Source of the DNA: a virus
Length of the DNA: 10,501 bases
UHGV virus genome: UHGV-0105382
Strand: one strand, 5' to 3'
In this document: piece after piece, positions 1 to 10,501 of the stretch
How the letters are laid out: each line of letters opens with the position of its first letter
Position numbering within the stretch: the first letter of the stretch is position 1
Notes under the pieces: model-generated
What the model was told of the DNA's origin: nothing
The model's input: only the letters and a program-made list of their open reading frames with translations
Databases searched by the model: none
Position numbers and translations under genes: made by a program

Positions 1-10
1 ATCTTCTTTG

Positions 11-37
11 CCCTCCAATGTGAGGGAAATTTTTTTG
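11..37 (+). terminator. Possible intrinsic terminator hairpin (CCCTC / GAGGG stem, 7-nt loop, then AAATTTTTTT)
   Basis: Seen in sequence: 5-bp GC-rich inverted repeat at 11-15 and 23-27, followed by a T7 run. Short stem and window-edge position limit confidence. Confidence 0.3.
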
Positions 38-49
38 ACGGAGTGAACG

Positions 50-298
50 ATGATAAAAACTGATTACCCTGCAGAGCTTAAACAAAAAGTAATAACAGCA
101 ATTAAATGCTCTTTTATCTCATGTCGTACAGATGAAGAACGATATGTCGTTGAGTGTGCAATTGTCGAGTTTCTCACAGCGATGGAATTTACCGCTGCAG
201 AATCAATAGATGTATTAAAGCAATCAGACGGAAATGATATTGAAACGGATGATGTTATTGACCGACTAATAAAATCATTCGAAGAAGAAATAGAGTAG
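50..298 (+). CDS. Hypothetical small acidic protein (82 aa, about 20 Asp/Glu against 9 Lys/Arg)
   Basis: ORF with GGAG at 40-43 six nt before the ATG. Sits upstream of the cIII-like gene, where lambda carries ral/ea10. No family recognised. Confidence 0.6.
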   Translation: MIKTDYPAELKQKVITAIKCSFISCRTDEERYVVECAIVEFLTAMEFTAAESIDVLKQSDGNDIETDDVIDRLIKSFEEEIE

Positions 299-381
299 CC
301 GCCTGAGCGCGGCTTTACCGCATACCAATAATGCTTCACGAGAGGCATTTTCGTTATGCAATCAAATATAAGGAGTTACCC

Positions 382-516
382 ATGATGCACTTTCAGCTCG
401 CGGGTAGCGGCGTCATGTCCGCTTTCTACCCGCACGAATCTGAATTATCACGCCGAGTTAAACAATTAATCAGAGCAGCAAAGAAACAACTGGAGGCGTT
501 ATGCGCAATGAAATAG
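382..516 (+). CDS. cIII: cIII-like protein (putative FtsH inhibitor), 44 aa
   Basis: AGGAG at 371-375, ATG at 382. The translation MMHFQLAGSGVMSAFYPHESELSRRVKQLIR resembles my recollection of lambda cIII (MQYAIAGWPVAGCPSESLLERITRKLR). Position relative to the Kil-like and recombination genes matches lambda. The longer ORF from 331 has no RBS. Confidence 0.55.
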   Translation: MMHFQLAGSGVMSAFYPHESELSRRVKQLIRAAKKQLEALCAMK

Positions 517-653
517 CCATTAATCACCAGATGCTTCGTGCTGCACAAAACAAAGCAGTAATAGCCCGATTTATTGGTGATTCAAAAATGTGGCTTGAAG
601 CAAATAAAGCGATGAAATCAGCTATCAACCTTCCATGGTATCGCAGGAAATGA
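501..653 (+). CDS. kil: Kil-like small protein (putative host cell-division inhibitor), 50 aa
   Basis: ORF not in the supplied track (under 60 aa). GGAGG at 492-496, ATG at 501, 16-nt overlap with the cIII-like 3' end as in lambda. The motif AAQNKAVIARFIGDSKMWLEANKAMK resembles what I recall of lambda Kil (AIQTKFTIATFIGDEKMFREAVDAYK). Assignment rests on memory and synteny. Confidence 0.45.
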   Translation: MRNEIAINHQMLRAAQNKAVIARFIGDSKMWLEANKAMKSAINLPWYRRK

Positions 654-808
654 GTTTTACAGATAACTGGTCAGACGAAGAATTCATTCGTCAGATGAAA
701 GAATTAATCGGTAACGAAGGAGATATTCATGTCACTTGCAACCACAGTGAAGGAGAGCAAGTTACAGAGACGCATGTACACGCAGAAAGCTCTCTGGTAT
801 CGCCATAA
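650..808 (+). CDS. Hypothetical small protein (52 aa)
   Basis: ATG overlaps the Kil-like stop (ATGA), suggesting translational coupling. No independent RBS and no recognisable family. Confidence 0.3.
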   Translation: MSFTDNWSDEEFIRQMKELIGNEGDIHVTCNHSEGEQVTETHVHAESSLVSP

Positions 809-907
809 TGGCGACCGCGAAGGAATGCGGGTATGCCTTAATTTGTCCAGAGTCGAAGTATTAAACCAGCGTTATTTCCTTGGGCCATGTCCATTCTGAG
901 GTGAATT

Positions 908-1615
908 ATGGATTTGAATAAATTCGATGAGCCATTCAGCCCTGAAGATATCGAATGGCGAATACAGCAAAGCGGTAAAACACGCGATGGCAAAGTGTGG
1001 GCTATGGTGCTGGCTTATGTCACGAACCGGGCAATCATGAAACGCCTGGACGATGTTTGCGGCAAAGCAGGATGGCGCAATGAATACCGCGATATTCCCA
1101 ACAACGGCGGCGTTGAATGCGGCATATCAATCAGGATTGATTCCGAATGGGTAACCAAATGGGATGCTGCTGAAAACACGCAGGTAGAAGCCGTCAAAGG
1201 TGGTCGTTCCGGTGCAATGAAGCGCGCTGCCGTTCAGTGGGGAATCGGTCGGTATCTGTATAACCTTGAGGAAGGTTTCGCACAAACATCTCTCGATAAA
1301 AAGCAGGGGTGGCACAGGGCAAAACTGAAGGATGGAACAGGATTTTACTGGCTCCCTCCATCGCTGCCGGGCTGGGCAATGCCAGTATCAGATAACAAAC
1401 CATCACCAGAAAATACCAACCAGAAATCTCCATCGGTTGACTGCGAGCAAATCCTGAAAGACTTCAGCGATTATGCGTCAACAGAAACTGACAAGAAAAA
1501 ACTCATCGAGCGTTATCAGCGTGACTGGCAATTAATGGCTGGCAATGAGGATGCGCAGGCTAAATGCGTTCAGGTAATGAACATCAGAGTTAACGAGCTA
1601 AAACAGGCGGCATAA
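908..1615 (+). CDS. Rad52-like single-strand annealing protein (phage recombinase, Sak/Rad52 type)
   Basis: TGAGGTG RBS at 897-903. Translation carries a Rad52-type core (GWRNEY...GGVECGISIRIDSEW...KRAAVQWGIGRYLYN), comparable to the Rad52 KRSLRGFGNALGNCLY region. Stop is directly followed by the SSB start (TAAATG). Confidence 0.75.
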   Translation: MDLNKFDEPFSPEDIEWRIQQSGKTRDGKVWAMVLAYVTNRAIMKRLDDVCGKAGWRNEYRDIPNNGGVECGISIRIDSEWVTKWDAAENTQVEAVKGGRSGAMKRAAVQWGIGRYLYNLEEGFAQTSLDKKQGWHRAKLKDGTGFYWLPPSLPGWAMPVSDNKPSPENTNQKSPSVDCEQILKDFSDYASTETDKKKLIERYQRDWQLMAGNEDAQAKCVQVMNIRVNELKQAA

Positions 1616-2119
1616 ATGGCAAGCAGAGGCGTAAATAAGGTGATCATTATTGGTCGCCTTGGGCATGATCCAGAAATCAGATATTCACCATCAGGAACGG
1701 CATTTGCAAACCTTACAGTTGCTACGTCAGAACAGTGGCGTGATAAGCAAACTGGAGAGAAAAAGGAGCAGACGGAGTGGCACCGTGTGGTAATGAGCGG
1801 GAAACTGGCAGAAATTGCCAGCGAATATCTGCGAAAAGGCTCTGAGGTTTATCTTGAAGGCAAATTGCGGACAAGAAAATGGCAGGATCAAAGCGGACAG
1901 GATCGGTTCACTACCGAAATCATCGTGGGCGTTGGTGGAACTATGCAAATGATTGGTGGCAAGCAAGGAGGCAATGAACAGTCTTCACCTCAGCGAAATA
2001 ACGGTCAGCAACCTCAGCAGCAAGGGAATCACAGCGAACCACCTATGGATTTTGACGACGATATCCCCTTTGCACCAGTAACTCTCCCCTTCCCTCGTCA
2101 CGCTATTCACGCAATTTAA
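1616..2119 (+). CDS. ssb: Single-stranded DNA-binding protein (phage SSB) with a C-terminal extension past the DDDIPF tip
   Basis: N-terminal OB fold nearly as in E. coli SSB ([16 protein letters not shown]...TEWHRVV...), Gly/Gln-rich linker, conserved MDFDDDIPF motif, then 15 more residues ([15 protein letters not shown]) before the stop. Confidence 0.9.
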
Positions 2120-2127
2120 GGACTTAC

Positions 2128-2676
2128 ATGAATCACTTGATGGTTGACCTTGAAACAATGGGCAACGGGCCATACGCGCCAGTTATTTCTATTGGGGCGG
2201 TATTCTTTGACCCGAATACCGGAGAAACAGGAGAAGAGTTCTCGGTAAATATCTCGCTTGAGTCATCAATGCGATATCGGGCGCGTCCTGACGCTTCAAC
2301 GATTTTATGGTGGATGGAACAGAGTGAAGAAGCCAGAAAATCGCTAACCAGCAACACTCAGGAGCTTTCAACGGCTCTTTCATGGTTATCTGAATTCATC
2401 ATAAAGAACGCTAACCACAAATTCGTTCAGGTTTGGGGGAATGGAGCATCATTTGACTGCGTTATTCTCCGAAACAGTTATTCGCTGACAGGGCAGCCAG
2501 TTCCGTGGCAGTGGTGGAATGACCGCGACGTAAGAACAATCGTCGAGCTTGGAAAGGTAATAGGATTCGACCCTAAGCGAGATATGCCATTCAAAGGAAC
2601 TCGCCACAACGCGCTTGATGATGCCATCCACCAAGCCAAATACGTTTCAGCAATCTGGAAAAAATTAGCTCAATAA
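2128..2676 (+). CDS. DEDDh-family (DnaQ-like) 3'-5' exonuclease
   Basis: All three exonuclease motifs are visible: Exo I (MVDLETMG), Exo II (WGNGASFDCVIL) and Exo III (HNALDDAIHQ). AAGGA RBS sits just upstream of the ATG. Confidence 0.8.
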   Translation: MNHLMVDLETMGNGPYAPVISIGAVFFDPNTGETGEEFSVNISLESSMRYRARPDASTILWWMEQSEEARKSLTSNTQELSTALSWLSEFIIKNANHKFVQVWGNGASFDCVILRNSYSLTGQPVPWQWWNDRDVRTIVELGKVIGFDPKRDMPFKGTRHNALDDAIHQAKYVSAIWKKLAQ

Positions 2677-2692
2677 TCAACAGGAGAAAAAC

Positions 2693-2986
2693 ATGCCAGC
2701 GCCTCTGTATGGTGCGGATGACCCGCGCCGCTGTTCCGGCAAATCCGTATCGGAGGTGCTGGATAAATTCAGAAAAAACTACGACCTGATAATATCGCTA
2801 CCGAAGGAAACGAAAGAGGAAAAGGAATTTCGCCATTGTATATGGCTTGCAGAGAAAGAAGAACGCGAGCGAATTTACCAGACATCAATCCGACCATTCC
2901 GCAAAGCCGCATATACCCACTTCCCTGAAATTGACCCGCGTCTGCGTAATTACCGCTCACGCTATGGCGCTATCAGTAATGACTGA
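2693..2986 (+). CDS. Hypothetical protein (97 aa)
   Basis: AGGAG at 2683-2687, ATG at 2693. No recognisable motif. Basic and Glu-rich. Confidence 0.6.
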   Translation: MPAPLYGADDPRRCSGKSVSEVLDKFRKNYDLIISLPKETKEEKEFRHCIWLAEKEERERIYQTSIRPFRKAAYTHFPEIDPRLRNYRSRYGAISND

Positions 2987-2996
2987 GGAATTAACA

Positions 2997-3287
2997 ATGA
3001 AAACAATGAAGCTAAACATCGGCCTCGGCAAATACGTTATTACCGGAACCAAACACGACCTGATTCTTAGCGAAAGAGGAATTATCAAAGAAGGCGAGAA
3101 TGCAGGGAAAGAAACACTAAGCCGTATCGGTTATTACAGCAAGTTTGAGCATCTGGTTAAAGAGTTATGCAACCGTGAACTCCTGTTATCTCAGGCGCAG
3201 ACGCTACAGGATATTCAGCAGCATATCGAGACATTAGGTGTGTCACTTAGCATGGCTATTGACCAGTTCGTTGAGAGTAAATCATGA
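2997..3287 (+). CDS. Hypothetical protein (96 aa)
   Basis: GAGGA at 2985-2989, ATG at 2997 (MKTMKLNIG...). The track's longer ORF from 2847 overlaps the preceding gene in another frame and has no RBS, so the internal start is preferred. Confidence 0.6.
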
Positions 3288-3451
3288 GAGGACTTGCATA
3301 CAATCCCGGCATTCTTCCGGCAGAAATGATTATTCGCCAACGCGTAAAGCCAATGCCATCGAGAGAGGAATTGCTTAAGAGAAAGAGTTTCGGTTCTGTT
3401 AATGACAACAAATATCTGAATGCGATGTTGCGCAAAGGAGGCAACCAATGA
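3284..3451 (+). CDS. Hypothetical small basic protein (55 aa)
   Basis: Not in the supplied track (under 60 aa). ATGA overlaps at both ends (3284-3287 and 3448-3451) and it exactly fills the gap between neighbours. Translation [55 protein letters not shown]. Confidence 0.4.
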
Positions 3452-3801
3452 GCAAGATTGACTATCAGGCACTGCGTGAAAAGGCAGAGAAAGCAACGTG
3501 TGGTGTGTGGTCGCTCGAATATGGAGAGAGCCGATTTGATTGTGATGATGCGCTAATTCATCGTGACGTTGTTGGATATCTTCCCATTTGCAGAATTGAA
3601 GGAGCGCATCCTGAAAGCGGTTTCGATGAAGATTTCCAAATGGAACAGCAGGCCAATGCTGAATTCATCGCCGCAGCCAATCCGGCTACTGTGCTGGCAC
3701 TACTGGATGAAAACGAAAGACTGTGTCGCGAGCTGATAGCTCGTAATGGTGAGATTGAAGGGCTTCGGAAGTGGGCAGAAGAACGGGAGATGCAACCATG
3801 A
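3448..3801 (+). CDS. Ead/Ea22-like protein (117 aa)
   Basis: AGGAGG at 3436-3441. N-terminal module ([18 protein letters not shown] ... [24 protein letters not shown]) recurs in the next gene and matches my recollection of the Ead/Ea22-like family of lambdoid early-left regions. Confidence 0.65.
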
Positions 3802-4727
3802 TGACTTTTACCAGCGAACAATTAGCTACCTTACGTAAGATAGCGCAACAGGCAACACAGGGCGAATGGCGTGCATTCATCTCGCCGGACACTGGTACAT
3901 ATGCGGTGCATACGCCGGGGGATGAACGTTGCGGAGACATTATCAAATGGCCTGGCTTTGACGACCAGAAAAATGCAGAGAACAACGCAGAATTTATCGC
4001 AGCTTTCAACCCTAAATTAGTGCAGACACTGCTGGATGAACGGGAAAGAAACCAGCAATACATCAAATCACGCGACCAGGAGAACGAGGATATTGCGCTA
4101 ACGGTAGGGAAGCTGCGCGTTGAGCTTGAGGAGGTGAGAGCAAAACTCAATGAACAACGCGAGTATTACGAGGGAGTAATCGCGGATGGAAGGAAGCACA
4201 TAGCAGAACTGGAAAAACAATGCGCCGAATGGGAGCGAAAAGCATTAAGCAACTTTGAAGAGTGTGCTGCGATGGCTGAACGTATCGAAGAGATGCAGAC
4301 AAAATCTGCACCAGATTCGTTTGGCATCATCGGTGAAAATATTCGAACACAGGATAATCGAATAACGTCAGATCCTATGTTTTGTGTGTATCAAAAGCGC
4401 GAAATCGTTGTTGATGCTGATTATGACTATGACCGGATTGTCTGGGTTGATGAAGATGGCAATGAAGCCAATAAACTCCAAAGTCGTCGTCTCGAACTAC
4501 TTCATGAAAACTTTCGGGAGCCACCAGAAAAATGGCGGCGCGTTGCTGTGAAAGATATTGATGAATTCGTTACCTGCTGTTTCACCGAACAGGGTTGTAA
4601 AGACTACCTGGCAGCCAATGGTCACAATCTTCGCTTGCCATTTATATATGTAAAAAGCGGTTTCAGGAACGCTGAATATATCGGCATAAGAAACTGGCTT
4701 GCTGGTATTCGCATCAAAGGAGACTGA
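3798..4727 (+). CDS. Ead/Ea22-like protein, long form (309 aa) with coiled-coil middle and distinct Cys-containing C-terminal domain
   Basis: GGGAGA at 3785-3790, ATG at 3798 overlapping the previous stop (ATGATGA). N-terminal module (EQLATLRKIAQQATQGEW ... NNAEFIAAFNPKLVQTLLDERER) is paralogous to the preceding gene. The track's GTG start at 3771 is less likely. Confidence 0.7.
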   Translation: MMTFTSEQLATLRKIAQQATQGEWRAFISPDTGTYAVHTPGDERCGDIIKWPGFDDQKNAENNAEFIAAFNPKLVQTLLDERERNQQYIKSRDQENEDIALTVGKLRVELEEVRAKLNEQREYYEGVIADGRKHIAELEKQCAEWERKALSNFEECAAMAERIEEMQTKSAPDSFGIIGENIRTQDNRITSDPMFCVYQKREIVVDADYDYDRIVWVDEDGNEANKLQSRRLELLHENFREPPEKWRRVAVKDIDEFVTCCFTEQGCKDYLAANGHNLRLPFIYVKSGFRNAEYIGIRNWLAGIRIKGD

Positions 4728-4728
4728 T

Positions 4729-4938
4729 ATGGCTATTGCCGCAAGTTACACCATGCATCTCTATTGTGATTGTCGCCAGTGTACGGAAGGTGTATATCCA
4801 GTGCCAGACTTCGGTGAGTATATCGGTACGTCATGGTCTGGTTGTGCAAAAGAGGCCCGTAAAGACGGGTGGCGAATAAGCAAAGACAAAACACGTACTT
4901 TTGCGCCCGGGCATAAAGTTTTGAGGATTAACACATGA
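4729..4938 (+). CDS. Hypothetical Cys-rich small protein (69 aa, C-x-C-x2-C ... C; possible zinc ribbon)
   Basis: AAGGAGA at 4717-4723, ATG at 4729. Stop overlaps the next start (ATGA at 4935-4938). Motif HLYCDCRQC plus a later WSGC. Confidence 0.55.
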   Translation: MAIAASYTMHLYCDCRQCTEGVYPVPDFGEYIGTSWSGCAKEARKDGWRISKDKTRTFAPGHKVLRINT

Positions 4939-5708
4939 CCACTATTACCAAAGAACGTATTGAATTGTTCATTAAAAATCCGCTTGAAAACGGGCTTACT
5001 CGTGGCGAACAAATGGAACTGGCACGAATTGCACTGGCATCACTGGAACGCGAACTGATTCGCCACGAGCATGCCAAATGGTCTGACTCCACATTTGGCT
5101 GCGTTGGCCCCATTGGTCCACTGAAACACCTCTCAAAAGAGGCTCTGGAAGCCGCAGCCGAACCAGACGATCTCAGCGAGTGGGCTGATATGCATTTCCT
5201 GTTGTGGGATGCACAGCGCCGTGCTGGCATCAGCGATGCTGAAATTACCGCTGCTATGGAAGATAAATTGAAGATCAACATGGAGCGCCAGTGGCCTGAA
5301 CCAAAAGATGGTGAGCCTCGCTTGCACATTAAAGAACCCGGCAACTCTCCGGTAATTCCGGATGGTTTATCCACGGTATGCGCTGAGGCTTATCAGGTTG
5401 TAGGAGTTATGGCAGATGCGCTTGGTGTATTCGGTGATGCAGCAGTACAGAAAGTTCTGGATAACCTGTCACAGCAAAAACTTGTTCACAGAGATGTGCT
5501 GCCGTTCTCGCTTCCGGTAACTCCGGATGGTTGGATAAGCTGTAGTGATCGAATGCCGAACGACGCGCAGTGGTGCGTAGTGAACACAGAATACGGGTAT
5601 TACGTGCAATGCTGGTCTGAAGGTCAAGGGTGGCTTGGTGATGATATCAGCATCCCTAAATGCGATGTAATCAATTGGATGCCTCTACCAGAACCGCCGC
5701 AGGGGTGA
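4935..5708 (+). CDS. Two-domain prophage protein: N-terminal DUF550-type (dATP/dGTP pyrophosphohydrolase-like) domain and C-terminal DUF551 domain
   Basis: GAGGA at 4923-4927. The C-terminus (GWISCSDRMP...WCVV...DVINWMPLPEPPQG) matches the DUF551 signature as I recall it (W..[SC].DRLP ... W ... HWMPLPEPP). The N-terminal half (EWADMHFLLWDAQRRAGISDAEITAAMEDKLKINMERQWPEP) resembles the MazG-like pyrophosphohydrolase domain often fused to DUF551. Family names are from memory. Confidence 0.7.
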   Translation: MTTITKERIELFIKNPLENGLTRGEQMELARIALASLERELIRHEHAKWSDSTFGCVGPIGPLKHLSKEALEAAAEPDDLSEWADMHFLLWDAQRRAGISDAEITAAMEDKLKINMERQWPEPKDGEPRLHIKEPGNSPVIPDGLSTVCAEAYQVVGVMADALGVFGDAAVQKVLDNLSQQKLVHRDVLPFSLPVTPDGWISCSDRMPNDAQWCVVNTEYGYYVQCWSEGQGWLGDDISIPKCDVINWMPLPEPPQG

Positions 5709-5774
5709 AATGATGCTTGGCCTGAAGTATTTTATGTAATTGGTATTGCTATATTTTTATCTGGGGATAAACGA

Positions 5775-6017
5775 ATGTTCTCTCTGATTCAACGTGGTCA
5801 GATATACACCGATAGCGCTGGCTATCCAGTAAAAATCATTCGTAGTACTGATCACTCAGTATTCTTCAAGAGGATGGATGGCTATCCTGGAAGAGTGTGC
5901 ATCAGAAAATTCAATAATTTATTCGAACACATTGATCACAGAGAATATCACCAGATCCTGGCTGAAACAGAACAGGAGAACCATCTGAAAAAATTACGTG
6001 CTATGCAAAGGAGATAA
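5775..6017 (+). CDS. Hypothetical small protein (80 aa), possibly DUF4222-like
   Basis: GGGGA 7 nt upstream of the ATG. The pattern IQRGQIY.D..GYPVKII...DHSVFFKRMDGYPGRVCIRKF resembles small prophage proteins I recall under DUF4222; the family call is low confidence. Confidence 0.55.
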   Translation: MFSLIQRGQIYTDSAGYPVKIIRSTDHSVFFKRMDGYPGRVCIRKFNNLFEHIDHREYHQILAETEQENHLKKLRAMQRR

Positions 6018-6097
6018 ACCGGTAAAGGTGTTCGCGATAAAGGTGAATATCGGCAATGAATAACAATCCTCGAACTCGCGGGGATTTCTTTTATCTG

Positions 6098-6122
6098 AAC
6101 TCGCTACGGCGAGTTTTGTTTT
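6098..6122 (+). terminator. Putative intrinsic terminator (7-bp stem AACTCGC / GCGAGTT, loop TACG, then TTGTTTT)
   Basis: Seen in sequence: perfect 7-bp inverted repeat followed by a U-rich tract, about 80 nt after the 5775..6017 stop. Confidence 0.4.
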
Positions 6123-6135
6123 ATGGAGATGATAA

Positions 6136-6303
6136 ATGCACTTCCGAGTCACAGGTGAATGGAATGGAGAGCCATTCGACAGGGTTATCGAAGCAGAGGA
6201 CATCAACGACTGCTATAACCACTGGATGATATGGGCGCAGATAGCGCATGCAGACGTAACCAATATTCGAATTGAAGAACTGAAAGAACACCAAGCCGCC
6301 TGA
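6136..6303 (+). CDS. Hypothetical small protein (55 aa)
   Basis: Not in the supplied track (under 60 aa). GGAG at 6125-6128 seven nt before the ATG. Translation MHFRVTGEWNGEPFDRVIEAEDINDCYNHWMIWAQIAHADVTNIRIEELKEHQAA. Stop codon lies in the loop of the next terminator. Confidence 0.45.
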   Translation: MHFRVTGEWNGEPFDRVIEAEDINDCYNHWMIWAQIAHADVTNIRIEELKEHQAA

Positions 6304-6316
6304 TGGCGGTTTTTTC
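6293..6316 (+). terminator. Putative intrinsic terminator (stem GCCGCC / GGCGG(T), loop TGAT, then TTTTTT)
   Basis: Seen in sequence: GC-rich 5-6 bp stem followed by T6, directly upstream of the cII-box/xis region. Confidence 0.55.
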
Positions 6317-6352
6317 TTGCGTGTAATTGCGGAGACTTTGCGATGTACTTAA
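6317..6352 (+). promoter_or_regulatory. pI-like cII-dependent promoter (TTGC-N6-TTGC box overlapping the xis start)
   Basis: TTGC at 6317-6320 and 6327-6330 with a 6-nt spacer, the direct-repeat architecture of lambda cII sites. The surrounding sequence (TTGCGTGTAATTGCGGAGACTTTGCGATGTAC) matches what I recall of the lambda pI/xis region. Confidence 0.5.
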
Positions 6353-6561
6353 CACTTCAGGAGTGGAACGCACGCCAGCGGCGCCCAAGAAGCCTTGAAA
6401 CAGTTCGTCGATGGGTACGCGAGTGCAGGATATTCCCTCCTCCGGTTAAGGATGGAAGAGAGTATCTGTTCCACGAATCAGCGGTAAAGGTTGACTTAAA
6501 TCGACCAGTAACAGGTAGCCTTTTGAAGAGGATCAGAAATGGGAAGAAGGCGAAGTCATGA
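6343..6561 (+). CDS. xis: Excisionase Xis (lambda-type, 72 aa)
   Basis: Translation MYLTLQEWNARQRRPRSLETVRRWVRECRIFPPPVKDGREYLFHESAVKVDLNRPVTG... is essentially the lambda Xis sequence as I recall it. GGAG at 6331-6334. 3' end overlaps the int start as in lambda. Confidence 0.95.
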   Translation: MYLTLQEWNARQRRPRSLETVRRWVRECRIFPPPVKDGREYLFHESAVKVDLNRPVTGSLLKRIRNGKKAKS

Positions 6562-7612
6562 GCGCCGGGATTTACCTCCTAACCTTTATATAAGAAACAA
6601 TGGATATTACTGCTACAGGGACCCAAGGACGGGTAAAGAGTTTGGATTAGGCCGAGACAGGAGGATAGCAATCACTGAAGCTATACAGGCCAACATTGAG
6701 TTACTCTCAGACAGCGGACGCAAATCACTGATAGACAGAATTAAAGGCGGTGACGCAATCACTCTTCATGTGTGGCTTGACCGATATGAAAGAATCCTCA
6801 CCGAAAGGGGGATCAGGCCGAAAACTCTACTCGACTACGCCAGCAAAATCAGGGCAATCCGAAGAAAATTGCCGGACAAACCGCTCACTGACATATCAAC
6901 GAAAGAAGTGGCAGCAATGCTAAACACCTACGTAGCAGAAGGTAAAGCAGCTTCCGCAAAATTAATCAGGTCAACCCTTGTTGACGTTTTTCGTGAAGCA
7001 ATAGCCGAGGGGCATGTGGCAACGAATCCGGTAACAGCAACCCGTACAGCAAAGTCAGAAGTAAGGCGCTCAAGGCTGACAGCTAATGAGTATGTCGAGA
7101 TTTACCATGCAGCCGAACCTCTCCCTATCTGGCTAAGGCTGGCGATGGATTTGGCCGTCGTTACAGGGCAGAGAGTCGGCGATTTGTGCAGAATGAAATG
7201 GTCAGACATAAACGACAACCATCTTCACATTGAACAGAGTAAAACAGGGGCTAAACTCGCCATTCCGCTAATGCTAACGATTGACGCGCTCAATATCTCA
7301 TTGGCTGATACACTACAGAAATGCAGGGATGCCAGCAGCAGTGAAACTATAATCGCATCAAAGCATCACGATCCGCTTTCCCCGAAAACAGTATCAAAGT
7401 ATTTTACAAAGGCGAGAAATGCATCTGGACTCTCATTTGATGGAAACCCGCCAACATTCCATGAACTGCGTAGCCTGTCAGCGAGGCTATACCGGAACCA
7501 GATTGGCGATAAGTTTGCTCAACGTCTTCTCGGGCATAAATCAGATTCAATGGCGGCGCGGTATAGGGACAGCCGTGGACGGGAATGGGACAAAATTGAA
7601 ATCGACAAATGA
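6539..7612 (+). CDS. int: Tyrosine integrase, lambda Int family (357 aa)
   Basis: N-terminal arm-binding domain matches lambda Int (MGRRRSHERRDLPPNLYIRNNGYYCYRDPRTGKEFGLGRDRRIAITEAIQANIEL). Catalytic residues are placed as in lambda (VVTGQRVGDL, HELRSLSARLY, LLGHKSDSMAARYRD, C-terminus REWDKIEIDK). The central core-binding region differs from lambda. Confidence 0.95.
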   Translation: MGRRRSHERRDLPPNLYIRNNGYYCYRDPRTGKEFGLGRDRRIAITEAIQANIELLSDSGRKSLIDRIKGGDAITLHVWLDRYERILTERGIRPKTLLDYASKIRAIRRKLPDKPLTDISTKEVAAMLNTYVAEGKAASAKLIRSTLVDVFREAIAEGHVATNPVTATRTAKSEVRRSRLTANEYVEIYHAAEPLPIWLRLAMDLAVVTGQRVGDLCRMKWSDINDNHLHIEQSKTGAKLAIPLMLTIDALNISLADTLQKCRDASSSETIIASKHHDPLSPKTVSKYFTKARNASGLSFDGNPPTFHELRSLSARLYRNQIGDKFAQRLLGHKSDSMAARYRDSRGREWDKIEIDK

Positions 7613-7706
7613 TTTTATTTTGACTAATAATGACCTGCTTACATTAATTCATTGATAATAAAAGAGATTTCAAATATACAACTTATTCACCTTAAGTGCA
7701 CCGACC
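7613..7706. other. attL-like region: tandem arm-type Int sites, IHF consensus, then the phage/host junction (exact core not determinable)
   Basis: The reverse complement of 7613-7640 reads AGGTCATTATTAGTCAAAATAAAA, close to lambda P'-arm sites (GGTCACTATCAGTCAAAATAAAAT as I recall). The reverse complement of 7644-7656 is TATCAATGAATTA, matching the IHF consensus WATCAANNNNTTR at the position of lambda H'. Confidence 0.6.
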
Positions 7707-10451
7707 GTGAATTTAACCCTGACCCGAAGACTCTGGATGGGCTTTGCCCTGATGGCGCTGTTAACCCTGACCAGTACCCTGGTGGGATGGTACAACCTGC
7801 GCTTTATCAGCCAGGTGGAAAAAGACAACACTCAGGCATTGATTCCTACCATGAATATGGCGCGCCAGTTGAGCGAAGCCAGCGCCTGGGAACTTTTCGC
7901 CGCGCAGAACCTGACCAGTGCCGATAACGAAAAGATGTGGCAGGCGCAGGGGCGAATGCTCACCGCACAAAGCCTGAAGATTAATGCGTTGCTGCAAGCA
8001 TTACGGGAACAAGGTTTTGATACCACCGCTATTGAACATCAGGAGCAGGAGATCTCCCGTTCGTTACGTCAGCAAGGGGAACTGGTGGGACAGCGTTTGC
8101 AACTGCGCCAGCAACAACAGCGACTCAGTCAGCAGATAGTCGCCGCCGCCGATGAAATCGCACGCCTGGCGCAAGGTCAGGCGAATAATGCGGCAACTTC
8201 CGCCGGAGCGACCCAGGCCGGGATTTACGATTTGATCGAACAACATCAGCGTCAGGCCGCAGAAAGTGCACTCGATCGGCTGATTGATATCGATCTTGAG
8301 TATGTTAACCAGATGAATGAACTGCGCCTTAGCGCCCTGCGGGTGCAGCAAATGGTGATGAATCTGGGGTTGGAACAGATCCAGAAAAATGCGCCAACGC
8401 TGGAAAAGCAGCTCAATAATGCGGTGAAAATTCTGCAACGTCGGCAAATACGCATTGAAGATCCGGGAGTTCGTGCTCAGGTCGCAACAACGTTAACTTC
8501 CGTTAGCCAATATAGCGATTTGCTGGCGCTGTATCAGCAGGACAGTGAAATCAGCAATCGCCTGCAAACTCTCGCCCAAAATAACATCGCCCAGTTCGCG
8601 CAGTTTAGTAGCGAAGTCAGTCAGTTGGTCGACACCATTGAGCTGCGTAATCAGCACGGACTGGCGCATCTGGAAAAAGCCAGTGCACGCGGGCAATACA
8701 GCCTGTTATTGCTGGGGATGGTTTCACTTTGCGCACTGATTCTGATCCTCTGGCGCGTGGTTTATCGCTCAGTCACGCGTCCACTTGCCGAACAAACGCA
8801 GGCGCTGCAACGGCTGCTGGACGGTGATATCGACTCCCCTTTTCCGGAAACCGCTGGCGTGCGGGAGCTGGATACCATCGGGCGGCTGATGGATGCGTTT
8901 CGCAGCAGTGTTCATGCACTGAATCGCCACCGCGAACAGCTGGCGGCGCAGGTCAAAGCGCGTACAGCTGAATTGCAGGAGCTGGTGATAGAACACCGAC
9001 AGGCACGGGCGGAAGCAGAAAAAGCCAGCCAGGCAAAATCGGCGTTTCTGGCGGCGATGAGCCATGAGATCCGCACACCGCTGTACGGTATTCTTGGCAC
9101 CGCGCAACTGCTGGCAGATAACCCCGCACTTAATGCCCAGCGTGATGATTTGCGGGCAATTACCGACTCTGGTGAATCGTTGCTGACCATCCTCAACGAT
9201 ATTCTCGATTATTCGGCTATCGAAGCAGGCGGCAAGAATGTTTCGGTCAGCGATGAACCCTTTGAACCGCGCCCGCTGCTGGAAAGTACCCTGCAATTAA
9301 TGAGCGGAAGGGTGAAAGGTCGCCCGATTCGCCTGGCAACAGAAATTGCCGACGATGTACCGACTGCGTTAATGGGCGATCCGCGGCGTATTCGTCAGGT
9401 CATTACCAACCTGTTGAGCAACGCCCTGCGTTTTACTGACGAAGGACAGATCGTTTTACGTAGCCGCACTGATGGCGAGCAATGGCTGGTCGAAGTGGAA
9501 GACAGCGGCTGCGGTATTGATCCCGCGAAACTGGCTGAAATCTTCCAGCCATTTGTTCAGGTTAGCGGCAAACGCGGCGGCACCGGGCTGGGGCTGACCA
9601 TCAGTAGCCGTCTGGCCCAGGCGATGGGCGGCGAACTGAGCGCCACCAGCACGCCGGAAGTTGGAAGCTGTTTTTGTTTACGCTTGCCGTTACGTGTTGC
9701 CACTGCACCCGTGCCAAAAACAGTCAATCAGGCGGTGCATCTGGACGGTTTACGTTTGCTGTTAATTGAAGATAACCCGCTAACCCAGCGAATTACCGTT
9801 GAGATGCTGAACAACAGTGGGGCGCAGGTCGTTGCGGTAGGAAATGCCGCGCACGCAATAGAGACGTTGCAAAATAGCGAACCGTTTGCTGCCGCACTGG
9901 TGGATTTTGATCTGCCCGATATCGACGGCATTACGCTTGCCCGGCAACTGGCACAGCAATATCCGTCGCTGGTTTTGATTGGCTTTAGCGCTCATGTCAT
10001 CGACGAAACGTTGCGCCAGCGTACCAGTTCATTATTTCGCGGGATTATCCCTAAACCGGTGCCGCGTGAAGTGCTCGGTCAGTTACTGGCGCACTATCTC
10101 CAACTGCAAGTCAATAACGATCAACCGCTGGATGTATCGCAACTCAATGAAGATGCTCAGTTGATGGGGACGGAGAAGATCCACGAATGGCTGGCATTAT
10201 TTAAACAACATGCCCTGCCGCTTCTCGATGACATCGGCATCGCCCGCTCCAGCCAGAACAGCGAAAAAATAAAGCGTGCCGCACATCAGCTAAAAAGCAG
10301 TTGCTCGAGTCTGGGAATGCGTAGCGCCAGCCAGCTATGCGCACAACTGGAGCAGCAGCCATTATCTGCCCCCCTTCCACACGAAGAAATTACACGCAGT
10401 GTTGCCGCTCTGGAAGCATGGTTGAATAAGAAAGACCTGAACGCGATTTGA
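7707..10451 (+). CDS. torS: TMAO-responsive hybrid sensor histidine kinase TorS (914 aa from the GTG at 7707; 904 aa if started at the ATG at 7737)
   Basis: Translation matches E. coli TorS as I recall it ([22 protein letters not shown]...). Two transmembrane segments flank a periplasmic domain, followed by an H-box ([11 protein letters not shown], His codon 9063-9065), G-boxes (DSGCGI, GGTGLGL), a receiver domain (LLIEDNP; Asp codon 9903-9905 in [10 protein letters not shown]) and a C-terminal HPt (AAHQLKSS, His codon 10284-10286). Counting from the internal ATG these residues are His443, Asp723 and His850, the phosphorelay positions as I recall them for TorS. Confidence 0.95.
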
Positions 10452-10501
10452 ATCAATATCAGCCAGTTAAGAACAACTAGAATAGTGGCATTTGGTATGC
10501 A

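What the first reader, a model, noticed from the sequence alone, without database searches (positions are those of the whole stretch)
50..298. Strongly acidic 82-aa protein in the ral/ea10 position of the early-left operon
The protein has a net charge near -11 with an Asp/Glu-rich C-terminus. Small acidic early phage proteins are often DNA mimics or anti-restriction and anti-defence factors, and lambda carries its restriction-alleviation gene ral at the equivalent position upstream of cIII. No similarity to Ral was seen, so this may be an uncharacterised anti-defence protein.
Basis: inference. Interest (0 to 1): 0.45.

Follow-up and report, generated by a model that had tools for sequence, protein, structure and literature searches.

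The report
Uncharacterised acidic early protein in lambda's ea10 slot
The 82-residue acidic protein is a real, conserved phage gene of unknown function that sits where lambda has ea10, right after an intact ral gene, so it does not replace Ral, and the database label "anti-restriction protein" comes from an annotation error.

Summary
The ORF at 50-298 is real: 82 aa, net charge -11, pI 4.27, a good Shine-Dalgarno site and purifying selection. It belongs to a small family (phrog_14587). The family occurs in E. coli lambdoid prophages and phages (HK446 gp36, Kapi1_017, ECP1_057), in Pantoea-type prophages and in virulent Skatevirus siphophages. A confident AlphaFold model (pLDDT 92.6) shows a four-helix bundle, with conserved acidic residues on helices 3 and 4. 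It has no sequence or specific fold relative in Pfam, NCBIfam, PADLOC, PDB or BFVD.

The gene is a one-gene cassette of about 285 bp. It lies between the LPR1 sRNA/tL2a terminator and the cIII leader, which is lambda's ea10 slot. A contig identical to the window over 4,295 bases carries an intact ral 128 nt upstream, and 8 of 28 related loci also have an intact Ral. The "anti-restriction/ral" label traces to phage ECP1, where a deleted ral remnant lies next to the gene.

No experiment addresses its function. The most likely role is a delayed-early inhibitor of a host or defence protein. Type I anti-restriction is unlikely. It is a modest candidate, not a discovery.

The parts
1..36 (+). 3' end of an LPR1-type Hfq-dependent sRNA with the tL2a intrinsic terminator (hairpin 11-26, T-run 30-36). 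This is the left boundary of the cassette.
   Evidence: It is nearly identical to lambda's ral-ea10 intergenic region and to HK446, Kapi1 and HK97 (alignment A4; A3). The terminator scan finds it and the hairpin folds at -7.8 kcal/mol. LPR1 and tL2a are described in bioRxiv 10.1101/2024.10.31.621285.
40..43 (+). Shine-Dalgarno sequence GGAG, 6 nt upstream of the ATG
   Evidence: Read directly from the sequence. It is conserved in HK446, ECP1 and Kapi1.
50..298 (+). Gene for the 82-aa acidic four-helix protein (phrog_14587; equals HK446 gp36, Kapi1_017, ECP1_057 and WP_000597940.1). The stop codon is included.
297..314 (+). GC-rich hairpin AGCCGC-CTGAGC-GCGGCT directly after the stop codon. It is the right recombination junction, shared with phages that carry ea10 (mEpX2, lambda) or gp17 (H-19B) in this slot.
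   Evidence: Alignment A3, fold at -10.3 kcal/mol, megablast junctions at 297 and 320.

Best explanation
The gene encodes a stand-alone, cytoplasmic protein made in the delayed-early phase. It is transcribed only when N-modified RNA polymerase reads through the tL2a terminator from pL. It folds into a compact four-helix bundle. Helices 3 and 4 and the loop between them carry a conserved acidic surface (D49, E51, E65, D67, D68, D71, E79).

The most likely mode of action is stoichiometric binding to a basic, probably nucleic-acid-binding, surface of a host or rival-element protein, which blocks that protein. The target would be a defence, repair or nucleoid protein other than a classical type I R-M enzyme, and the effect would help lytic growth.

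Shown here: the gene is real and under selection; the fold is predicted with high confidence; the acidity is conserved; the cassette anatomy is defined; the gene is silent in a lysogen; it is shared by temperate and virulent phages; and it co-occurs with Ral.

Inferred: that it acts as a protein inhibitor, that the acidic face is the functional surface, and what kind of target it has.
For: - Expression. The gene lies 13 nt after the tL2a U-tract, inside the pL operon, with no promoter-like site of its own upstream. The identical Kapi1_017 is not expressed in a lysogen, like kil and cIII.
- Accessory cassette. It is a single-gene insertion of about 285 bp relative to HK97, and an allelic alternative to Ea10 (mEpX2, lambda) and gp17 (H-19B) between the same flanks. 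Its G+C content is 35%, against 46% for the prophage.
- The other occupants of the slot are unrelated but equally acidic: Ea10 has net -14 and pI 4.28, and gp17 has net -14 and pI 4.10.
- The family occurs in lambdoid siphophages, a P22-like podophage, Pantoea-type prophages and virulent Skateviruses, always as a small stand-alone gene in early or accessory operons. This argues for a function in lytic growth generally, not in lysogeny control.
- The AlphaFold2 model has pLDDT 92.6 and pTM 0.81 and shows four helices. Acidic positions are 87-98% conserved on H3 and H4, the family median net charge is -12, and the only conserved basic residues, K11 and K13, lie on H1.
- There is no enzymatic, DNA-binding or membrane signature in any library.
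- The same operon is an experimentally shown conflict hot spot: HK446 Gp33 triggers OLD and gp27 (Oad2) inhibits OLD.
Against: - No experiment exists for any member.
- Acidity alone does not discriminate in this operon. Several conserved acidic residues sit at helix N-termini, where they could simply stabilise the fold.
- The HK446 genomic library screen for OLD inhibitors recovered gp27, not gp36.
- Skateviruses with homologues show no notable resistance to the tested R-M systems or to Old.
- An invariant Cys25 and Ala17 are not explained by a simple charge-mimic model.
Confidence: 0.4

Rival explanations
1. It is a phage-development accessory factor and is not involved in defence. For example, it may modulate host replication, recombination or proteolysis, or the lysis-lysogeny decision, in the way its neighbours cIII (FtsH inhibitor), Kil (FtsZ inhibitor) and LPR1 (up-regulates DnaN) act on housekeeping host targets.
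For: The gene sits between LPR1/tL2a and cIII-kil, and all of these act on core host functions. It replaces Ea10, whose role is 'not fully understood'. In Pantoea-type prophages it is invariably paired with a small zinc-finger protein near xis/int. In Skateviruses it heads an operon with a ParB/KorB-type HTH protein and RusA.
Against: It is present in only about 1% of complete E. coli genomes and is freely swapped for unrelated genes in sibling phages, so no core step depends on it. It is shared with virulent phages that have no lysogeny decision. No partner gene is conserved across the three contexts.
Confidence: 0.25
2. One reading: it is an anti-restriction protein, a DNA mimic like Ocr or ArdA or a functional analogue of Ral, that protects unmodified phage DNA from type I (or other) restriction-modification systems.
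For: The protein is small, strongly acidic and early. PHROG, several RefSeq records and ECP1 label it 'anti-restriction'. In Bas77 it is co-operonic with a C-5 cytosine methylase.
Against: - The label is an artefact. ECP1 has an unannotated, internally deleted ral remnant about 180 bp upstream of the gene. The same record also mislabels cIII.
- There is no homology to Ral.
- An intact Ral, 100% identical to lambda's, lies just upstream in a contig identical to the window. Ral also co-occurs in 8 of 28 related loci and in a plasmid-borne prophage. A second type I countermeasure next to Ral would be redundant.
Confidence: 0.1
3. It is a prophage-encoded defence or superinfection-exclusion factor (a moron) that protects the lysogen.
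For: It is a low-G+C cargo-like cassette bracketed by hairpins. P22-type gp17, which occupies the same slot in other phages, is often labelled 'superinfection exclusion protein'.
Against: It is not expressed in the Kapi1 lysogen. It lies downstream of a terminator inside the repressed pL operon, with no promoter-like site. It is present in virulent phages. PADLOC finds no match. It has no membrane segment.
Confidence: 0.05
4. It is a non-functional or spurious ORF.
For: None beyond its small size and the absence of annotation.
Against: There is a Shine-Dalgarno site. Full-length homologues across genera keep the same length and have invariant residues. pN/pS is about 0.24. The alignment gives a confident fold.
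Confidence: 0.02

Closest known systems
Lambda Ea10 (122 aa, gene ea10 between tL2a and cIII)
   Same: It occupies exactly the same slot, starting a few bases after the LPR1/tL2a U-tract and ending at the same GC hairpin before the cIII leader. It is also a small, strongly acidic, N-dependent, non-essential early protein (net -14, pI 4.28) of unknown function.
   Different: There is no detectable homology (hhalign probability 0.16%). The length differs (122 vs 82 aa).
Lambda Ral (restriction alleviation, 66 aa)
   Same: It is a small early-left accessory gene between N and cIII. Databases have given the 82-aa protein Ral's name.
   Different: The two are unrelated in sequence. Ral is basic (net +3, pI 8.8). 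Ral lies upstream of LPR1/tL2a and co-occurs with the 82-aa gene.
P22/H-19B gp17 (103 aa)
   Same: It is another alternative occupant of the same slot with the same right junction. It is equally acidic (net -14, pI 4.10) and is likewise spread over temperate and large virulent phages.
   Different: No sequence similarity was seen in any search. The curated P22 record calls it 'unknown', while others call it 'superinfection exclusion protein'.
Acidic DNA-mimic inhibitors (T7 Ocr, ArdA, T7 Gp5.9, lambda Gam)
   Same: They are small, early, very acidic, largely helical proteins that block DNA-binding host enzymes. This is my own knowledge of these families. The size and charge density are comparable.
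   Different: No sequence or fold match to any of them was recovered. The oligomeric state and charge spacing could not be examined. The phage already carries Abc2 and a Gp33-like protein, both linked to RecBCD.
Four-helix cap of B12-binding photoreceptor regulators (AerR, CarH)
   Different: Identity is only 6%, there is no Pfam signal for that domain, and there is no adjoining B12-binding Rossmann domain. Foldseek finds nothing significant. It is a generic up-down bundle resemblance.

Membership tests
phrog_14587 (PHROGs v4, labelled 'anti-restriction protein') | Full-length match to the family profile | tested here: met
   E = 2.2e-48, residues 1-82 on profile positions 1-82. Membership is secure, but the functional label is not.
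Lambda Ral family | Sequence homology to Ral | tested here: not met
   No Pfam Ral hit at E <= 0.1. hhalign of the 54-sequence family profile against lambda Ral gives probability 0.07%.
Lambda Ral family | Location between N and the LPR1/tL2a element | tested here: not met
   The gene is downstream of tL2a. Intact ral occupies its own slot upstream in L021, which is identical to the window, and in 8 of 28 loci.
Lambda Ral family | Alleviates type IA restriction by enhancing modification | not testable with these tools
   This needs plating assays of unmodified phage on EcoKI hosts.
Lambda Ea10 family | Sequence homology to Ea10 | tested here: not met
   hhalign probability 0.16%. tblastn of Ea10 against the window finds nothing.
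DNA-mimic anti-restriction proteins (Ocr/ArdA type) | Strongly negative protein with conserved acidic surface residues | tested here: met
   Net -11 and pI 4.27. The family median is -12, and E65, D67, D68 and D71 are 87-98% acidic.
DNA-mimic anti-restriction proteins (Ocr/ArdA type) | Fold or sequence related to a known mimic | tested here: not met
DNA-mimic anti-restriction proteins (Ocr/ArdA type) | Acidic side chains spaced like B-DNA phosphates, usually on a dimer | not testable with these tools
   Model coordinates are not exposed and no multimer prediction is available.
DNA-mimic anti-restriction proteins (Ocr/ArdA type) | Carrier phages resist type I R-M | tested here: inconclusive
   The BASEL paper says Skatevirus isolates, whose homologues are about 41% identical, are markedly sensitive to R-M systems. 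This is indirect, and no data exist for the E. coli prophage version.
Colicin DNase immunity proteins (Im7/Im9) | Significant sequence similarity | tested here: not met
Known anti-phage defence components (PADLOC) | Match to any defence-system model | tested here: not met
   0 families at E <= 1.

The most novel reading that the evidence does not exclude
The slot just downstream of the LPR1 sRNA/tL2a terminator may be a cassette site where lambdoid phages exchange unrelated, equally acidic inhibitors: Ea10, gp17 and this family. Under this reading, the 82-aa protein founds a new four-helix family of DNA-mimic-like anti-defence proteins. The family is shared with virulent Skateviruses and would neutralise a defence or nuclease system for which no phage inhibitor is yet known.
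Probability: 0.25. Interest if true: 0.6.

Novelty: new member of a known kind. Interest (0 to 1): 0.33.

Why it matters
If the protein proves to be an inhibitor of a host defence or DNA-handling protein, it would add a new small fold to the anti-defence repertoire. It would also give a first functional handle on the long-unexplained ea10 slot of lambda-like phages.

The immediate practical value is a correction. The label 'anti-restriction protein' now propagated by PHROG-based annotators for phrog_14587 rests on a neighbouring-gene mislabel in one phage record. It should not be used as evidence, for instance in surveys that count anti-defence genes.

Tried and rejected
- Ral homology: rejected.
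- Ea10 homology: rejected.
- Identity with the experimentally characterised HK446 proteins: the gene is gp36, not Oad2 (gp27) and not the OLD trigger Gp33.
- Colicin Im7 lead from phmmer: not significant, and lost with the family profile.
- EF-hand-like reading of the 'DGxDxETDDxID' motif: the spacing does not fit the canonical loop (inspection output).
- Defence-system component: no PADLOC hit.
- Plasmid leading-region anti-defence island: the only two plasmid hits are a lambdoid prophage inserted in an IncF plasmid.
- A partner gene conserved across contexts: none was found. The zinc-finger neighbour is specific to the Pantoea-type subfamily, and Bas77_46 is specific to Skateviruses. Two metagenomic variants fuse the Skatevirus gene to its downstream neighbour, which is too thin to interpret.
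- Literature: nothing by PHROG id, accessions, locus tags or peptide strings. The protein is not in the Silas accessory-gene screen supplements or the machine-learning anti-defence preprint.
- Rfam finds no family in the window. The LPR1/tL2a assignment therefore rests on alignment to lambda.

Full report
**Observation**

The window is the early-left (pL) arm of a lambdoid prophage, ending at the host gene torS. In order, on the + strand, it contains:
- the 82-aa ORF (50-298)
- cIII (382-516) and kil (501-653)
- two small overlapping genes (650-808 and 729-899)
- a Rad52-type annealing protein, SSB, a 3'-5' exonuclease and Abc2
- DUF5405 and DUF2737 proteins, two Ead/Ea22-like proteins, and a dATP/dGTP pyrophosphohydrolase-DUF551 protein
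- DUF4222, Xis and a lambda-type Int
- TorS

The ORF encodes 82 aa with 20 acidic and 9 basic residues, giving net -11 and pI 4.27. The C-terminal half is the most acidic part. GGAG lies 6 nt before the ATG. The ORF has 35% G+C, against 46% for the prophage and 54% for the host flank. Strong acidity is common in this operon, however: 4 of 19 genes have net charge per residue of -0.10 or lower.

**The gene is real**

The protein is identical in phages HK446 (HK446_036), Kapi1 (Kapi1_017) and ECP1 (ECP1_057). The gene is present in 58 of 5,426 complete E. coli genomes, where RefSeq calls it WP_000597940.1, hypothetical protein. An exhaustive HMMER search of 1.84 billion representatives found only 17 relatives. 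A profile search raised this to 52 clusters. All members are 72-122 aa.

A 54-sequence alignment shows invariant A17 and C25, and near-invariant E40, A44, L56, G61, D67 and D71. Against a 68%-identical E. coli relative, pN is 0.19 while pS is saturated at 0.79. Acidity is a family trait, with a median net charge of -12.

**Fold**

The single-sequence AlphaFold2 model was poor (pLDDT 59). With the alignment, the model is confident (pLDDT 92.6, pTM 0.81) and shows four helices: 7-21, 28-44, 49-58 and 64-81. The conserved acidic positions lie at the start of helix 3 (D49, E51, E54), in the H3-H4 loop and along helix 4 (E65, D67, D68, D71, E79). The only conserved basic residues, K11 and K13, lie on helix 1.

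No related family was found in any library:
- Pfam, NCBIfam and PADLOC give nothing significant.
- PDB sequence searches with the protein or the profile give nothing. A weak colicin Im7 hit at E = 0.23 disappears with the profile.
- Foldseek against the PDB finds nothing with E below 1.
- BFVD returns only the family's own Skatevirus members.

No known DNA mimic or anti-restriction fold was recovered. Model coordinates are not exposed, so the charge geometry could not be analysed.

**Anatomy of the locus**

Aligning the region with sibling phages shows that the gene is a discrete cassette. HK97 has the same ~110-nt upstream sequence and the same terminator hairpin, and then runs directly into the cIII leader. 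Here, about 285 bp are inserted between them, comprising the SD, the ORF and a trailing GC hairpin at 297-314. mEpX2 and H-19B share the right junction at about 297, but they carry a 97.5%-identical lambda Ea10 and a P22-type gp17 instead.

The upstream element is nearly identical to lambda's ral-ea10 intergenic region. A 2024 preprint shows that this region encodes the Hfq-dependent sRNA LPR1, which ends at terminator tL2a. Window 1-36 is thus the 3' end of an LPR1-type sRNA plus tL2a. The ORF begins 13 nt after the U-tract, exactly where ea10 begins in lambda.

All 28 E. coli-type viral loci surveyed have LPR1 immediately upstream and cIII immediately downstream. The identical Kapi1 gene is undetectable in lysogen RNA-seq, like kil and cIII. 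These facts imply delayed-early expression that depends on N antitermination. That last step is inferred by homology with lambda.

**Relation to Ral**

The family profile has no similarity to Ral (hhalign probability 0.07%) or to Ea10 (0.16%). Ral also co-occurs with the gene:
- IMG/VR contig L021 is identical to window 1-4295 with no mismatches. It carries an intact ral, 100% identical to lambda's, ending 128 nt before window position 1.
- 8 of 28 related loci have an intact Ral upstream, and 3 have an internally deleted remnant.
- A prophage inserted in an IncF plasmid shows the order Ral family protein, the 82-aa gene, then cIII.

The gene is therefore an alternative to ea10 and not a replacement for ral. 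One caveat applies: the window's own upstream sequence is not visible, so the presence of ral there rests on the identical contig.

**Origin of the 'anti-restriction' label**

PHROGs labels phrog_14587 'anti-restriction protein', and PHROG-derived RefSeq annotations repeat this. The only primary record with such a name is ECP1, which calls the gene 'antirestriction protein ral'. ECP1 carries an unannotated ral remnant (Ral residues 6-16 and 46-66) about 180 bp upstream of the gene. The same record labels the true cIII 'hypothetical' and gives the name 'cIII' to a different gene. The label is best explained as a neighbour mis-transfer (inference). It is not evidence of function.

**Other contexts**

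- Pantoea-type prophages. The homologue is still co-oriented in the early-left operon, but it lies between the recombination genes and xis/int. It is always followed by a 68-aa zinc-finger gene.
- Virulent Skatevirus siphophages, for example BASEL Bas77. The homologue (~41% identity) is the first gene of a short divergent operon. That operon also holds a ParB/KorB-type HTH protein, a C-5 cytosine methylase and RusA.
- No neighbour is conserved across all contexts.
[quoted passage not shown] This counts against a broad anti-restriction role for the homologues.

**Related experimental work**

A 2026 preprint on P2 OLD used HK446. It found that Gp33 triggers OLD and that gp27 (Oad2) inhibits it, and it calls the region a conflict hot spot. 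gp36, the protein studied here, was not identified. The protein is absent from the Silas accessory-gene screen. No paper mentions it by accession, locus tag, PHROG id or peptide string.

**Interpretation**

The evidence fits a stand-alone, delayed-early accessory protein that acts by binding another protein through its conserved acidic helix 3-helix 4 face. The likely target is a host or rival-element DNA- or RNA-handling protein. The three unrelated occupants of this slot are all strongly acidic: Ea10 (net -14), gp17 (net -14) and this protein (net -11). That suggests non-orthologous replacement of analogous functions, but the function of none of the three is established.

I give this reading 0.4. 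The alternatives are:
- a non-defence developmental role: 0.25
- type I anti-restriction: 0.1
- a lysogen-protecting moron: 0.05
- a spurious ORF: 0.02

**Verdict**

This is a genuine, narrowly distributed and uncharacterised phage protein family with a confidently predicted small helical fold, sitting in a well-defined swap site. It is a reasonable but unproven anti-defence candidate. The specific link to Ral and restriction is not supported. Interest is modest, at 0.33. I rate it a new member of a known kind, namely small acidic early accessory proteins.

Noticed in passing
window 1-36 (continues upstream of the window; see L021 1062-1182, L003 about 5930-6036): This is the 3' end of a near-identical copy of lambda's Hfq-dependent sRNA LPR1 with the tL2a terminator. 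The element is conserved next to every E. coli-type copy of the gene (28 of 28 loci). Rfam 15 has no family that detects it.
   Followed up: partly
window 650-808 (+): This 52-aa acidic protein (net -9) is 88% identical to HK446 Gp33, which a 2026 preprint shows is sufficient to trigger the P2 OLD abortive-infection tRNase. The window has no homologue of the OLD inhibitor Oad2 (HK446 gp27), so this prophage is predicted to be OLD-sensitive.
   Followed up: partly
L001 (phage ECP1, KY979108) 2291-2370, 2550-2798, 2882-3016, 3229-3399: There are annotation errors in the ECP1 record. An unannotated, internally deleted ral remnant is present. The neighbouring 82-aa gene is labelled 'antirestriction protein ral'. 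The true cIII is labelled hypothetical, and a different 56-aa gene is labelled cIII. The first error appears to have seeded the PHROG label for phrog_14587.
   Followed up: yes
slot between tL2a and the cIII leader: window 37-320; L006 837-1205 (lambda ea10); L017 1699-2010 (H-19B gp17): Three unrelated proteins alternate in this slot and all are strongly acidic: Ea10 net -14, gp17 net -14 and this protein net -11. P22-type gp17 is also spread over temperate and large virulent phages. This may be non-orthologous replacement of one function.
   Followed up: partly
L010 5001-5452, L013 5001-5453, L050-L056 about 4001-4455: In the Pantoea-type subfamily, the acidic protein is always followed, 3-20 nt downstream, by a 63-69-aa Cys-rich protein (CHYC...FCS.EC motif) that resembles a treble-clef zinc finger. 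This may be a subfamily-specific two-gene module.
   Followed up: partly
proteins P0031 (122 aa) and P0058 (85 aa), Skatevirus-like metagenomic contigs: These are variants in which the Skatevirus homologue is fused in frame to the small acidic protein encoded immediately downstream (Bas77_0046-like). They may reflect a functional link or may be assembly or deletion artefacts.
   Followed up: no
window 650-808 and 729-899 (+): These two conserved small genes overlap by 80 nt in different frames, as with HK97 gp42.1 and gp42. PHROGs labels both 'recombinase', with no supporting Pfam domain.
   Followed up: no
window 4935-5708 (+): This is a 257-aa fusion of a dATP/dGTP pyrophosphohydrolase domain with a C-terminal DUF551 domain in the ea region of the prophage. 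Nucleotide-pool enzymes in this position may be relevant to defence systems that deplete nucleotides or signal with them.
   Followed up: no
window 6343-7612 and 7707-10451: A lambda-type Xis and Int (with an Arm-binding domain) directly abut the host sensor kinase gene torS, which places the prophage attachment site next to torS.
   Followed up: no

Follow-up and report, generated by a model that had tools for sequence, protein, structure and literature searches.

A Small Acidic Gp33-Family Gene at the Head of a Lambdoid Recombination Module Overlaps a Better-Conserved HkaM-Family Gene

Introduction

What do the small genes at the head of a lambdoid recombination module do, and could one of them, a 52-codon frame lying about where lambda has gam, be directed against the host? 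We took up this question in a viral sequence of 10,501 nt (UHGV-0105382), the whole of which is called the window here. The window is the early-left (PL) operon of a lambdoid E. coli prophage; its 3' part carries an excisionase gene and an HK022-type integrase gene (6539..7612), after which comes the host gene torS. A first-pass annotation, made from the letters alone, had proposed a cIII-like and a Kil-like gene overlapping as in lambda, followed by a coupled ORF immediately before the recombination module that was left as an unassigned candidate for a host-directed function.

Results

The Operon and Its Neighborhood

The hairpin, the small genes and the recombination genes described here all lie on the plus strand. 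Four closely packed small genes (cIII, kil, and two that we call ORF A and ORF B) are followed by the recombination module, the first gene of which encodes a Rad52/Rad22-type single-strand annealing protein (908..1615; Pfam PF04098, E=7e-26; phrog_1097, E=2e-129). After it come genes for a phage SSB (1616..2119; phrog_44, E=8e-70), a DnaQ-like 3'-5' exonuclease (2128..2676; phrog_255, E=3e-86) and Abc2, the P22-type anti-RecBCD protein (2693..2986; phrog_656, E=5e-53). Identity to phages ECP1, mEpX2, mEp235 and HK97 is 94-98% over positions 300..950, and identity to Sf6 is 98% over 499..950; among the 5426 complete genomes of E. coli, 1159 (~21%) contain the segment.

A terminator-like hairpin (330..355; an 8-pair stem with a T-rich tail) lies 5' of cIII, and the HK97, HK75 and HK620 records have terminators annotated at the equivalent place; this putative hairpin is probably one of the tL2-type sites that N antitermination reads through. 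Terminator-like sites were found solely 5' of cIII and none inside 382..908, an interval that also gave no credible Rfam match in a search for RNA elements. None of the four small proteins has a model in NCBIfam.

cIII and kil

The first gene (382..516) encodes a 44-aa cIII of the HK022 type, which matches Pfam PF08134 (E=2e-30; 104.7 bits against a cutoff of 25) over profile positions 1-37 of 37 as well as phrog_550 (E=3e-13); AAGGAG lies 6 nt 5' of its start, and the same ORF carries the cIII annotation in HK97. A lambda-type cIII was considered and rejected, since the Pfam Lambda_CIII model (PF02061) scored 12.4 bits against a cutoff of 25.7 and BLASTP to lambda cIII returned no alignment. 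The second gene (501..653), with GGAGG 5' of its start, encodes a 50-aa Kil that matches PF06301 (E=1.7e-20; 72.6 bits, cutoff 27.6) and phrog_2055 (E=1e-35) and aligns with lambda Kil at 57% identity over 30 aa (E=3e-9). The proposed cIII-like and Kil-like genes are thus borne out, both lying over curated Pfam thresholds, while the alignment with the lambda proteins by which they were to be checked succeeded for Kil and failed for cIII. From their families, the two products are presumed to be an FtsH inhibitor and an FtsZ/division inhibitor, respectively, and the genes are ordinary, already known ones. Judged by profile scores, the family assignments of cIII, Kil and ORF A all stand far above chance.

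The 16-nt overlap of the two genes can be read directly from their coordinates, but the likeness to lambda is a loose one: the overlap is 32 nt in lambda and 20 nt between c3 and kil in P22, and 16 nt is the arrangement of HK97 and Sf6.

ORF A Is a Coding Gene of the Gp33 Family

ORF A (650..808) encodes 52 aa with a net charge of -9 and matches phrog_2123 (E=7e-42). As had been noted at first reading, it is coupled to the preceding gene by ATGA: its start, ATG650, and the TGA stop of kil share these four letters, and the frame ends at 808. Its orthologs are Gp33 of HK75 and HK446, gp30 of Sf6 (gene 30) and gp42 of HK022; HK75_33 has the same position, ATGA-coupled after kil, and is identical to ORF A over residues 1-45, and HK446_033 is 88% identical.

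We gathered ~290 related loci and analyzed selection on 99 distinct 250-nt sequences covering A and B, with changes placed by parsimony on a distance tree. In the part that belongs to A only (codons 1-26), changes at codon positions 1/2/3 numbered 32/26/73 across the 99 sequences and 34% were synonymous (20% expected); omega over these codons was 0.2-0.5 in pairwise comparisons and ~0.5 in the parsimony set. The overlap of start and upstream stop (xTGA, either ATGA or GTGA) was kept in 208 of 210 unique contexts, whether the gene upstream was kil, a cIII-like gene or an unrelated one, and the A frame is open even in relatives whose A protein is 35-63% identical to that of the window; truncated or stop-containing variants occur now and then. 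The N-terminal peptide (MSFTDNWSDEEFIRQM) also begins forms of 35 and 44 residues whose acidic tails are unrelated, and it is conserved in forms that have no B at all (SEN22, Louie, mEpX1). Despite tails that are unrelated in sequence, all forms of A are acidic (net charge -6 to -9). AlphaFold2 gave a single helix at residues 9-21, predicted to be amphipathic, with the remainder disordered; no PDB sequence matched. ORF A is a real coding gene, and what is conserved of it is the ~25 residues at its N-terminus.

The family is narrow, with 27 representatives in an HMM search of 1.84 billion proteins, and it always heads a recombination module, lying directly 5' of Rad52-like, Erf, Sak4, RecT or RecE-type modules. 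With Rad52-like, Erf or Sak4 modules the order is A and then B; in Louie, mEpX1 and SEN22, A is followed by a 103-aa protein and RecT/RecE-like genes. Searches for further members of the A and B families gave mostly identical copies, or 9 loci in species-representative genomes, and both families appear to be confined to prophages of Enterobacterales. ORF A, in short, is a true Gp33-family protein: a small, acidic peptide encoded where lambdoid recombination modules begin.

ORF B, the Overlapping HkaM-Family Gene

The statement that ORF A stands immediately before the recombination module does not hold, because a 56-codon gene intervenes. This gene, ORF B (729..899), was missed by the first-pass annotation and by most others (PGAP, the NCBI pipeline, annotates A alone and omits B); in the Sf6 record both frames are annotated (genes 30 and 29), gp29 being the counterpart of ORF B. 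It encodes a basic 56-aa protein of the HkaM family (phrog_1723, E=9e-36), a family to which HkaM of HK620 also belongs (E=4e-33 against the same model), and a homolog with 48% identity is present in Erwinia phage Eho59. It is read in the +1 frame relative to A, with which it has 80 nt in common, and its Shine-Dalgarno sequence, GAAGGAG (716..722), lies inside codons 23-25 of ORF A, 6 nt before ATG729. Between the stop of ORF B and the start of the Rad52-like annealing gene at 908 there are 8 nt, and this distance is 7-10 nt in most of 200 loci (range 1-10; three had no called downstream ORF). The annealing proteins 3' of B are of at least four kinds: Erf, Rad52-like and two ATPase (Sak4-like) types. 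In Eho59, in HK620 and at five further loci (L170, L189-L191 and L194), B has no A frame ahead of it.

In the segment that belongs to B only, 78% of changes were synonymous (26% expected) and omega was ~0.09 across the 99 sequences; P55 and F56 are invariant, and all members of the family end in Pro-Phe (ELPF in HkaM). ORF B is therefore a strongly constrained gene and is better conserved than A. AlphaFold2 predicted a helical hairpin (helices 7-27 and 30-51; pLDDT 91.7) with a less ordered C-terminal tip; a Foldseek search of this model against the PDB returned generic helical hairpins only (E above 0.9), and no PDB sequence matched.

The Shared DNA and the Natural Fusions

Where A and B overlap, 78 changes fell at the third codon position of B as against 16 at that of A, and changes synonymous in A but not in B were depleted (6% as against 24% expected). 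When B was recoded with synonymous codons, the A frame remained open to its observed length in 14-42% of trials, and the acidity of the A tail was marginally non-random at best (P = 0.04-0.8). We considered selection on A residues 27-52 and saw no sign of it: the overlap is constrained in the B frame only, and the open frame and acidity are near chance; these residues are translated, and their sequence is dictated by the constraints on B.

The HK97 record is two bases longer near 773..789, so that A(1-43) and B(20-56) form one chain, the 83-aa gp42.1. Independently, the loss of 1 nt at that spot has produced an A-B fusion of 82 aa, which we read on 24 contigs (36 blocks in the index) where the neighboring genes were called full length. 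Fusions with other junctions occur sporadically. Since A-B fusions are carried by HK97, according to its record, and by a lineage of natural E. coli prophages, separate A and B proteins are dispensable, and one chain with the N-terminus of A and the C-terminus of B is tolerated.

ORF A Compared With Arf and Gam, and the Effect Reported for an Ortholog

Homology between ORF A and P22 Arf is unproven, because hhalign of the A profile against Arf gave a probability of 9.8% (P=0.003) over only 17 columns and ORF A did not match the Pfam Arf model (PF17585). Two members of the A family do match the Arf PHROG (phrog_2445) in the same columns at E ~0.03 (0.037 for ORF A), and a protein of 90% identity (P0016) bears the name “accessory recombination function protein” in one database source. 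The search of 1.84 billion representatives with the A-profile HMM recovered no Arf. Homology to lambda Gam was considered and dropped, as BLASTP gave no alignment.

The experimental information comes from an ortholog. A preprint of July 2026 (10.64898/2026.07.10.737580) reports that HK75 Gp33 alone triggers the toxicity of P2 OLD, as do the RecBCD inhibitors Gam and T7 gp5.9, and that it does so to the same degree as the complete recombination locus of HK75; HK97 is among the OLD-sensitive phages of that study. Its authors suggest, as a proposal and not a measurement, that Gp33 is a new RecBCD inhibitor or manipulator (10.64898/2026.07.10.737580). The triggering of OLD is reported for HK75 Gp33 only, and the annotated HK75 gp33 ORF also holds the Shine-Dalgarno sequence, the start codon and the first 30 codons of ORF B. 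Because the 5' part of B is carried along in this way, the product that triggers OLD is not unambiguously assigned, and the reported phenotype could come from, or need, the B fragment.

Discussion

Taken together, these observations suggest that ORF A is probably host-directed and that RecBCD is the leading candidate for its target. Ribosomes that end at the kil stop would restart within the ATGA overlap and so translate ORF A, and the acidic peptide may then affect the way in which the host processes DNA ends. Most likely it would inhibit or redirect RecBCD and so bring about the RecBCD-compromised state that the P2 OLD defense senses. ORF A would thus be an accessory of the recombination module, in the position of P22 arf and with a part analogous to that of lambda gam, and ORF B, translated from a ribosome-binding site of its own, would be a protein in its own right that accompanies A before whichever annealing protein the phage carries. 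As a whole we regard this explanation, a RecBCD-directed acidic accessory next to a separate ORF B protein, as having about an even chance of being right. The HK75 Gp33 data indirectly back, in spirit, the earlier guess of a host-directed function, which gains an ortholog that triggers OLD (in a preprint) and is weakened by the lack of Gam similarity and by the Abc2 already in the module. With abc2 present (2693..2986) the anti-RecBCD slot is already filled, so that it is not evident why another anti-RecBCD factor would be needed. As a positional analogue of ORF A, arf of P22 is closer than the gam of the first-pass annotation.

The resemblance to Arf points to another reading, in which ORF A works on the phage annealing protein or SSB instead of RecBCD and the triggering of OLD is a side effect of altered DNA intermediates. 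ORF A does occupy the slot of P22 arf (it follows kil and overlaps or adjoins the next gene, ahead of the annealing protein), it has a [FW]SDEEFI motif, size and acidity in common with Arf, and both the two independent matches to the Arf PHROG and the database name speak for a relationship; the weak hhalign result and the missing Pfam match speak against it. Moreover, A precedes at least five unrelated families of annealing protein, so that a specific partner among them is unlikely, and Gp33 is reported to be active without phage recombination proteins (10.64898/2026.07.10.737580); we judge this reading to be fairly unlikely. It is distinctly unlikely, in our estimation, that the functional host-directed unit is ORF B, or A and B as a pair, with A serving mainly as a translational relay from kil to the region of B and the annealing protein. 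Such a reading would fit the much stronger constraint on B (omega ~0.09 vs ~0.5 for A), the distant stand-alone homologs of B, the restriction of selection in the overlap to the B frame (78 vs 16 third-position changes), the presence of the start and first helix of B in the gp33 clone, and the independent natural fusions that keep the N-terminus of A and the C-terminus of B in one chain. The N-terminal peptide of A, however, is conserved where B is absent (SEN22, Louie, mEpX1); a truncated B fragment of 30 residues is unlikely to fold, because the predicted hairpin needs both helices; and HkaM is dispensable for Sak4 recombineering (PMC5928155). A bolder version, to our minds quite improbable, makes A and B a two-protein host-takeover unit on shared DNA, with a RecBCD-disabling peptide and an SSB-tip mimic in one complex: by disabling or reprogramming RecBCD, A, an acidic helical peptide of ~25 residues, would represent a new class of very small inhibitor; the free C-terminal Pro-Phe of B would mimic the SSB tip (DDDIPF) and compete for, or recruit, SSB-binding partners; and the recurrent natural A-B fusions would reflect action in one complex.

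Two further readings would take away the independence of one gene or the function of the other. If ORF A were functionless, it would persist because its DNA encodes the ribosome site and N-terminus of B on a conserved mosaic junction, as might be thought from a tail under no selection of its own (its frame would be open by chance with P = 0.14-0.42 given the B protein, and its acidity is only marginally non-random) and from the occasional truncated or stop-containing variants; but codons 1-26, which lie outside B, show coding periodicity and an omega below 1, the N-terminal peptide persists in front of unrelated tails and among unrelated neighbors, and an ortholog has an experimental phenotype (10.64898/2026.07.10.737580), all of which makes this very improbable. 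We also considered, and rejected as having next to no chance, that A and B are halves of one protein joined by programmed +1 frameshifting within 729..808. The 83-aa gp42.1 of HK97 and several 82-aa database proteins are exact fusions of the A N-terminus to the B C-terminus, with indels clustering at 773..789, which would fit the idea; the junctions differ, however, and the loss of 1 nt or the gain of 2 nt in the DNA accounts for them, B has a near-consensus Shine-Dalgarno sequence and its own ATG, and it stands alone, with no A frame upstream, in Eho59, HK620 and the five loci named above. In addition, the shift would have to be +1, which is rare in bacteria, and no slippery or stop-codon shift site was noticed when the sequences and alignments were read by eye.

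Returning to ORF A as a RecBCD-directed peptide, its interest would extend beyond this prophage. P22 arf was reportedly described in 1991, and the part that its product plays has been a question since then. If ORF A neutralizes or redirects RecBCD, the role of Arf-like small acidic proteins in lambdoid recombination modules would be explained, and an inhibitor of ~50 residues would join Gam, gp5.9 and Abc2. About 21% of complete E. coli genomes contain the segment, and an ortholog triggers OLD; the question therefore bears on which phages and prophages the RecBCD-guarding defenses sense. There is also a practical consequence: because a better-conserved, unannotated HkaM-family gene overlaps gp33 by 80 nt, constructs, published ones as well as future ones, need frame-specific mutations for the phenotype to be assigned. 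What is new here is this overlapping gene, the finding that the selected core of A is its N-terminal helix, and the caveat for gp33 experiments; cIII, kil, the Gp33 family and the HkaM family are kinds already known.

Comparison With Known Systems

The cIII and kil genes resemble those of lambda and HK022 in being small PL-operon genes with overlapping reading frames, and both PF08134 and PF06301 are found here; they depart from lambda in the HK022 type of the cIII and in the shorter overlap (16 instead of 32 nt). The closest match for ORF A is Gp33 of HK75 and HK446, which is coupled to kil by ATGA and lies 5' of the annealing protein in a locus of annealing protein, SSB and Abc2. HK75 Gp33 differs in its last 7-11 residues and in its length (56 aa, as against 52 aa in ORF A), a C-terminal difference due to the overlapped ORF B being of a different subtype, and the window has an additional exonuclease gene and lacks a homolog of Oad2. 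For ORF B the nearest named relative is HkaM of HK620, likewise basic, ~56-62 aa long, assigned to phrog_1723, ending in Pro-Phe and encoded directly 5' of the annealing protein; HkaM is only ~34% identical, however, and its gene is coupled straight to kil and overlaps no A-type gene.

Lambda Gam and T7 gp5.9, RecBCD inhibitors and DNA mimics, are encoded by early genes beside or ahead of recombination functions, and the ortholog Gp33 is reported in the preprint to trigger OLD as they do. T7 gp5.9 is also small and acidic, like ORF A. Gam has no sequence similarity to ORF A, which matches no PDB chain either, and ORF A is predicted as one short helix with no coiled-coil dimer evident, unlike both inhibitors.

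The molecular function of P22 Arf is not known (PMC12315714; PMC9836394), and it is a published opinion that this small acidic protein may be a DNA mimic (PMC9836394). Its gene differs from ORF A in directly abutting erf, with no HkaM-like gene between. Otherwise arf lies, as ORF A does, between kil and the gene for an annealing protein (erf), with overlapping junctions; Arf has 47 aa and a net charge of -11, as against 52 aa and -9 for ORF A; and the [FW]SDEEFI motif common to the two is N-terminal in both. By position and physicochemical character, then, Arf is a good analogue of ORF A.

Overlap of the 52-aa ORF with an HkaM-family gene

The 52-aa ORF A (650..808, + strand), the ortholog of HK75/HK446 Gp33, shares 80 nt with ORF B (729..899, + strand), a well-conserved member of the HkaM family that is annotated neither in the output of NCBI's pipeline nor in the HK75 GenBank record. 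Because of this overlap, the "gp33" ORF of a 2026 preprint, which reported that HK75 Gp33 alone triggers P2 OLD toxicity (bioRxiv 10.64898/2026.07.10.737580), also includes the ribosome-binding site and the first 30 codons of ORF B.

Within the overlap, positions 773..789 form a short cluster of independent indels, seen in HK97 (locus L001, 2831..3082) and in a further related locus (L290, 1501..1749). The change in HK97 is a gain of 2 nt and that in an E. coli prophage lineage (24 contigs read) a loss of 1 nt, and each of them joins the N-terminus of ORF A to the C-terminus of ORF B, giving a protein of 82-83 aa. The divergence between window-type and HK75-type sequences also starts at 773..789.

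Gene content of the flanking regions

Upstream of cIII lies an 82-aa gene (50..298) that is a member of phrog_14587, labeled "anti-restriction protein". Its counterpart in close relatives among the E. coli prophages is listed by NCBI under the DUF2528 family, an assignment that does not extend to the window copy. The region 2987..6340 holds homologs of HK446_029 and HK446_028 as well as Ea22/DUF551-like genes, with a dATP/dGTP pyrophosphohydrolase-DUF551 fusion at 4935..5708. The window as a whole lacks a homolog of Oad2 (HK446 gp27), which inhibits OLD. The prophage ends in 6539..10451: its integrase gene (6539..7612) is of the HK022 type, and next to it lies torS (7707..10451), a sensor kinase gene of the host. 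This interval contains no tRNA gene.

C-terminal tails of the recombination proteins and of ORF B

Although their cores are unrelated (Rad52-like, Erf and a 287-aa ATPase), several annealing proteins have similar C-terminal segments of about 40 residues, of the form ...W..L.G....AK..V..IR..EL..AA (window 1480..1615; HK97, about 3570..3695; related locus L003, about 2420..2540; also the related loci L171 and L203). The segment looks like an exchangeable tail for partner binding that these families share.

In the phage SSB of the window (gene 1616..2119; 3' end at about 2060..2119), the canonical DDDIPF tip is internal, because 15 further residues, with a second LPF among them, extend the protein beyond it. 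About 87 of the loci collected have this longer form, with amino-acid variants among the copies, and it is therefore not an error; the blocked IPF carboxylate should alter interactions with SSB-binding proteins.

All members of the ORF B family end in Pro-Phe in the family alignment. In the HkaM subgroup the end is [SD]ELPF, similar to the DDDIPF of the SSB C-terminal tip, and the C-terminus may be a mimic of that tip.

Follow-up and report, generated by a model that had tools for sequence, protein, structure and literature searches.

Four genes on the forward strand of the 10,501-nucleotide window (the whole stretch of DNA that was analysed, from virus genome UHGV-0105382) follow each other at positions 908–2986, with intergenic gaps of 0, 8, and 16 nt: they encode a single-strand annealing protein (908..1615), a single-stranded DNA-binding protein (SSB; 1616..2119), a 3'-5' exonuclease (2128..2676), and the anti-RecBCD protein Abc2 (2693..2986). 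The first three open reading frames, 908–1615, 1616–2119, and 2128–2676, lie where an earlier reading of this DNA, made from its letters and without database searches (the sequence-only reading), had placed them. Within 908–2986, no promoter-like or terminator-like site is found, and this includes a search for an internal promoter of the exonuclease gene. The set is preceded by ral-like, cIII, and kil genes and followed by ea genes, xis, int, and torS; the gene order of the window matches the c3-kil-arf-erf-abc1-abc2 order of phage P22. With a probability of roughly three in four, 908–2986 is thus a Rec module of the P22/epsilon34 type, composed of annealing protein, SSB, DexA-like DEDDh 3'-5' exonuclease, and Abc2, and with the same probability it forms one transcription unit, in the early-left (PL) operon of a lambdoid prophage at torS. 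The type of module is already known, being annotated in phages and published (Villafane 2008; Genome Res 2025).

The annealing protein (908..1615, + strand; 235 residues) is chimeric. Its N-terminal part, residues ~4–136, is a predicted annealing domain of the Rad52/Rad22 type (the phage Sak group), as the sequence-only reading had proposed: in a profile search, residues 4–136 align with positions 7–153 of the 153 positions of Rad52_Rad22 (PF04098; E 7.1e-26, 91.4 bits against a cutoff of 20.3). The C-terminal domain (residues 157–235, nt 1376–1615) has its homolog in the corresponding domain of P22 Erf; these last 79 residues are 63% identical to the Erf C-terminus and are the sole part of the protein that BLASTP aligns to it. 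The ERF profile (PF04404) has no match in the protein, the Erf-type N-terminal annealing domain being absent, and by this domain composition the name of the PHROG family to which the protein belongs (PHROG 1097, 'Erf-like ssDNA annealing protein'; E 2e-129) fits the C-terminal domain only. The same swap between Rad52 and Erf domains has been reported in epsilon34 (PMC2629481). At the level of sequence, the annealing protein has no relative in the PDB.

The start codon of the SSB gene (1616..2119, + strand) touches the stop codon of the annealing gene (TAAATG). The product is a bacterial-type SSB of 167 residues with an OB-fold ssDNA-binding domain (PF00436, E 1.4e-38; TIGR00621, 179.8 bits against a cutoff of 53.95), in agreement with the family given to it earlier. 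All SSB profiles stop at residue 152, the last residue of an acidic DDDIPF motif (residues 147–152), which is followed by an extension of 15 residues (nt 2072–2116); the protein does not carry, at its extreme C-terminus, the acidic tip with the free carboxylate of a terminal Phe. The same tail is kept in mEpX2, epsilon34, ECP1, and HK75. An origin of the extension as part of a cassette with the exonuclease was considered and rejected, as ECP1 and HK75 have the tail and no nuclease, and as the SSB that precedes the exonuclease in Pectobacterium lacks the tail. In HK620, the cognate phage SSB stimulates the annealing protein via the SSB C-terminal tail, as found by experiment (PMC5928155).

The third gene (2128..2676, + strand) encodes a DEDDh (DnaQ-like) exonuclease of 182 residues, similar to T4 DexA and to Rv2179c. 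It matches the Rv2179c-like profile, which also matches DexA, over its full length (PF16473, positions 1–177 of 177; E 2.8e-73, 245.8 bits against a cutoff of 27); the earlier assignment to the DEDDh 3'-5' exonucleases therefore stands, and the protein is not of a 5'-3' family. The DEDDh residues are D7, E9, D110, H160, and D165, invariant across 40 homologs; D7, D110, H160, and D165 align with D7, D119, H186, and D191 of DexA, which is also what phmmer finds in the PDB (8KEL/8KEN, E 7e-14). The AlphaFold model (pLDDT 91.9, pTM 0.88) predicts an RNase H-like DEDD fold, for which the best Foldseek match is again T4 DexA (8KEN; E 2.4e-12, TM 0.79), ahead of other 3'-5' DEDDh enzymes; a Cas2-DnaQ domain, RNase T, REXO2, Orn, and Cap18 are the further top matches. 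The polarity of the enzyme, 3'-5', is that expected from its family. DnaQ-like 3'-5' nucleases have been counted among the members of Rec modules, with epsilon34 as the example (PMC12315714). Among the PADLOC defence models, only a weak, generic DEDDh match to the exonuclease is obtained (E 2e-4), and none to the other proteins of the module.

The sequence-only reading had found neither a Gam-like nor an Abc-like gene, and half of this holds: profile searches give no match to Gam in any open reading frame of the window, nor to a 5'-3' exonuclease of the lambda Exo, RecE, or YqaJ type. Abc2, however, is present at 2693..2986 (+ strand; 97 residues), starting 17 bases past the end of the interval given in that reading; it is a clear homolog of the Gam/Abc kind, the very finding that had been named beforehand as refuting. 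Its gene begins 16 nt past the exonuclease stop, with a strong ribosome-binding site (AGGAG), and its product matches the Anti-RecBCD_p2 profile from end to end (PF11043, positions 1–97 of 97; E 4.5e-62, 206.7 bits against a cutoff of 25), as well as PHROG 656 ('abc2 anti-RecBCD', E 5.3e-53). RefSeq entries for genomes that share 99.9% identity with the window label this gene 'phage anti-RecBCD protein'; NCBIfam holds no model for Abc2, nor for the annealing protein or the exonuclease. The protein is identical to P22 Abc2 in 88 of 97 positions (91%) and, on the strength of this identity, would bind RecC and abolish the response of RecBCD to Chi. It also retains Pro68 (in the context SIRPFRK), the residue of P22 Abc2 that engages the host protein PpiB (PMC9836394). 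Once Abc2 is counted, the module, which had been called non-canonical, is the known P22/epsilon34-type one.

Between kil and the annealing gene lie two overlapping small open reading frames, the first of which had been put forward as a possible carrier of RecBCD protection. This acidic frame (650..808, + strand), located right after kil and partly in the position of P22 arf, belongs to PHROG 2123 (E 9e-42); it has no Pfam match and no Gam- or Abc-like signal in either Pfam or PHROG. As a gene it is itself doubtful: across 33 alleles, the ratio of synonymous to non-synonymous substitutions in its frame is 7:13 outside the overlap and 0:27 inside, which gives no sign of coding constraint in the overlap. 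The second frame (729..899, + strand) encodes 56 residues of basic character directly 5' of the annealing gene, belongs to PHROG 1723 (E 9.4e-36), and is the equivalent of Sf6 gp29 and HK97 gp42; substitutions in its frame lean towards synonymous ones (123:33 outside the overlap, 17:15 inside), and it is the better supported of the two. Neither frame is a convincing match to P22 Arf: 650–808 has only an N-terminal 'SDEEFI' in common with it (pairwise E 0.014), and 729–899 shows no similarity.

Annotated copies of the four-gene module exist in mEpX2, mEp235, epsilon34, and g341c, and at least 80% of it is found in 140 of 5,426 complete E. coli genomes. In IMG/VR, all 80 loci whose exonuclease shares at least 89% identity with that of the window have abc2 at +565 nt, and 73 of them have the full set of annealing protein, SSB, exonuclease, and Abc2; these loci are near-identical, and their conserved order thus reflects shared ancestry and is not independent evidence. 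The slot between ssb and abc2 is variable. It is empty in ECP1, where abc2 directly follows ssb, and apparently also in HK75, as judged only from the features under the HK75 match; it holds an HNH gene in Sf6 (ssb-HNH-abc2), and in about 13 IMG/VR loci both genes (ssb-HNH-exonuclease-abc2). By these gene orders, the exonuclease is an optional and dispensable accessory cassette of the slot. Members of its clade lie directly 3' of an SSB gene behind three unrelated types of annealing protein: the Rad52 type in E. coli and Pectobacterium, a true Erf in Klebsiella, and the RecA-fold Sak4, with an HK620-type SSB, in Providencia. Homologs of about 60% identity also occur in prophages without nearby Rec genes, where their neighbours are DndB-like, DUF551, or DUF2303 genes and xis-int; the enzyme thus has no need of a phage annealing protein or SSB. 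In phage Tritos, the exonuclease domain forms the C-terminus of a protein of 823 residues, with no annealing protein or SSB gene nearby, and in RcPacific it is found beside a DNA polymerase.

In modules of the P22 type, resection is thought to come from Abc2-modified RecBCD (PMC9836394, PMC5928155), Abc2 turning RecBCD into a 5'-3' exonuclease (PMC5928155). Given the homology with P22 and HK620, the most likely source of 5'-3' resection here, too, is the RecBCD of the host, as reprogrammed by Abc2. After induction or infection, Abc2 would bind the RecC subunit of host RecBCD, which would then act as a Chi-blind, constitutive helicase with nuclease activity on the 5' strand; the 3' single-stranded tails would thus be made by the host enzyme and not by a phage Exo. 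The phage SSB would coat these tails and help to load the annealing protein, which would pair complementary strands in the circularisation of the genome, the restart of replication, and exchange between phages or between phage and prophage. Resection by reprogrammed RecBCD would make a phage 5'-3' exonuclease unnecessary, so that in the presence of Abc2 the lack of one is expected and is no anomaly. The sequence-only reading was right in that a 3'-5' enzyme cannot be a resection partner as lambda Exo and RecE are; the exonuclease of the module does not have this role.

What the exonuclease does instead is the puzzle of these modules: they borrow RecBCD for resection, yet sometimes carry a 3'-5' exonuclease, an activity usually opposed to recombination, since 3'-5' ssDNA exonucleases destroy 3' tails and are thus for the most part anti-recombinogenic (PMC12315714). 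Our best guess, a tentative one that we hold at somewhat under even odds, is that it processes the 3' ends of SSB-bound ssDNA; it would trim away 3' flaps that lack homology, or 3' tails left unannealed, such that annealed intermediates could be ligated or extended. A broader form of this proposal, speculative and rather unlikely as a whole, is that the DexA-like enzyme is an SSB-coupled 3'-end processor within a recurrent architecture of annealing protein, SSB, and 3'-5' exonuclease, assembled independently around Rad52-, Erf-, and RecA-fold (Sak4) proteins and working together with Abc2-reprogrammed RecBCD; the capped SSB tail (DDDIPF and the 15 residues that follow) might then be a private partner interface, insulated from the host SSB interactome. 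If this were true, a normally anti-recombinogenic 3'-5' nuclease would promote recombination by single-strand annealing in phages.

Unlikely, though worth weighing, is an independent accessory role, in which the exonuclease, as a DexA-like nuclease, would attack the modified (5hmC-type) DNA of superinfecting T-even phages in the manner of the 'HREX' defence, or would more generally serve competitor exclusion or nucleotide scavenging. EcD (HAK9828821.1), a short E. coli homolog of DexA, is inactive on unmodified dsDNA, cuts T4 DNA, and, when plasmid-borne, protects against T4 (PMC12153337); this 'HREX' activity, and the place of T4 DexA as the closest solved structure, speak for such a role, as does the retention of a tryptophan, W130, in alignment with DexA W152; an aspartate, D148, lies one position off DexA D169, the residue that serves in DexA, with W152, in the recognition of 5hmC. 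The homologs of about 60% identity in prophages without Rec genes, next to DndB-like genes, point the same way. However, the exonuclease gene lacks its own promoter, and the PL operon to which it belongs is repressed, so that its expression in the lysogen is not expected. Its recurrence right after SSB genes, with annealing proteins of three unrelated types in front of them, also argues against an independent role. EcD, moreover, is a different and more distant protein, starting with MIDTET according to the primers, and no protein with this start is among the 120 closest clusters of the window exonuclease (at least 57% identity). A 17-mer scan of genome contigs for EcD gave 99 matches in unrelated taxa, with about 70 estimated by chance from the size of the collection.

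Action on RNA, in the manner of the 3' exoribonuclease Rv2179c (on RNA 3' ends, on R-loop or primer RNA, or in transcript turnover), is highly unlikely. It would agree with the naming of the Pfam family for an exoribonuclease, with the RefSeq and PHROG-derived annotations of the protein as '3'-5' exoribonuclease', and with the structural neighbours that follow DexA, namely RNase T, Orn, and REXO2; against it stand T4 DexA, the characterised protein to which the enzyme is closest in sequence as well as in fold and which is a DNA exonuclease (PMC12153337), and a genomic context of DNA-transaction genes. The view from which the analysis started, of a non-canonical module without a RecBCD inhibitor, in which the 3'-5' exonuclease takes the place that lambda Exo has as partner, and protection from RecBCD either does not exist, is encoded at another site, or is provided by 650–808, had its three family assignments right, as well as the lack of Gam, lambda Exo, and RecE homologs in the window, but is scarcely credible given a full-length Abc2 gene just 3' of the exonuclease, a 650–808 frame with neither a Gam/Abc-like match nor coding constraint in its overlap with 729–899, and a module type already published and annotated.

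With Abc2 recognised, the apparent anomaly is gone, and the locus is a Rec module of a common, annotated, and published lambdoid type. An answer on the exonuclease could refine models of single-strand annealing in phages, and could provide recombineering with an accessory factor to use or to avoid.

Among the closest known systems is the Salmonella phage epsilon34, whose genes 33–36 (Abc2, nuclease, SSB, Erf-like protein) correspond to the four genes of the window in identity, order, and tight packing, as is also the case in the E. coli phages mEpX2 and mEp235 and in the Salmonella phage g341c. At the DNA level, the module of the window is 86.6% identical to that of epsilon34 and 92% to that of mEpX2; the exonuclease of the window is 87–98% identical to those of this group at the protein level, and both share the tail of the SSB and the chimeric make-up of the annealing protein. 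The differences from the epsilon34/mEpX2 group are allelic only, apart from another integrase and attachment site: the prophage of the window is located at torS, whereas mEpX2 has an SfX-type integrase and a thrW-like site. In the Shigella phage Sf6 (genes 25–28), the annealing protein, the SSB core, and Abc2 are nearly identical to those of the window, with 96.7% DNA identity over the shared parts; the slot, however, holds an HNH endonuclease in place of the DEDDh exonuclease, and the SSB ends in DSDIPF, with a tail of 14 residues fused to the HNH frame. For the exonuclease itself, the likeness to T4 DexA extends to the Pfam family, the fold, and the DEDDh catalytic residues; identity, however, is only ~25–31%, and the window protein is 45 residues shorter, lacking the extra loops of DexA as well as the tetramer contacts S87/D90 (the D90 region is deleted or replaced, by S81-T82-A83). 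DexA, moreover, belongs to a lytic phage that degrades host DNA, whereas the enzyme of the window is prophage-borne.

The arf-erf-abc1-abc2 module of P22 occupies the same operon position, after c3 and kil, and is presumed to share the reliance on Abc2-modified RecBCD (PMC9836394), Abc2 being 91% identical. Its annealing domain, however, is of the Erf type, whereas that of the window is of the Rad52/Sak type; abc1, judging from gene order and family assignments, is absent from the window, with ssb and the DEDDh exonuclease in its place, and there is no clear homolog of Arf. HK620 (hkaM-sak4-ssb-abc2) likewise has Abc2 alongside an annealing protein and its cognate SSB, and lacks a 5'-3' exonuclease; in contrast to the window, its annealing protein has a RecA fold, its SSB is non-homologous, and it has no exonuclease, although in a Providencia relative of its module the SSB gene is followed by the same DEDDh exonuclease. 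Lambda Red (exo-bet-gam) and RecET of Rac resemble the module of the window in that they, too, lie in the PL operon and serve recombination by means of an annealing protein. However, lambda encodes its own 5'-3' exonuclease, of the PD-(D/E)XK type, and with Gam an inhibitor that blocks RecBCD completely; the module of the window has neither and, by analogy with P22, would instead keep RecBCD in a modified form through Abc2.

The sequence-only reading had described the recombination module as non-canonical, without a RecBCD inhibitor; the three genes that it saw are there, but the absence of an inhibitor is refuted, since a full-length Abc2 (97 aa, 2693-2986, + strand) is encoded directly downstream of the exonuclease. 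The abc2 gene starts 16 nt past the exonuclease stop behind a strong AGGAG ribosome-binding site, and its product matches Pfam Anti-RecBCD_p2 over its full length (residues 1-97 of 97, E 4.5e-62) and PHROG 656, 'abc2 anti-RecBCD' (E 5.3e-53). It is identical to P22 Abc2 in 88 of 97 residues (91%), Pro68 included, and is named 'phage anti-RecBCD protein' by RefSeq in E. coli genomes sharing 99.9% identity with the window over 908-2986; it is the clear Gam or Abc homolog whose presence nearby that reading had itself named as evidence against it. In the accepted model for this family, Abc2 binds RecC and suppresses the response to Chi, leaving RecBCD as a helicase whose cutting of the 5' strand is up-regulated; the 3' tails are made by host RecBCD, and the phage annealing protein is loaded onto them. 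Hutinet et al. interpreted HK620 by the same Abc2/RecBCD model, and the cognate phage SSB of HK620 stimulates its annealing protein via the SSB C-terminal tail (PMC5928155). Given 91% identity to the P22 protein, the Abc2 of the window would bind RecC and reprogram RecBCD in the same way; resection by the modified RecBCD would then explain why there is no 5'-3' exonuclease gene, and the supposed anomaly disappears.

The module type is in fact already known and widely annotated. The four-gene arrangement is annotated in mEpX2 and mEp235 (92% DNA identity) and in epsilon34 and g341c (86.6%), and at least 80% of 908-2986 is present in 140 of 5,426 complete E. coli genomes. Among 80 IMG/VR loci with an exonuclease at least 89% identical, all have abc2 at +565 nt and 73 have the complete set of annealing protein, SSB, exonuclease and Abc2, the remainder being mostly truncated contigs. 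A 2025 survey covering 325 lambdoid phages counts DnaQ-like 3'-5' nucleases among the four nuclease types of Rec modules, citing epsilon34 for them, and remarks that, curiously, such enzymes usually inhibit homologous recombination (PMC12315714).

The gene families assigned from sequence stand: the annealing protein (235 aa, 908-1615, +) matches Rad52_Rad22 (PF04098, E 7.1e-26), the SSB (167 aa, 1616-2119, +) PF00436 (E 1.4e-38), and the exonuclease (182 aa, 2128-2676, +) the Rv2179c-like family PF16473 (E 2.8e-73), with no match of the latter to any 5'-3' exonuclease family. The only solved relative by sequence is T4 DexA (8KEL/8KEN, E 7e-14), which is also the best structural match (E 2.4e-12, TM 0.79) of a confident AlphaFold model built with 40 homologs (pLDDT 91.9, pTM 0.88); the next matches, the Cas2-DnaQ domain, RNase T, REXO2, Orn and Cap18, are all DEDDh 3'-5' enzymes. 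The catalytic residues D7, E9, D110, H160 and D165 are invariant across the 40 aligned homologs, and D7, D110, H160 and D165 align with D7, D119, H186 and D191 of DexA (PMC12153337). With these matches and the catalytic residues kept, the predicted 3'-5' polarity appears sound, and the earlier inference that the exonuclease is not the resection partner was right. In phage Tritos (L006, 1584-4055), the C-terminal part of an 823-aa protein annotated 'exonuclease VIII, ds DNA exonuclease' is a DEDDh 3'-5' domain that shares 57.8% identity with the exonuclease of the window (PHROG 2082 match at 641-816 of 823); judged by this domain alone, the protein seems to be mislabelled as RecE/ExoVIII (5'-3').

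The exonuclease is an optional cassette, as the slot between ssb and abc2 occurs in four states: empty in ECP1 and, as far as the features under its match go, in HK75; with an HNH endonuclease in Sf6; with the exonuclease in the window, epsilon34 and mEpX2; and with both in about 13 IMG/VR loci. More distant members of its clade directly follow SSB genes behind three unrelated annealing proteins, a Rad52-type protein without Abc2 in Pectobacterium (74% identity), a true Erf with a diverged Abc2 in Klebsiella (81%) and the RecA-fold Sak4, with an HK620-type SSB, in Providencia (67%), which speaks for a role linked to recombination. Our best guess, at a probability of roughly 35-40%, is that the enzyme trims flaps or tails at the 3' ends of SSB-coated ssDNA. 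The chief alternative is a role independent of recombination, one version being an anti-T4 'HREX' activity like that reported for the short E. coli DexA homolog EcD (PMC12153337); EcD, however, is a different and more distant protein, and the exonuclease gene lies without a promoter of its own inside a repressed operon. An obligatory role in recombination is itself disfavored by the place of the domain at the C-terminus of the Tritos protein, by RcPacific, where the exonuclease domain adjoins a DNA polymerase, and by a sister clade (~60% identical) in Salmonella, E. coli, Citrobacter and Klebsiella prophages, which has no Rec genes nearby and is flanked by DndB-like, DUF551 or DUF2303 genes and xis-int. 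In the Salmonella/Klebsiella loci L190-L193 and L207-L209, its members (186-190 aa) repeatedly lie beside a DndB-like gene near xis/int, with no annealing protein, SSB or Abc2 nearby; the Salmonella member P0063 has entries in 497 blocks of the collection. As DndB-like proteins are associated with DNA-modification systems, this pairing might indicate a role unrelated to recombination. RNA is a further possible substrate.

The annealing protein is a chimera of a Rad52-type body and 79 C-terminal residues (nt 1376-1615) that share 63% identity with the C-terminal domain of P22 Erf, a swap already noted in epsilon34 gene 36 (PMC2629481). ECP1 has the same body with the same tail, and a true Erf body in Klebsiella bears a related one, which suggests that this domain is an exchangeable partner-interaction module. 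The SSB runs 15 residues (nt 2072-2116) past the canonical DDDIPF tip, all SSB profiles ending at residue 152; this tail recurs in mEpX2, epsilon34, ECP1, HK75 and a Klebsiella prophage, and a Vibrio phage SSB has a related one (APVGLQYGRNLLHVI). As SSB partner proteins make a key contact with the free carboxylate of the terminal Phe, the capped tip, of which a literature search found no mention, could change the partner set. In Sf6 (L005, 2618-3580) and about 13 IMG/VR loci (e.g. L010, L013, L023, L026), the HNH ORF starts right after an SSB ending in DIPF, and its own C-terminal end consists of 14 SSB-tail residues. A homing-type HNH gene seems to have landed precisely at the junction of the DIPF codon and the tail, which would give the SSB a canonical tip again and leave the tail attached to the HNH protein.

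The window covers a lambdoid prophage's left arm, and all genes described here are on the + strand. Downstream of abc2 (2986) follow a DUF5405 and a DUF2737 gene, two Ead/Ea22 genes, a dATP/dGTP pyrophosphohydrolase-DUF551 fusion, a DUF4222 gene, xis (6343-6561), int (6539-7612) and the host gene torS (7707-10451), which begins 94 nt past the integrase gene. The Ead/Ea22 ORFs (3448-3801 and 3771-4727, the latter with a GTG start) are consecutive, share 31 nt and are each matched by PF13935; a duplication or the splitting of one gene could explain the pair. Related prophages occupy the torS-adjacent site in many E. coli genomes with varying mixes of early-left genes, and complete genomes cover at most 76% of the window, so that none of them holds this particular mosaic in full.

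Upstream of the module lie a ral-like anti-restriction gene (50-298), cIII (331-516), kil (501-653) and two overlapping small ORFs (650-808 and 729-899). The former ORF, once proposed as an unrecognised RecBCD inhibitor, has no Gam- or Abc-like signal and is the weaker gene call of the pair, as over 33 alleles, whose substitution counts are not independent events, only 729-899 is biased toward synonymous changes. Read in different frames, both fall in PHROG families labelled 'recombinase', a label without visible basis, as neither is a convincing homolog of P22 Arf. With gaps of 0, 8 and 16 nt and no promoter- or terminator-like site within 908-2986, the four genes appear to form one unit inside the PL operon. 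The gene order parallels c3-kil-arf-erf-abc1-abc2 of P22, with the position of abc1 taken in the window by ssb and the exonuclease gene.

Follow-up and report, generated by a model that had tools for sequence, protein, structure and literature searches.

A conserved peptide beyond the SSB-Ct motif in single-stranded DNA-binding proteins of phages and conjugative plasmids

[quoted passage not shown] Judged by comparison with homologous sequences, this tail is ancestral, widespread and under purifying selection as protein. Neither 'DIPFAP' nor the tail strings were found in the papers searched, where C-terminal extensions of SSB are represented only by the laboratory mutant SSB+Gly and by unrelated cases, and where we found no natural SSB with a capped tip. 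A conserved tail beyond the tip in SSBs of phages and plasmids thus appears to be an undescribed natural variant.

The ssb gene and its genomic setting

The ssb gene (1616-2119) was recognised from the list of open reading frames, a Pfam match and a PDB match as encoding a bacterial-type SSB of 167 aa that belongs to a lambdoid or P22-like prophage; it, its parts and the neighbouring recombination genes are all on the plus strand. The Pfam family SSB (PF00436) matches residues 6-105 of the protein with E=1.4e-38. These residues make up the OB-fold DNA-binding and tetramerisation domain (1631-1930), in which AF2 predicts the OB strands with pLDDT of about 66-84. The protein also matches E. coli SSB in the PDB (1EQQ, E=5e-66), and 89 of 115 residues of the OB domain (77%) are identical between the two, from which we infer that it probably acts as an ssDNA-binding homotetramer. 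The following disordered Q/G/N-rich linker (residues 106-141; 1931-2038) was called from its composition (nine Gln, eight Gly and four Asn among 36 residues) and from the AF2 pLDDT, which stays under 50 from residue 111 onwards. Over residues 111-167 the pLDDT is about 30; the tail is predicted to be disordered, and at these values the model is uninformative on its intramolecular docking.

After the linker comes an 11-residue SSB-Ct motif (2039-2071) that aligns to, and equals, the last residues of E. coli SSB, with DDDIPF at 2054-2071. It is followed by the 15-residue C-terminal extension (2072-2116) and the TAA stop codon (2117-2119), and the extension ends in HAI-HAI, encoded by a 9-nt tandem repeat that can be read directly from the sequence (CACGCTATT CACGCAATT; 2099-2116). 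The translation bears out the first-pass annotation, which had placed DDDIPF inside the protein with 15 codons to the stop; the span it gave, 2041-2119, had the right extent, but its start fell off a codon boundary. By its OB fold, its disordered Gly/Gln/Pro-rich linker and its acidic motif the protein belongs to the bacterial SSBs, yet the terminal SSB-Ct with a free Phe carboxylate that defines the family is absent. Chromosomal E. coli SSB (PDB 1EQQ/4MZ9), which likewise has a Q/G-rich disordered linker and whose SSB-Ct is identical, ends with the motif, whereas in the window SSB 15 more residues follow the Phe and its carboxylate is not free.

In the window lies the early-left recombination region of a prophage of the lambdoid or P22-like kind. 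Upstream of ssb, in the same recombination module, lies the gene for a Rad52/Rad22-family single-strand annealing protein (908-1615; Pfam PF04098, E=7e-26), and downstream are genes for a DnaQ-like 3'-5' exonuclease (Rv2179c-like; 2128-2676; PF16473, E=2.8e-73) and for the anti-RecBCD protein Abc2 (2693-2986; PF11043, E=4.5e-62). The exonuclease gene starts 8 nt past the ssb stop, and in the window no endonuclease ORF lies between the two. This gene module corresponds to the Rec module that Casjens, Smith and colleagues describe as 'epsilon34-type'; by their account, the 'SSB-1' proteins of lambdoid Rec modules have never been studied experimentally (PMC12315714). An identical ssb gene in the same context is present in E. 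coli strain 165, where RefSeq annotates it as ssb. Farther along the window, excisionase and integrase genes (6343-7612) adjoin torS. The excisionase gene (6343-6561) and the gene of a 357-aa tyrosine integrase (6539-7612) abut torS (7707-10451), and the end of the prophage and its attachment site should therefore fall in the ~95 nt before torS.

Conservation and spread of the tail

Fifteen sense codons past a lost stop codon are expected by chance in ~49% of cases, so the length of the tail alone means nothing and a comparison with homologues is needed. The alignment that the first-pass annotation had proposed for this purpose showed the extension to be conserved, as a 15-aa tail of the same pattern, [AS]P[VIL]TLPFPRH[AT][IV][HY][AV][IL], was found in ~115 of the 120 best protein clusters, which come from Escherichia, Klebsiella, Citrobacter, Salmonella and Enterobacter. 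Residues P142, P143, F146, D148, P151 and F152 are invariant in our SSB alignment (A1), and across the tailed SSBs the tip that precedes the tail stays intact. We propose to group as class 1 those proteins in which [DE]-x-[IV]-P-F is followed by [AS]P[VI][TG]L[PQM][FY]P.H.I..[ILV], a tail of ~15 aa, and then by the stop. The window SSB has this arrangement, and its tail matches all conserved positions of the class-1 logo, which is built from 30 unique sequences. The variants of HAIHAI (HTIHVI, HAIYAI and HLINVI) retain [HN]-x-[IL]-[HYN]-x-[ILV].

The tail is kept where the rest of the gene, or its own DNA, has diverged. Phages HK75 and g341c have a tail identical to that of the window although their SSBs are only ~70% identical to it, and Hafnia phage Pocitis76 and Vibrio phage V039C have 15-residue tails that can be aligned to the window tail, with diverged DNA. 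Viral contigs that encode the same tail peptide differ from one another by up to seven nucleotide changes, all of them synonymous, and 14 of 45 nt but only two amino acids differ between the tails of the window and of an IncN conjugative plasmid. For the tail, pN/pS was 0.10 (pS 0.41), and for the OB domain encoded in these genes it was 0.175; both are pooled Nei-Gojobori estimates from the enterobacterial subgroup, that for the tail from the 13 codons after Ala-Pro, in which non-independent pairs are pooled over very short regions. Among 5426 complete E. coli genomes, 283 have the junction between tip and extension.

[quoted passage not shown] The position of a module boundary exactly at the ssb stop codon suggests recombinational homogenisation at a mosaic joint.

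A DNA- or RNA-level element within the tail codons was considered and rejected, as neither a promoter-like or terminator-like site nor an Rfam family was found in the tail region, and its RNA folding was no better than that of shuffled sequences (z=+0.40). The ribosome-binding site of the downstream gene is positioned past the ssb stop, and the genes found 3' of tailed ssb genes vary by element (exonuclease, abc2 or a convergent gene). A programmed frameshift that yields a terminal tip was rejected as well: inspected by eye, the +1 frame after TTT reads ...IPFHQ-stop and no stop lies close by in the -1 frame, so neither frees the tip.

To follow the tail beyond the closest relatives, viral contigs and one genome per species were scanned for DDDIPF followed by Ala-Pro, and tail classes were assigned by regular expression. 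Among the matches listed, which all have the Ala-Pro imposed by the scan, recurrent tail classes track host lineage: class 1, here AP[VI][TG]L[PQM][FY]P.H.I..[ILV], in Enterobacterales, Vibrio and Alteromonadales; APLHHLAGA and APIS[RK]LLL[NQ]II in Pseudomonas; APEWR or APEVR in Rhizobiales; and APHFDGQF in Psychrobacter. In an unbiased sample, the 150 closest representatives of 50%-identity clusters, residues after the tip were found in 15, and only ~5 of these 15 tails start with Ala-Pro. The usual neighbour of a housekeeping ssb gene is uvrA. A uvrA query found no homologue at any of the 120 genome loci listed, indicating that the tailed SSBs there are not housekeeping copies, and the neighbours at the listed loci are genes of phage recombination, for YqaJ, ERF, RecT, Sak4-like AAA_24, DnaQ-like and RdgC proteins.

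Class-1 tails are also carried by SSBs of phage-plasmids and of 87 conjugative IncN-type plasmids, and a 31-aa query of tip plus tail was covered over at least 80% of its length in 125 phage records. PVP-SE1 gp38, phi92 gp156 and the proteins of the rV5-like phages Bas50 and Bas54 share with the window SSB the ending ...DDIPF plus class-1 tail, for example APIGLQYGRNFIHCI or APVGLQYGKSRIHAL, and the tail of phi92 gp156 (...APIGLQYGRNFLHCF) is closely like that of PVP-SE1 gp38. In these virulent myoviruses, unlike in the window, tip and tail are borne on a larger, different SSB-like scaffold, and the rV5-like protein has no Pfam match. Tip and tail move together as a single C-terminal unit, which is found on several different ssDNA-binding scaffolds and in mobile elements of several kinds. 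At the tailed ssb loci no neighbour and no annealing protein co-occurred consistently with the tail: class-1 tails are found beside Rad52-like, ERF, RecT and Sak4-like annealing proteins, and on the IncN plasmid the gene lies beside antirestriction genes, near a replication gene.

Other arrangements were seen at single groups of loci. A ~213-aa non-OB protein encoded beside a Sak4-like AAA_24 ATPase ends in the tip and a short tail (IMG/VR contigs L113, L106, L117 and L062), and blastp does not group it with canonical SSBs. In Pseudomonas prophages (L014-L252, class 2), a protein of ~121-124 aa (MAEEQQ...EKFTVEVAG...) with no Pfam match is encoded directly 3' of 48 of the 68 SSBs with an APLHHLAGA-type tail. 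The Enterobacter phage-plasmid p60214CZ_1 (L255:3043-3660) carries a gene for a Shedu immune nuclease convergent to, and immediately after, that of an extended-tip SSB (...NDDIPFASIGLQYGKHRIYVL).

Endonuclease genes at the junction of tip and tail

Close homologues that all end at DDDIPF had been named in the first-pass annotation as a sign of sequencing error or recent mutation. Among close homologues some do end in ...IPF and others do not, and in those with this ending that we examined (Sf6, Huey, ES18, sal5 and E. coli ACN001) an inserted endonuclease gene comes directly after ssb. Sf6 (gp27/gp26), Huey and ES18 (gp48/gp47) have the same SSB lineage and recombination module as the window; their SSBs, however, end in ...IPF with the endonuclease gene next, and in Sf6 and Huey the endonuclease reads into the orphaned tail codons. 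These endonucleases have been treated as nucleases of the Rec module (PMC12315714).

The ssb genes of Sf6, N7, IME10, Bas106 and E. coli ACN001 end with ...NFDDSDIPF-stop and are followed by a 159-aa endonuclease ORF (PHROG 2340) whose last 14 residues are the orphaned SSB tail, the DNA being identical to window 2075-2119. ORFs of PHROG 2340, 155-159 aa long, were located between ssb and abc2 in ACN001 (L001:3484-3963), Sf6 (gene 26) and Huey (CDS0028). 'Endonuclease' is here the PHROG name and 'HNH', as applied to the gp26 family, a motif read by eye; endonucleases of the Sf6 gp26 type and of the rV5 type have no Pfam match. When the window is compared with Sf6 or ACN001, and HK75 with Huey, the ssb genes are near-identical up to the tip, where the occupied allele continues with a recoded tip, a stop and the endonuclease ORF before reaching CCAGTAACT.... 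Huey and HK75 form an occupied/empty pair whose ssb genes are 99.5% identical over 435 nt, and Huey differs from HK75 by nine changes in ~30 nt of the tip (MDFDDDIPF to MNFDDEIPF-stop) and a 438-nt insert, after which the tail is identical. In ES18 and sal5 a different endonuclease (Pfam HNH_3) follows ...NFDDEIPF-stop and the tail is lost. The window has neither a stop after ...IPF nor an endonuclease ORF before the next gene, and the comparisons of occupied with empty alleles mark its tip/extension junction (about 2066-2077; GATATCCCCTTTGCACCAGTAACT) as a hot spot of repeated insertion that is empty here. The junction between endonuclease and tail is present in 104 of 5426 complete E. coli genomes, where the ORF is left unannotated by RefSeq.

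We rejected the idea that the tail belongs to the endonuclease family. The phrog_2340 profile does not extend past residue 143 of the 159-aa protein, and distant members of the gp26 family have no tail, yet they lie directly 3' of a gene ending in ...DIPF (Pectobacterium phage DU_PP_I) or of ssb (Vibrio phage 252E42.2). This means that gp26 captured its tail from ssb, and that ssb did not acquire it from the endonuclease. In DU_PP_I (L011:1-1626) the large unannotated p037 ends with ...EDVDFDLDIPF-stop and the gp26-family endonuclease p036 comes next, which places the same endonuclease family after tip-bearing genes in unrelated phages. In Vibrio phage 252E42.2 (L012:572-1120) and about 30 related 'D' phages, ssb ends with ...DFDDDRS-stop, where a 9-nt insert, CGGTCTTAG, precedes the in-frame GACATCCCGTTCTAA (DIPF-stop); the insert thus cuts off the tip just upstream of the gp26-family endonuclease gene.

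The rV5-like gene occurs with three states of its 3' end: a free tip (Bas55), a recoded free tip with a homing endonuclease (Bas51) and an extended tip (Bas50 and Bas54). In Bas50 and Bas54 the last codons of the extended tip overlap the start region of the endonuclease, whereas their sisters Bas55 and Bas51 have a terminal tip.

Possible roles of the tail

The nearest natural relatives of the window SSB are the lambdoid SSB-1 proteins, and its nearest experimental analogue is the E. coli SSB+Gly mutant. One Gly added to the C-terminus of E. coli SSB made the affinity for chi undetectable and gave small colonies on complementation (Naue et al. 2011, PMC3045619), and the loss of chi binding was put down to a lost salt bridge with the Phe carboxylate (PMC3045619). 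Both proteins have a C-terminal addition after the tip Phe, but SSB+Gly is a laboratory mutant with one extra residue, measured on chi and impaired in growth, whereas the window SSB is a natural, conserved version with 15. By analogy with this mutant and its poor complementation, the expectation of the first-pass annotation that an internal tip changes partner binding is likely to hold.

We propose, at slightly less than even confidence, that the protein is a capped mobile-element SSB, in which an OB fold, a linker and an acidic SSB-Ct are combined with a conserved disordered tail that blocks canonical docking of host proteins and probably docks a host-encoded factor. With the tail after the Phe there would be no free alpha-carboxylate, and the tip would be barred from its usual pocket in chi; by analogy with chi, docking to ExoI, RecO, RecQ and PriA would be blocked likewise. 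The ssDNA coated by the tailed SSB would be insulated from the nucleases, helicases and RecFOR/RecA loading that host SSB recruits, and would instead be handled by the recombination and replication proteins that the element encodes. In addition, the tail probably serves as a short linear motif to which a host-encoded factor docks. Capping needs no particular sequence and the tail is strongly and class-specifically conserved, which argues for more than a passive block: capping would not be the whole selected function, and the tail would also serve as a motif. The protein may, as the first-pass annotation suggested, be a dominant negative on the host SSB interactome or a specificity switch. That one tail class accompanies four unrelated families of annealing protein, and is found in virulent phages and on an IncN plasmid too, makes a host-encoded partner more likely than an element-encoded one, and the tail is probably a docking peptide for a host factor.

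Insulation of ssDNA fits the place of ssb beside an anti-RecBCD gene. It also fits the damping of mating-induced SOS by conjugative-plasmid SSBs (PMC8406263) and the interplay with ExoI and the DRT10 defence that was proposed for a tip-bearing phage SSB-like protein (bioRxiv 10.64898/2026.04.29.721553). Against it stands the perfect conservation of a DDDIPF that would be disabled, for which insulation gives no reason. Viable phages of the same lineage have a terminal tip (Sf6, ES18, Huey and Bas55), so the tail is dispensable for growth in the laboratory.

An alternative that we consider unlikely is that the tail is a C-terminal degron for a host AAA+ protease (ClpXP, ClpAP or Lon), which would make the SSB short-lived, with capping as a side effect. 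Signals for ClpX include non-polar C-termini such as the ...RRKKAI end of MuA. In every tail class the last residues are small or aliphatic and a basic residue is present (...HAI, ...YAL, ...LAGA, ...LNII), the tail lies at the extreme C-terminus of the region that AF2 predicts to be disordered, some phages do without it, and no element-encoded partner co-occurs with it, all of which would suit a degron. However, the tails end in HAI, YAL, NVI or LAGA and lack the C-terminal L-A-A of the ssrA-like ClpX degron; the conserved L5, P8 and H10 of class 1 lie far from the C-terminus, beyond what known C-terminal degrons need; and the constant start of the tail directly after the tip Phe would be left unexplained.

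A partner from the element's own genes, with the tail serving to dock the annealing protein or the exonuclease, for instance, is quite unlikely. Such a pairing would suit the position of ssb between these two genes, and a cognate pair of SSB tail and annealing protein has a precedent in the HK620 SSB (HhaK), whose C-terminal NDYPPF recruits Sak4 (PMC5928155). The likeness is that of a phage SSB tail making a specific contact within its recombination module; the HK620 SSB belongs to a different fold family, and its tail is terminal and tip-like, with no extension past a canonical tip. What speaks against such a partner is that the same tail class is used alongside four unrelated annealing families or none, including on IncN plasmids and in virulent myoviruses with different neighbours, and that Huey, with a terminal tip, and HK75 have annealing-protein genes that are 98.9% identical.

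Highly doubtful, too, is a pro-peptide, from which a protease cutting after the Phe would expose a normal SSB-Ct as a timed activation. Perfect maintenance of the internal tip would be expected of it, and Ala-Pro or Ser-Pro recurs after the Phe in otherwise unrelated tail classes, but the Ala-Pro start is in part imposed by the search, as the unbiased set makes plain, no protease is known or encoded nearby, and conservation of the whole tail exceeds what a cleavage site needs. We regard as very improbable that PVTLPF in the tail is a motif for the beta sliding clamp, by which SSB would be tethered to the clamp or the clamp sequestered. The clamp-binding motif, QL[SD]LF or the hexapeptide QLxLxL, opens with Gln and carries hydrophobic residues at 2, 4 and 5 or 6, with QLSLPL in Hda and QLVLGL in Pol IV as examples. 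Class-1 tails keep hydrophobic-x-L-x-[FY] at positions 3-7 and so fit its spacing, but the nearly universal Gln is replaced by Pro, and the tail classes of Pseudomonas and Rhizobiales do not fit. We give next to no weight to the reading of the tail as a neutral artefact, due to an error in sequencing, to the recent loss of a stop codon or to the scar of a deleted downstream endonuclease gene: the same 45 nt do form the 3' end of the endonuclease ORF in Sf6, Huey and E. coli ACN001, from where a deletion could fuse them to ssb, and cluster P0044 joins the recoded tip NFDDEIPF to the tail, but diverged homologous tails occur on SSBs in lineages without such an endonuclease, the endonuclease profile stops before the tail and distant members are tail-less, and the junction recurs in hundreds of independent genomes under strong purifying selection on the tail. 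The conservation data refute this reading, and wide conservation together with purifying selection excludes the stop-codon loss or sequencing error that the first-pass annotation had allowed for.

Relevant to the capped-SSB reading are two further groups of known proteins. One is the SSB-like family of PVP-SE1, phi92 and the rV5-like phages, to which Bas52_0087 belongs; two OB folds are reported for it, and Bas52_0087 is the reported trigger of DRT10 (bioRxiv 10.64898/2026.04.29.721553). This preprint mentions FDDDIPF but not the tail, and gives no per-phage data on capped versus free-tip Vequintaviruses. Conjugative-plasmid SSBs (F/pED208 type, PMC8406263) resemble the window SSB in being accessory and borne on mobile elements, and the SSB of the IncN plasmid has the same tail class; no role for a tail on conjugative-plasmid SSBs is reported.

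Bacterial genome-maintenance proteins are taken to find ssDNA through a universal handle, the free Phe at the C-terminus of SSB, and here a large natural class of mobile-element SSBs keeps this handle and adds a conserved peptide cap. This raises the question whether such elements insulate their ssDNA from host nucleases, from RecFOR/RecA (SOS) and from defence systems that monitor ssDNA, as well as the questions of what the tail binds and why the 3' end of ssb is a hot spot for selfish endonuclease genes. Natural pairs of alleles with and without the tail are available in HK75 versus Huey and in Bas50/54 versus Bas55, making these questions directly testable. The finding also bears on tools for recombineering in which annealing proteins and SSB tails are used as pairs. 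More broadly, and only tentatively, phages, phage-plasmids and conjugative plasmids of Proteobacteria may routinely append host-lineage-specific peptides to the SSB-Ct, silencing recruitment of the host interactome and engaging a specific host factor. If true, this would be a widespread, undescribed device for host takeover or evasion of defence, and the endonuclease insertions at the junction would toggle SSBs between capped and free states.

Follow-up and report, generated by a model that had tools for sequence, protein, structure and literature searches.

A predicted abc2-DUF5405-DUF2737 gene trio in the recombination region of a lambdoid prophage

A lambdoid prophage (UHGV virus genome UHGV-0105382) carries in its left arm three consecutive small genes that were assigned by profile and sequence comparison to abc2, which encodes anti-RecBCD protein 2, and to the families DUF5405 and DUF2737. 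The window, that is the whole stretch of 10,501 nucleotides that was analysed, contains this left arm on the + strand, and the three open reading frames are called ORF1, ORF2 and ORF3 below (Table 1). Taken as a whole, the explanation that we consider moderately probable is that they form the promoter-distal end of the recombination/anti-RecBCD module of the prophage, within a long early-left operon, and that ORF2 and ORF3 are small accessory genes. The first-pass annotation had described the three as uncharacterised and as belonging to no family that it recognised, which does not hold: ORF1 corresponds to Abc2, ORF2 to DUF5405 and ORF3 to DUF2737, and the trio is already present in annotated phages as abc2 and two catalogued riders, an ordinary prophage cassette.

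Table 1. Coordinates of features in the 10,501-nucleotide window, counted from its first nucleotide
Feature	Position	Strand	Description
Erf/Rad52-type annealing protein gene	908-1615	+	Pfam PF04098
SSB gene	1616-2119	+	NCBIfam SSB models
DEDDh 3'-5' exonuclease gene, Rv2179c/DnaQ-like	2128-2676	+	Pfam PF16473
Shine-Dalgarno sequence of abc2	2682-2686	+	AGGAG, six bases 5' of ATG at 2693
ORF1, predicted abc2	2693-2986	+	97 aa
Shine-Dalgarno sequence of ORF2	2985-2989	+	GAGGA, overlaps abc2 stop codon; seven bases 5' of ATG
ORF2, predicted DUF5405 gene	2997-3287	+	96 aa
ORF3, predicted DUF2737 gene	3284-3451	+	55 aa
Ead/Ea22-like genes	3448-4727	+	Pfam PF13935, E 2.4e-20 and 3.5e-35
xis	6343-6561	+	product 98.6% identical to lambda Xis
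int	6539-7612	+	product 75% identical to lambda Int
Host gene torS	7707-10451		adjoins prophage end

On the + strand, the recombination module is followed by Ea22-like and other accessory genes and then by xis and int. At most 76% of the window was matched at any single place in E. coli genomes, as is expected of a mosaic prophage. A further match, to PHROG 1097, was found within the recombination module (908..2676). The exonuclease encoded upstream of the trio is not lambda Exo; Pfam assigns it to the DEDDh 3'-5' enzymes of the Rv2179c/DnaQ-like type. The exonuclease encoded beside the DUF5405 gene of phage 186 was rejected as a relative of the window enzyme, with no detectable homology (E 0.53). 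In a survey of 325 lambdoid phages, the combination of anti-RecBCD protein, SSB, nuclease and annealing protein was described as the 'ES18' functional type (PMC12315714), to which the module in the window corresponds by its gene combination.

The gene order agrees with the placement given in the first-pass annotation, with a nuclease gene on one side and Ea22-like genes on the other. The same annotation had likened the trio to lambda orf60a/orf63/orf61, and this comparison stands for the map position, between the recombination genes and ea22, but not for homology: tblastn of the three lambda proteins against the whole window gave a best E >1. The families of the lambda genes are DUF1317 and DUF1382, and Pfam places the window ORFs elsewhere; in function, the lambda counterpart of ORF1 is Gam and none of these three.

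The start of ORF1 lies 16 nt from the TAA of the exonuclease gene. ORF2 contains a second in-frame ATG at 3006, which is the start of most homologues (MKLNI... in a 26-sequence alignment), so the true product may be 93 aa long. The ATG of ORF3 overlaps the stop codon of ORF2 (ATGA at 3284-3287), and its stop codon overlaps the ATG of the first Ea22-like gene, which is coupled to it in the same manner (ATGA at 3448-3451, with AGGAGG before it at 3436-3441). The Shine-Dalgarno match of ORF3 itself is weak (GAGAG). Between 2600 and 3500, neither a sigma-70-like promoter nor a + strand terminator-like site was found. The three coupled same-strand ORFs that the first-pass annotation had reported, with their ribosome-binding sites or ATGA overlaps, were all recovered, including the smallest with its overlapping start and stop.

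All three ORFs matched curated Pfam families above the gathering score, and hundreds of loci in phages and prophages contain intact orthologues. In close DNA variants, the variable columns at codon positions 1/2/3 numbered 32/27/62 for Abc2, 10/8/31 for DUF5405 and 15/16/34 for DUF2737. From the family matches, the intact orthologues and the excess at codon position 3, the three ORFs are judged to be real genes and not chance ORFs. That ORF3, ORF2 or both are untranslated, either as chance ORFs or as leader-like spacers separating abc2 from the Ea22-like genes, would be in keeping with the shortness of ORF3, its weak Shine-Dalgarno match and its low-confidence structure prediction, but is extremely improbable given the curated Pfam matches (well above threshold for ORF3, marginal for ORF2), the enrichment of variable sites at codon position 3, the conservation at protein level down to approximately 45% identity with an invariant motif, and the ATGA coupling that is kept in diverged loci. 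Conserved and intact frames in relatives, whose absence would have counted against the genes according to the first-pass annotation, were present in nearly all of approximately 260 loci. NCBIfam and PADLOC gave zero matches for the three proteins.

ORF1 matched the 97-position Pfam profile PF11043 (Anti-RecBCD_p2) with its residues 1-97 (E 4.5e-62, 206.7 bits, cutoff 25), PHROG 656 'abc2 anti-RecBCD' (E 5.3e-53) and, over its full length, P22 Abc2 in the PDB (8b1t_A, E 1.6e-56). It shares 88 of 97 identical residues (91%) with P22 Abc2, and Pro68 is conserved within the segment IRPFRK. The gene is located in the early-left recombination module, 3' of the annealing-protein gene, in the order Erf/Rad52-type gene, SSB, exonuclease, abc2. 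On the strength of these matches, ORF1 is identified as Abc2.

Abc2 is among the most thoroughly studied anti-RecBCD proteins of phages, and the complex of P22 Abc2 with RecBCD was solved by cryo-EM (PDB 8B1T/8B1U; Wilkinson et al., PMC9836394). Abc2 binds RecC, with the helicase remaining active, and leaves both the helicase and the nuclease activity of RecBCD largely intact (PMC9836394). Host PpiB is co-purified with the complex, and Pro68 is almost certainly engaged by the PpiB active site (PMC9836394). According to earlier work cited in the same study, the Chi response is lost with Abc2, which led to a model where Abc2 channels the products of RecBCD to the annealing protein of the phage (PMC9836394). 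RecC binding and loss of the Chi response were shown for P22 Abc2, and we infer them for ORF1 from the 91% identity. ORF1 would accordingly be expected to engage the host prolyl isomerase PpiB via Pro68 and RecBCD would be blinded to Chi, with the resected DNA being used not by RecA but by the phage annealing protein, here the Erf/Rad52-type product of the third gene upstream. In an assay of the HK620 recombineering module that left out its DUF2737 gene (hkaI), abc2 brought no stimulation, which counts as a negative hint.

ORF2 is assigned to DUF5405, the family of P2 Orf83 and Sf6 gp24, by its matches to PHROG 154 (E 2.9e-31, residues 1-95) and, marginally, to Pfam PF17399 (E 4.4e-5, 24.3 bits, cutoff 21.6). 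Using tblastn, near-identical copies were found in HK446, Sf6, HK140 and others, copies with approximately 65% identity in ES18 and Salmonella prophages, and copies with 32-44% identity in P2-like phages (P2 orf83), 186, N4-like Salmonella/Klebsiella phages and a T4-like Morganella phage. For the P2-like phages and 186, the identity was 32-34% over approximately 90% of the length (E 1e-8 to 9e-7). The Pfam description of DUF5405, as quoted in the supplement of an accessory-gene screen (10.1101/2023.04.06.535777), mentions a conserved Cys near the C-terminus. The sole Cys of ORF2 is C58 (KELCNRE), with none in the last 35 residues, whereas the P2 and 186 proteins have a Cys in ..KRCSEAF and ..FICEEAF, respectively; lacking a C-terminal Cys, the lambdoid DUF5405 proteins form a divergent subgroup.

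An AlphaFold2 model of ORF2, calculated from the 26-sequence alignment, had a pLDDT of 88.5 and a pTM of 0.72, and consists of four beta strands followed by two helices. Foldseek comparison against BFVD, a collection of predicted viral structures and the sole source of real structural matches to ORF2, retrieved annotated DUF5405 models at TM 0.76-0.85. The BFVD matches were all uncharacterised phage proteins, including those of phages of Bacillus, Lactobacillus and Cellulophaga, and a PDB sequence search returned nothing up to E 10. The model thus suggests a compact beta-alpha protein with a phage-only fold. The T5 PC4-like ssDNA-binding protein (4bg7), a weak Foldseek match, has a similar topology, with four strands and then a helix, but was rejected, both for lack of significance (TM 0.35, E 0.8) and because basic or aromatic surface residues are not what is conserved in ORF2. 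The "ORF83" anti-Avs protein of the EVADES preprint was discarded as a relative, being an unrelated Smf/DprA-like protein with a coincidental name.

PHROG 154 and the RefSeq product names in Sf6, HK446 and ES18 label the family as replication initiation proteins, and the P2 homologue orf83 sits directly 5' of replication gene A. The label appears to derive from this adjacency and not from experiment, and the phage 186 record for its DUF5405 gene reads 'unknown function; not essential'. ORF2 is a near-neutral protein (pI 6.8) of 96 aa, in which Pfam finds neither a DNA-binding nor a nucleotide-binding domain, and it lies in the recombination module, distant from the replication genes. Lambdoid replication genes belong to the early-right operon. 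A role of ORF2 in replication initiation is therefore very improbable.

ORF3 matched positions 1-51 of the 53-position Pfam profile PF10930 (E 1.9e-30, 104.9 bits, cutoff 25) and PHROG 1117 (E 3.7e-37), which identifies it by sequence as a DUF2737 member. Homologues are P22 Orf56, HK620 HkaI, HK97 gp38, Sf6 gp23 and HK446 gp28; P22 orf56 is the gene directly 3' of P22 abc2, and its similarity to ORF3 is clear by inspection. The family core P-M-P-S-R-E-E-L-L-x-R-N-S-F-x-S-V-N-x-N-K-x-L with a basic tail is present in ORF3. Diverged members have a variable N-terminus and a conserved C-terminal core with a basic tail after it, and R33, S35 and F36 are invariant among them, both in the alignment and in the family survey. 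DUF2737 has few members: among 1.84 billion representative proteins, a profile search gave 106 matches, many of them fragments, and a word-based search gave 166 clusters, of which all with a source name came from Escherichia, Shigella or Salmonella. Other enterobacteria were represented among the species-representative loci, a one-genome-per-species profile search that comprised 8 loci only. Long DUF2737 fusions (P0205-P0207) were dismissed as gene calls reading the abc2 3' end in another frame, or as deletion variants.

The peptide is basic (pI 10.7), and its AlphaFold2 model (pLDDT 66, pTM 0.23) was too poor for fold searches. A PDB sequence search with ORF3 gave nothing up to E 10. Such low confidence would fit a peptide that adopts its fold only when bound to a partner; in isolation, DUF2737 is probably disordered, with a conserved C-terminal motif that resembles a protein-binding segment. 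The homology and structure searches that the first-pass annotation had recommended yielded families for all three proteins and a confident fold for ORF2; this fold matches uncharacterised proteins only, and ORF3 could be modelled only at low confidence.

Conservation of the cassette was assessed in two samples of 80 IMG/VR loci, which consist mostly of closely related enterobacterial lambdoid phages and are neither phylogenetically independent nor deduplicated by phylogeny. In the sample anchored on abc2, DUF2737 followed directly 3' in 60 loci and with DUF5405 in between in 17 (77/80 in total), one of the three exceptions resembling a frameshifted copy. Among the best 80 loci anchored on DUF2737, abc2 was found 5' of it in 67, with a spacer of 10 nt in 52 and DUF5405 in between in 15. 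All 59 DUF5405 genes of the loci collection lay directly 5' of DUF2737. The order was kept in diverged loci, whose proteins are 23-40% (Abc2), 50-70% (DUF5405) and 51-61% (DUF2737) identical to those of the window and whose DUF5405 and DUF2737 genes retain the four-base stop/start overlap, and it was the same in Pseudocitrobacter and other species-representative genomes. Recurrence as a cassette in related prophages, which the first-pass annotation had proposed to check, is supported, with the full trio in HK446 and Sf6 and with abc2 and DUF2737, with or without DUF5405 in between, in these 77 abc2 loci. As regards the genes 3' of DUF2737, clustering by single linkage lumps coiled-coil Ea22-like proteins together.

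The origin of the trio is shown by the junction sequence. One and the same spacer, TGAGGAnTTnACnATG, follows abc2 in the window and precedes orf56 in P22; DUF5405 starts where the old start codon stood and ends in ATGA on DUF2737. DUF5405 is an optional gene, inserted singly and precisely where abc2 meets DUF2737. In loci without abc2, the gene 5' of DUF2737, or of DUF5405-DUF2737, mostly encodes an Abc1-like helix-turn-helix protein that belongs to the same PHROG 323 as P22 Abc1 and is preceded by RecT and a Mu-Gam-like gene, so that DUF2737 closes two non-homologous anti-RecBCD modules. Genes of a distant DUF2737 subfamily come after those for holin and lysozyme and have no abc2 less than 3.5 kb away, and the conserved motif is accordingly independent of an adjacent abc2. 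DUF5405 also occurs with neither DUF2737 nor abc2 in P2-like, N4-like and T4-like phages.

ORF2 and ORF3 are most likely small protein-binding accessory factors of early infection. Translated by coupling behind abc2, they would bind host (or phage) proteins as non-essential modulators. That they have stayed so tightly linked to anti-RecBCD genes over a long time points to this arena for them too, in which they would tune recombination and the RecBCD takeover or blunt defences that the takeover sets off. Such a role in the takeover, or in countering defences that sense it, is plausible as an inference; a target within the RecBCD/recombination arena, takeover-sensing defences included, we regard as possible and well short of probable, and targets unrelated to it are given roughly equal weight.

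The linkage may have a simpler cause, as ORF2 and ORF3 could be independent accessory genes (morons) with targets outside RecBCD and recombination, in other forms of host takeover or exclusion, adjacency to abc2 then reflecting physical linkage and shared ancestry in one phage group. The DUF2737 subfamily beside lysis genes would fit this, as would the scatter of DUF5405 over unrelated phage types and gene neighbourhoods, the 186 homologue recorded as not essential, and the clean insertion of DUF5405 as a single gene reusing an old ribosome-binding site, a typical trait of mobile accessory genes. Moreover, with spacers of 10 nt or overlapping ends, neighbours are rarely split by recombination and are likely to be co-inherited even without a functional link. 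On the other side, adjacency is kept at deep divergence (Abc2 down to approximately 20% identity) in early-left regions that are otherwise highly mosaic among lambdoid phages, and DUF2737 also ends the second, non-homologous module of RecT, Mu-Gam-like and Abc1-like genes. We consider independent accessory genes a possible but rather unlikely account. The stronger proposal that DUF2737, alone or with the DUF5405 protein, whose gene always overlaps that of DUF2737 by stop and start, is itself an unrecognised functional member of enterobacterial anti-RecBCD modules is doubtful. DUF2737 would then be either a third "abc" factor that tunes Abc2-RecBCD-PpiB or a counter-defence peptide that silences guards of RecBCD (OLD, retrons Ec48/Se72, Gabija-type sensors).

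In the searchable literature, there were neither experimental data nor an assigned function for DUF5405 or DUF2737. Recent work on HK446 concerns their immediate neighbours: gp33 of HK446/HK75, encoded where the module begins, sets off the abortive-infection nuclease P2 OLD, gp27 (Oad2), encoded directly 3' of DUF2737, inhibits P2 OLD defence, and the authors name the locus an anti-defence gene hotspot (bioRxiv 10.64898/2026.07.10.737580). A random-library screen of HK446 for OLD inhibitors yielded gp27 only, and not gp28 or gp29, the latter two thus not being stand-alone OLD inhibitors in that assay (10.64898/2026.07.10.737580). The accessory-gene screen quoted above, with Abc2 as a known control, found P22 Abc1 to trigger a P4-encoded cell-death response, and its supplementary tables place DUF2737 beside Abc2 in Salmonella prophages, those tables reporting no phenotype (10.1101/2023.04.06.535777). 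The general expectation of the first-pass annotation, that this region hosts host-takeover or anti-defence functions, is supported.

The presence in this prophage of a RecBCD hijacker of the Abc2 type, within a module of Erf, SSB, 3'-5' exonuclease and Abc2, amounts to routine annotation, and the novelty is low. The comparative pattern offers a modest, testable lead: DUF2737 and DUF5405 are tied to anti-RecBCD genes far more tightly than is usual for mosaic lambdoid genomes, and the stretch occupied by the trio is a recently identified hotspot for triggers and inhibitors of RecBCD-monitoring defences. This linkage and location make the two families cheap and well-defined candidates for experiment in tractable phages, among them P22, HK620, HK446 and Sf6.

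Among the closest known systems are the corresponding trios of HK446 and Sf6, at 94-98% identity. The HK446 products gp30, gp29 and gp28 are 95%, 98% and 94% identical to ORF1, ORF2 and ORF3, respectively, with the same order and couplings of their genes. The HK446 and window loci differ in their surroundings, with gp31 upstream and Oad2 (gp27) downstream in HK446, in place of SSB and exonuclease upstream and Ea22-like genes downstream in the window, where no Oad2/EaE homologue was found. Sf6 gp25-gp24-gp23 shares the order and couplings of the trio, and Sf6 also has the same upstream layout of Erf/Rad52-type gene, SSB, exonuclease and abc2. The DUF5405 proteins of P2 (Orf83) and 186 are of the same size as ORF2, homologous across nearly the full length, and the beta-alpha fold is common to DUF5405 members; their genes, however, occupy the early operon directly before replication gene A, outside any recombination module and with no DUF2737 gene behind them, and encode the C-terminal Cys absent from the lambdoid-type protein.

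In P22, abc2 is followed directly by orf56 (DUF2737). P22 Abc2 and ORF1 are alike in length (97 aa), in sequence, in having Pro68, and in the position of their genes 3' of an Erf-type gene in the early-left operon with a DUF2737 gene close behind. They differ (window residue, position, P22 residue) at K17N, I34M, K38Q, S65A, A73T, H75K, P77I, N86D and D97N, and the window module is without abc1 and arf, having SSB and the DEDDh 3'-5' exonuclease in their stead. P22 Abc1 resembles the two riders as a small, poorly understood accessory protein of the abc region, whose relatives replace abc2 5' of DUF2737, but it is a helix-turn-helix protein (Myb/sigma region 4-like) unrelated to ORF2 and ORF3. 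Lambda Gam is a functional analogue of ORF1/Abc2, as both target RecBCD; the two are non-homologous, Gam blocking the DNA-binding site of RecBCD and Abc2 binding RecC (PMC9836394).

The exonuclease gene directly upstream of abc2 was assigned to the DEDDh 3'-5' family by its PF16473 match; it is not a 5'-3' nuclease of the lambda Exo type. Phages encoding Abc2 are said to be without a nuclease of their own, RecBCD providing one, so that the pairing of abc2 with an adjacent 3'-5' exonuclease is unexplained. In phage 186 (L262, 2423-3279), a DnaQ-like gene annotated as 'DNA polymerase exonuclease subunit' lies directly upstream of a DUF5405 gene; homology of this exonuclease to that of the window was not detectable (E 0.53). 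The recurrent pairing of DUF5405 with a 3'-5' exonuclease gene may be coincidence.

Coordinates of features in the window
Feature	Coordinates	Strand	Details
gp33-like ORF, 57 aa	635-808	+	88% identity to HK446 gp33; PHROG 2123
DEDDh 3'-5' exonuclease, Rv2179c/DnaQ-like	2128-2676	+	PF16473, E 2.8e-73
Ea22-like ORF, 318 aa as listed	3771-4727	+	GTG start at 3771
dATP/dGTP pyrophosphohydrolase + DUF551 protein, 257 aa	4935-5708	+	PF04447, E 1.2e-41
Lambda-like integration module	6136-7612	+	lambdap35 homologue, Xis, Int
torS	7707-10451	+	adjoins prophage

Downstream of the trio, the listed Ea22-like ORF contains an in-frame ATG at 3798 that shares bases with the stop codon of the Ea22-like gene before it (ATGA, 3798-3801), so the chain of translational coupling probably extends into this ORF and its protein is probably 309 aa long. 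The gene at 4935-5708, in which the DUF551 domain is C-terminal to the PF04447 domain, adds to the accessory genes of the ea region and may function in the nucleotide pool.

The gp33-like ORF belongs to a family labelled 'recombinase'. According to a 2026 preprint (bioRxiv 10.64898/2026.07.10.737580), HK446 gp33 alone suffices to set off P2 OLD, an abortive-infection nuclease, and Oad2 (HK446 gp27) is the matching inhibitor. Oad2 is related to P22 EaE. As the window carries the gp33-like ORF and no Oad2 homologue, its prophage may be OLD-sensitive.

Identity to lambda in the integration module was 94.5% for the lambdap35 homologue, 98.6% for Xis and 75% for Int. Whereas lambda attB lies between gal and bio, the window prophage abuts torS, which suggests an altered site specificity of Int.

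Several public database proteins (P0205-P0207) that appeared to fuse other domains to DUF2737 were rejected as fusions; they contain the 3' end of abc2 read in the +1 frame (a stretch of 36 residues) and are gene-calling artefacts or deletion variants. DUF2737 was also found away from abc2. A distant subfamily, with the N-terminus MFDQYDYQQYG... and a 14-residue core kept, occurs at about position 3500 in each of the IMG/VR contigs L169-L179, among small ORFs that closely follow genes for holin-like proteins and lysozymes; within 3.5 kb no abc2 was present. In L020, L038, L043, L058 and about 30 further loci (1280-3000), abc2 is replaced in an alternative module that runs from RecT through a Sipho_Gp157/Mu-Gam-like gene and an Abc1-like gene to DUF2737 at its end, with or without DUF5405. 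The Abc1-like protein (104 aa, double helix-turn-helix) belongs to PHROG 323, as does Abc1 of P22.

Follow-up and report, generated by a model that had tools for sequence, protein, structure and literature searches.

The window analysed here is a stretch of 10,501 nucleotides from the virus genome UHGV-0105382. It covers part of a P22/lambda-like prophage, and two overlapping genes are located in the early-left operon of this prophage between the ead/Ea22-like genes and xis-int. The first gene encodes a small protein and the second encodes a larger protein of the EaA type, and the anti-RecBCD gene abc2 is found close by in the early accessory region. No tRNA gene was found at the prophage end. 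The features of the two genes, including the start signals and the protein modules, are included in Table 1.

Table 1. Features of the small gene and the EaA-type gene, with positions in the window
Feature	Position	Strand	Remarks
Small ORF, 69 aa, phrog_926	4729-4938	+	ATG at 4729, TGA at 4936-4938
EaA-type ORF, 257 aa	4935-5708	+	ATG at 4935, TGA at 5706-5708; orthologue of P22 EaA
Shine-Dalgarno AAGGAG of the small ORF	4717-4722	+	6 nt 5' of the ATG; read from the sequence
Shine-Dalgarno GAGGA of the EaA-type ORF	4923-4927	+	7 nt 5' of the ATG; read from the sequence
ATGA start/stop overlap, small ORF/EaA-type ORF	4935-4938	+	4 nt; same -4 overlap in 77 of 78 related IMG/VR loci
Constant N-terminal head, residues 1-40, MTTITKERIELF...ELARIALASLE	4935-5054	+	Precedes many different cassettes
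DUF550 / dATP-dGTP pyrophosphohydrolase cassette (PF04447), residues 42-137	5058-5345	+	Pfam match
Junction repeat copy 1, TCCGGTAATTCCGGATGGTT	5348-5367	+	Direct repeat; encodes SPVIPDG
Middle cassette, residues 139-195 (~55 residues)	5349-5519	+	phrog_28884 match; bracketed by the two junction repeats
Junction repeat copy 2, TCCGGTAACTCCGGATGGTT	5513-5532	+	Direct repeat; encodes PVTPDGW
DUF551 tail (PF04448), residues 199-256	5529-5702	+	Pfam match; predicted small all-beta barrel

A preliminary description of this DNA had placed an overlapping, translationally coupled gene pair here, and both reading frames were found at those positions with the shared ATGA. Neither is a chance reading frame, as the small protein matches phrog_926 (E = 3.6e-36, residues 1-68 on profile positions 1-68 of 69), with 328 relatives as representatives after clustering at 50%, and the large protein matches PF04447 and PF04448. 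The upstream Ea22-like gene ends with a stop codon at 4725-4727 and contains the AAGGAG of the small gene in its 3' end. Conservation of the ATGA overlap, seen in 77 of 78 related loci, makes coupling of the two genes plausible. These loci were drawn from the closest 80 of 264 matches, have small genes with at least 94% identity, and are samples of kin rather than independent cases. The MTT start is likewise conserved, and an identical 257-residue protein is encoded at one other locus (L014). In the PGAP model in CP146687, the DUF550 protein begins at an internal methionine (Met32) and the first 40 codons form a separate partial CDS. This start was rejected because nothing interrupts the frame, a Shine-Dalgarno sequence and the conserved ATGA accompany the upstream ATG, and the head is common to P22 EaA and more than 50 relatives.

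Both domains of the large protein were recovered above their gathering thresholds in the profile searches. PF04447 (dATP-dGTP_PPHyd, formerly DUF550) scored 141.3 bits against a cutoff of 23 (E = 1.2e-41, profile positions 1-96 of 97), and PF04448 (DUF551) scored 43.7 bits against a cutoff of 22 (E = 5.1e-11, profile positions 1-68 of 68). The DUF551 domain is at the C-terminus as had been proposed. The MazG-like pyrophosphohydrolase domain was also correctly recognised, but it is not at the N-terminus, as the 40-residue head precedes it. NCBIfam gave no match for the small or the EaA-type protein. RefSeq already holds the domain annotation of the EaA-type protein, and the present finding is mostly confirmatory.

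The closest known relative is P22 EaA, which aligns with the EaA-type protein over the whole length (BLASTP, E = 4e-78). They have in common the head, a DUF550 domain (77% identity), and the DUF551 tail, and in the early-left operon both are encoded in the order ead/Ea22-like gene, small gene, EaA gene, xis, and int. They differ in that P22 EaA has 317 residues, contains additional sequence that separates the head from DUF550, carries another middle cassette, and is preceded by the unrelated gene eaI.

The EaA-type gene is a mosaic in which exchangeable cassettes follow a constant head and most often precede a DUF551 tail, and the parts are joined at a conserved junction of about 20 nucleotides. 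In the window, a 20-nucleotide direct repeat is present on both sides of the middle cassette, where ~0.01 matches would be expected by chance, and the middle cassette is missing from the otherwise near-identical proteins of two loci (L009 and L010). The exact junction 17-mer was found in 51 of 87 loci. Among the downstream partners of the small gene at the 78 related loci, DUF550 is present in only 18, DUF551 is present in 38 and absent from 40, and 24 are without a recognisable head. Pfam scans of nine other cassette combinations in the mosaic family detected DUF551 only. It is this mosaic structure with conserved junctions that leads automatic annotation to split the EaA-type ORF, and the gene provides a clear example of domain-level shuffling inside one phage gene.

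The tail is not confined to EaA-type proteins. DUF551 is also found fused to Ead/Ea22 domains (PMC10834534), and it is carried by the Ea22 V2 variant and by YfdS of the cryptic prophage CPS-53 (PMC10834534, PMC4776307). The Ea22 and exo-xis region proteins of lambda and Stx phages resemble the EaA-type protein in genomic neighbourhood and mosaic logic, whereas the Ea22 proteins begin with an Ead_Ea22 coiled coil instead of the EaA head and contain no pyrophosphohydrolase domain. DUF551 is predicted with moderate confidence to be a small beta-barrel of the SH3/Tudor/Sm-like type. The tail would most likely act as a shared binding or targeting module, since it occurs with many unrelated cassettes as well as on Ea22-like proteins. 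The statement in the preliminary description that neither DUF551 nor the upstream partner has an assigned role holds.

The DUF550 cassette retains the residues associated with catalysis. In a seven-sequence alignment that included MazZ of the cyanophage S-2L and the protein of the Acinetobacter phage SH-Ab 15497, residues E69, E72, E82, D85, D92, K111, N115, R118, and W120 were all invariant, and these align in order with MazZ E35, E38, E50, D53, D60, K76, N80, R83, and W85 (metal ligands and nucleotide contacts taken from PMC8342488). The acidic residues, whose absence would have spoken against an enzyme, are present and invariant. The cassette contains the acidic motifs E-x2-E and E-x2-D as well as the K/N/R/W nucleotide and phosphate contacts that characterise the all-alpha NTP pyrophosphohydrolase superfamily. 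Additionally, a profile of six DUF550 domains that excluded MazZ gave a sole match in the Protein Data Bank, 7ODY, which covered the whole domain (E = 1.4e-14). Pyrophosphohydrolase activity of the cassette is likely, judging from the sequence, because all of the metal-binding and nucleotide-binding residues of MazZ are invariant.

Two relatives have been characterised as enzymes. S-2L MazZ (7ODY) is (d)GTP-specific, is encoded beside purZ and datZ, and supplies dGMP for 2-aminoadenine synthesis (PMC8342488). Its metal-binding, phosphate-binding, and guanine N2-contact residues are all conserved in the cassette, but the pairwise identity is only ~28% and MazZ is a stand-alone protein of 105 residues, whereas the domain described here is one cassette of a mosaic protein. 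The SH-Ab 15497 protein, a DUF5664-DUF550 fusion, is reported to be a dATP/dGTP pyrophosphohydrolase in which DUF5664 is active in its own right (PMC12884076). It belongs to the PF04447 family and has the invariant catalytic residues; it differs in its low domain identity (~26-34%), in the DUF5664 fusion, and in its location in a Z-genome cluster. As this protein also carries an active DUF5664, it is the more distant MazZ from which activity of DUF550 by itself is predicted. The sequence gives no indication of base specificity, since D92 is common to the dGTP-only and the dATP/dGTP enzyme. The Pfam name of PF04447 derives from the SH-Ab 15497 enzyme.

It is considered probable that the 257-residue gene is an early-left (pL) accessory gene of the P22 EaA family, modular and with a catalytically intact DUF550 pyrophosphohydrolase, and that the small gene is separate. 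The protein consists of four modules, namely the 40-residue head, the DUF550 cassette, the 55-residue cassette, and the DUF551 tail. By homology, the DUF550 cassette is expected to assemble as a dimer or larger oligomer whose active site spans the subunit interface, and divalent metal ions would be held by E69, E72, E82, and D85. The MazG/MazZ-type domain would then cleave purine (deoxy)nucleoside triphosphates to the monophosphate and pyrophosphate, and this cleavage would be timed to early lytic development. The candidate natural substrates are dGTP/dATP, GTP, (p)ppGpp, and a damaged or modified NTP.

A role in 2-aminoadenine synthesis is not indicated by the neighbours. In S-2L and SH-Ab 15497, purZ and datZ adjoin the enzyme gene; neither gene was found among the neighbours in the 10.5 kb of prophage seen, which are recombination genes, Ea22-like genes, DUF4222, xis, and int, and the P22 ea region is arranged like the present locus. 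The DUF550 cassette, with its catalytic site intact, was found at 90% nucleotide identity or higher in 511 of 5,426 complete E. coli genomes, none of which has the whole arrangement of positions 3400-7750. P22, Stx-converting phages, and virulent Klebsiella phages (Webervirus) carry the cassette as well, and to our knowledge none of them makes Z-DNA. As an enzyme, DUF550 is known solely from phages with 2-aminoadenine in place of adenine, and a literature search on the function of EaA or DUF550 in lambdoid phages returned nothing experimental. What DUF550 does outside Z-genomes matters for the control of nucleotide pools and perhaps for counter-defence.

Superinfection exclusion had been suggested, in which a constitutive enzyme in the lysogen would distort the dNTP pools and block incoming phages. 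The gene is prophage-borne and dNTP depletion is a known defence strategy, but the gene lies deep in the early-left operon among tightly packed or overlapping co-directional genes, and the + strand showed no promoter-like site from 2600 to 7600. Neither protein matched the PADLOC defence models, and the same cassette is carried by the virulent Webervirus phages. We regard this proposal as very improbable.

A counter-defence function would fit the early accessory region with its adjacent anti-RecBCD gene. The DUF550 cassette might cleave (p)ppGpp, an activity of E. coli MazG and of the phage protein Atd1, and in this way block the activation of stringent-response toxins or TIR-driven abortive infection during lytic growth. 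The MazG-like phage protein Atd1 depletes (p)ppGpp and protects from TIR-STING and retron-TIR toxicity (bioRxiv 10.1101/2022.06.09.495361), and the contact of MazZ to the guanine N2 amino group is kept as D92. E. coli MazG and Atd1 share with DUF550 the all-alpha NTP pyrophosphohydrolase superfamily and metal-dependent chemistry, but they appear to be in another Pfam family than DUF550. The substrate of Atd1 is (p)ppGpp, whereas the characterised DUF550 relatives act on (d)GTP and dATP (PMC8342488, PMC12884076). Cleavage of alarmones is an unlikely function for the cassette.

House-cleaning was also considered. By analogy, the cassette would clear damaged or chain-terminating purine nucleotides (8-oxo-dGTP, 2-oxo-dATP, or antiviral ddh-nucleotides) and thereby keep phage DNA from being mutated or terminated when it is replicated following SOS or oxidative induction. 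Oxidative stress and DNA damage induce lambdoid prophages, enzymes of the MazG family are the classic house-cleaning NTP pyrophosphohydrolases (PMC10014863), and a link to H2O2 tolerance has been made for YfdS, which contains DUF551 (PMC4776307, PMC10834534). The argument is one of analogy, and YfdS is a different protein without DUF550. We hold this function to be quite unlikely.

The small protein belongs to a separate and widespread phage family that is linked to EaA-type genes by synteny and by the ATGA coupling and is not tied to the pyrophosphohydrolase function. It contains four cysteines at positions 13, 15, 18, and 39. Among 131 family representatives, C13 is conserved in 98%, C18 in 79%, and a histidine or cysteine at position 62 in 97%, C15 and C57 are each present in ~50%, and C39 is not conserved. 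C13, C15, C18, and H62 would form a probable Cys3-His metal site. The preliminary description had called the protein a putative zinc ribbon, but it lacks the pair of CxxC-type knuckles on beta-hairpins that marks this fold, and a zinc ribbon is not predicted. The AF2 model of the protein has a pLDDT of 80.6, and no solved structural analogue of the model was found. A Protein Data Bank sequence search with the small protein returned only the fibronectin type II repeats of MMP-9; this match is spurious, as only a KDGW segment is shared, and a 697-residue match (P0221) in the representative search is the same artefact. P22 EaI was rejected as a homologue because no alignment was obtained at E <= 100.

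The distribution of the small gene is relevant to whether the two proteins form a functional unit, in which the small metal-binding protein would regulate, inhibit, or chaperone EaA-type proteins through the head or the DUF551 tail, with the ATGA setting the stoichiometry. The overlap and the MTT start at 77 of the 78 loci favor such a unit. In a Kosakonia prophage, a small gene with 62% identity shares four nucleotides with an EaA-type gene that ends in a DUF551 tail, in the nin region of the early-right operon, and this recurrence of the pair in a different operon hints at a functional link of the small gene to the scaffold. In the Klebsiella phage VLCpiS13d, the gene downstream of the small gene has weak EaA-type similarity. 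However, P22 EaA has the same head and follows the unrelated eaI, and the partners at the related loci often lack DUF551 (40 of 78) or a recognisable head (24 of 78). Matches to the small protein were obtained in 433 phage records, among them Ackermannviridae and Rogunavirus phages without an EaA partner, and its homologues in these phages and in Pantoea prophages have no EaA or DUF551 neighbour. A two-protein unit of this kind is judged unlikely. The two genes are not a dedicated two-gene system, since DUF550 is present in 18 of the 78 partners, the small gene occurs solo in virulent phages, and eaI precedes P22 EaA.

A broader reading of the mosaic would treat EaA-type genes as a cassette-shuffling platform, in which the constant head and the SH3-like DUF551 tail bring interchangeable effectors to a common host target and recombination takes place at the partly palindromic junction of ~20 nucleotides. 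The small metal-binding protein would serve as a cofactor of the scaffold, and DUF550 would be a targeted counter-defence enzyme rather than a bulk-pool enzyme, acting at a specific site to destroy, for example, (p)ppGpp or antiviral analogues of nucleotides. We consider this reading speculative and improbable as a whole; if it is true, the DUF550 pyrophosphohydrolase is the only cassette that has been recognisable so far.

The gene that encodes EaA in P22 is eaa, and EaA is also present in BTP1 and in other Lederbergvirus and lambdoid phages.

The window contains the pL-type early-left operon of a P22/lambda-like prophage, and its features are collected in the table. Both genes of the overlapping pair that the preliminary description had reported in this operon are real. 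The 69-aa ORF follows a Shine-Dalgarno sequence (AAGGAG, 4717-4722) and matches phrog_926 (E = 3.6e-36). The 257-aa ORF follows GAGGA at 4923-4927 and matches DUF550 (PF04447, 141 bits) and DUF551 (PF04448, 44 bits), and the two ORFs share the ATGA at 4935-4938. The DUF550 and DUF551 layout described for the large protein is borne out with a refinement, as a head comes first and a separate cassette lies between the two domains. The best-supported account is that an early accessory EaA-family protein would carry an active MazZ-type purine (d)NTP pyrophosphohydrolase cassette, and that the small upstream gene would be a separate accessory gene, syntenic with and translationally coupled to the EaA gene.

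Features of the early-left operon and segments of the 257-aa protein
Feature	Position	Strand	Family
Rad52/Erf-like recombinase	908-1615	+	
SSB	1616-2119	+	
3'-5' exonuclease	2128-2676	+	
Abc2 anti-RecBCD	2693-2986	+	
DUF5405 protein	2997-3287	+	
Ead/Ea22-like ORF, first, 117 aa	3448-3801	+	
Ead/Ea22-like ORF, second, 318 aa	3771-4727	+	
69-aa ORF	4729-4938	+	phrog_926
257-aa ORF	4935-5708	+	PF04447, PF04448
Constant head of 257-aa protein	residues 1-40		
DUF550 of 257-aa protein	residues 42-137		
Separate middle cassette of 257-aa protein	residues 139-195		
DUF551 of 257-aa protein	residues 199-256		
DUF4222 protein	5775-6017	+	
phrog_676 protein	6136-6303	+	
TorI-type excisionase	6343-6561	+	
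Integrase	6539-7612	+	
Host gene torS	from 7707 (7707-10451)	+	

By tblastn, the DUF550 segment is 77% identical to phage P22 eaa, and the window protein aligns end to end with P22 EaA (E = 4e-78). Both proteins have the head MTTITKERIELF...ELARIALASL, DUF550, and the DUF551 tail, and the P22 gene order (ead, eai, eaa, eag, eac, xis, int) has the same synteny as the window. This full-length match and shared synteny identify the large protein as an EaA orthologue. The observation is correct but largely annotated already: E. coli MS 198-1 has the same DNA, without differences, under the RefSeq label "dATP/dGTP pyrophosphohydrolase domain-containing protein". In MS 198-1, PGAP places the start codon at the internal Met32 and assigns the first 40 codons to a partial hypothetical CDS (window 4935-5054; in the MS 198-1 locus, 5336-5455 for the partial CDS and 5429-6109 for the gene). 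Evidence against this split as the true gene structure comes from the uninterrupted 257-codon reading frame, the upstream start with its ribosome-binding site and conserved overlap, and the presence of the same head ahead of DUF550 in P22 and many related loci. It is probably an annotation artefact of the mosaic head.

Direct comparison of the DUF550 domain with the Protein Data Bank gave a weak match (E = 0.3) to MazZ, the MazG-like enzyme of cyanophage S-2L (7ODY). A profile of six DUF550 sequences from which MazZ was left out had 7ODY as its sole match, over the whole domain (E = 1.4e-14). Residues of MazZ that contact the nucleotide or coordinate the three catalytic metal ions are listed in PMC8342488, and all nine equivalents are invariant in an alignment of seven sequences (the window protein, P22 EaA, Klebsiella phage NJS1 gp16, Mycobacterium phage Dusk gp109, a Pseudomonas phage protein, the SH-Ab 15497 protein, and MazZ). 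MazZ E35, E38, E50, D53, D60, K76, N80, R83, and W85 correspond to E69, E72, E82, D85, D92, K111, N115, R118, and W120 of the window protein, respectively. The catalytic acidic residues, whose absence would have spoken against the proposed enzyme, are thus present, and because they are conserved the DUF550 cassette is likely to have pyrophosphohydrolase activity. MazZ forms a tight dimer in which the second chain supplies several of these residues (PMC8342488), so the window protein should by analogy be a dimer or higher oligomer. The SH-Ab 15497 enzyme reportedly acts on dATP and dGTP and also has a DUF5664 domain that is itself a pyrophosphohydrolase (PMC12884076). D92 is kept both in this enzyme and in the dGTP-only MazZ, so base specificity is not deducible from it. 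Hydrolysis of (p)ppGpp by the cassette, in the manner of the phage MazG-like protein Atd1, is an unlikely alternative to purine (d)NTP hydrolysis, and house-cleaning of damaged or antiviral nucleotides is rather unlikely as well.

In Z-genome phages MazZ/DUF550 adjoins purZ and datZ and supplies dGMP (PMC8342488, PMC12884076). Neighbours of the purZ/datZ type are absent from the window and from the P22 ea region, and this context rules out the known physiological role here. The DUF550 cassette is widespread among phages not known to make Z-DNA: it is found at ≥90% nucleotide identity in 511 of 5,426 complete E. coli genomes and in 510 phage records, including P22, BTP1, Stx-converting phages, and several hundred Klebsiella phages, the virulent Webervirus NJS1 among them. 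Because the 257-aa gene lies within a tightly packed, co-directional operon and a scan of the + strand from 2600 to 7600 gave no sigma-70-like promoter, expression is expected early after induction or infection and is not expected in the lysogen; early expression of this kind is documented for the lambda exo-xis region (PMC8614690). The same operon position and missing promoter speak against the suggestion that the enzyme excludes superinfecting phage from a lysogen. A lysogen-expressed function of this kind is unlikely, and we give this explanation very little credence. In Pseudomonas phage AUS531phi (412-1379 of the locus analysed), a DUF550 protein is directly followed by a protein annotated DUF4406 / 'TIR2 superfamily', a neighbourhood that may be relevant to a nucleotide signalling or counter-defence role.

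The gene downstream of the small gene was extracted from 80 IMG/VR loci with close small-protein relatives, of which 78 were usable; they come from the best 80 of 264 hits, all with a small gene of at least 94% identity, and are not independent samples. The downstream gene starts at the same ATGA in 77 of the 78, beginning MTT or MIT, and its product ranges from 59 to 538 residues. A recognisable head, in several variants, is found in 54 of these proteins, the DUF551 tail in 38, and DUF550 in 18, while 14 have no detectable segment in common with the window protein. A Pfam scan of nine other cassette combinations of this mosaic family returned no match besides DUF551. Two motifs, ARIALASLEAEP and (N)SPV(T/I)PDGW, recur at module boundaries. 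In the window, a direct repeat of 20 nt, TCCGGTAAYTCCGGATGGTT, encodes the latter at 5348-5367 and 5513-5532 (19 of 20 positions identical; two matches to the pattern against ~0.01 expected by chance). Each copy contains an inverted repeat, TCCGG...CCGGA, and the two bracket the 165-nt middle cassette, which is exactly the segment missing from two related loci (L009 and L010). Among 87 related loci, 51 have the exact 17-mer of the repeat at module boundaries, and the repeat looks like a recombination junction for intragenic cassette shuffling. From this downstream variation and these junction motifs, the EaA gene is a scaffold of head, variable cassettes, and tail, in which DUF550 is one optional cassette.

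Ead/Ea22-like proteins also carry the identical DUF551 module, in agreement with PMC10834534. An AF2 model of residues 186-257, built from a 44-sequence alignment (pLDDT 73.7), predicts an all-beta unit of four to five strands. Because DUF551 is attached to many unrelated cassettes, its most economical reading is that of a shared binding or targeting module.

Relatives of the small protein were only enterobacterial in a word-indexed search. Matches were found in 433 phage records by tblastn, and a profile search returned 328 cluster representatives (50% identity), almost all of them stand-alone proteins of 55-100 residues. The small gene is last in its unit in the virulent Ackermannviridae phage KpS110 (after dCMP deaminase and membrane-protein genes), is followed by a terminator in Rogunavirus AKS96, and lies beside an unrelated small gene in the nin region of Pantoea prophages; none of these has an EaA partner for it. 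In P22, the place before EaA is instead taken by eaI, which bears no relation to the small protein. The small gene and EaA are not a dedicated pair. An exception is a Kosakonia radicincitans prophage (CP065411; 3001-4175 of the locus analysed), in which a 62%-identical small gene overlaps by 4 nt the gene for a 328-aa EaA-type protein ending in a DUF551 tail. That pair is placed after the replicative helicase gene and before ninE, in the nin region, and belongs to the early-right rather than the early-left operon. The two genes seem to have moved together, as one block. This prophage keeps alive the idea of a scaffold-cofactor relation between the EaA-type protein and the small protein, which we consider quite improbable beside a separate accessory gene. 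Sequence data do not separate this relation, (p)ppGpp hydrolysis, and house-cleaning from one another.

The small protein had been described as a putative zinc-ribbon protein. Across 131 family representatives, C13 is conserved in 98%, C18 is Cys in 79% and His in 4%, position 62 is His or Cys in 97%, C39 is conserved in 59%, C15 in ~50%, and position 57 is Cys in ~50% and Thr in this protein. C13, C15, C18, and H62 would make a plausible, as yet unproven, Cys3-His metal site.

On E. coli plasmids the small gene (searched with 4729-4934) occurs at 177 sites, and plasmids of 86-97 kb carry the small-gene/EaA region. These plasmids are probably phage-plasmids, and the module would therefore also circulate on extrachromosomal prophages. 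Among the 5,426 complete E. coli genomes, none has the whole 3400-7750 arrangement at ≥80% coverage and nearly every one matches parts of it; 4600-5850 is covered at ≥80% in only 6. This combination of modules is rare.

The consecutive Ead/Ea22-like ORFs overlap by 31 nt, and PGAP treats the first as a truncated pseudogene in MS 198-1; the arrangement resembles a scar left by recombination, or else a partly duplicated N-terminal module of Ea22. The prophage ends with the TorI-type excisionase and integrase genes directly upstream of the host sensor-kinase gene torS, and no tRNA gene is present at this junction. The MS 198-1 counterpart of the excisionase gene is named 'response regulator inhibitor TorI' in RefSeq. 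The location is curious, in that a phage with a gene for a TorI-type protein adjoins the Tor regulatory locus. Three terminator-like hairpins with T-runs lie on the + strand at 6065-6116 and 6293-6312, two in tandem between the DUF4222 and phrog_676 genes and one just past the phrog_676 gene, before xis. These may be early-left-operon attenuation or sib-like elements.

Follow-up and report, generated by a model that had tools for sequence, protein, structure and literature searches.

A small ORF just upstream of an excisionase gene, bracketed by terminator-like hairpins, raises the question whether it is an independent accessory cassette or one station on a longer transcript. Such an ORF is found in UHGV virus genome UHGV-0105382, of which a stretch of 10,501 nucleotides was analysed (the window; all positions refer to it). 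The original prediction had described an ORF of 55 codons with a good ribosome-binding site between two stem-loops with U-tracts, the second of which contains the stop codon, and had read this as the architecture either of a moron or of a transcript whose read-through requires antitermination. A direct repeat in the leader was regarded as a possible attenuator. The ORF and its ribosome-binding site were found as described, and the two bracketing structures (6097-6122 and 6293-6318) were recovered both by a consensus scan and by folding. The features of the locus are collected in Table 1.

Table 1. Features of the window around orf55
Feature	Position	Strand	Basis
Upstream operon gene, 80 aa, DUF4222	5775..6017	+	Pfam PF13973 (E = 2.6e-15); PHROG 285; RefSeq annotation; replaces lambda ea8.5
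Predicted tL4 terminator, hairpin 6065-6086 and TCTTTTAT	6065..6094	+	scan; fold; alignment to HK022 and 434 features; t3 of lambda in PMC4195576
Predicted second tandem terminator, hairpin with C(UACG)G tetraloop, then TTTTGTTTT	6097..6122	+	scan; fold; t4 of lambda in PMC4195576
Shine-Dalgarno GGAG of orf55	6125..6128	+	read from sequence, 7 nt before the ATG; ribosome-binding site annotated in OL657226 and OM418625
orf55, 55 aa, lambda orf55 family	6136..6303	+	database identity; 434 annotation; PHROG 676; pN/pS; AlphaFold2
Predicted t'I terminator, core stem CCGCC/GGCGG, loop UGAU, then TTTTTTCTT	6293..6318	+	scan; fold; alignment to 434 position; t5 of lambda in PMC4195576
Putative CII-binding box and -35 region of pI, TTGC-N6-TTGC	6317..6330	+	read from sequence; same motif annotated as CII site and pI in OL657226
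xis, excisionase, 72 aa	6343..6561	+	Pfam PF07825 (E = 3.9e-41); RefSeq annotation
int, tyrosine integrase, 357 aa	6539..7612	+	Pfam PF00589 and PF09003; annotations; prophage end next, host torS from 7707

The prophage and its leftward early operon

A 1-kb stretch of the locus is 100% identical in four complete Escherichia coli chromosomes, among them that of strain 165 (NZ_CP020509). In the latter the prophage genes follow each other on one strand in the order ral, a gene annotated as TolA, cIII, kil, a gene for a Rad52-like recombinase, ssb, an exonuclease gene, an anti-RecBCD gene, several small ORFs, the DUF4222 gene, the 55-aa ORF, xis and int. Host torS comes after int, and the prophage is integrated beside it. 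Further upstream, on the strand of the operon, lie cII, cro and the gene of a LexA-family repressor (cI). Beyond the repressor gene a terminator, a promoter-like site (TTGACC...TAAATT), a boxA-like GCTCTTTAAC, the hairpin TCCCGC-CGAAAT-GCGGGA and the gene of a 101-aa protein are found in turn. This protein is arginine-rich, with the N-terminal stretch NARNRRRARRQAQRE; it is annotated as hypothetical only, and against the Pfam N-peptide family it scored 18 bits, below the threshold of 27.9. Judged by position and motif, the promoter-like site, the boxA- and boxB-like elements and the 101-aa protein are probably pL, nutL and an N-type antiterminator, the nutL assignment having been made by inspection of the sequence by eye. 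The interval 4489-4800 of locus L110 (NZ_CP020509, upstream of the window) probably holds a divergent N/nutL pair.

In Megablast against phage records the region matched lambda, HK022 and 434 collinearly over the distal part of their pL operons and through xis and int, at 95-97% identity. For HK022 the homology begins at about 6013, for lambda only at about 6060. A gene of the CII family is present in the same prophage, and the first two T of the TTGC-N6-TTGC box in front of xis belong to the T-tract of the preceding hairpin. Very probably, then, the segment belongs to a lambdoid prophage of E. coli and forms the distal part of its leftward early (pL) operon, in which orf55 and three intrinsic terminators precede the excision and integration genes. 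Against this reading count the sub-threshold score of the N-like protein, the weakened tL4 of the window and the lack of scan-detected terminators around a more distant orf55 homologue (see below). The predicted need for antitermination is supported by the identity to the three phages, by the annotation of the hairpins as tL4 and t'I, and by the occurrence of cI, a pL-like promoter, a nutL-like site and an N-like protein upstream. The cassette is common: about half of the complete E. coli genomes contain a match (2698 of 5426), and at least 80% of the cassette is present in 2181.

One uninterrupted ORF of 257 aa occupies 4935-5708 of the window (+ strand), with a dATP/dGTP pyrophosphohydrolase domain at residues 42-137 and a DUF551 domain at 199-256. 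RefSeq annotates the identical sequence as a partial ead/Ea22-like pseudogene and a separate DUF551 protein; the annotations disagree.

The hairpins around orf55

The scan for terminator and promoter consensus sequences covered 5000-8000 on both strands and was compared with shuffled sequences. Ten terminator-like sites were found, against 2.5 +/- 2.1 in the shuffles. Three sites on the + strand flank orf55, beginning at 6065, 6097 and 6293, and the top-listed + strand site is among them. The first consists of AATCCTCG-AACTCG-CGGGGATT, followed by TCTTTTAT. Because this third hairpin (6065-6086) is positioned directly upstream of the one already known, the leader appears to carry two tandem terminators instead of one. 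The direct repeat GAACTCGC (6072-6079 and 6097-6104) is indeed present, and its first copy forms the loop and the 3' arm of the hairpin that had been missed. The second hairpin, GAACTCGC-TACG-GCGAGTTT at 6097-6116, runs into TTTTGTTTT up to 6122 (the tract was given as TGTTTTAT in the scan). It folds at -11.9 kcal/mol, with z = -4.3 relative to shuffles and a helix probability of 0.995; for the leader that holds both hairpins z was -3.7. On the other side of the gene, AAGCCGCC-TGAT-GGCGGTTT at 6293-6312 is followed by TTTCTT, the T-run extending to 6315 with two more T at 6317-6318. In isolation this hairpin folds at -12.4 kcal/mol, and its segment has z = -3.0 relative to shuffles. The last three codons of orf55 constitute its 5' arm and, as predicted, the stop codon (TGA, 6301-6303) lies inside its loop. 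All three hairpins have a G+C-rich stem, a loop of 4-6 nt and a T-tract on the transcribed strand, which is the geometry of intrinsic terminators. They are read as intrinsic (Rho-independent) terminators with considerable confidence; termination and read-through in this prophage we infer.

Across loci, the tL4 position holds at least four distinct hairpin sequences, all joined to one TTTCTTTTATCT tract, with the stems kept and the loops varying. Most loci have AATCCTCGC-NNNN-GCGGGGATT with the loops ACTC, ATTC, ATTT or AATA. Others have AACCCGC-CGAGT-GCGGGTT, CCGC-TTAAT-GCGG, AAACCTCG-CACCGT-CGAGGTTT, in which a T:A pair has undergone a compensatory change to A:T, or the 434 form with U-A for U-G, and a few loci are without any hairpin at this position. 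Owing to a C-to-A change the stem in the window is weaker, at -9.7 kcal/mol in place of -13.1. A recognizable copy of hairpin 2 occurs in every locus examined. Its changes are mostly one-sided with the pairing kept (A or G opposite U; C-G to U-G), and a few single loci lose one pair or have a shorter 3' arm. The hairpin at the end of orf55 shows one-sided changes only. Its core CCGCC/GGCGG is intact in 46 of 46 loci in which pI and xis come next, against 40 of 55 in other contexts; the pattern fits selection for a terminator immediately 5' of pI and xis, and the contrast between these counts could instead reflect linked haplotypes or shared ancestry. Structure that is kept while the sequence changes is seen in the variety of tL4 hairpins, with the one compensatory pair, and in the independent t'I of 434. 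Together with its T-run, the t'I hairpin travels with the 3' end of orf55, and immediately beyond the T-run homology is lost, the sequence passing into at least five different downstream contexts. Another prophage has an orf55 homologue of 75% identity, and on neither side of it was a terminator detected by the scan. The hairpins are therefore punctuation of the operon and are not tied to the function of orf55 itself.

It could be argued that the hairpins are mainly joints for mosaic recombination (boundary sequences), or stabilizers of the 3' ends of processed pL mRNA, and not working terminators. The breakpoints of homology cluster exactly at the edges of hairpins and T-tracts (at about 6060, 6089 and 6315-6323 of the window), only 65 of the 368 records in the phage collection that match part of 6060-6320 hold at least 80% of it, and the Sf6 record annotates 'boundary sequences' in this neighbourhood. 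However, that unrelated hairpins are kept at the same positions, and that 434 has an independent t'I, argues for selection on the structure and not for a shared recombination sequence. The stem, loop and T-tract geometry is, moreover, canonical for intrinsic termination, and a role as joint or stabilizer could exist alongside termination instead of supplanting it. As a replacement for termination this explanation is quite unlikely.

The distribution of the flanks, which reaches further than that of the ORF, is ordinary lambdoid mosaicism. Sf6 and Stx2 phage II have kept the leader, with its two hairpins and the ribosome-binding site, as well as t'I and the final 59 nt of orf55; between these parts the orf55 leader drives a different gene of 103 aa. 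ST104 has kept the leader alone, between orf6 and xis, and UAB_Phi20 and As3 only the 55-nt tail of orf55 with t'I. The last 55-59 nt of orf55 and t'I thus persist as non-coding sequence after unrelated genes in Sf6 (L111, 1264-1643), in Stx2 phage II (L114, 664-1041) and in P22-like Salmonella phages (L113 and L115), and the tail shows no difference from the window in either alignment, of 59 nt for Sf6 and of 55 nt for UAB_Phi20. As a discrete conserved element, for example an sRNA, the tail does not stand out: in the loci that bear orf55 it is polymorphic at 8 of 45 sites, no lower than the rest of the gene (26 of 120), and it occurs in only two independent contexts. A string that resembles a tRNA T-arm (GGTTCGATTCC) comes after orf55 and t'I in locus L029 (1669-1926) and in 23 further loci that share its downstream context, and behind it lies an ORF of 66 aa (MQHELQPDSLVDLKFIMADTGFGKTFIYDRIKSGDLP...). 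The string was not called as a tRNA by ARAGORN. By eye, the 66-aa ORF may be a different excisionase, of the AlpA type, in which case the orf55 module precedes a different excision module there.

orf55 and its transcription

The product of orf55 (MHFRVTGEWNGEPFDRVIEAEDINDCYNHWMIWAQIAHADVTNIRIEELKEHQAA) is 96% identical to the commonest form in the databases. It matches PHROG 676, which is annotated as function unknown, over residues 1-55 (E = 5.4e-39) and by this similarity along its full length is a member of that family. The gene aligns with lambda and with the feature 'ORF55' of the 434 record M60848, and its place in the pL operon, just 5' of the excision and integration genes, recurs in lambda, in 434 and in a 75%-identical homologue. 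Conservation of the ORF in related prophages had been proposed as a check, and orf55 is a real gene: its length is 55 codons in every one of the 101 copies examined (from viral contigs, phage records and genomes), third codon positions hold 20 of its 34 polymorphic sites, and pairwise pN/pS, 0.20 in the reading frame of the gene, rises to 0.80 and 3.4 in the two alternative frames. Alternative ORFs were rejected because of these off-frame values and because ATG 6056 is absent in lambda. The latter would start a + strand ORF of 57 aa (6056-6229) that spans the two leader hairpins, shares part of its length with orf55 in another frame and is very unlikely to be a gene (off-frame pN/pS at least 0.8); the - strand ORFs 5994-6206, 6121-6294 and 6203-6388 were set aside on the values of 0.8 and 3.4.

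The AlphaFold2 model of Orf55 has a mean pLDDT of 93.5 and a small β-β-α-β fold. A Pfam search returned no family for Orf55, and no sequence match was found between it and any solved structure. Donaldson and co-workers (PMC8614690) discussed orf55 as the last, uncharacterized ORF of the exo-xis region, and proposed Gp2 of T7, an inhibitor of the host RNA polymerase, as its structural analogue. This analogy proved reproducible yet appears not to be specific, and a Gp2-like action on RNA polymerase would not be supported beyond the generic fold.

Relatives of Orf55 are few. A word-indexed search gave 93 clusters, those with a named source being almost all from Escherichia, and phmmer against 1.8 billion representatives found just 52, nearly all of them near-identical Escherichia forms, besides a few small proteins of 41-57% identity. 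The scan of genome contigs was of no use for diversity, since it returned mostly lambda DNA inside unrelated assemblies. A lambda-type orf55, 95% identical to that of the window, is present in assemblies named Shewanella, Pseudomonas, Chromatium, Oceanobacillus, Kitasatospora and others (L006-L021). Several of these contigs are about 48.4-48.5 kb long and of low coverage, which looks like contamination with lambda control or marker DNA and not like real hosts. On another, short contig (L013, about 1150-1260) the first 14 nt of orf55 (ATGCACTTCCGAGT) are joined back to the lambda leader, giving a spurious frame of 66 aa, probably through misassembly or a short duplication.

In textbook accounts the lambda pL operon is read through by N/nut antitermination. 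What is observed in the window is the set of sequence features, their conservation, their identity with elements annotated in lambda, HK022 and 434, and that orf55 is coding; the same course is proposed here. RNA polymerase would acquire an N-type antitermination complex at nutL and read through all three terminators, so that Orf55, Xis and Int would be made after induction or infection. Unmodified polymerase, for instance from stray transcription in a repressed lysogen, would stop at the terminators. This would keep Xis and Int silent and leave CII-activated pI as the sole other route to int. Translation of orf55 may in addition gate the read-through of t'I: a ribosome close behind the polymerase at the UGA stop would hold the hairpin open, and the synthesis of Xis and Int from pL would then depend in part on translation of orf55 as well as on N. 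The two terminator-bearing flanks may, furthermore, form a portable 'socket' at which lambdoid and P22-like phages swap cargo genes, which fits the presence of orf55 in the window, of gene 19 in Sf6 and Stx2 phage II, and of no cargo in ST104. Jointly, gating by translation and the socket are given a low probability.

If the cassette were a moron, it would be an accessory unit with its own promoter, ORF and terminator that is expressed from the repressed prophage. Terminators do bracket the ORF, and t'I (6293-6318) could serve as its own. The flanks also behave as boundaries of a portable module, with the same leader and 3' tail around a different gene in Sf6 and Stx2 phage II and with each flank found alone in P22-like Salmonella phages, and orf55 is dispensable accessory cargo of narrow distribution, nearly all in Escherichia. 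A promoter, however, is lacking, as the original prediction had noted for the ORF: the scan found no sigma-70-like promoter on either strand from 5000 up to 7602, including the interval between the upstream gene and the ORF. The roughly 13 nt between the second T-tract and the ATG are filled by the ribosome-binding site and leave no room for one, and a promoter anywhere upstream of 6065 would meet two terminators straight away. The ORF is, besides, co-oriented and in line with the pL operon. This makes a moron very improbable.

Hardly any credence can be given to the suggested attenuator, in which the 3' arm of hairpin 2 would pair with either copy of GAACTCGC and so switch between terminator and antiterminator. 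The 8-nt repeat is real, and on paper the pairing is possible (the helix alone amounts to -9.6 kcal/mol), but RNA folding with this helix enforced gave -16.4 kcal/mol against -23.9 for the best fold, i.e. 7.5 worse, with a probability of about 1e-5. Moreover, hairpin 1 is the first to form as the RNA is transcribed and locks up the first copy of the repeat, and the alternative helix would not relieve termination because it is followed by the same T-tract. The exact repeat results from a minority C-to-A variant at the apex of tL4, present in 4 of 101 sequences including the window, and is absent where other hairpins replace hairpin 1; its counterparts in lambda, HK022 and 434 are GCACTCGC, GCATTCGC and GCACTGAC, respectively. 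There is no conserved leader peptide either, ATG 6056 being absent in lambda, and a search of 5700-6700 against Rfam at a permissive E-value gave sub-threshold chance matches only (snoZ30, rimP leader and rsmX).

Counterparts in lambda, HK022 and 434

The preferred reading, a distal pL operon punctuated by intrinsic terminators, has close precedents. orf55, all three hairpins and the adjacent pI/CII box are already described for lambda, HK022 and 434. The ORF and the hairpins are on record in GenBank features, in PMC4195576 and in PMC8614690. The HK022 record X51962 has a feature 'tL4 terminator', and the 434 record M60848 has the features 't-L4', 'ORF55' and 't'-I'. In the alignment tL4 corresponds to 6065-6094 of the window, ORF55 to 6136-6303 and t'I, in position, to 6293-6318. 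A second, recent record of 434 (OL657226) annotates a terminator that abuts a CII site and the pI promoter before xis, and cites PMID 6305007. For lambda, Bloch et al. (2014; PMC4195576) listed the three hairpins as t3, t4 and t5 with ARNold. The hairpins of the window thus agree in position and sequence with annotated terminators, namely the HK022 and 434 features and t3-t5 of lambda. The HK022 tL4 feature aligns column for column with 6065-6094, as does t-L4 of 434. The source behind the terminator feature of OL657226 is said to be the work of Benedik, Mascarenhas and Campbell from 1983.

Lambda (J02459) has the same ORF, from which the product in the window differs at three residues (N15D, N22D and D28N). 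Lambda further shares with the window the two leader hairpins, the ribosome-binding site, the third hairpin, whose loop holds the stop codon, and beyond it the CII box and the xis start. The upstream gene is ea8.5 in lambda, whereas the window has the DUF4222 gene instead. In the stem of tL4 the C-to-A change of the window falls at the apex and results in a 6-nt loop and a weaker stem than in lambda, and in hairpin 2 lambda has U-G where the window has U-A. The 357-aa integrase has the same length as the int product of HK022, while that of lambda is one codon shorter, and the position of the prophage next to torS is a further difference from lambda.

In the deposited segment of HK022 orf55 is missing at this place, and the match resumes at xis. 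The tL4 of 434 has U-A in place of U-G in its stem and a different loop. In 434, ORF114 is inserted after orf55, and the copy of the hairpin at the end of orf55 is disrupted (GGAGG). Its t'I is an unrelated hairpin, GCCGC-ATCAAT-GCGGC with TTTTCTT, that comes after ORF114 and directly before pI and xis. In both lambda and 434 a t'I hairpin and T-tract directly precede the TTGC-N6-TTGC CII box and xis, as in the window. Beyond correct annotation this matters little: the cassette very probably represents the ordinary, known end of a lambda-like leftward early operon.

Follow-up and report, generated by a model that had tools for sequence, protein, structure and literature searches.

We analyzed the window, which is the whole 10,501-nucleotide stretch of the virus genome UHGV-0105382 and holds approximately 7.7 kb of prophage without attR. 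Near the host junction, the plus strand carries xis at 6343-6561, encoding a 72-residue excisionase (Pfam Exc PF07825, E=3.9e-41), and int at 6539-7612, encoding a 357-residue HK022-type integrase. The 3' end of xis overlaps the start of int by 23 bp, so that an Exc protein is encoded immediately upstream of int and overlaps it, as in the lambda excisionase family. Xis had been predicted to be essentially identical to that of lambda, and 71 of its 72 residues are indeed shared with lambda Xis (G59 in lambda, S59 in the window), while all 72 are shared with HK022 Xis. Just 5' of the xis start, a TTGC-N6-TTGC motif on the plus strand (6317-6330) is a candidate cII-activated PI (int) promoter element. 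By analogy with lambda, we take this motif to be the PI/cII site; in mEp235 and HK629, the annotation places a "lambda cII" feature beneath this match, and window positions 6298-6347 are 100% identical to lambda. The early-left operon genes upstream are intact open reading frames with strong Pfam matches, and the remaining early-left operon is P22-like (Abc2, Rad52-like, and SSB) and not HK022-like.

The Int protein showed 96.1% amino acid identity with HK022 Int and 75% with lambda Int in pairwise comparisons, and it is 100% identical to the RefSeq protein WP_001609775.1 of E. coli strain 165. Pfam matches were obtained for PF09003 (Arm-DNA-bind_1) at residues 1-68 (E=1.3e-28), PF02899 (SAM-like) at 81-158, and PF00589 (Phage_integrase) at 179-346. 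Over its full length, the protein matched structures of lambda Int (1Z1B and 5J0N) with E values of about 1e-176, and residues 1-62 matched that of the lambda Int N domain (1KJK). The catalytic residues R212, K235, H308, R311, H333, and Y342 are all kept. An N-terminal arm-binding domain, a SAM-like and a catalytic domain, and arm-type sites with an IHF-like site beside int mark the protein as a lambda-family heterobivalent tyrosine integrase. It differs from HK022 Int by 14 substitutions (G58D, N59S, R60G, E62K, A71G, A78V, T85R, S88T, A117T, S137A, A187E, T245M, Q261K, and E264D), 10 of which fall in residues 58-137; in the linker, the window has DSGRK where HK022 has GNRRE.

The differences from lambda were distributed unevenly along Int. 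Residues 1-55, a part of the arm-binding domain encoded at 6539-6703 (plus strand), are identical at 55 of 55 positions to both lambda and HK022 Int, which agrees with the original prediction of a lambda-like N terminus of about 55 residues. The first mismatch with lambda is at residue 56, and all 90 differences lie in the remaining 302 residues (0/55 versus 90/302, Fisher p=3e-8). Codons 56-169 (6704-7045, plus strand) encode a hypervariable linker (residues 56-75) and the core-binding domain, and codons 170-357 (7046-7609, plus strand) encode the catalytic domain. Identities to lambda and HK022 were 30% and 75% for the linker, 69.8% and 94.3% for the core-binding domain (residues 64-169), and 72.6% and 97.9% for the catalytic domain (residues 170-356). 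The central part of Int had been predicted to differ from lambda, and the peptide quoted for it is present and unlike lambda, but the divergence is equally dense through the catalytic domain to the C terminus.

At the nucleotide level, the last scattered lambda mismatch is at 6667 and dense mismatches begin at 6704. In 50-nt windows, identity to lambda drops at this point from 92-100% to 54-76% and remains at 54-84% up to the int stop codon. Codons 1-55 are 97% identical to lambda, with 4 synonymous codon changes, and xis has synonymous changes in 7 of 72 codons; codons 76-355 are 64-68% identical, with 125 synonymous and 75 nonsynonymous codon changes. Across int codons 44-56, identity to lambda falls from approximately 97% to approximately 65%, which marks a recombination joint with lambda-like DNA, lying within codons 44-55 (6668-6703, plus strand). 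Because of this joint, lambda and the window have in common xis, the first 55 codons of int, and the arm sites. Over a further 240 bp 5' of xis, the window is still lambda-like (90-100% identity) but bears no relation to HK022, which is typical lambdoid mosaicism.

Downstream of int, three arm-type Int sites were found by sequence match on the minus strand at 7607-7637, which we take to be P'3 (7607-7616, overlapping the int stop codon), P'2 (7617-7626), and P'1 (7627-7637) by the names used for lambda. In reverse complement, the block reads CAGGTCATTAT / TAGTCAAAAT / AAAATCATTT. It shares 28 of 31 bases with lambda, as expected from the claim of lambda-like arm sites, and 30 of 31 with HK022. 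A putative H' IHF site follows on the minus strand at 7645-7657, where the reverse complement TATCAATGAATTA fits WATCAANNNNTTR and lines up with ATTGATAA in lambda and HK022. Over the spacer and H', the P' arm is only 46% identical to lambda and has 4 base changes compared with HK022.

The attL core lies on the minus strand at 7679-7699 and reads GCACTTA-AGGTGAA-TAAGTTG, as expected for an HK022 core. It consists of the core-type Int site C' (TAAGTTG, 7679-7685), which is the same in the window, HK022, and lambda, the 7-bp overlap O (AGGTGAA, 7686-7692), and the host-derived core-type site B (7693-7699). The overlap, where crossover would occur, is identical to that of HK022 attP and of the empty attB; the P' side of the core matches HK022 attP, and the torS side matches the empty E. 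coli attB. The lambda overlap TTTATAC, which would have spoken against a changed target, was sought at the junction and was absent: AGGTGAA agrees with it at only 1 of 7 aligned bases, and only C' is shared. The B site, compared with the empty attB, is GCACTTA in place of the canonical GCACTTT. The T/A variant is a host polymorphism that keeps the CTT triplet, with exact 70-nt matches at unoccupied sites. A phage origin of GCACTTA was rejected since the variant is present in unoccupied sites, and an adaptation of the Int allele to it was rejected since the identical Int adjoins a canonical B site in strain 165.

The phage/host junction is 73 bp past the int stop codon and 14 bp upstream of the annotated GTG start of torS, and the HK022 junction likewise lies 73 bp after its int stop codon (PMC6814406). 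The torS gene, which encodes the host sensor kinase, occupies 7707-10451 on the plus strand, with its annotated GTG start at 7707 and an ATG start at 7737; the ATG start is experimentally supported (Carey et al. 2019, PMC6814406). RefSeq annotation of matching genomes confirmed the earlier statement that the flanking host gene is torS and not the lambda attB locus. In other genomes, the empty attB sits between torT and torS, the integration site of HK022. The int-attL-torS junction was present in 194 of 5,426 complete E. coli genomes, and the others showed an empty site; an occupancy of about 5% was given for the torS-torT site by Carey et al. 2019 (PMC6814406). A prophage at this site replaces the torS promoter and alters bet hedging in TMAO respiration (Carey et al. 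2019), and therefore the host strain likely shows lysogen-type torCAD regulation. A scan of the P' arm for a sigma-70 promoter for torS gave two weak consensus hits (7602-7631 and 7630-7659), no more than in shuffled sequence, which agrees with the remark that a -10 or -35 cannot be clearly made out there (Carey et al. 2019, PMC6814406).

We also examined the residues that determine target specificity. The positions that Dorgai and coworkers reportedly named in 1995 are 99, 282, 283, 287, and 319; in the window these are D, P, K, K, and R, all in the HK022 state, and all five differ from lambda. Of these, position 99 is in the core-binding domain, and the other four are in the catalytic domain. 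According to a passage of PMC6007267 citing Yagil/Dorgai 1995, chimera and mutant work mapped the difference in specificity between lambda and HK022 to five key residues. N99 and "H329" are named as specificity residues in PMC10863862, and position 329 in the window is R, the HK022 state. The Int of Salmonella phage Si3 KFo-2019 (MK972696) has the same three-domain architecture, lambda-like P' arm-type sites, and 96% identity in residues 1-55, but it has only 66% identity overall, has yet another version of linker 56-75, and is in the lambda state at positions 282, 283, 287, and 319. Relative to lambda, Si3 Int has diverged further than the Int of the window, and still its overlap and C' are those of lambda; bulk divergence is therefore not what retargets these enzymes. 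The near-identity of Int, the specificity residues, the core, and the integration site all match HK022 and, as judged from the DNA, place the window in the HK022 specificity class. The region is thus almost certainly one end, carrying xis, int, and attL, of a lambdoid prophage with an HK022 site-specific recombination module, integrated between torS and torT of E. coli at HK022 attB.

The original prediction explained the changed target by an exchange of the core-recognition segment of Int, with the arm and Xis/IHF architecture kept; in its strict form, that segment alone would have been swapped, and the catalytic part of Int would also have stayed lambda-like. The shared arm domain, Xis, and arm sites, the different target, and the sharp DNA joint hold up. 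In addition, the most diverged stretch (residues 56-75) directly follows the lambda-identical residues, and D99 is in the core-binding domain. However, the diverged unit extends from codon 56 to the stop codon and includes the P' spacer, H', and the overlap. An even spread of differences across Int had been named as evidence against the exchange, and from residue 56 on the spread is indeed even, the core-binding and catalytic domains having diverged equally from lambda (Fisher p=0.36), whereas residues 1-55 have no differences. Lambda DNA identity is already low right up to the int stop codon, four of the five reported specificity positions are in the catalytic domain, and the P' spacer and H' are less than half identical to lambda. 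The Si3 core-binding domain is even more diverged (57.5% identical to lambda), yet that phage keeps the lambda overlap. We therefore consider an exchange restricted to the core-binding segment very unlikely. It is even more improbable that no module was exchanged and that lambda-type and HK022-type int diverged vertically, with extreme purifying selection keeping the 5' end of int and xis alike. The arm-binding domain is certainly constrained, with conserved arm sites to recognize and Xis to contact, and even the distant Si3 Int is nearly unchanged in this part. But selection on the protein does not shield synonymous sites, and synonymous changes were found in 4 of 55 codons in int 1-55 and 7 of 72 in xis compared with 125 of 280 in int 76-355. 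Vertical divergence also does not fit the abrupt change of identity within 6668-6704 or the lambda-like DNA 240 bp beyond xis, where HK022 is unrelated.

A further alternative is a defective prophage whose recombination module is decaying and has lost its function in excision. In strain GMF054, this site holds just a truncated int fragment of 219 bp beside an IS911. In the window, both int and xis are intact open reading frames with all catalytic residues present, and the early-left operon upstream is likewise intact with strong Pfam matches; moreover, the identical Int occurs in strain 165, in a prophage of 38.7 kb that looks complete and whose attL and attR are clean. Decay of the module is therefore unlikely. 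A broader idea builds on the HK022-type module joined to lambda-like DNA: the joint at int codons 44-56 might be a recurrent lambdoid exchange point, at which a regulatory cassette (PI, xis, the arm-binding domain, and matching arm sites) is shuffled onto targeting cassettes (the linker, core-binding and catalytic domains, and the core), and linker 56-75 might tune the coupling between arm and core. We regard this as speculative and rather improbable. If the linker does tune coupling, the window allele (DSGRK) could differ from HK022 Int in efficiency or directionality.

The sequence itself shows the identities, domain architecture, catalytic residues, att anatomy, and insertion site; how the module would bind its proteins, recombine, and be directed is taken from published work on lambda and HK022. 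The N-terminal domain of Int would bind the arm-type sites P'1-P'3 (7607-7637), while the core-binding and catalytic domains would clamp the core at C' (7679-7685) and B (7693-7699), with strand exchange over the overlap AGGTGAA (7686-7692). At H' (7645-7657), IHF would bend the DNA, and Xis would steer the reaction toward excision by way of the P arm of attR, outside the window. Everything downstream of the joint belongs to the HK022 lineage and would carry the target specificity of HK022. The other prophage end should adjoin torT and, in window orientation, read AACCTTT-TTCACCT-AAAGGATGAC before continuing into a lambda-like P arm (P2, X sites, H1, and P1). An attR as expected was found in strain 165, which has the same Int, and in Stx1a_11KH263, both used as stand-ins for the window prophage.

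The lambda/HK022 pair has been a textbook case since 1989 and is the classical natural experiment on retargeting with the arm/Xis/IHF scaffold kept. Studies with chimeras and point mutants have analyzed it in detail, and HK022 Int is already in use for engineering. The combination of a lambda-like arm-binding part with a different target is this already known case (Yagil 1989, Dorgai 1995, Carey 2019). The window adds one more natural HK022-type Int allele, identical to an existing RefSeq protein, and matters little as a discovery. Its practical use is in annotation, where the region is to be labeled as HK022-type int, xis, and attL.

Finally, we compared the region with its relatives. The xis-int-attP DNA of HK022 (X51962 and AF069308 = NC_002166) is 95.8% identical to the window, and C', the overlap, the torS-torT attB, and the stop-to-junction distance are all the same; HK022 differs upstream of xis, where the window is lambda-like. 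Lambda (NC_001416) shares the three-domain architecture, catalytic residues, and C' with the window but has the overlap TTTATAC, another B site, and the lambda attB instead of AGGTGAA and torS-torT. Among the torS-torT Stx1a phages of O26:H11 (LC744179-84) and H19J (AJ236875), LC744179, LC744180, and H19J showed 98.2-98.6% DNA identity over xis-int-attL, and the other four LC7441xx records showed 95.1%. The Int of Stx1a_11KH263 is 99.2% identical (3 residues differ), and this phage has the same attL, including the TTAAG variant of the B site, with the polymorphic base beside O staying with the B arm; only patches of window 1-6100 match it. Among the complete E. coli genomes of the collection, none covers at least 80% of window 1-7700, and the torS-torT prophages are, by comparison of their sequences, mosaic outside int-xis. 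Strain 165, with the identical Int allele, matches the window at 499-3000 and 5513-9200 with 99% identity. Its prophage is P22-like and is flanked by the direct repeat TTCACCTAAAG, with a lambda-like P1-H1-P2 arm in attR.

On the plus strand, the window carried a series of lambdoid early-left genes closing with xis (6343-6561; Pfam Exc, PF07825) and then int (6539-7612; Pfam lambda-type architecture). A noncoding gap of 94 bp separated int from torS, annotated on the same strand from a GTG at 7707. The Int and Xis proteins were aligned with those of lambda (NC_001416) and HK022 (AF069308). Residues 1-55 of Int were the same in all three, the first mismatch with lambda falling at residue 56, and Xis was identical to HK022 at 72 of 72 residues and to lambda at 71 of 72. 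The block of three P' arm-type sites overlapping the int stop codon (7607-7637; reverse complement CAGGTCATTAT, TAGTCAAAAT, and AAAATCATTT) agreed with lambda P'1-P'3 in 28 of its 31 bases and with the HK022 sites in 30. These results confirmed the lambda-like Int N terminus of about 55 residues, the lambda-like arm sites after int, and the essentially lambda-identical Xis of the original prediction; the features described there are real and far beyond chance.

Over its full length, Int showed 75% identity to lambda Int, 96.1% to HK022 Int (14 substitutions), 99.2% to the Stx1a_11KH263 protein, and 100% to RefSeq WP_001609775.1 of E. coli strain 165. A megablast search of 6300-7720 against phage records gave 95.8% identity with int-xis-attP of HK022, 98.2 to 98.6% with phage H19J and the E. 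coli Stx1a-converting phages LC744179 and LC744180, and about 77% with phages of the lambda type. Pfam assigned an arm-binding domain (Arm-DNA-bind_1, 1-68), a SAM-like core-binding domain (81-158), and a Phage_integrase catalytic domain (179-346). The lambda Int structures 1Z1B, 1Z1G, and 5J0N matched over the full length (E about 1e-176), and the catalytic residues Y342, R212, K235, H308, R311, and H333 were all kept. Residues 58-137 held 10 of the 14 substitutions against HK022 Int (residues 56-137 correspond to 6704-6950). Four were bunched at 58-62 (GNRRE to DSGRK), and DNA identity to HK022 fell to 78% across 6698-6747. Within this integrase family, variability is highest in the linker that joins the arm-binding domain to the core-binding domain.

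The 90 residue differences from lambda, none of them within residues 1-55, were spread over the rest of the protein. Identity was 30% in the linker (56-75), 69.8% in the core-binding domain (64-169), and 72.6% in the catalytic domain (170-356). The central part of Int differed from lambda as predicted, but the claim that the differences are concentrated in the core-binding domain failed, as their density there did not differ significantly from that in the catalytic domain (Fisher P = 0.36; P = 0.78 without the linker). DNA identity to lambda was 90 to 98% over 150 bp from 6101, 92 to 100% over 6251-6697, and 54 to 84% across the remainder of int, with the switch located at 6667-6704 (int codons 44-56). 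Synonymous changes against lambda affected 4 of the 55 int codons at 1-55 and 7 of the 72 xis codons, compared with 125 of the 280 int codons at 76-355. Stronger protein-level constraint on the N terminus could keep its residues unchanged; because the jump also occurs at silent sites, codons 44-56 point to a recombination (mosaic) joint and not merely to such constraint. The lambda-like stretch included a lambda orf55-like open reading frame (ORF; 6136-6303) and a terminator-like hairpin (6293-6312), whereas HK022 was unrelated to both the window and lambda across 6101-6312. This 55-amino-acid ORF and hairpin were 90 to 100% identical to the DNA that precedes xis in lambda (orf NP_597778). A second mosaic boundary, relative to other torS-torT prophages, lay between 6059 and 6135.

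Beyond int, the lambda-like parts of the P' arm were the arm-site block and C' only. The spacer and H' region was 46% identical to lambda. A lambda core was not found at the junction: C' alone was shared, at 7 of 7 bases, and the overlap, AGGTGAA, was unrelated to lambda. This overlap is that of HK022 at the torT-torS site, in agreement with the predicted torS flank and non-lambda target. Retargeting by exchange of the core-recognition segment thus held in one respect, in that the arm, Xis, and IHF scaffold was kept while the target changed, but the diverged unit was not the core-binding segment. This unit comprised all of int from codon 56 on, the catalytic domain included, and ran into the att core.

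In a comparison of lambda and HK022, Yagil et al. reportedly found in 1989 that arm-type specificity is shared, Xis is near-identical, and core specificity differs. The specificity determinants were reportedly mapped in 1995, when Dorgai, Yagil and Weisberg are said to have identified five residues (N99D, S282P, G283K, R287K, and E319R), of which one only belongs to the core-binding domain. At each of these positions, and at 329 as well, the window Int had the residue of HK022. Chimera and mutant work on exactly this pair is described as assigning the difference in specificity to five residues (PMC6007267), and one paper names position 329 instead (PMC10863862). The Int of Salmonella phage Si3 KFo-2019 (MK972696, 701-1900) shared 96% of its N-terminal 55 residues with lambda and HK022 and elsewhere was further from lambda than the window Int (57.5% in the core-binding and 67.2% in the catalytic domain). 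Yet the overlap and C' of Si3 attP were still those of lambda (CTTTTTTATACTAAGTTG), and Int positions 282, 283, 287, and 319 were in the lambda state, thereby indicating that bulk divergence does not equal retargeting. In the deposited Si3 record, the int start at locus 920 would remove the arm-binding domain; the ORF aligns from locus 701.

The attL junction read GCACTTA-AGGTGAA-TAAGTTG on the minus strand (7699-7679, the usual literature orientation). Its P' side agreed with the HK022 attP core ATCCTTT-AGGTGAA-TAAGTTG, and its torS side agreed with GCACTTT-AGGTGAA-AAAGGTT, the empty E. coli site between torT and torS. The sole B-site difference was at 7693, where A (GCACTTA, minus strand) replaced the canonical T beside the overlap. 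A 70-nucleotide empty attB with this variant had exact matches in unoccupied genomes, and in strain 165 the identical Int allele adjoined a canonical B site; the T-to-A change is a common host polymorphism. Stx1a_11KH263 carried the variant base in attL and the canonical base in attR, indicating that the polymorphic base travels with the B arm, outside the exchanged 7-bp overlap. Strain 165, having the identical Int, was taken as a surrogate for the other prophage end. Its prophage was a 38.7-kb P22-like lambdoid element with the direct repeat TTCACCTAAAG at both bounds, and its attR P arm was almost identical to P1-H1-P2 of lambda (CAGGTCACTAATAC...CATAGTGACTG).

By homology, P'1-P'3 would be bound by the Int N-domain, and C' and B by the core-binding and catalytic domains. 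Cleavage at the AGGTGAA edges would be performed by Y342 with the other five catalytic residues. IHF would bend the DNA at H', for which the IHF-consensus motif TATCAATGAATTA (7645-7657, minus strand) is a candidate by sequence match, and Xis acting on the attR P arm would drive excision. The cII-dependent PI element expected here is presumably the TTGC-N6-TTGC motif at 6317-6330, within a stretch 100% identical to lambda.

The window system belongs to a thoroughly characterised system and was already known, its exact protein being in RefSeq; the torS-torT site, its occupancy, and the physiological effect were described in 2019 (Carey et al., PMC6814406). The phage/host junction lay 73 bp past the int stop codon, a distance the same paper states for HK022 too. 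The torS GTG at 7707 (ORF call and RefSeq) stands 7 bp past the B site; lacZ fusions are reported there to show that the downstream ATG alone, 7737 in the window, is used. The HK022 P' arm is described as holding an outward promoter that takes the place of the native torS promoters and increases torS expression, altering torCAD bet hedging (PMC6814406). A consensus scan of 7602-7659 gave two weak sigma-70-like matches (TCGACA-18-AATAAT and ATGACC-18-GATAAT), no more than shuffled sequence gives, in accord with the statement of Carey et al. that a clear -10 or -35 is not visible. Both sit where, by their account, the phage-borne transcription start driving torS was mapped.

Upstream, on the plus strand, Pfam identified a Rad52/Rad22-family annealase (908-1615), an Rv2179c-like 3'-5' exonuclease (2128-2676), P22 Abc2 anti-RecBCD (2693-2986), a dATP/dGTP pyrophosphohydrolase with DUF551 (4935-5708), DUF4222 (5775-6017), and two Ead/Ea22-like proteins upstream of xis. 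The ORF at 1616-2119 aligned with ssb as annotated by RefSeq in strain 165, and the cIII and kil homologues annotated in that strain corresponded to 385-516 and 501-653. The recombination module at 908-2986 (annealase, ssb-like ORF, exonuclease, and Abc2) differs from lambda Red, and its genes occur in strain 165 inside the P22-like podovirus prophage.

The int-attL-torS junction was found in 194 of 5,426 complete E. coli genomes (3.6%), and the remainder matched from the core onwards only, corresponding to an empty site. Carey et al. (PMC6814406) give an occupancy of about 5%, with all such prophages carrying HK022-like integrases that read towards torS. In E. coli GMF054 (NZ_CM183924, 18657-20053), an IS911 insertion cut int to its last 219 bp at the same attL, and just a P22-like prophage remnant was left between torT and torS. 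This is a case of torS-torT prophage decay in which the P' arm and the torS junction are intact.

Follow-up and report, generated by a model that had tools for sequence, protein, structure and literature searches.

In the lambda prophage, int reads outward across attL into the adjoining host DNA, sib/tI stays behind at attR, and on induction N-dependent readthrough from pL reaches gal, an effect called 'escape synthesis'. The lambda effect needs induction, whereas the effect described for phage HK022, the closest system to the one considered here, is at work in the quiescent lysogen. Carey et al. (2019, eLife 8:e49081, PMC6814406) found that in HK022 lysogens of E. coli the transcription of torS is driven by an outward promoter that lies inside the prophage. 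In that work torS-lacZ was elevated in uninduced lysogens and torT was unchanged, an omega terminator placed at attL abolished torS expression in the lysogen, and the native start sites TSS1 and TSS2 were not used. An HK022 attL fragment reaching from -231 to +28 gave a single sigma70 transcript in vitro, with its start inside the prophage (PMC6814406). The resulting excess of TorS over TorT keeps torCAD off in aerobic cells, so that bet hedging is lost, and anaerobic induction is kept; the natural lysogen NRG 857C has a similar phenotype (PMC6814406). Such prophages were placed in about 5% of E. coli genomes, with the authors' warning that these lysogens need not all behave alike (PMC6814406). 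The torS-torT region is also a recognised integration site for Stx phages.

The native torS-torT intergenic region is 82 bp long and holds P1torS and the IscR operator. Coordinates for P1torS and for a second promoter, P2torS, were derived from a figure legend in PMC13644379 and transferred to an empty-site E. coli strain (L001) and to the DNA analysed here. On these legend coordinates P1torS starts at L001 position 1485 and has TATGCT as its -10 element, and P2torS starts at L001 position 1527, with the -10 element TAAAGT at 1515-1520 and the -35 element TTGCGA at 1493-1498 (PMC13644379).

The window, that is, the whole 10,501-nucleotide stretch of virus genome UHGV-0105382 that was analysed, starts inside a prophage, whose far (attR) end lies beyond it. 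The genes flanking the junction, and the two torS starts, are as follows.

6343 to 6561, plus strand: xis, encoding an excisionase of 72 amino acids (Pfam Exc, E=3.9e-41; alignment to HK022 xis).
6539 to 7612, plus strand: int, encoding an HK022-type tyrosine integrase of 357 amino acids and directed towards torS (Pfam Phage_integrase and lambda Arm-DNA-bind_1).
7707 to 7709, plus strand: annotated GTG start of torS, reported to be non-functional in lacZ translational fusions (PMC6814406).
7737 to 10451, plus strand: torS coding sequence from its ATG, intact, 904 amino acids (open reading frame list; Pfam).

The int stop codon is TGA at 7610-7612. Across int and xis the nucleotide identity is 95.8% to HK022 and 95-99% to H19J, mEp235, Gally and several Stx1a-converting phages. 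Elsewhere the prophage is a mosaic of the Sf6/N7/mEp235 type rather than of the HK022 type; it probably carries a P22-like virion module, like that of strain 165, and no stx gene was found in the part of it that the window covers. The torS gene lies on the same strand as int, and the Pfam domains of its product (TorS_sensor_domain, HAMP, HisKA, HATPase_c, Response_reg and Hpt) are those of a full-length sensor kinase. Two in-frame starts are available, GTG 7707 and ATG 7737, and the earlier note had admitted either as the first torS start; the ATG is borne out, but the GTG is not, since the published lacZ translational fusion was active at the ATG and inactive at the GTG, leaving the ATG as the only functional start (PMC6814406).

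The int stop and the GTG are separated by 94 bp, which hold attL and nothing else. The segment from 7613 to 7706 is, judged from alignments, the attL (P'-O-B) of a lambdoid prophage with an HK022-type integrase, inserted into attB(HK022). Its parts are listed below.

7606 to 7615, minus strand: arm-type Int site P'3, AAATCATTTG, which shares bases with the int stop codon (by alignment to the lambda P' arm and to the 'int 4' binding feature of the lambda record).
7617 to 7626, minus strand: arm-type Int site P'2, TAGTCAAAAT (lambda and HK022 alignment; nearly invariant in lysogens).
7627 to 7636, minus strand: arm-type Int site P'1, AGGTCATTAT (lambda and HK022 alignment; nearly invariant in lysogens).
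7645 to 7657, minus strand: IHF site H', TATCAATGAATTA, an exact match to WATCAANNNNTTR that contains the TTGATA of the earlier note.
7679 to 7685, no strand assigned: C' core half-site CAACTTA, the final phage-specific bases (identical in HK022 attP; CAACCTT in empty attB).
7686 to 7692, no strand assigned: overlap (crossover) region O, TTCACCT, reverse complement AGGTGAA, common to attP, attB and attL.
7693 to 7699, no strand assigned: B core half-site TAAGTGC, the first host bases, of which 7693 is a host A/T polymorphism.

Features of a lambda-type attL present in the window are a tyrosine integrase with an arm-binding domain and an adjoining excisionase, three P' sites, the IHF site H' and a core with the HK022 overlap. 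The Int arm-type and IHF sites that had been proposed for this gap hold up, since P'1-P'3 align and the IHF match is exact. The IHF consensus WATCAANNNNTTR has two matches in the window against 0.48 expected, and the one at 7645-7657 is positionally homologous to lambda H', with ATTGATAA conserved. The lambda attL (BOP') has the same Int/Xis/IHF architecture, and P'1-P'3, H' and the C' half-site TAAGTTG can all be aligned, whereas its core overlap and attB differ from those in the window.

The resemblance to HK022 in E. coli K-12 is closer: attB, the overlap AGGTGAA and the 73-bp distance from the int stop to the junction are shared, and int is directed into torS in both. Between the two phage arms 68 of 73 positions are identical, with substitutions at 7637, 7650, 7652, 7660 and 7671, and on the host side the base at 7693 is T in the window and A in the HK022 lysogen of K-12. 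The arm of NRG 857C departs from that of HK022 more than the window arm does. NRG 857C, LF82 (phage Gally) and the Stx1a-converting phages of O26 and other STEC all have an HK022-type int, with attL at the identical position. Natural torS-torT lysogens share the arm-type sites and the core with the window, and differ in a group-specific arm haplotype at 7636-7671; the window has the haplotype of strain 165, and within the published set it is closest to 266917_2, ECONIH5 and STEC299. The 16 distinct lysogen haplotypes taken from the published alignment vary at 7636-7671, hardly differ across 7598-7635 and 7672-7692, and agree throughout at P'3. Every row of that alignment, as a PDF, has an extra T in the run at 7613-7616; this is absent from the GenBank entry for HK022 and from the window, and was set aside as an extraction artefact.

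The crossover was placed by a three-way alignment of the window with the empty-site strain and with HK022 attP (L002), and by a BLAST search with 7400-8100 as the query against 5,426 complete E. coli genomes, in which a junction was counted at a coverage of at least 80%. In nearly all genomes without the junction the match begins at query base 280 (window position 7679), and in HK022 and its relatives it stops at 7696. The core shared in the three-way alignment is CAACTTATTCACCT(A/T)AAG. Position 7685 is the last phage-specific base (A, where the host has T) and 7693 is the first that is able to differ on the host side; because these two bracket it, the crossover is confined to the seven bases TTCACCT at 7686-7692.

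A phage origin for the T at 7693 was considered and rejected. T is common at empty sites (about 1,332 of 5,411, or about a quarter), the phage arm of strain 165 is identical to that of the window and its base at 7693 differs, and in the Stx1a_11KH263 lysogen the base after TTCACCT is T at attL and A at attR.

On this placement 73 bp of phage DNA follow the int stop, up to 7685, the same count as the published distance from int stop to junction in HK022 (PMC6814406), and host DNA makes up the last 14 bp ahead of the GTG and the last 44 bp ahead of ATG 7737. The prophage therefore ends 44-51 bp upstream of the ATG, and the junction lies 14-21 bp from the GTG; the earlier note was right to place it near torS, but its figure of about 95 bp is too large. 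The same int-attL-torS junction was detected by BLAST in 193 of the 5,426 genomes (3.6%), which argues for site-specific insertion rather than chance. A 100% match in GMF054 belongs to a prophage remnant truncated by IS911, beside which the annotated torS is intact. With the entire window as the query, coverage did not exceed 76% in any complete E. coli genome.

The position of the crossover bears directly on the native promoters. Since it lies in TTCACCT, the main promoter P1torS, the IscR operator and torT are cut off from torS and moved to attR. Between int and torS the alignment detected no part of the native 82-bp intergenic sequence that lies upstream of the core. No native promoter survives from the core to the start codon either, so that the refuting case set out in the earlier note does not apply; its proposal that phage DNA fills the native upstream region is borne out. 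In relatives, torT, P1torS and the IscR region lie beside the phage P arm at attR, about 39 kb away. An attR (B'-O-P) next to torT was seen in strain 165 and in Stx1a_11KH263, and in strain 165, the closest complete relative, a P22-like prophage puts 38.7 kb between the torT side and torS. These arrangements agree with the suggestion that a prophage-length now separates torS from its native promoter and divergent neighbour.

The crossover falls between the -35 and -10 elements of P2torS, of which the following traces are left.

7692 to 7697, plus strand: remnant of the P2torS -10 element, TAAAGT in K-12 and TTAAGT here, with the -35 element TTGCGA replaced by phage DNA.
7703 to 7704, plus strand: equivalent of the native P2torS transcription start (G/A), reported to be unused in HK022 lysogens.

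The -10 remnant has T at -11, the same as the engineered change (A-11T) that abolished P2torS. As far as the sequence can tell, P2torS is ablated by the junction.

A consensus scan of the arm gave two promoter-like sites directed at torS, and the earlier note had put forward a third.

7602 to 7631, plus strand: candidate outward promoter A, TCGACA-18-AATAAT, 10/12 (consensus scan), overlapping the int 3' end and P'1-P'3.
7630 to 7659, plus strand: candidate outward promoter B, ATGACC-18-GATAAT, 9/12 (consensus scan), with its -10 element overlapping the IHF site H'.
7652 to 7680, plus strand: the candidate of the earlier note, TTGATA-17-TATACA, with hexamers and spacing present.

Candidate A is identical in HK022 and nearly invariant among lysogens. 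Candidate B is conserved in HK022, and its -10 element varies among lysogens as GATAAT, GATAGT and GATAAC. The lambda arm has poorer hexamers, GATAGT and GATAAG, at the corresponding positions of the alignment. Two sites against 0.9 +/- 0.8 expected is not above chance. The same scan found nothing in the native intergenic region, in keeping with weak P1 and P2 promoters, and for that reason it is unable to rule promoters in or out. The substitutions at 7650 and 7652, and also that at 7660, fall within or beside candidate B and the IHF site, and count against HK022-like behaviour.

The earlier note gives its coordinates correctly throughout (int stop at 7612, GTG 7707, ATG 7737, TTGATA 7652-7657, a 17-bp spacer and TATACA 7675-7680). 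The scan left TTGATA-17-TATACA unreported because its -10 element is without T at -7. The TTGATA is the core of the IHF site H'. In HK022, where activity was mapped, the -35 element is CTGATA, and in the largest (Stx) group of lysogens the -10 element is CATACA. The predicted start, near 7687, would be in the overlap and not clearly 'within the prophage'. As a promoter, TTGATA-17-TATACA is not established.

A terminator scan detected no terminator-like site between int and torS. The scan also misses the annotated sib/tI hairpin in HK022 attP, probably owing to a limit on loop size, so that the absence is supportive only. In HK022, sib/tI is on the P arm, beyond attP, and is therefore at attR in the prophage.

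Given an arm that matches HK022 at 68 of 73 positions, the conserved promoter-like sites, the lack of a detected terminator and the published HK022 and NRG 857C experiments, it is likely that the lysogen in the window works as those two do, with torS expressed from an outward promoter in the prophage. The earlier suggestion that torS may depend on phage-derived sequence gains support from the same experiments (PMC6814406). We infer that this arm variant, which has five differences from HK022, behaves likewise. In this reading an HK022-type integrase inserted the prophage in the torS-torT region by crossover in TTCACCT and so split torS from P1torS, and P2torS was destroyed through loss of its -35 element to phage DNA and a -10 element with T at -11. 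Transcription of torS would then start most likely at a constitutive, IscR-independent sigma70 promoter that lies in the P' arm or at the 3' end of int and points outward. The transcript would cross attL into torS with no terminator between. [quoted passage not shown] The in vitro fragment that carries the published promoter corresponds to about 7506-7764 of the window, with the primer site at 7705-7725.

A different source of torS transcripts would be readthrough from the int region or the early-left operon (pI, pL), in which case torS expression would stay very low as long as the lysogen is stable and would rise sharply once it is induced, as in lambda-driven gal escape synthesis. The orientation of int towards torS, the absence of any terminator-like structure between them and the removal of the HK022 int terminator/sib to attR in the prophage are all consistent with such readthrough, and the omega terminator at attL would block any upstream transcript and so does not tell the sources apart (PMC6814406). 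However, the HK022 attL fragment lacks pI and pL and still yields a defined transcript with sigma70 in vitro, and uninduced lysogens have elevated torS-lacZ even though int is repressed in them (PMC6814406). Readthrough is accordingly improbable as the main route, and the earlier proposal that torS may rely on readthrough from int does not stand as a requirement, as in vitro a fragment of about 200 bp is enough to promote transcription (PMC6814406). On induction, readthrough may nevertheless add to torS expression, by analogy with lambda-gal escape synthesis.

Transcription could also begin at a promoter formed at the junction itself, either TTGATA-17-TATACA or a hybrid that joins phage TTCAAA (7669-7674) to host TTAAGT (7692-7697) and uses the old P2torS start. 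The hexamers are present at the stated spacing, and the TTGATA of the window is a better -35 element than the CTGATA of HK022. The published HK022 start, however, is 'within the prophage', and no TSS2 transcript was seen in the lysogen (PMC6814406). The missing T at -7 in TATACA, the CATACA of the Stx group and the identity of TTGATA with the IHF H' core weaken the first version, and the T at -11 in the hybrid -10 element weakens the second, so that a junction promoter seems very unlikely. That the junction simply silences torS and turns Tor off, on the grounds that both native promoters are removed or crippled and that an arm with five differences from HK022 might be ineffective, is hardly credible, as anaerobic induction of torCAD persists in the HK022 and NRG 857C lysogens (PMC6814406), torS is intact in the window, and the junction is kept in all 193 genomes, even in the decayed remnant.

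With an outward promoter in the prophage as the preferred reading, some further regulation can be proposed, tentatively and at a low likelihood. Because candidate A overlaps P'1-P'3 and candidate B overlaps H', the level of IHF, which follows growth phase, and Int/Xis at induction could tune the dosage of TorS. On the same ground, the idea in the earlier note that Int or IHF binding could modulate torS is a reasonable one. The T allele at 7693, being identical to the engineered P2torS(A-11T) knockout, may likewise remove P2torS naturally at empty, phage-free sites and alter TorS/TorT noise. Neither Int/IHF tuning nor a natural P2torS T allele is taken up in PMC6814406 or PMC13644379. If true, the tuning would couple the TMAO-respiration strategy of the host to the state of the prophage.

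The phenomenon was published in 2019, with its mechanism and prevalence, and has been cited since; the window is a further natural instance. What it adds is a different mosaic prophage, in a host with the T allele in the P2torS -10 element. For annotation, the torS start should be taken as ATG 7737, and the regulation of torS in the strain represented by the window should not be assumed to be K-12-like. The junction exemplifies the rewiring of host signalling by a prophage through promoter replacement, and not through cargo genes or gene disruption; in the cases established in 2019, HK022 and one natural isolate, the effect is to change the timing of TMAO reductase expression and to remove a bet-hedging strategy.

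The base at window position 7693 (position 1516 in L001, an E. coli sequence with an empty attB site) is T, where both the K-12 attB and the HK022 attP have A. Of the 5,411 attB sites that are empty in complete E. coli genomes, approximately 1,332 carry the T allele, and the T in the window is, on sequence comparison, an allele of host origin. By published coordinates (PMC13644379), this base is position -11 within the -10 element of the native promoter P2torS, which is changed from TAAAGT to TTAAGT, and the window T therefore matches the engineered P2torS(A-11T) knockout exactly. Neither PMC6814406 nor PMC13644379 mentions a natural T allele at this position.

A second variant lies in the phage arm, in the interval that separates the IHF site from the core. 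Window position 7671 is C (TTTCAAAT), as is the corresponding position in the arm of strain 165, whereas HK022 and 14 of the 15 other published arm haplotypes have T (TTTTAAAT); the exception, haplotype 214-4, reads CCCAAAT in this stretch. Downstream, RefSeq still places the torS start of related genomes at the GTG (window 7707, 914 aa). The ATG at window 7737 (904 aa) is the only start backed by published translational fusions (PMC6814406), and neither start is preceded by a Shine-Dalgarno sequence.

At the other prophage end, the attR of strain 165 (L005 5443-5720; also present in L007) contains the displaced P1torS and IscR region, directed into the phage P arm. Approximately 170-200 nt downstream of the displaced promoter is an element named from the HK022 annotation:

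sib/tI hairpin, P arm at attR (L005; also L007): agcgcaagg...cttgcgct, followed by a T run

The displaced host promoter probably gives rise to a short, dead-end transcript.

The remainder of the prophage in the window is a mosaic, with N7, Sf6, mEp235 and ECP1, not HK022, as its nearest phages:

Window 1-6340: early-left prophage region, with the kil/cIII side, an Erf/Rad52-type recombinase, ssb, a 3'-5' exonuclease, abc2 and ead/Ea22

Full coverage of the window was found in no phage and no complete E. coli genome, and among complete relatives the nearest is the P22-like prophage of strain 165, which measures 38.7 kb.

A remnant of a decayed prophage is also present at the same torS site in E. 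coli GMF054 (L003 18817-20307). There, int is cut off by IS911, leaving its last 219 bp and the attL arm adjoining torS, and this stretch shares 100% identity with window 7400-8100. In this remnant, the arm next to torS, and with it the promoter that it presumably holds, has survived longer than the prophage.
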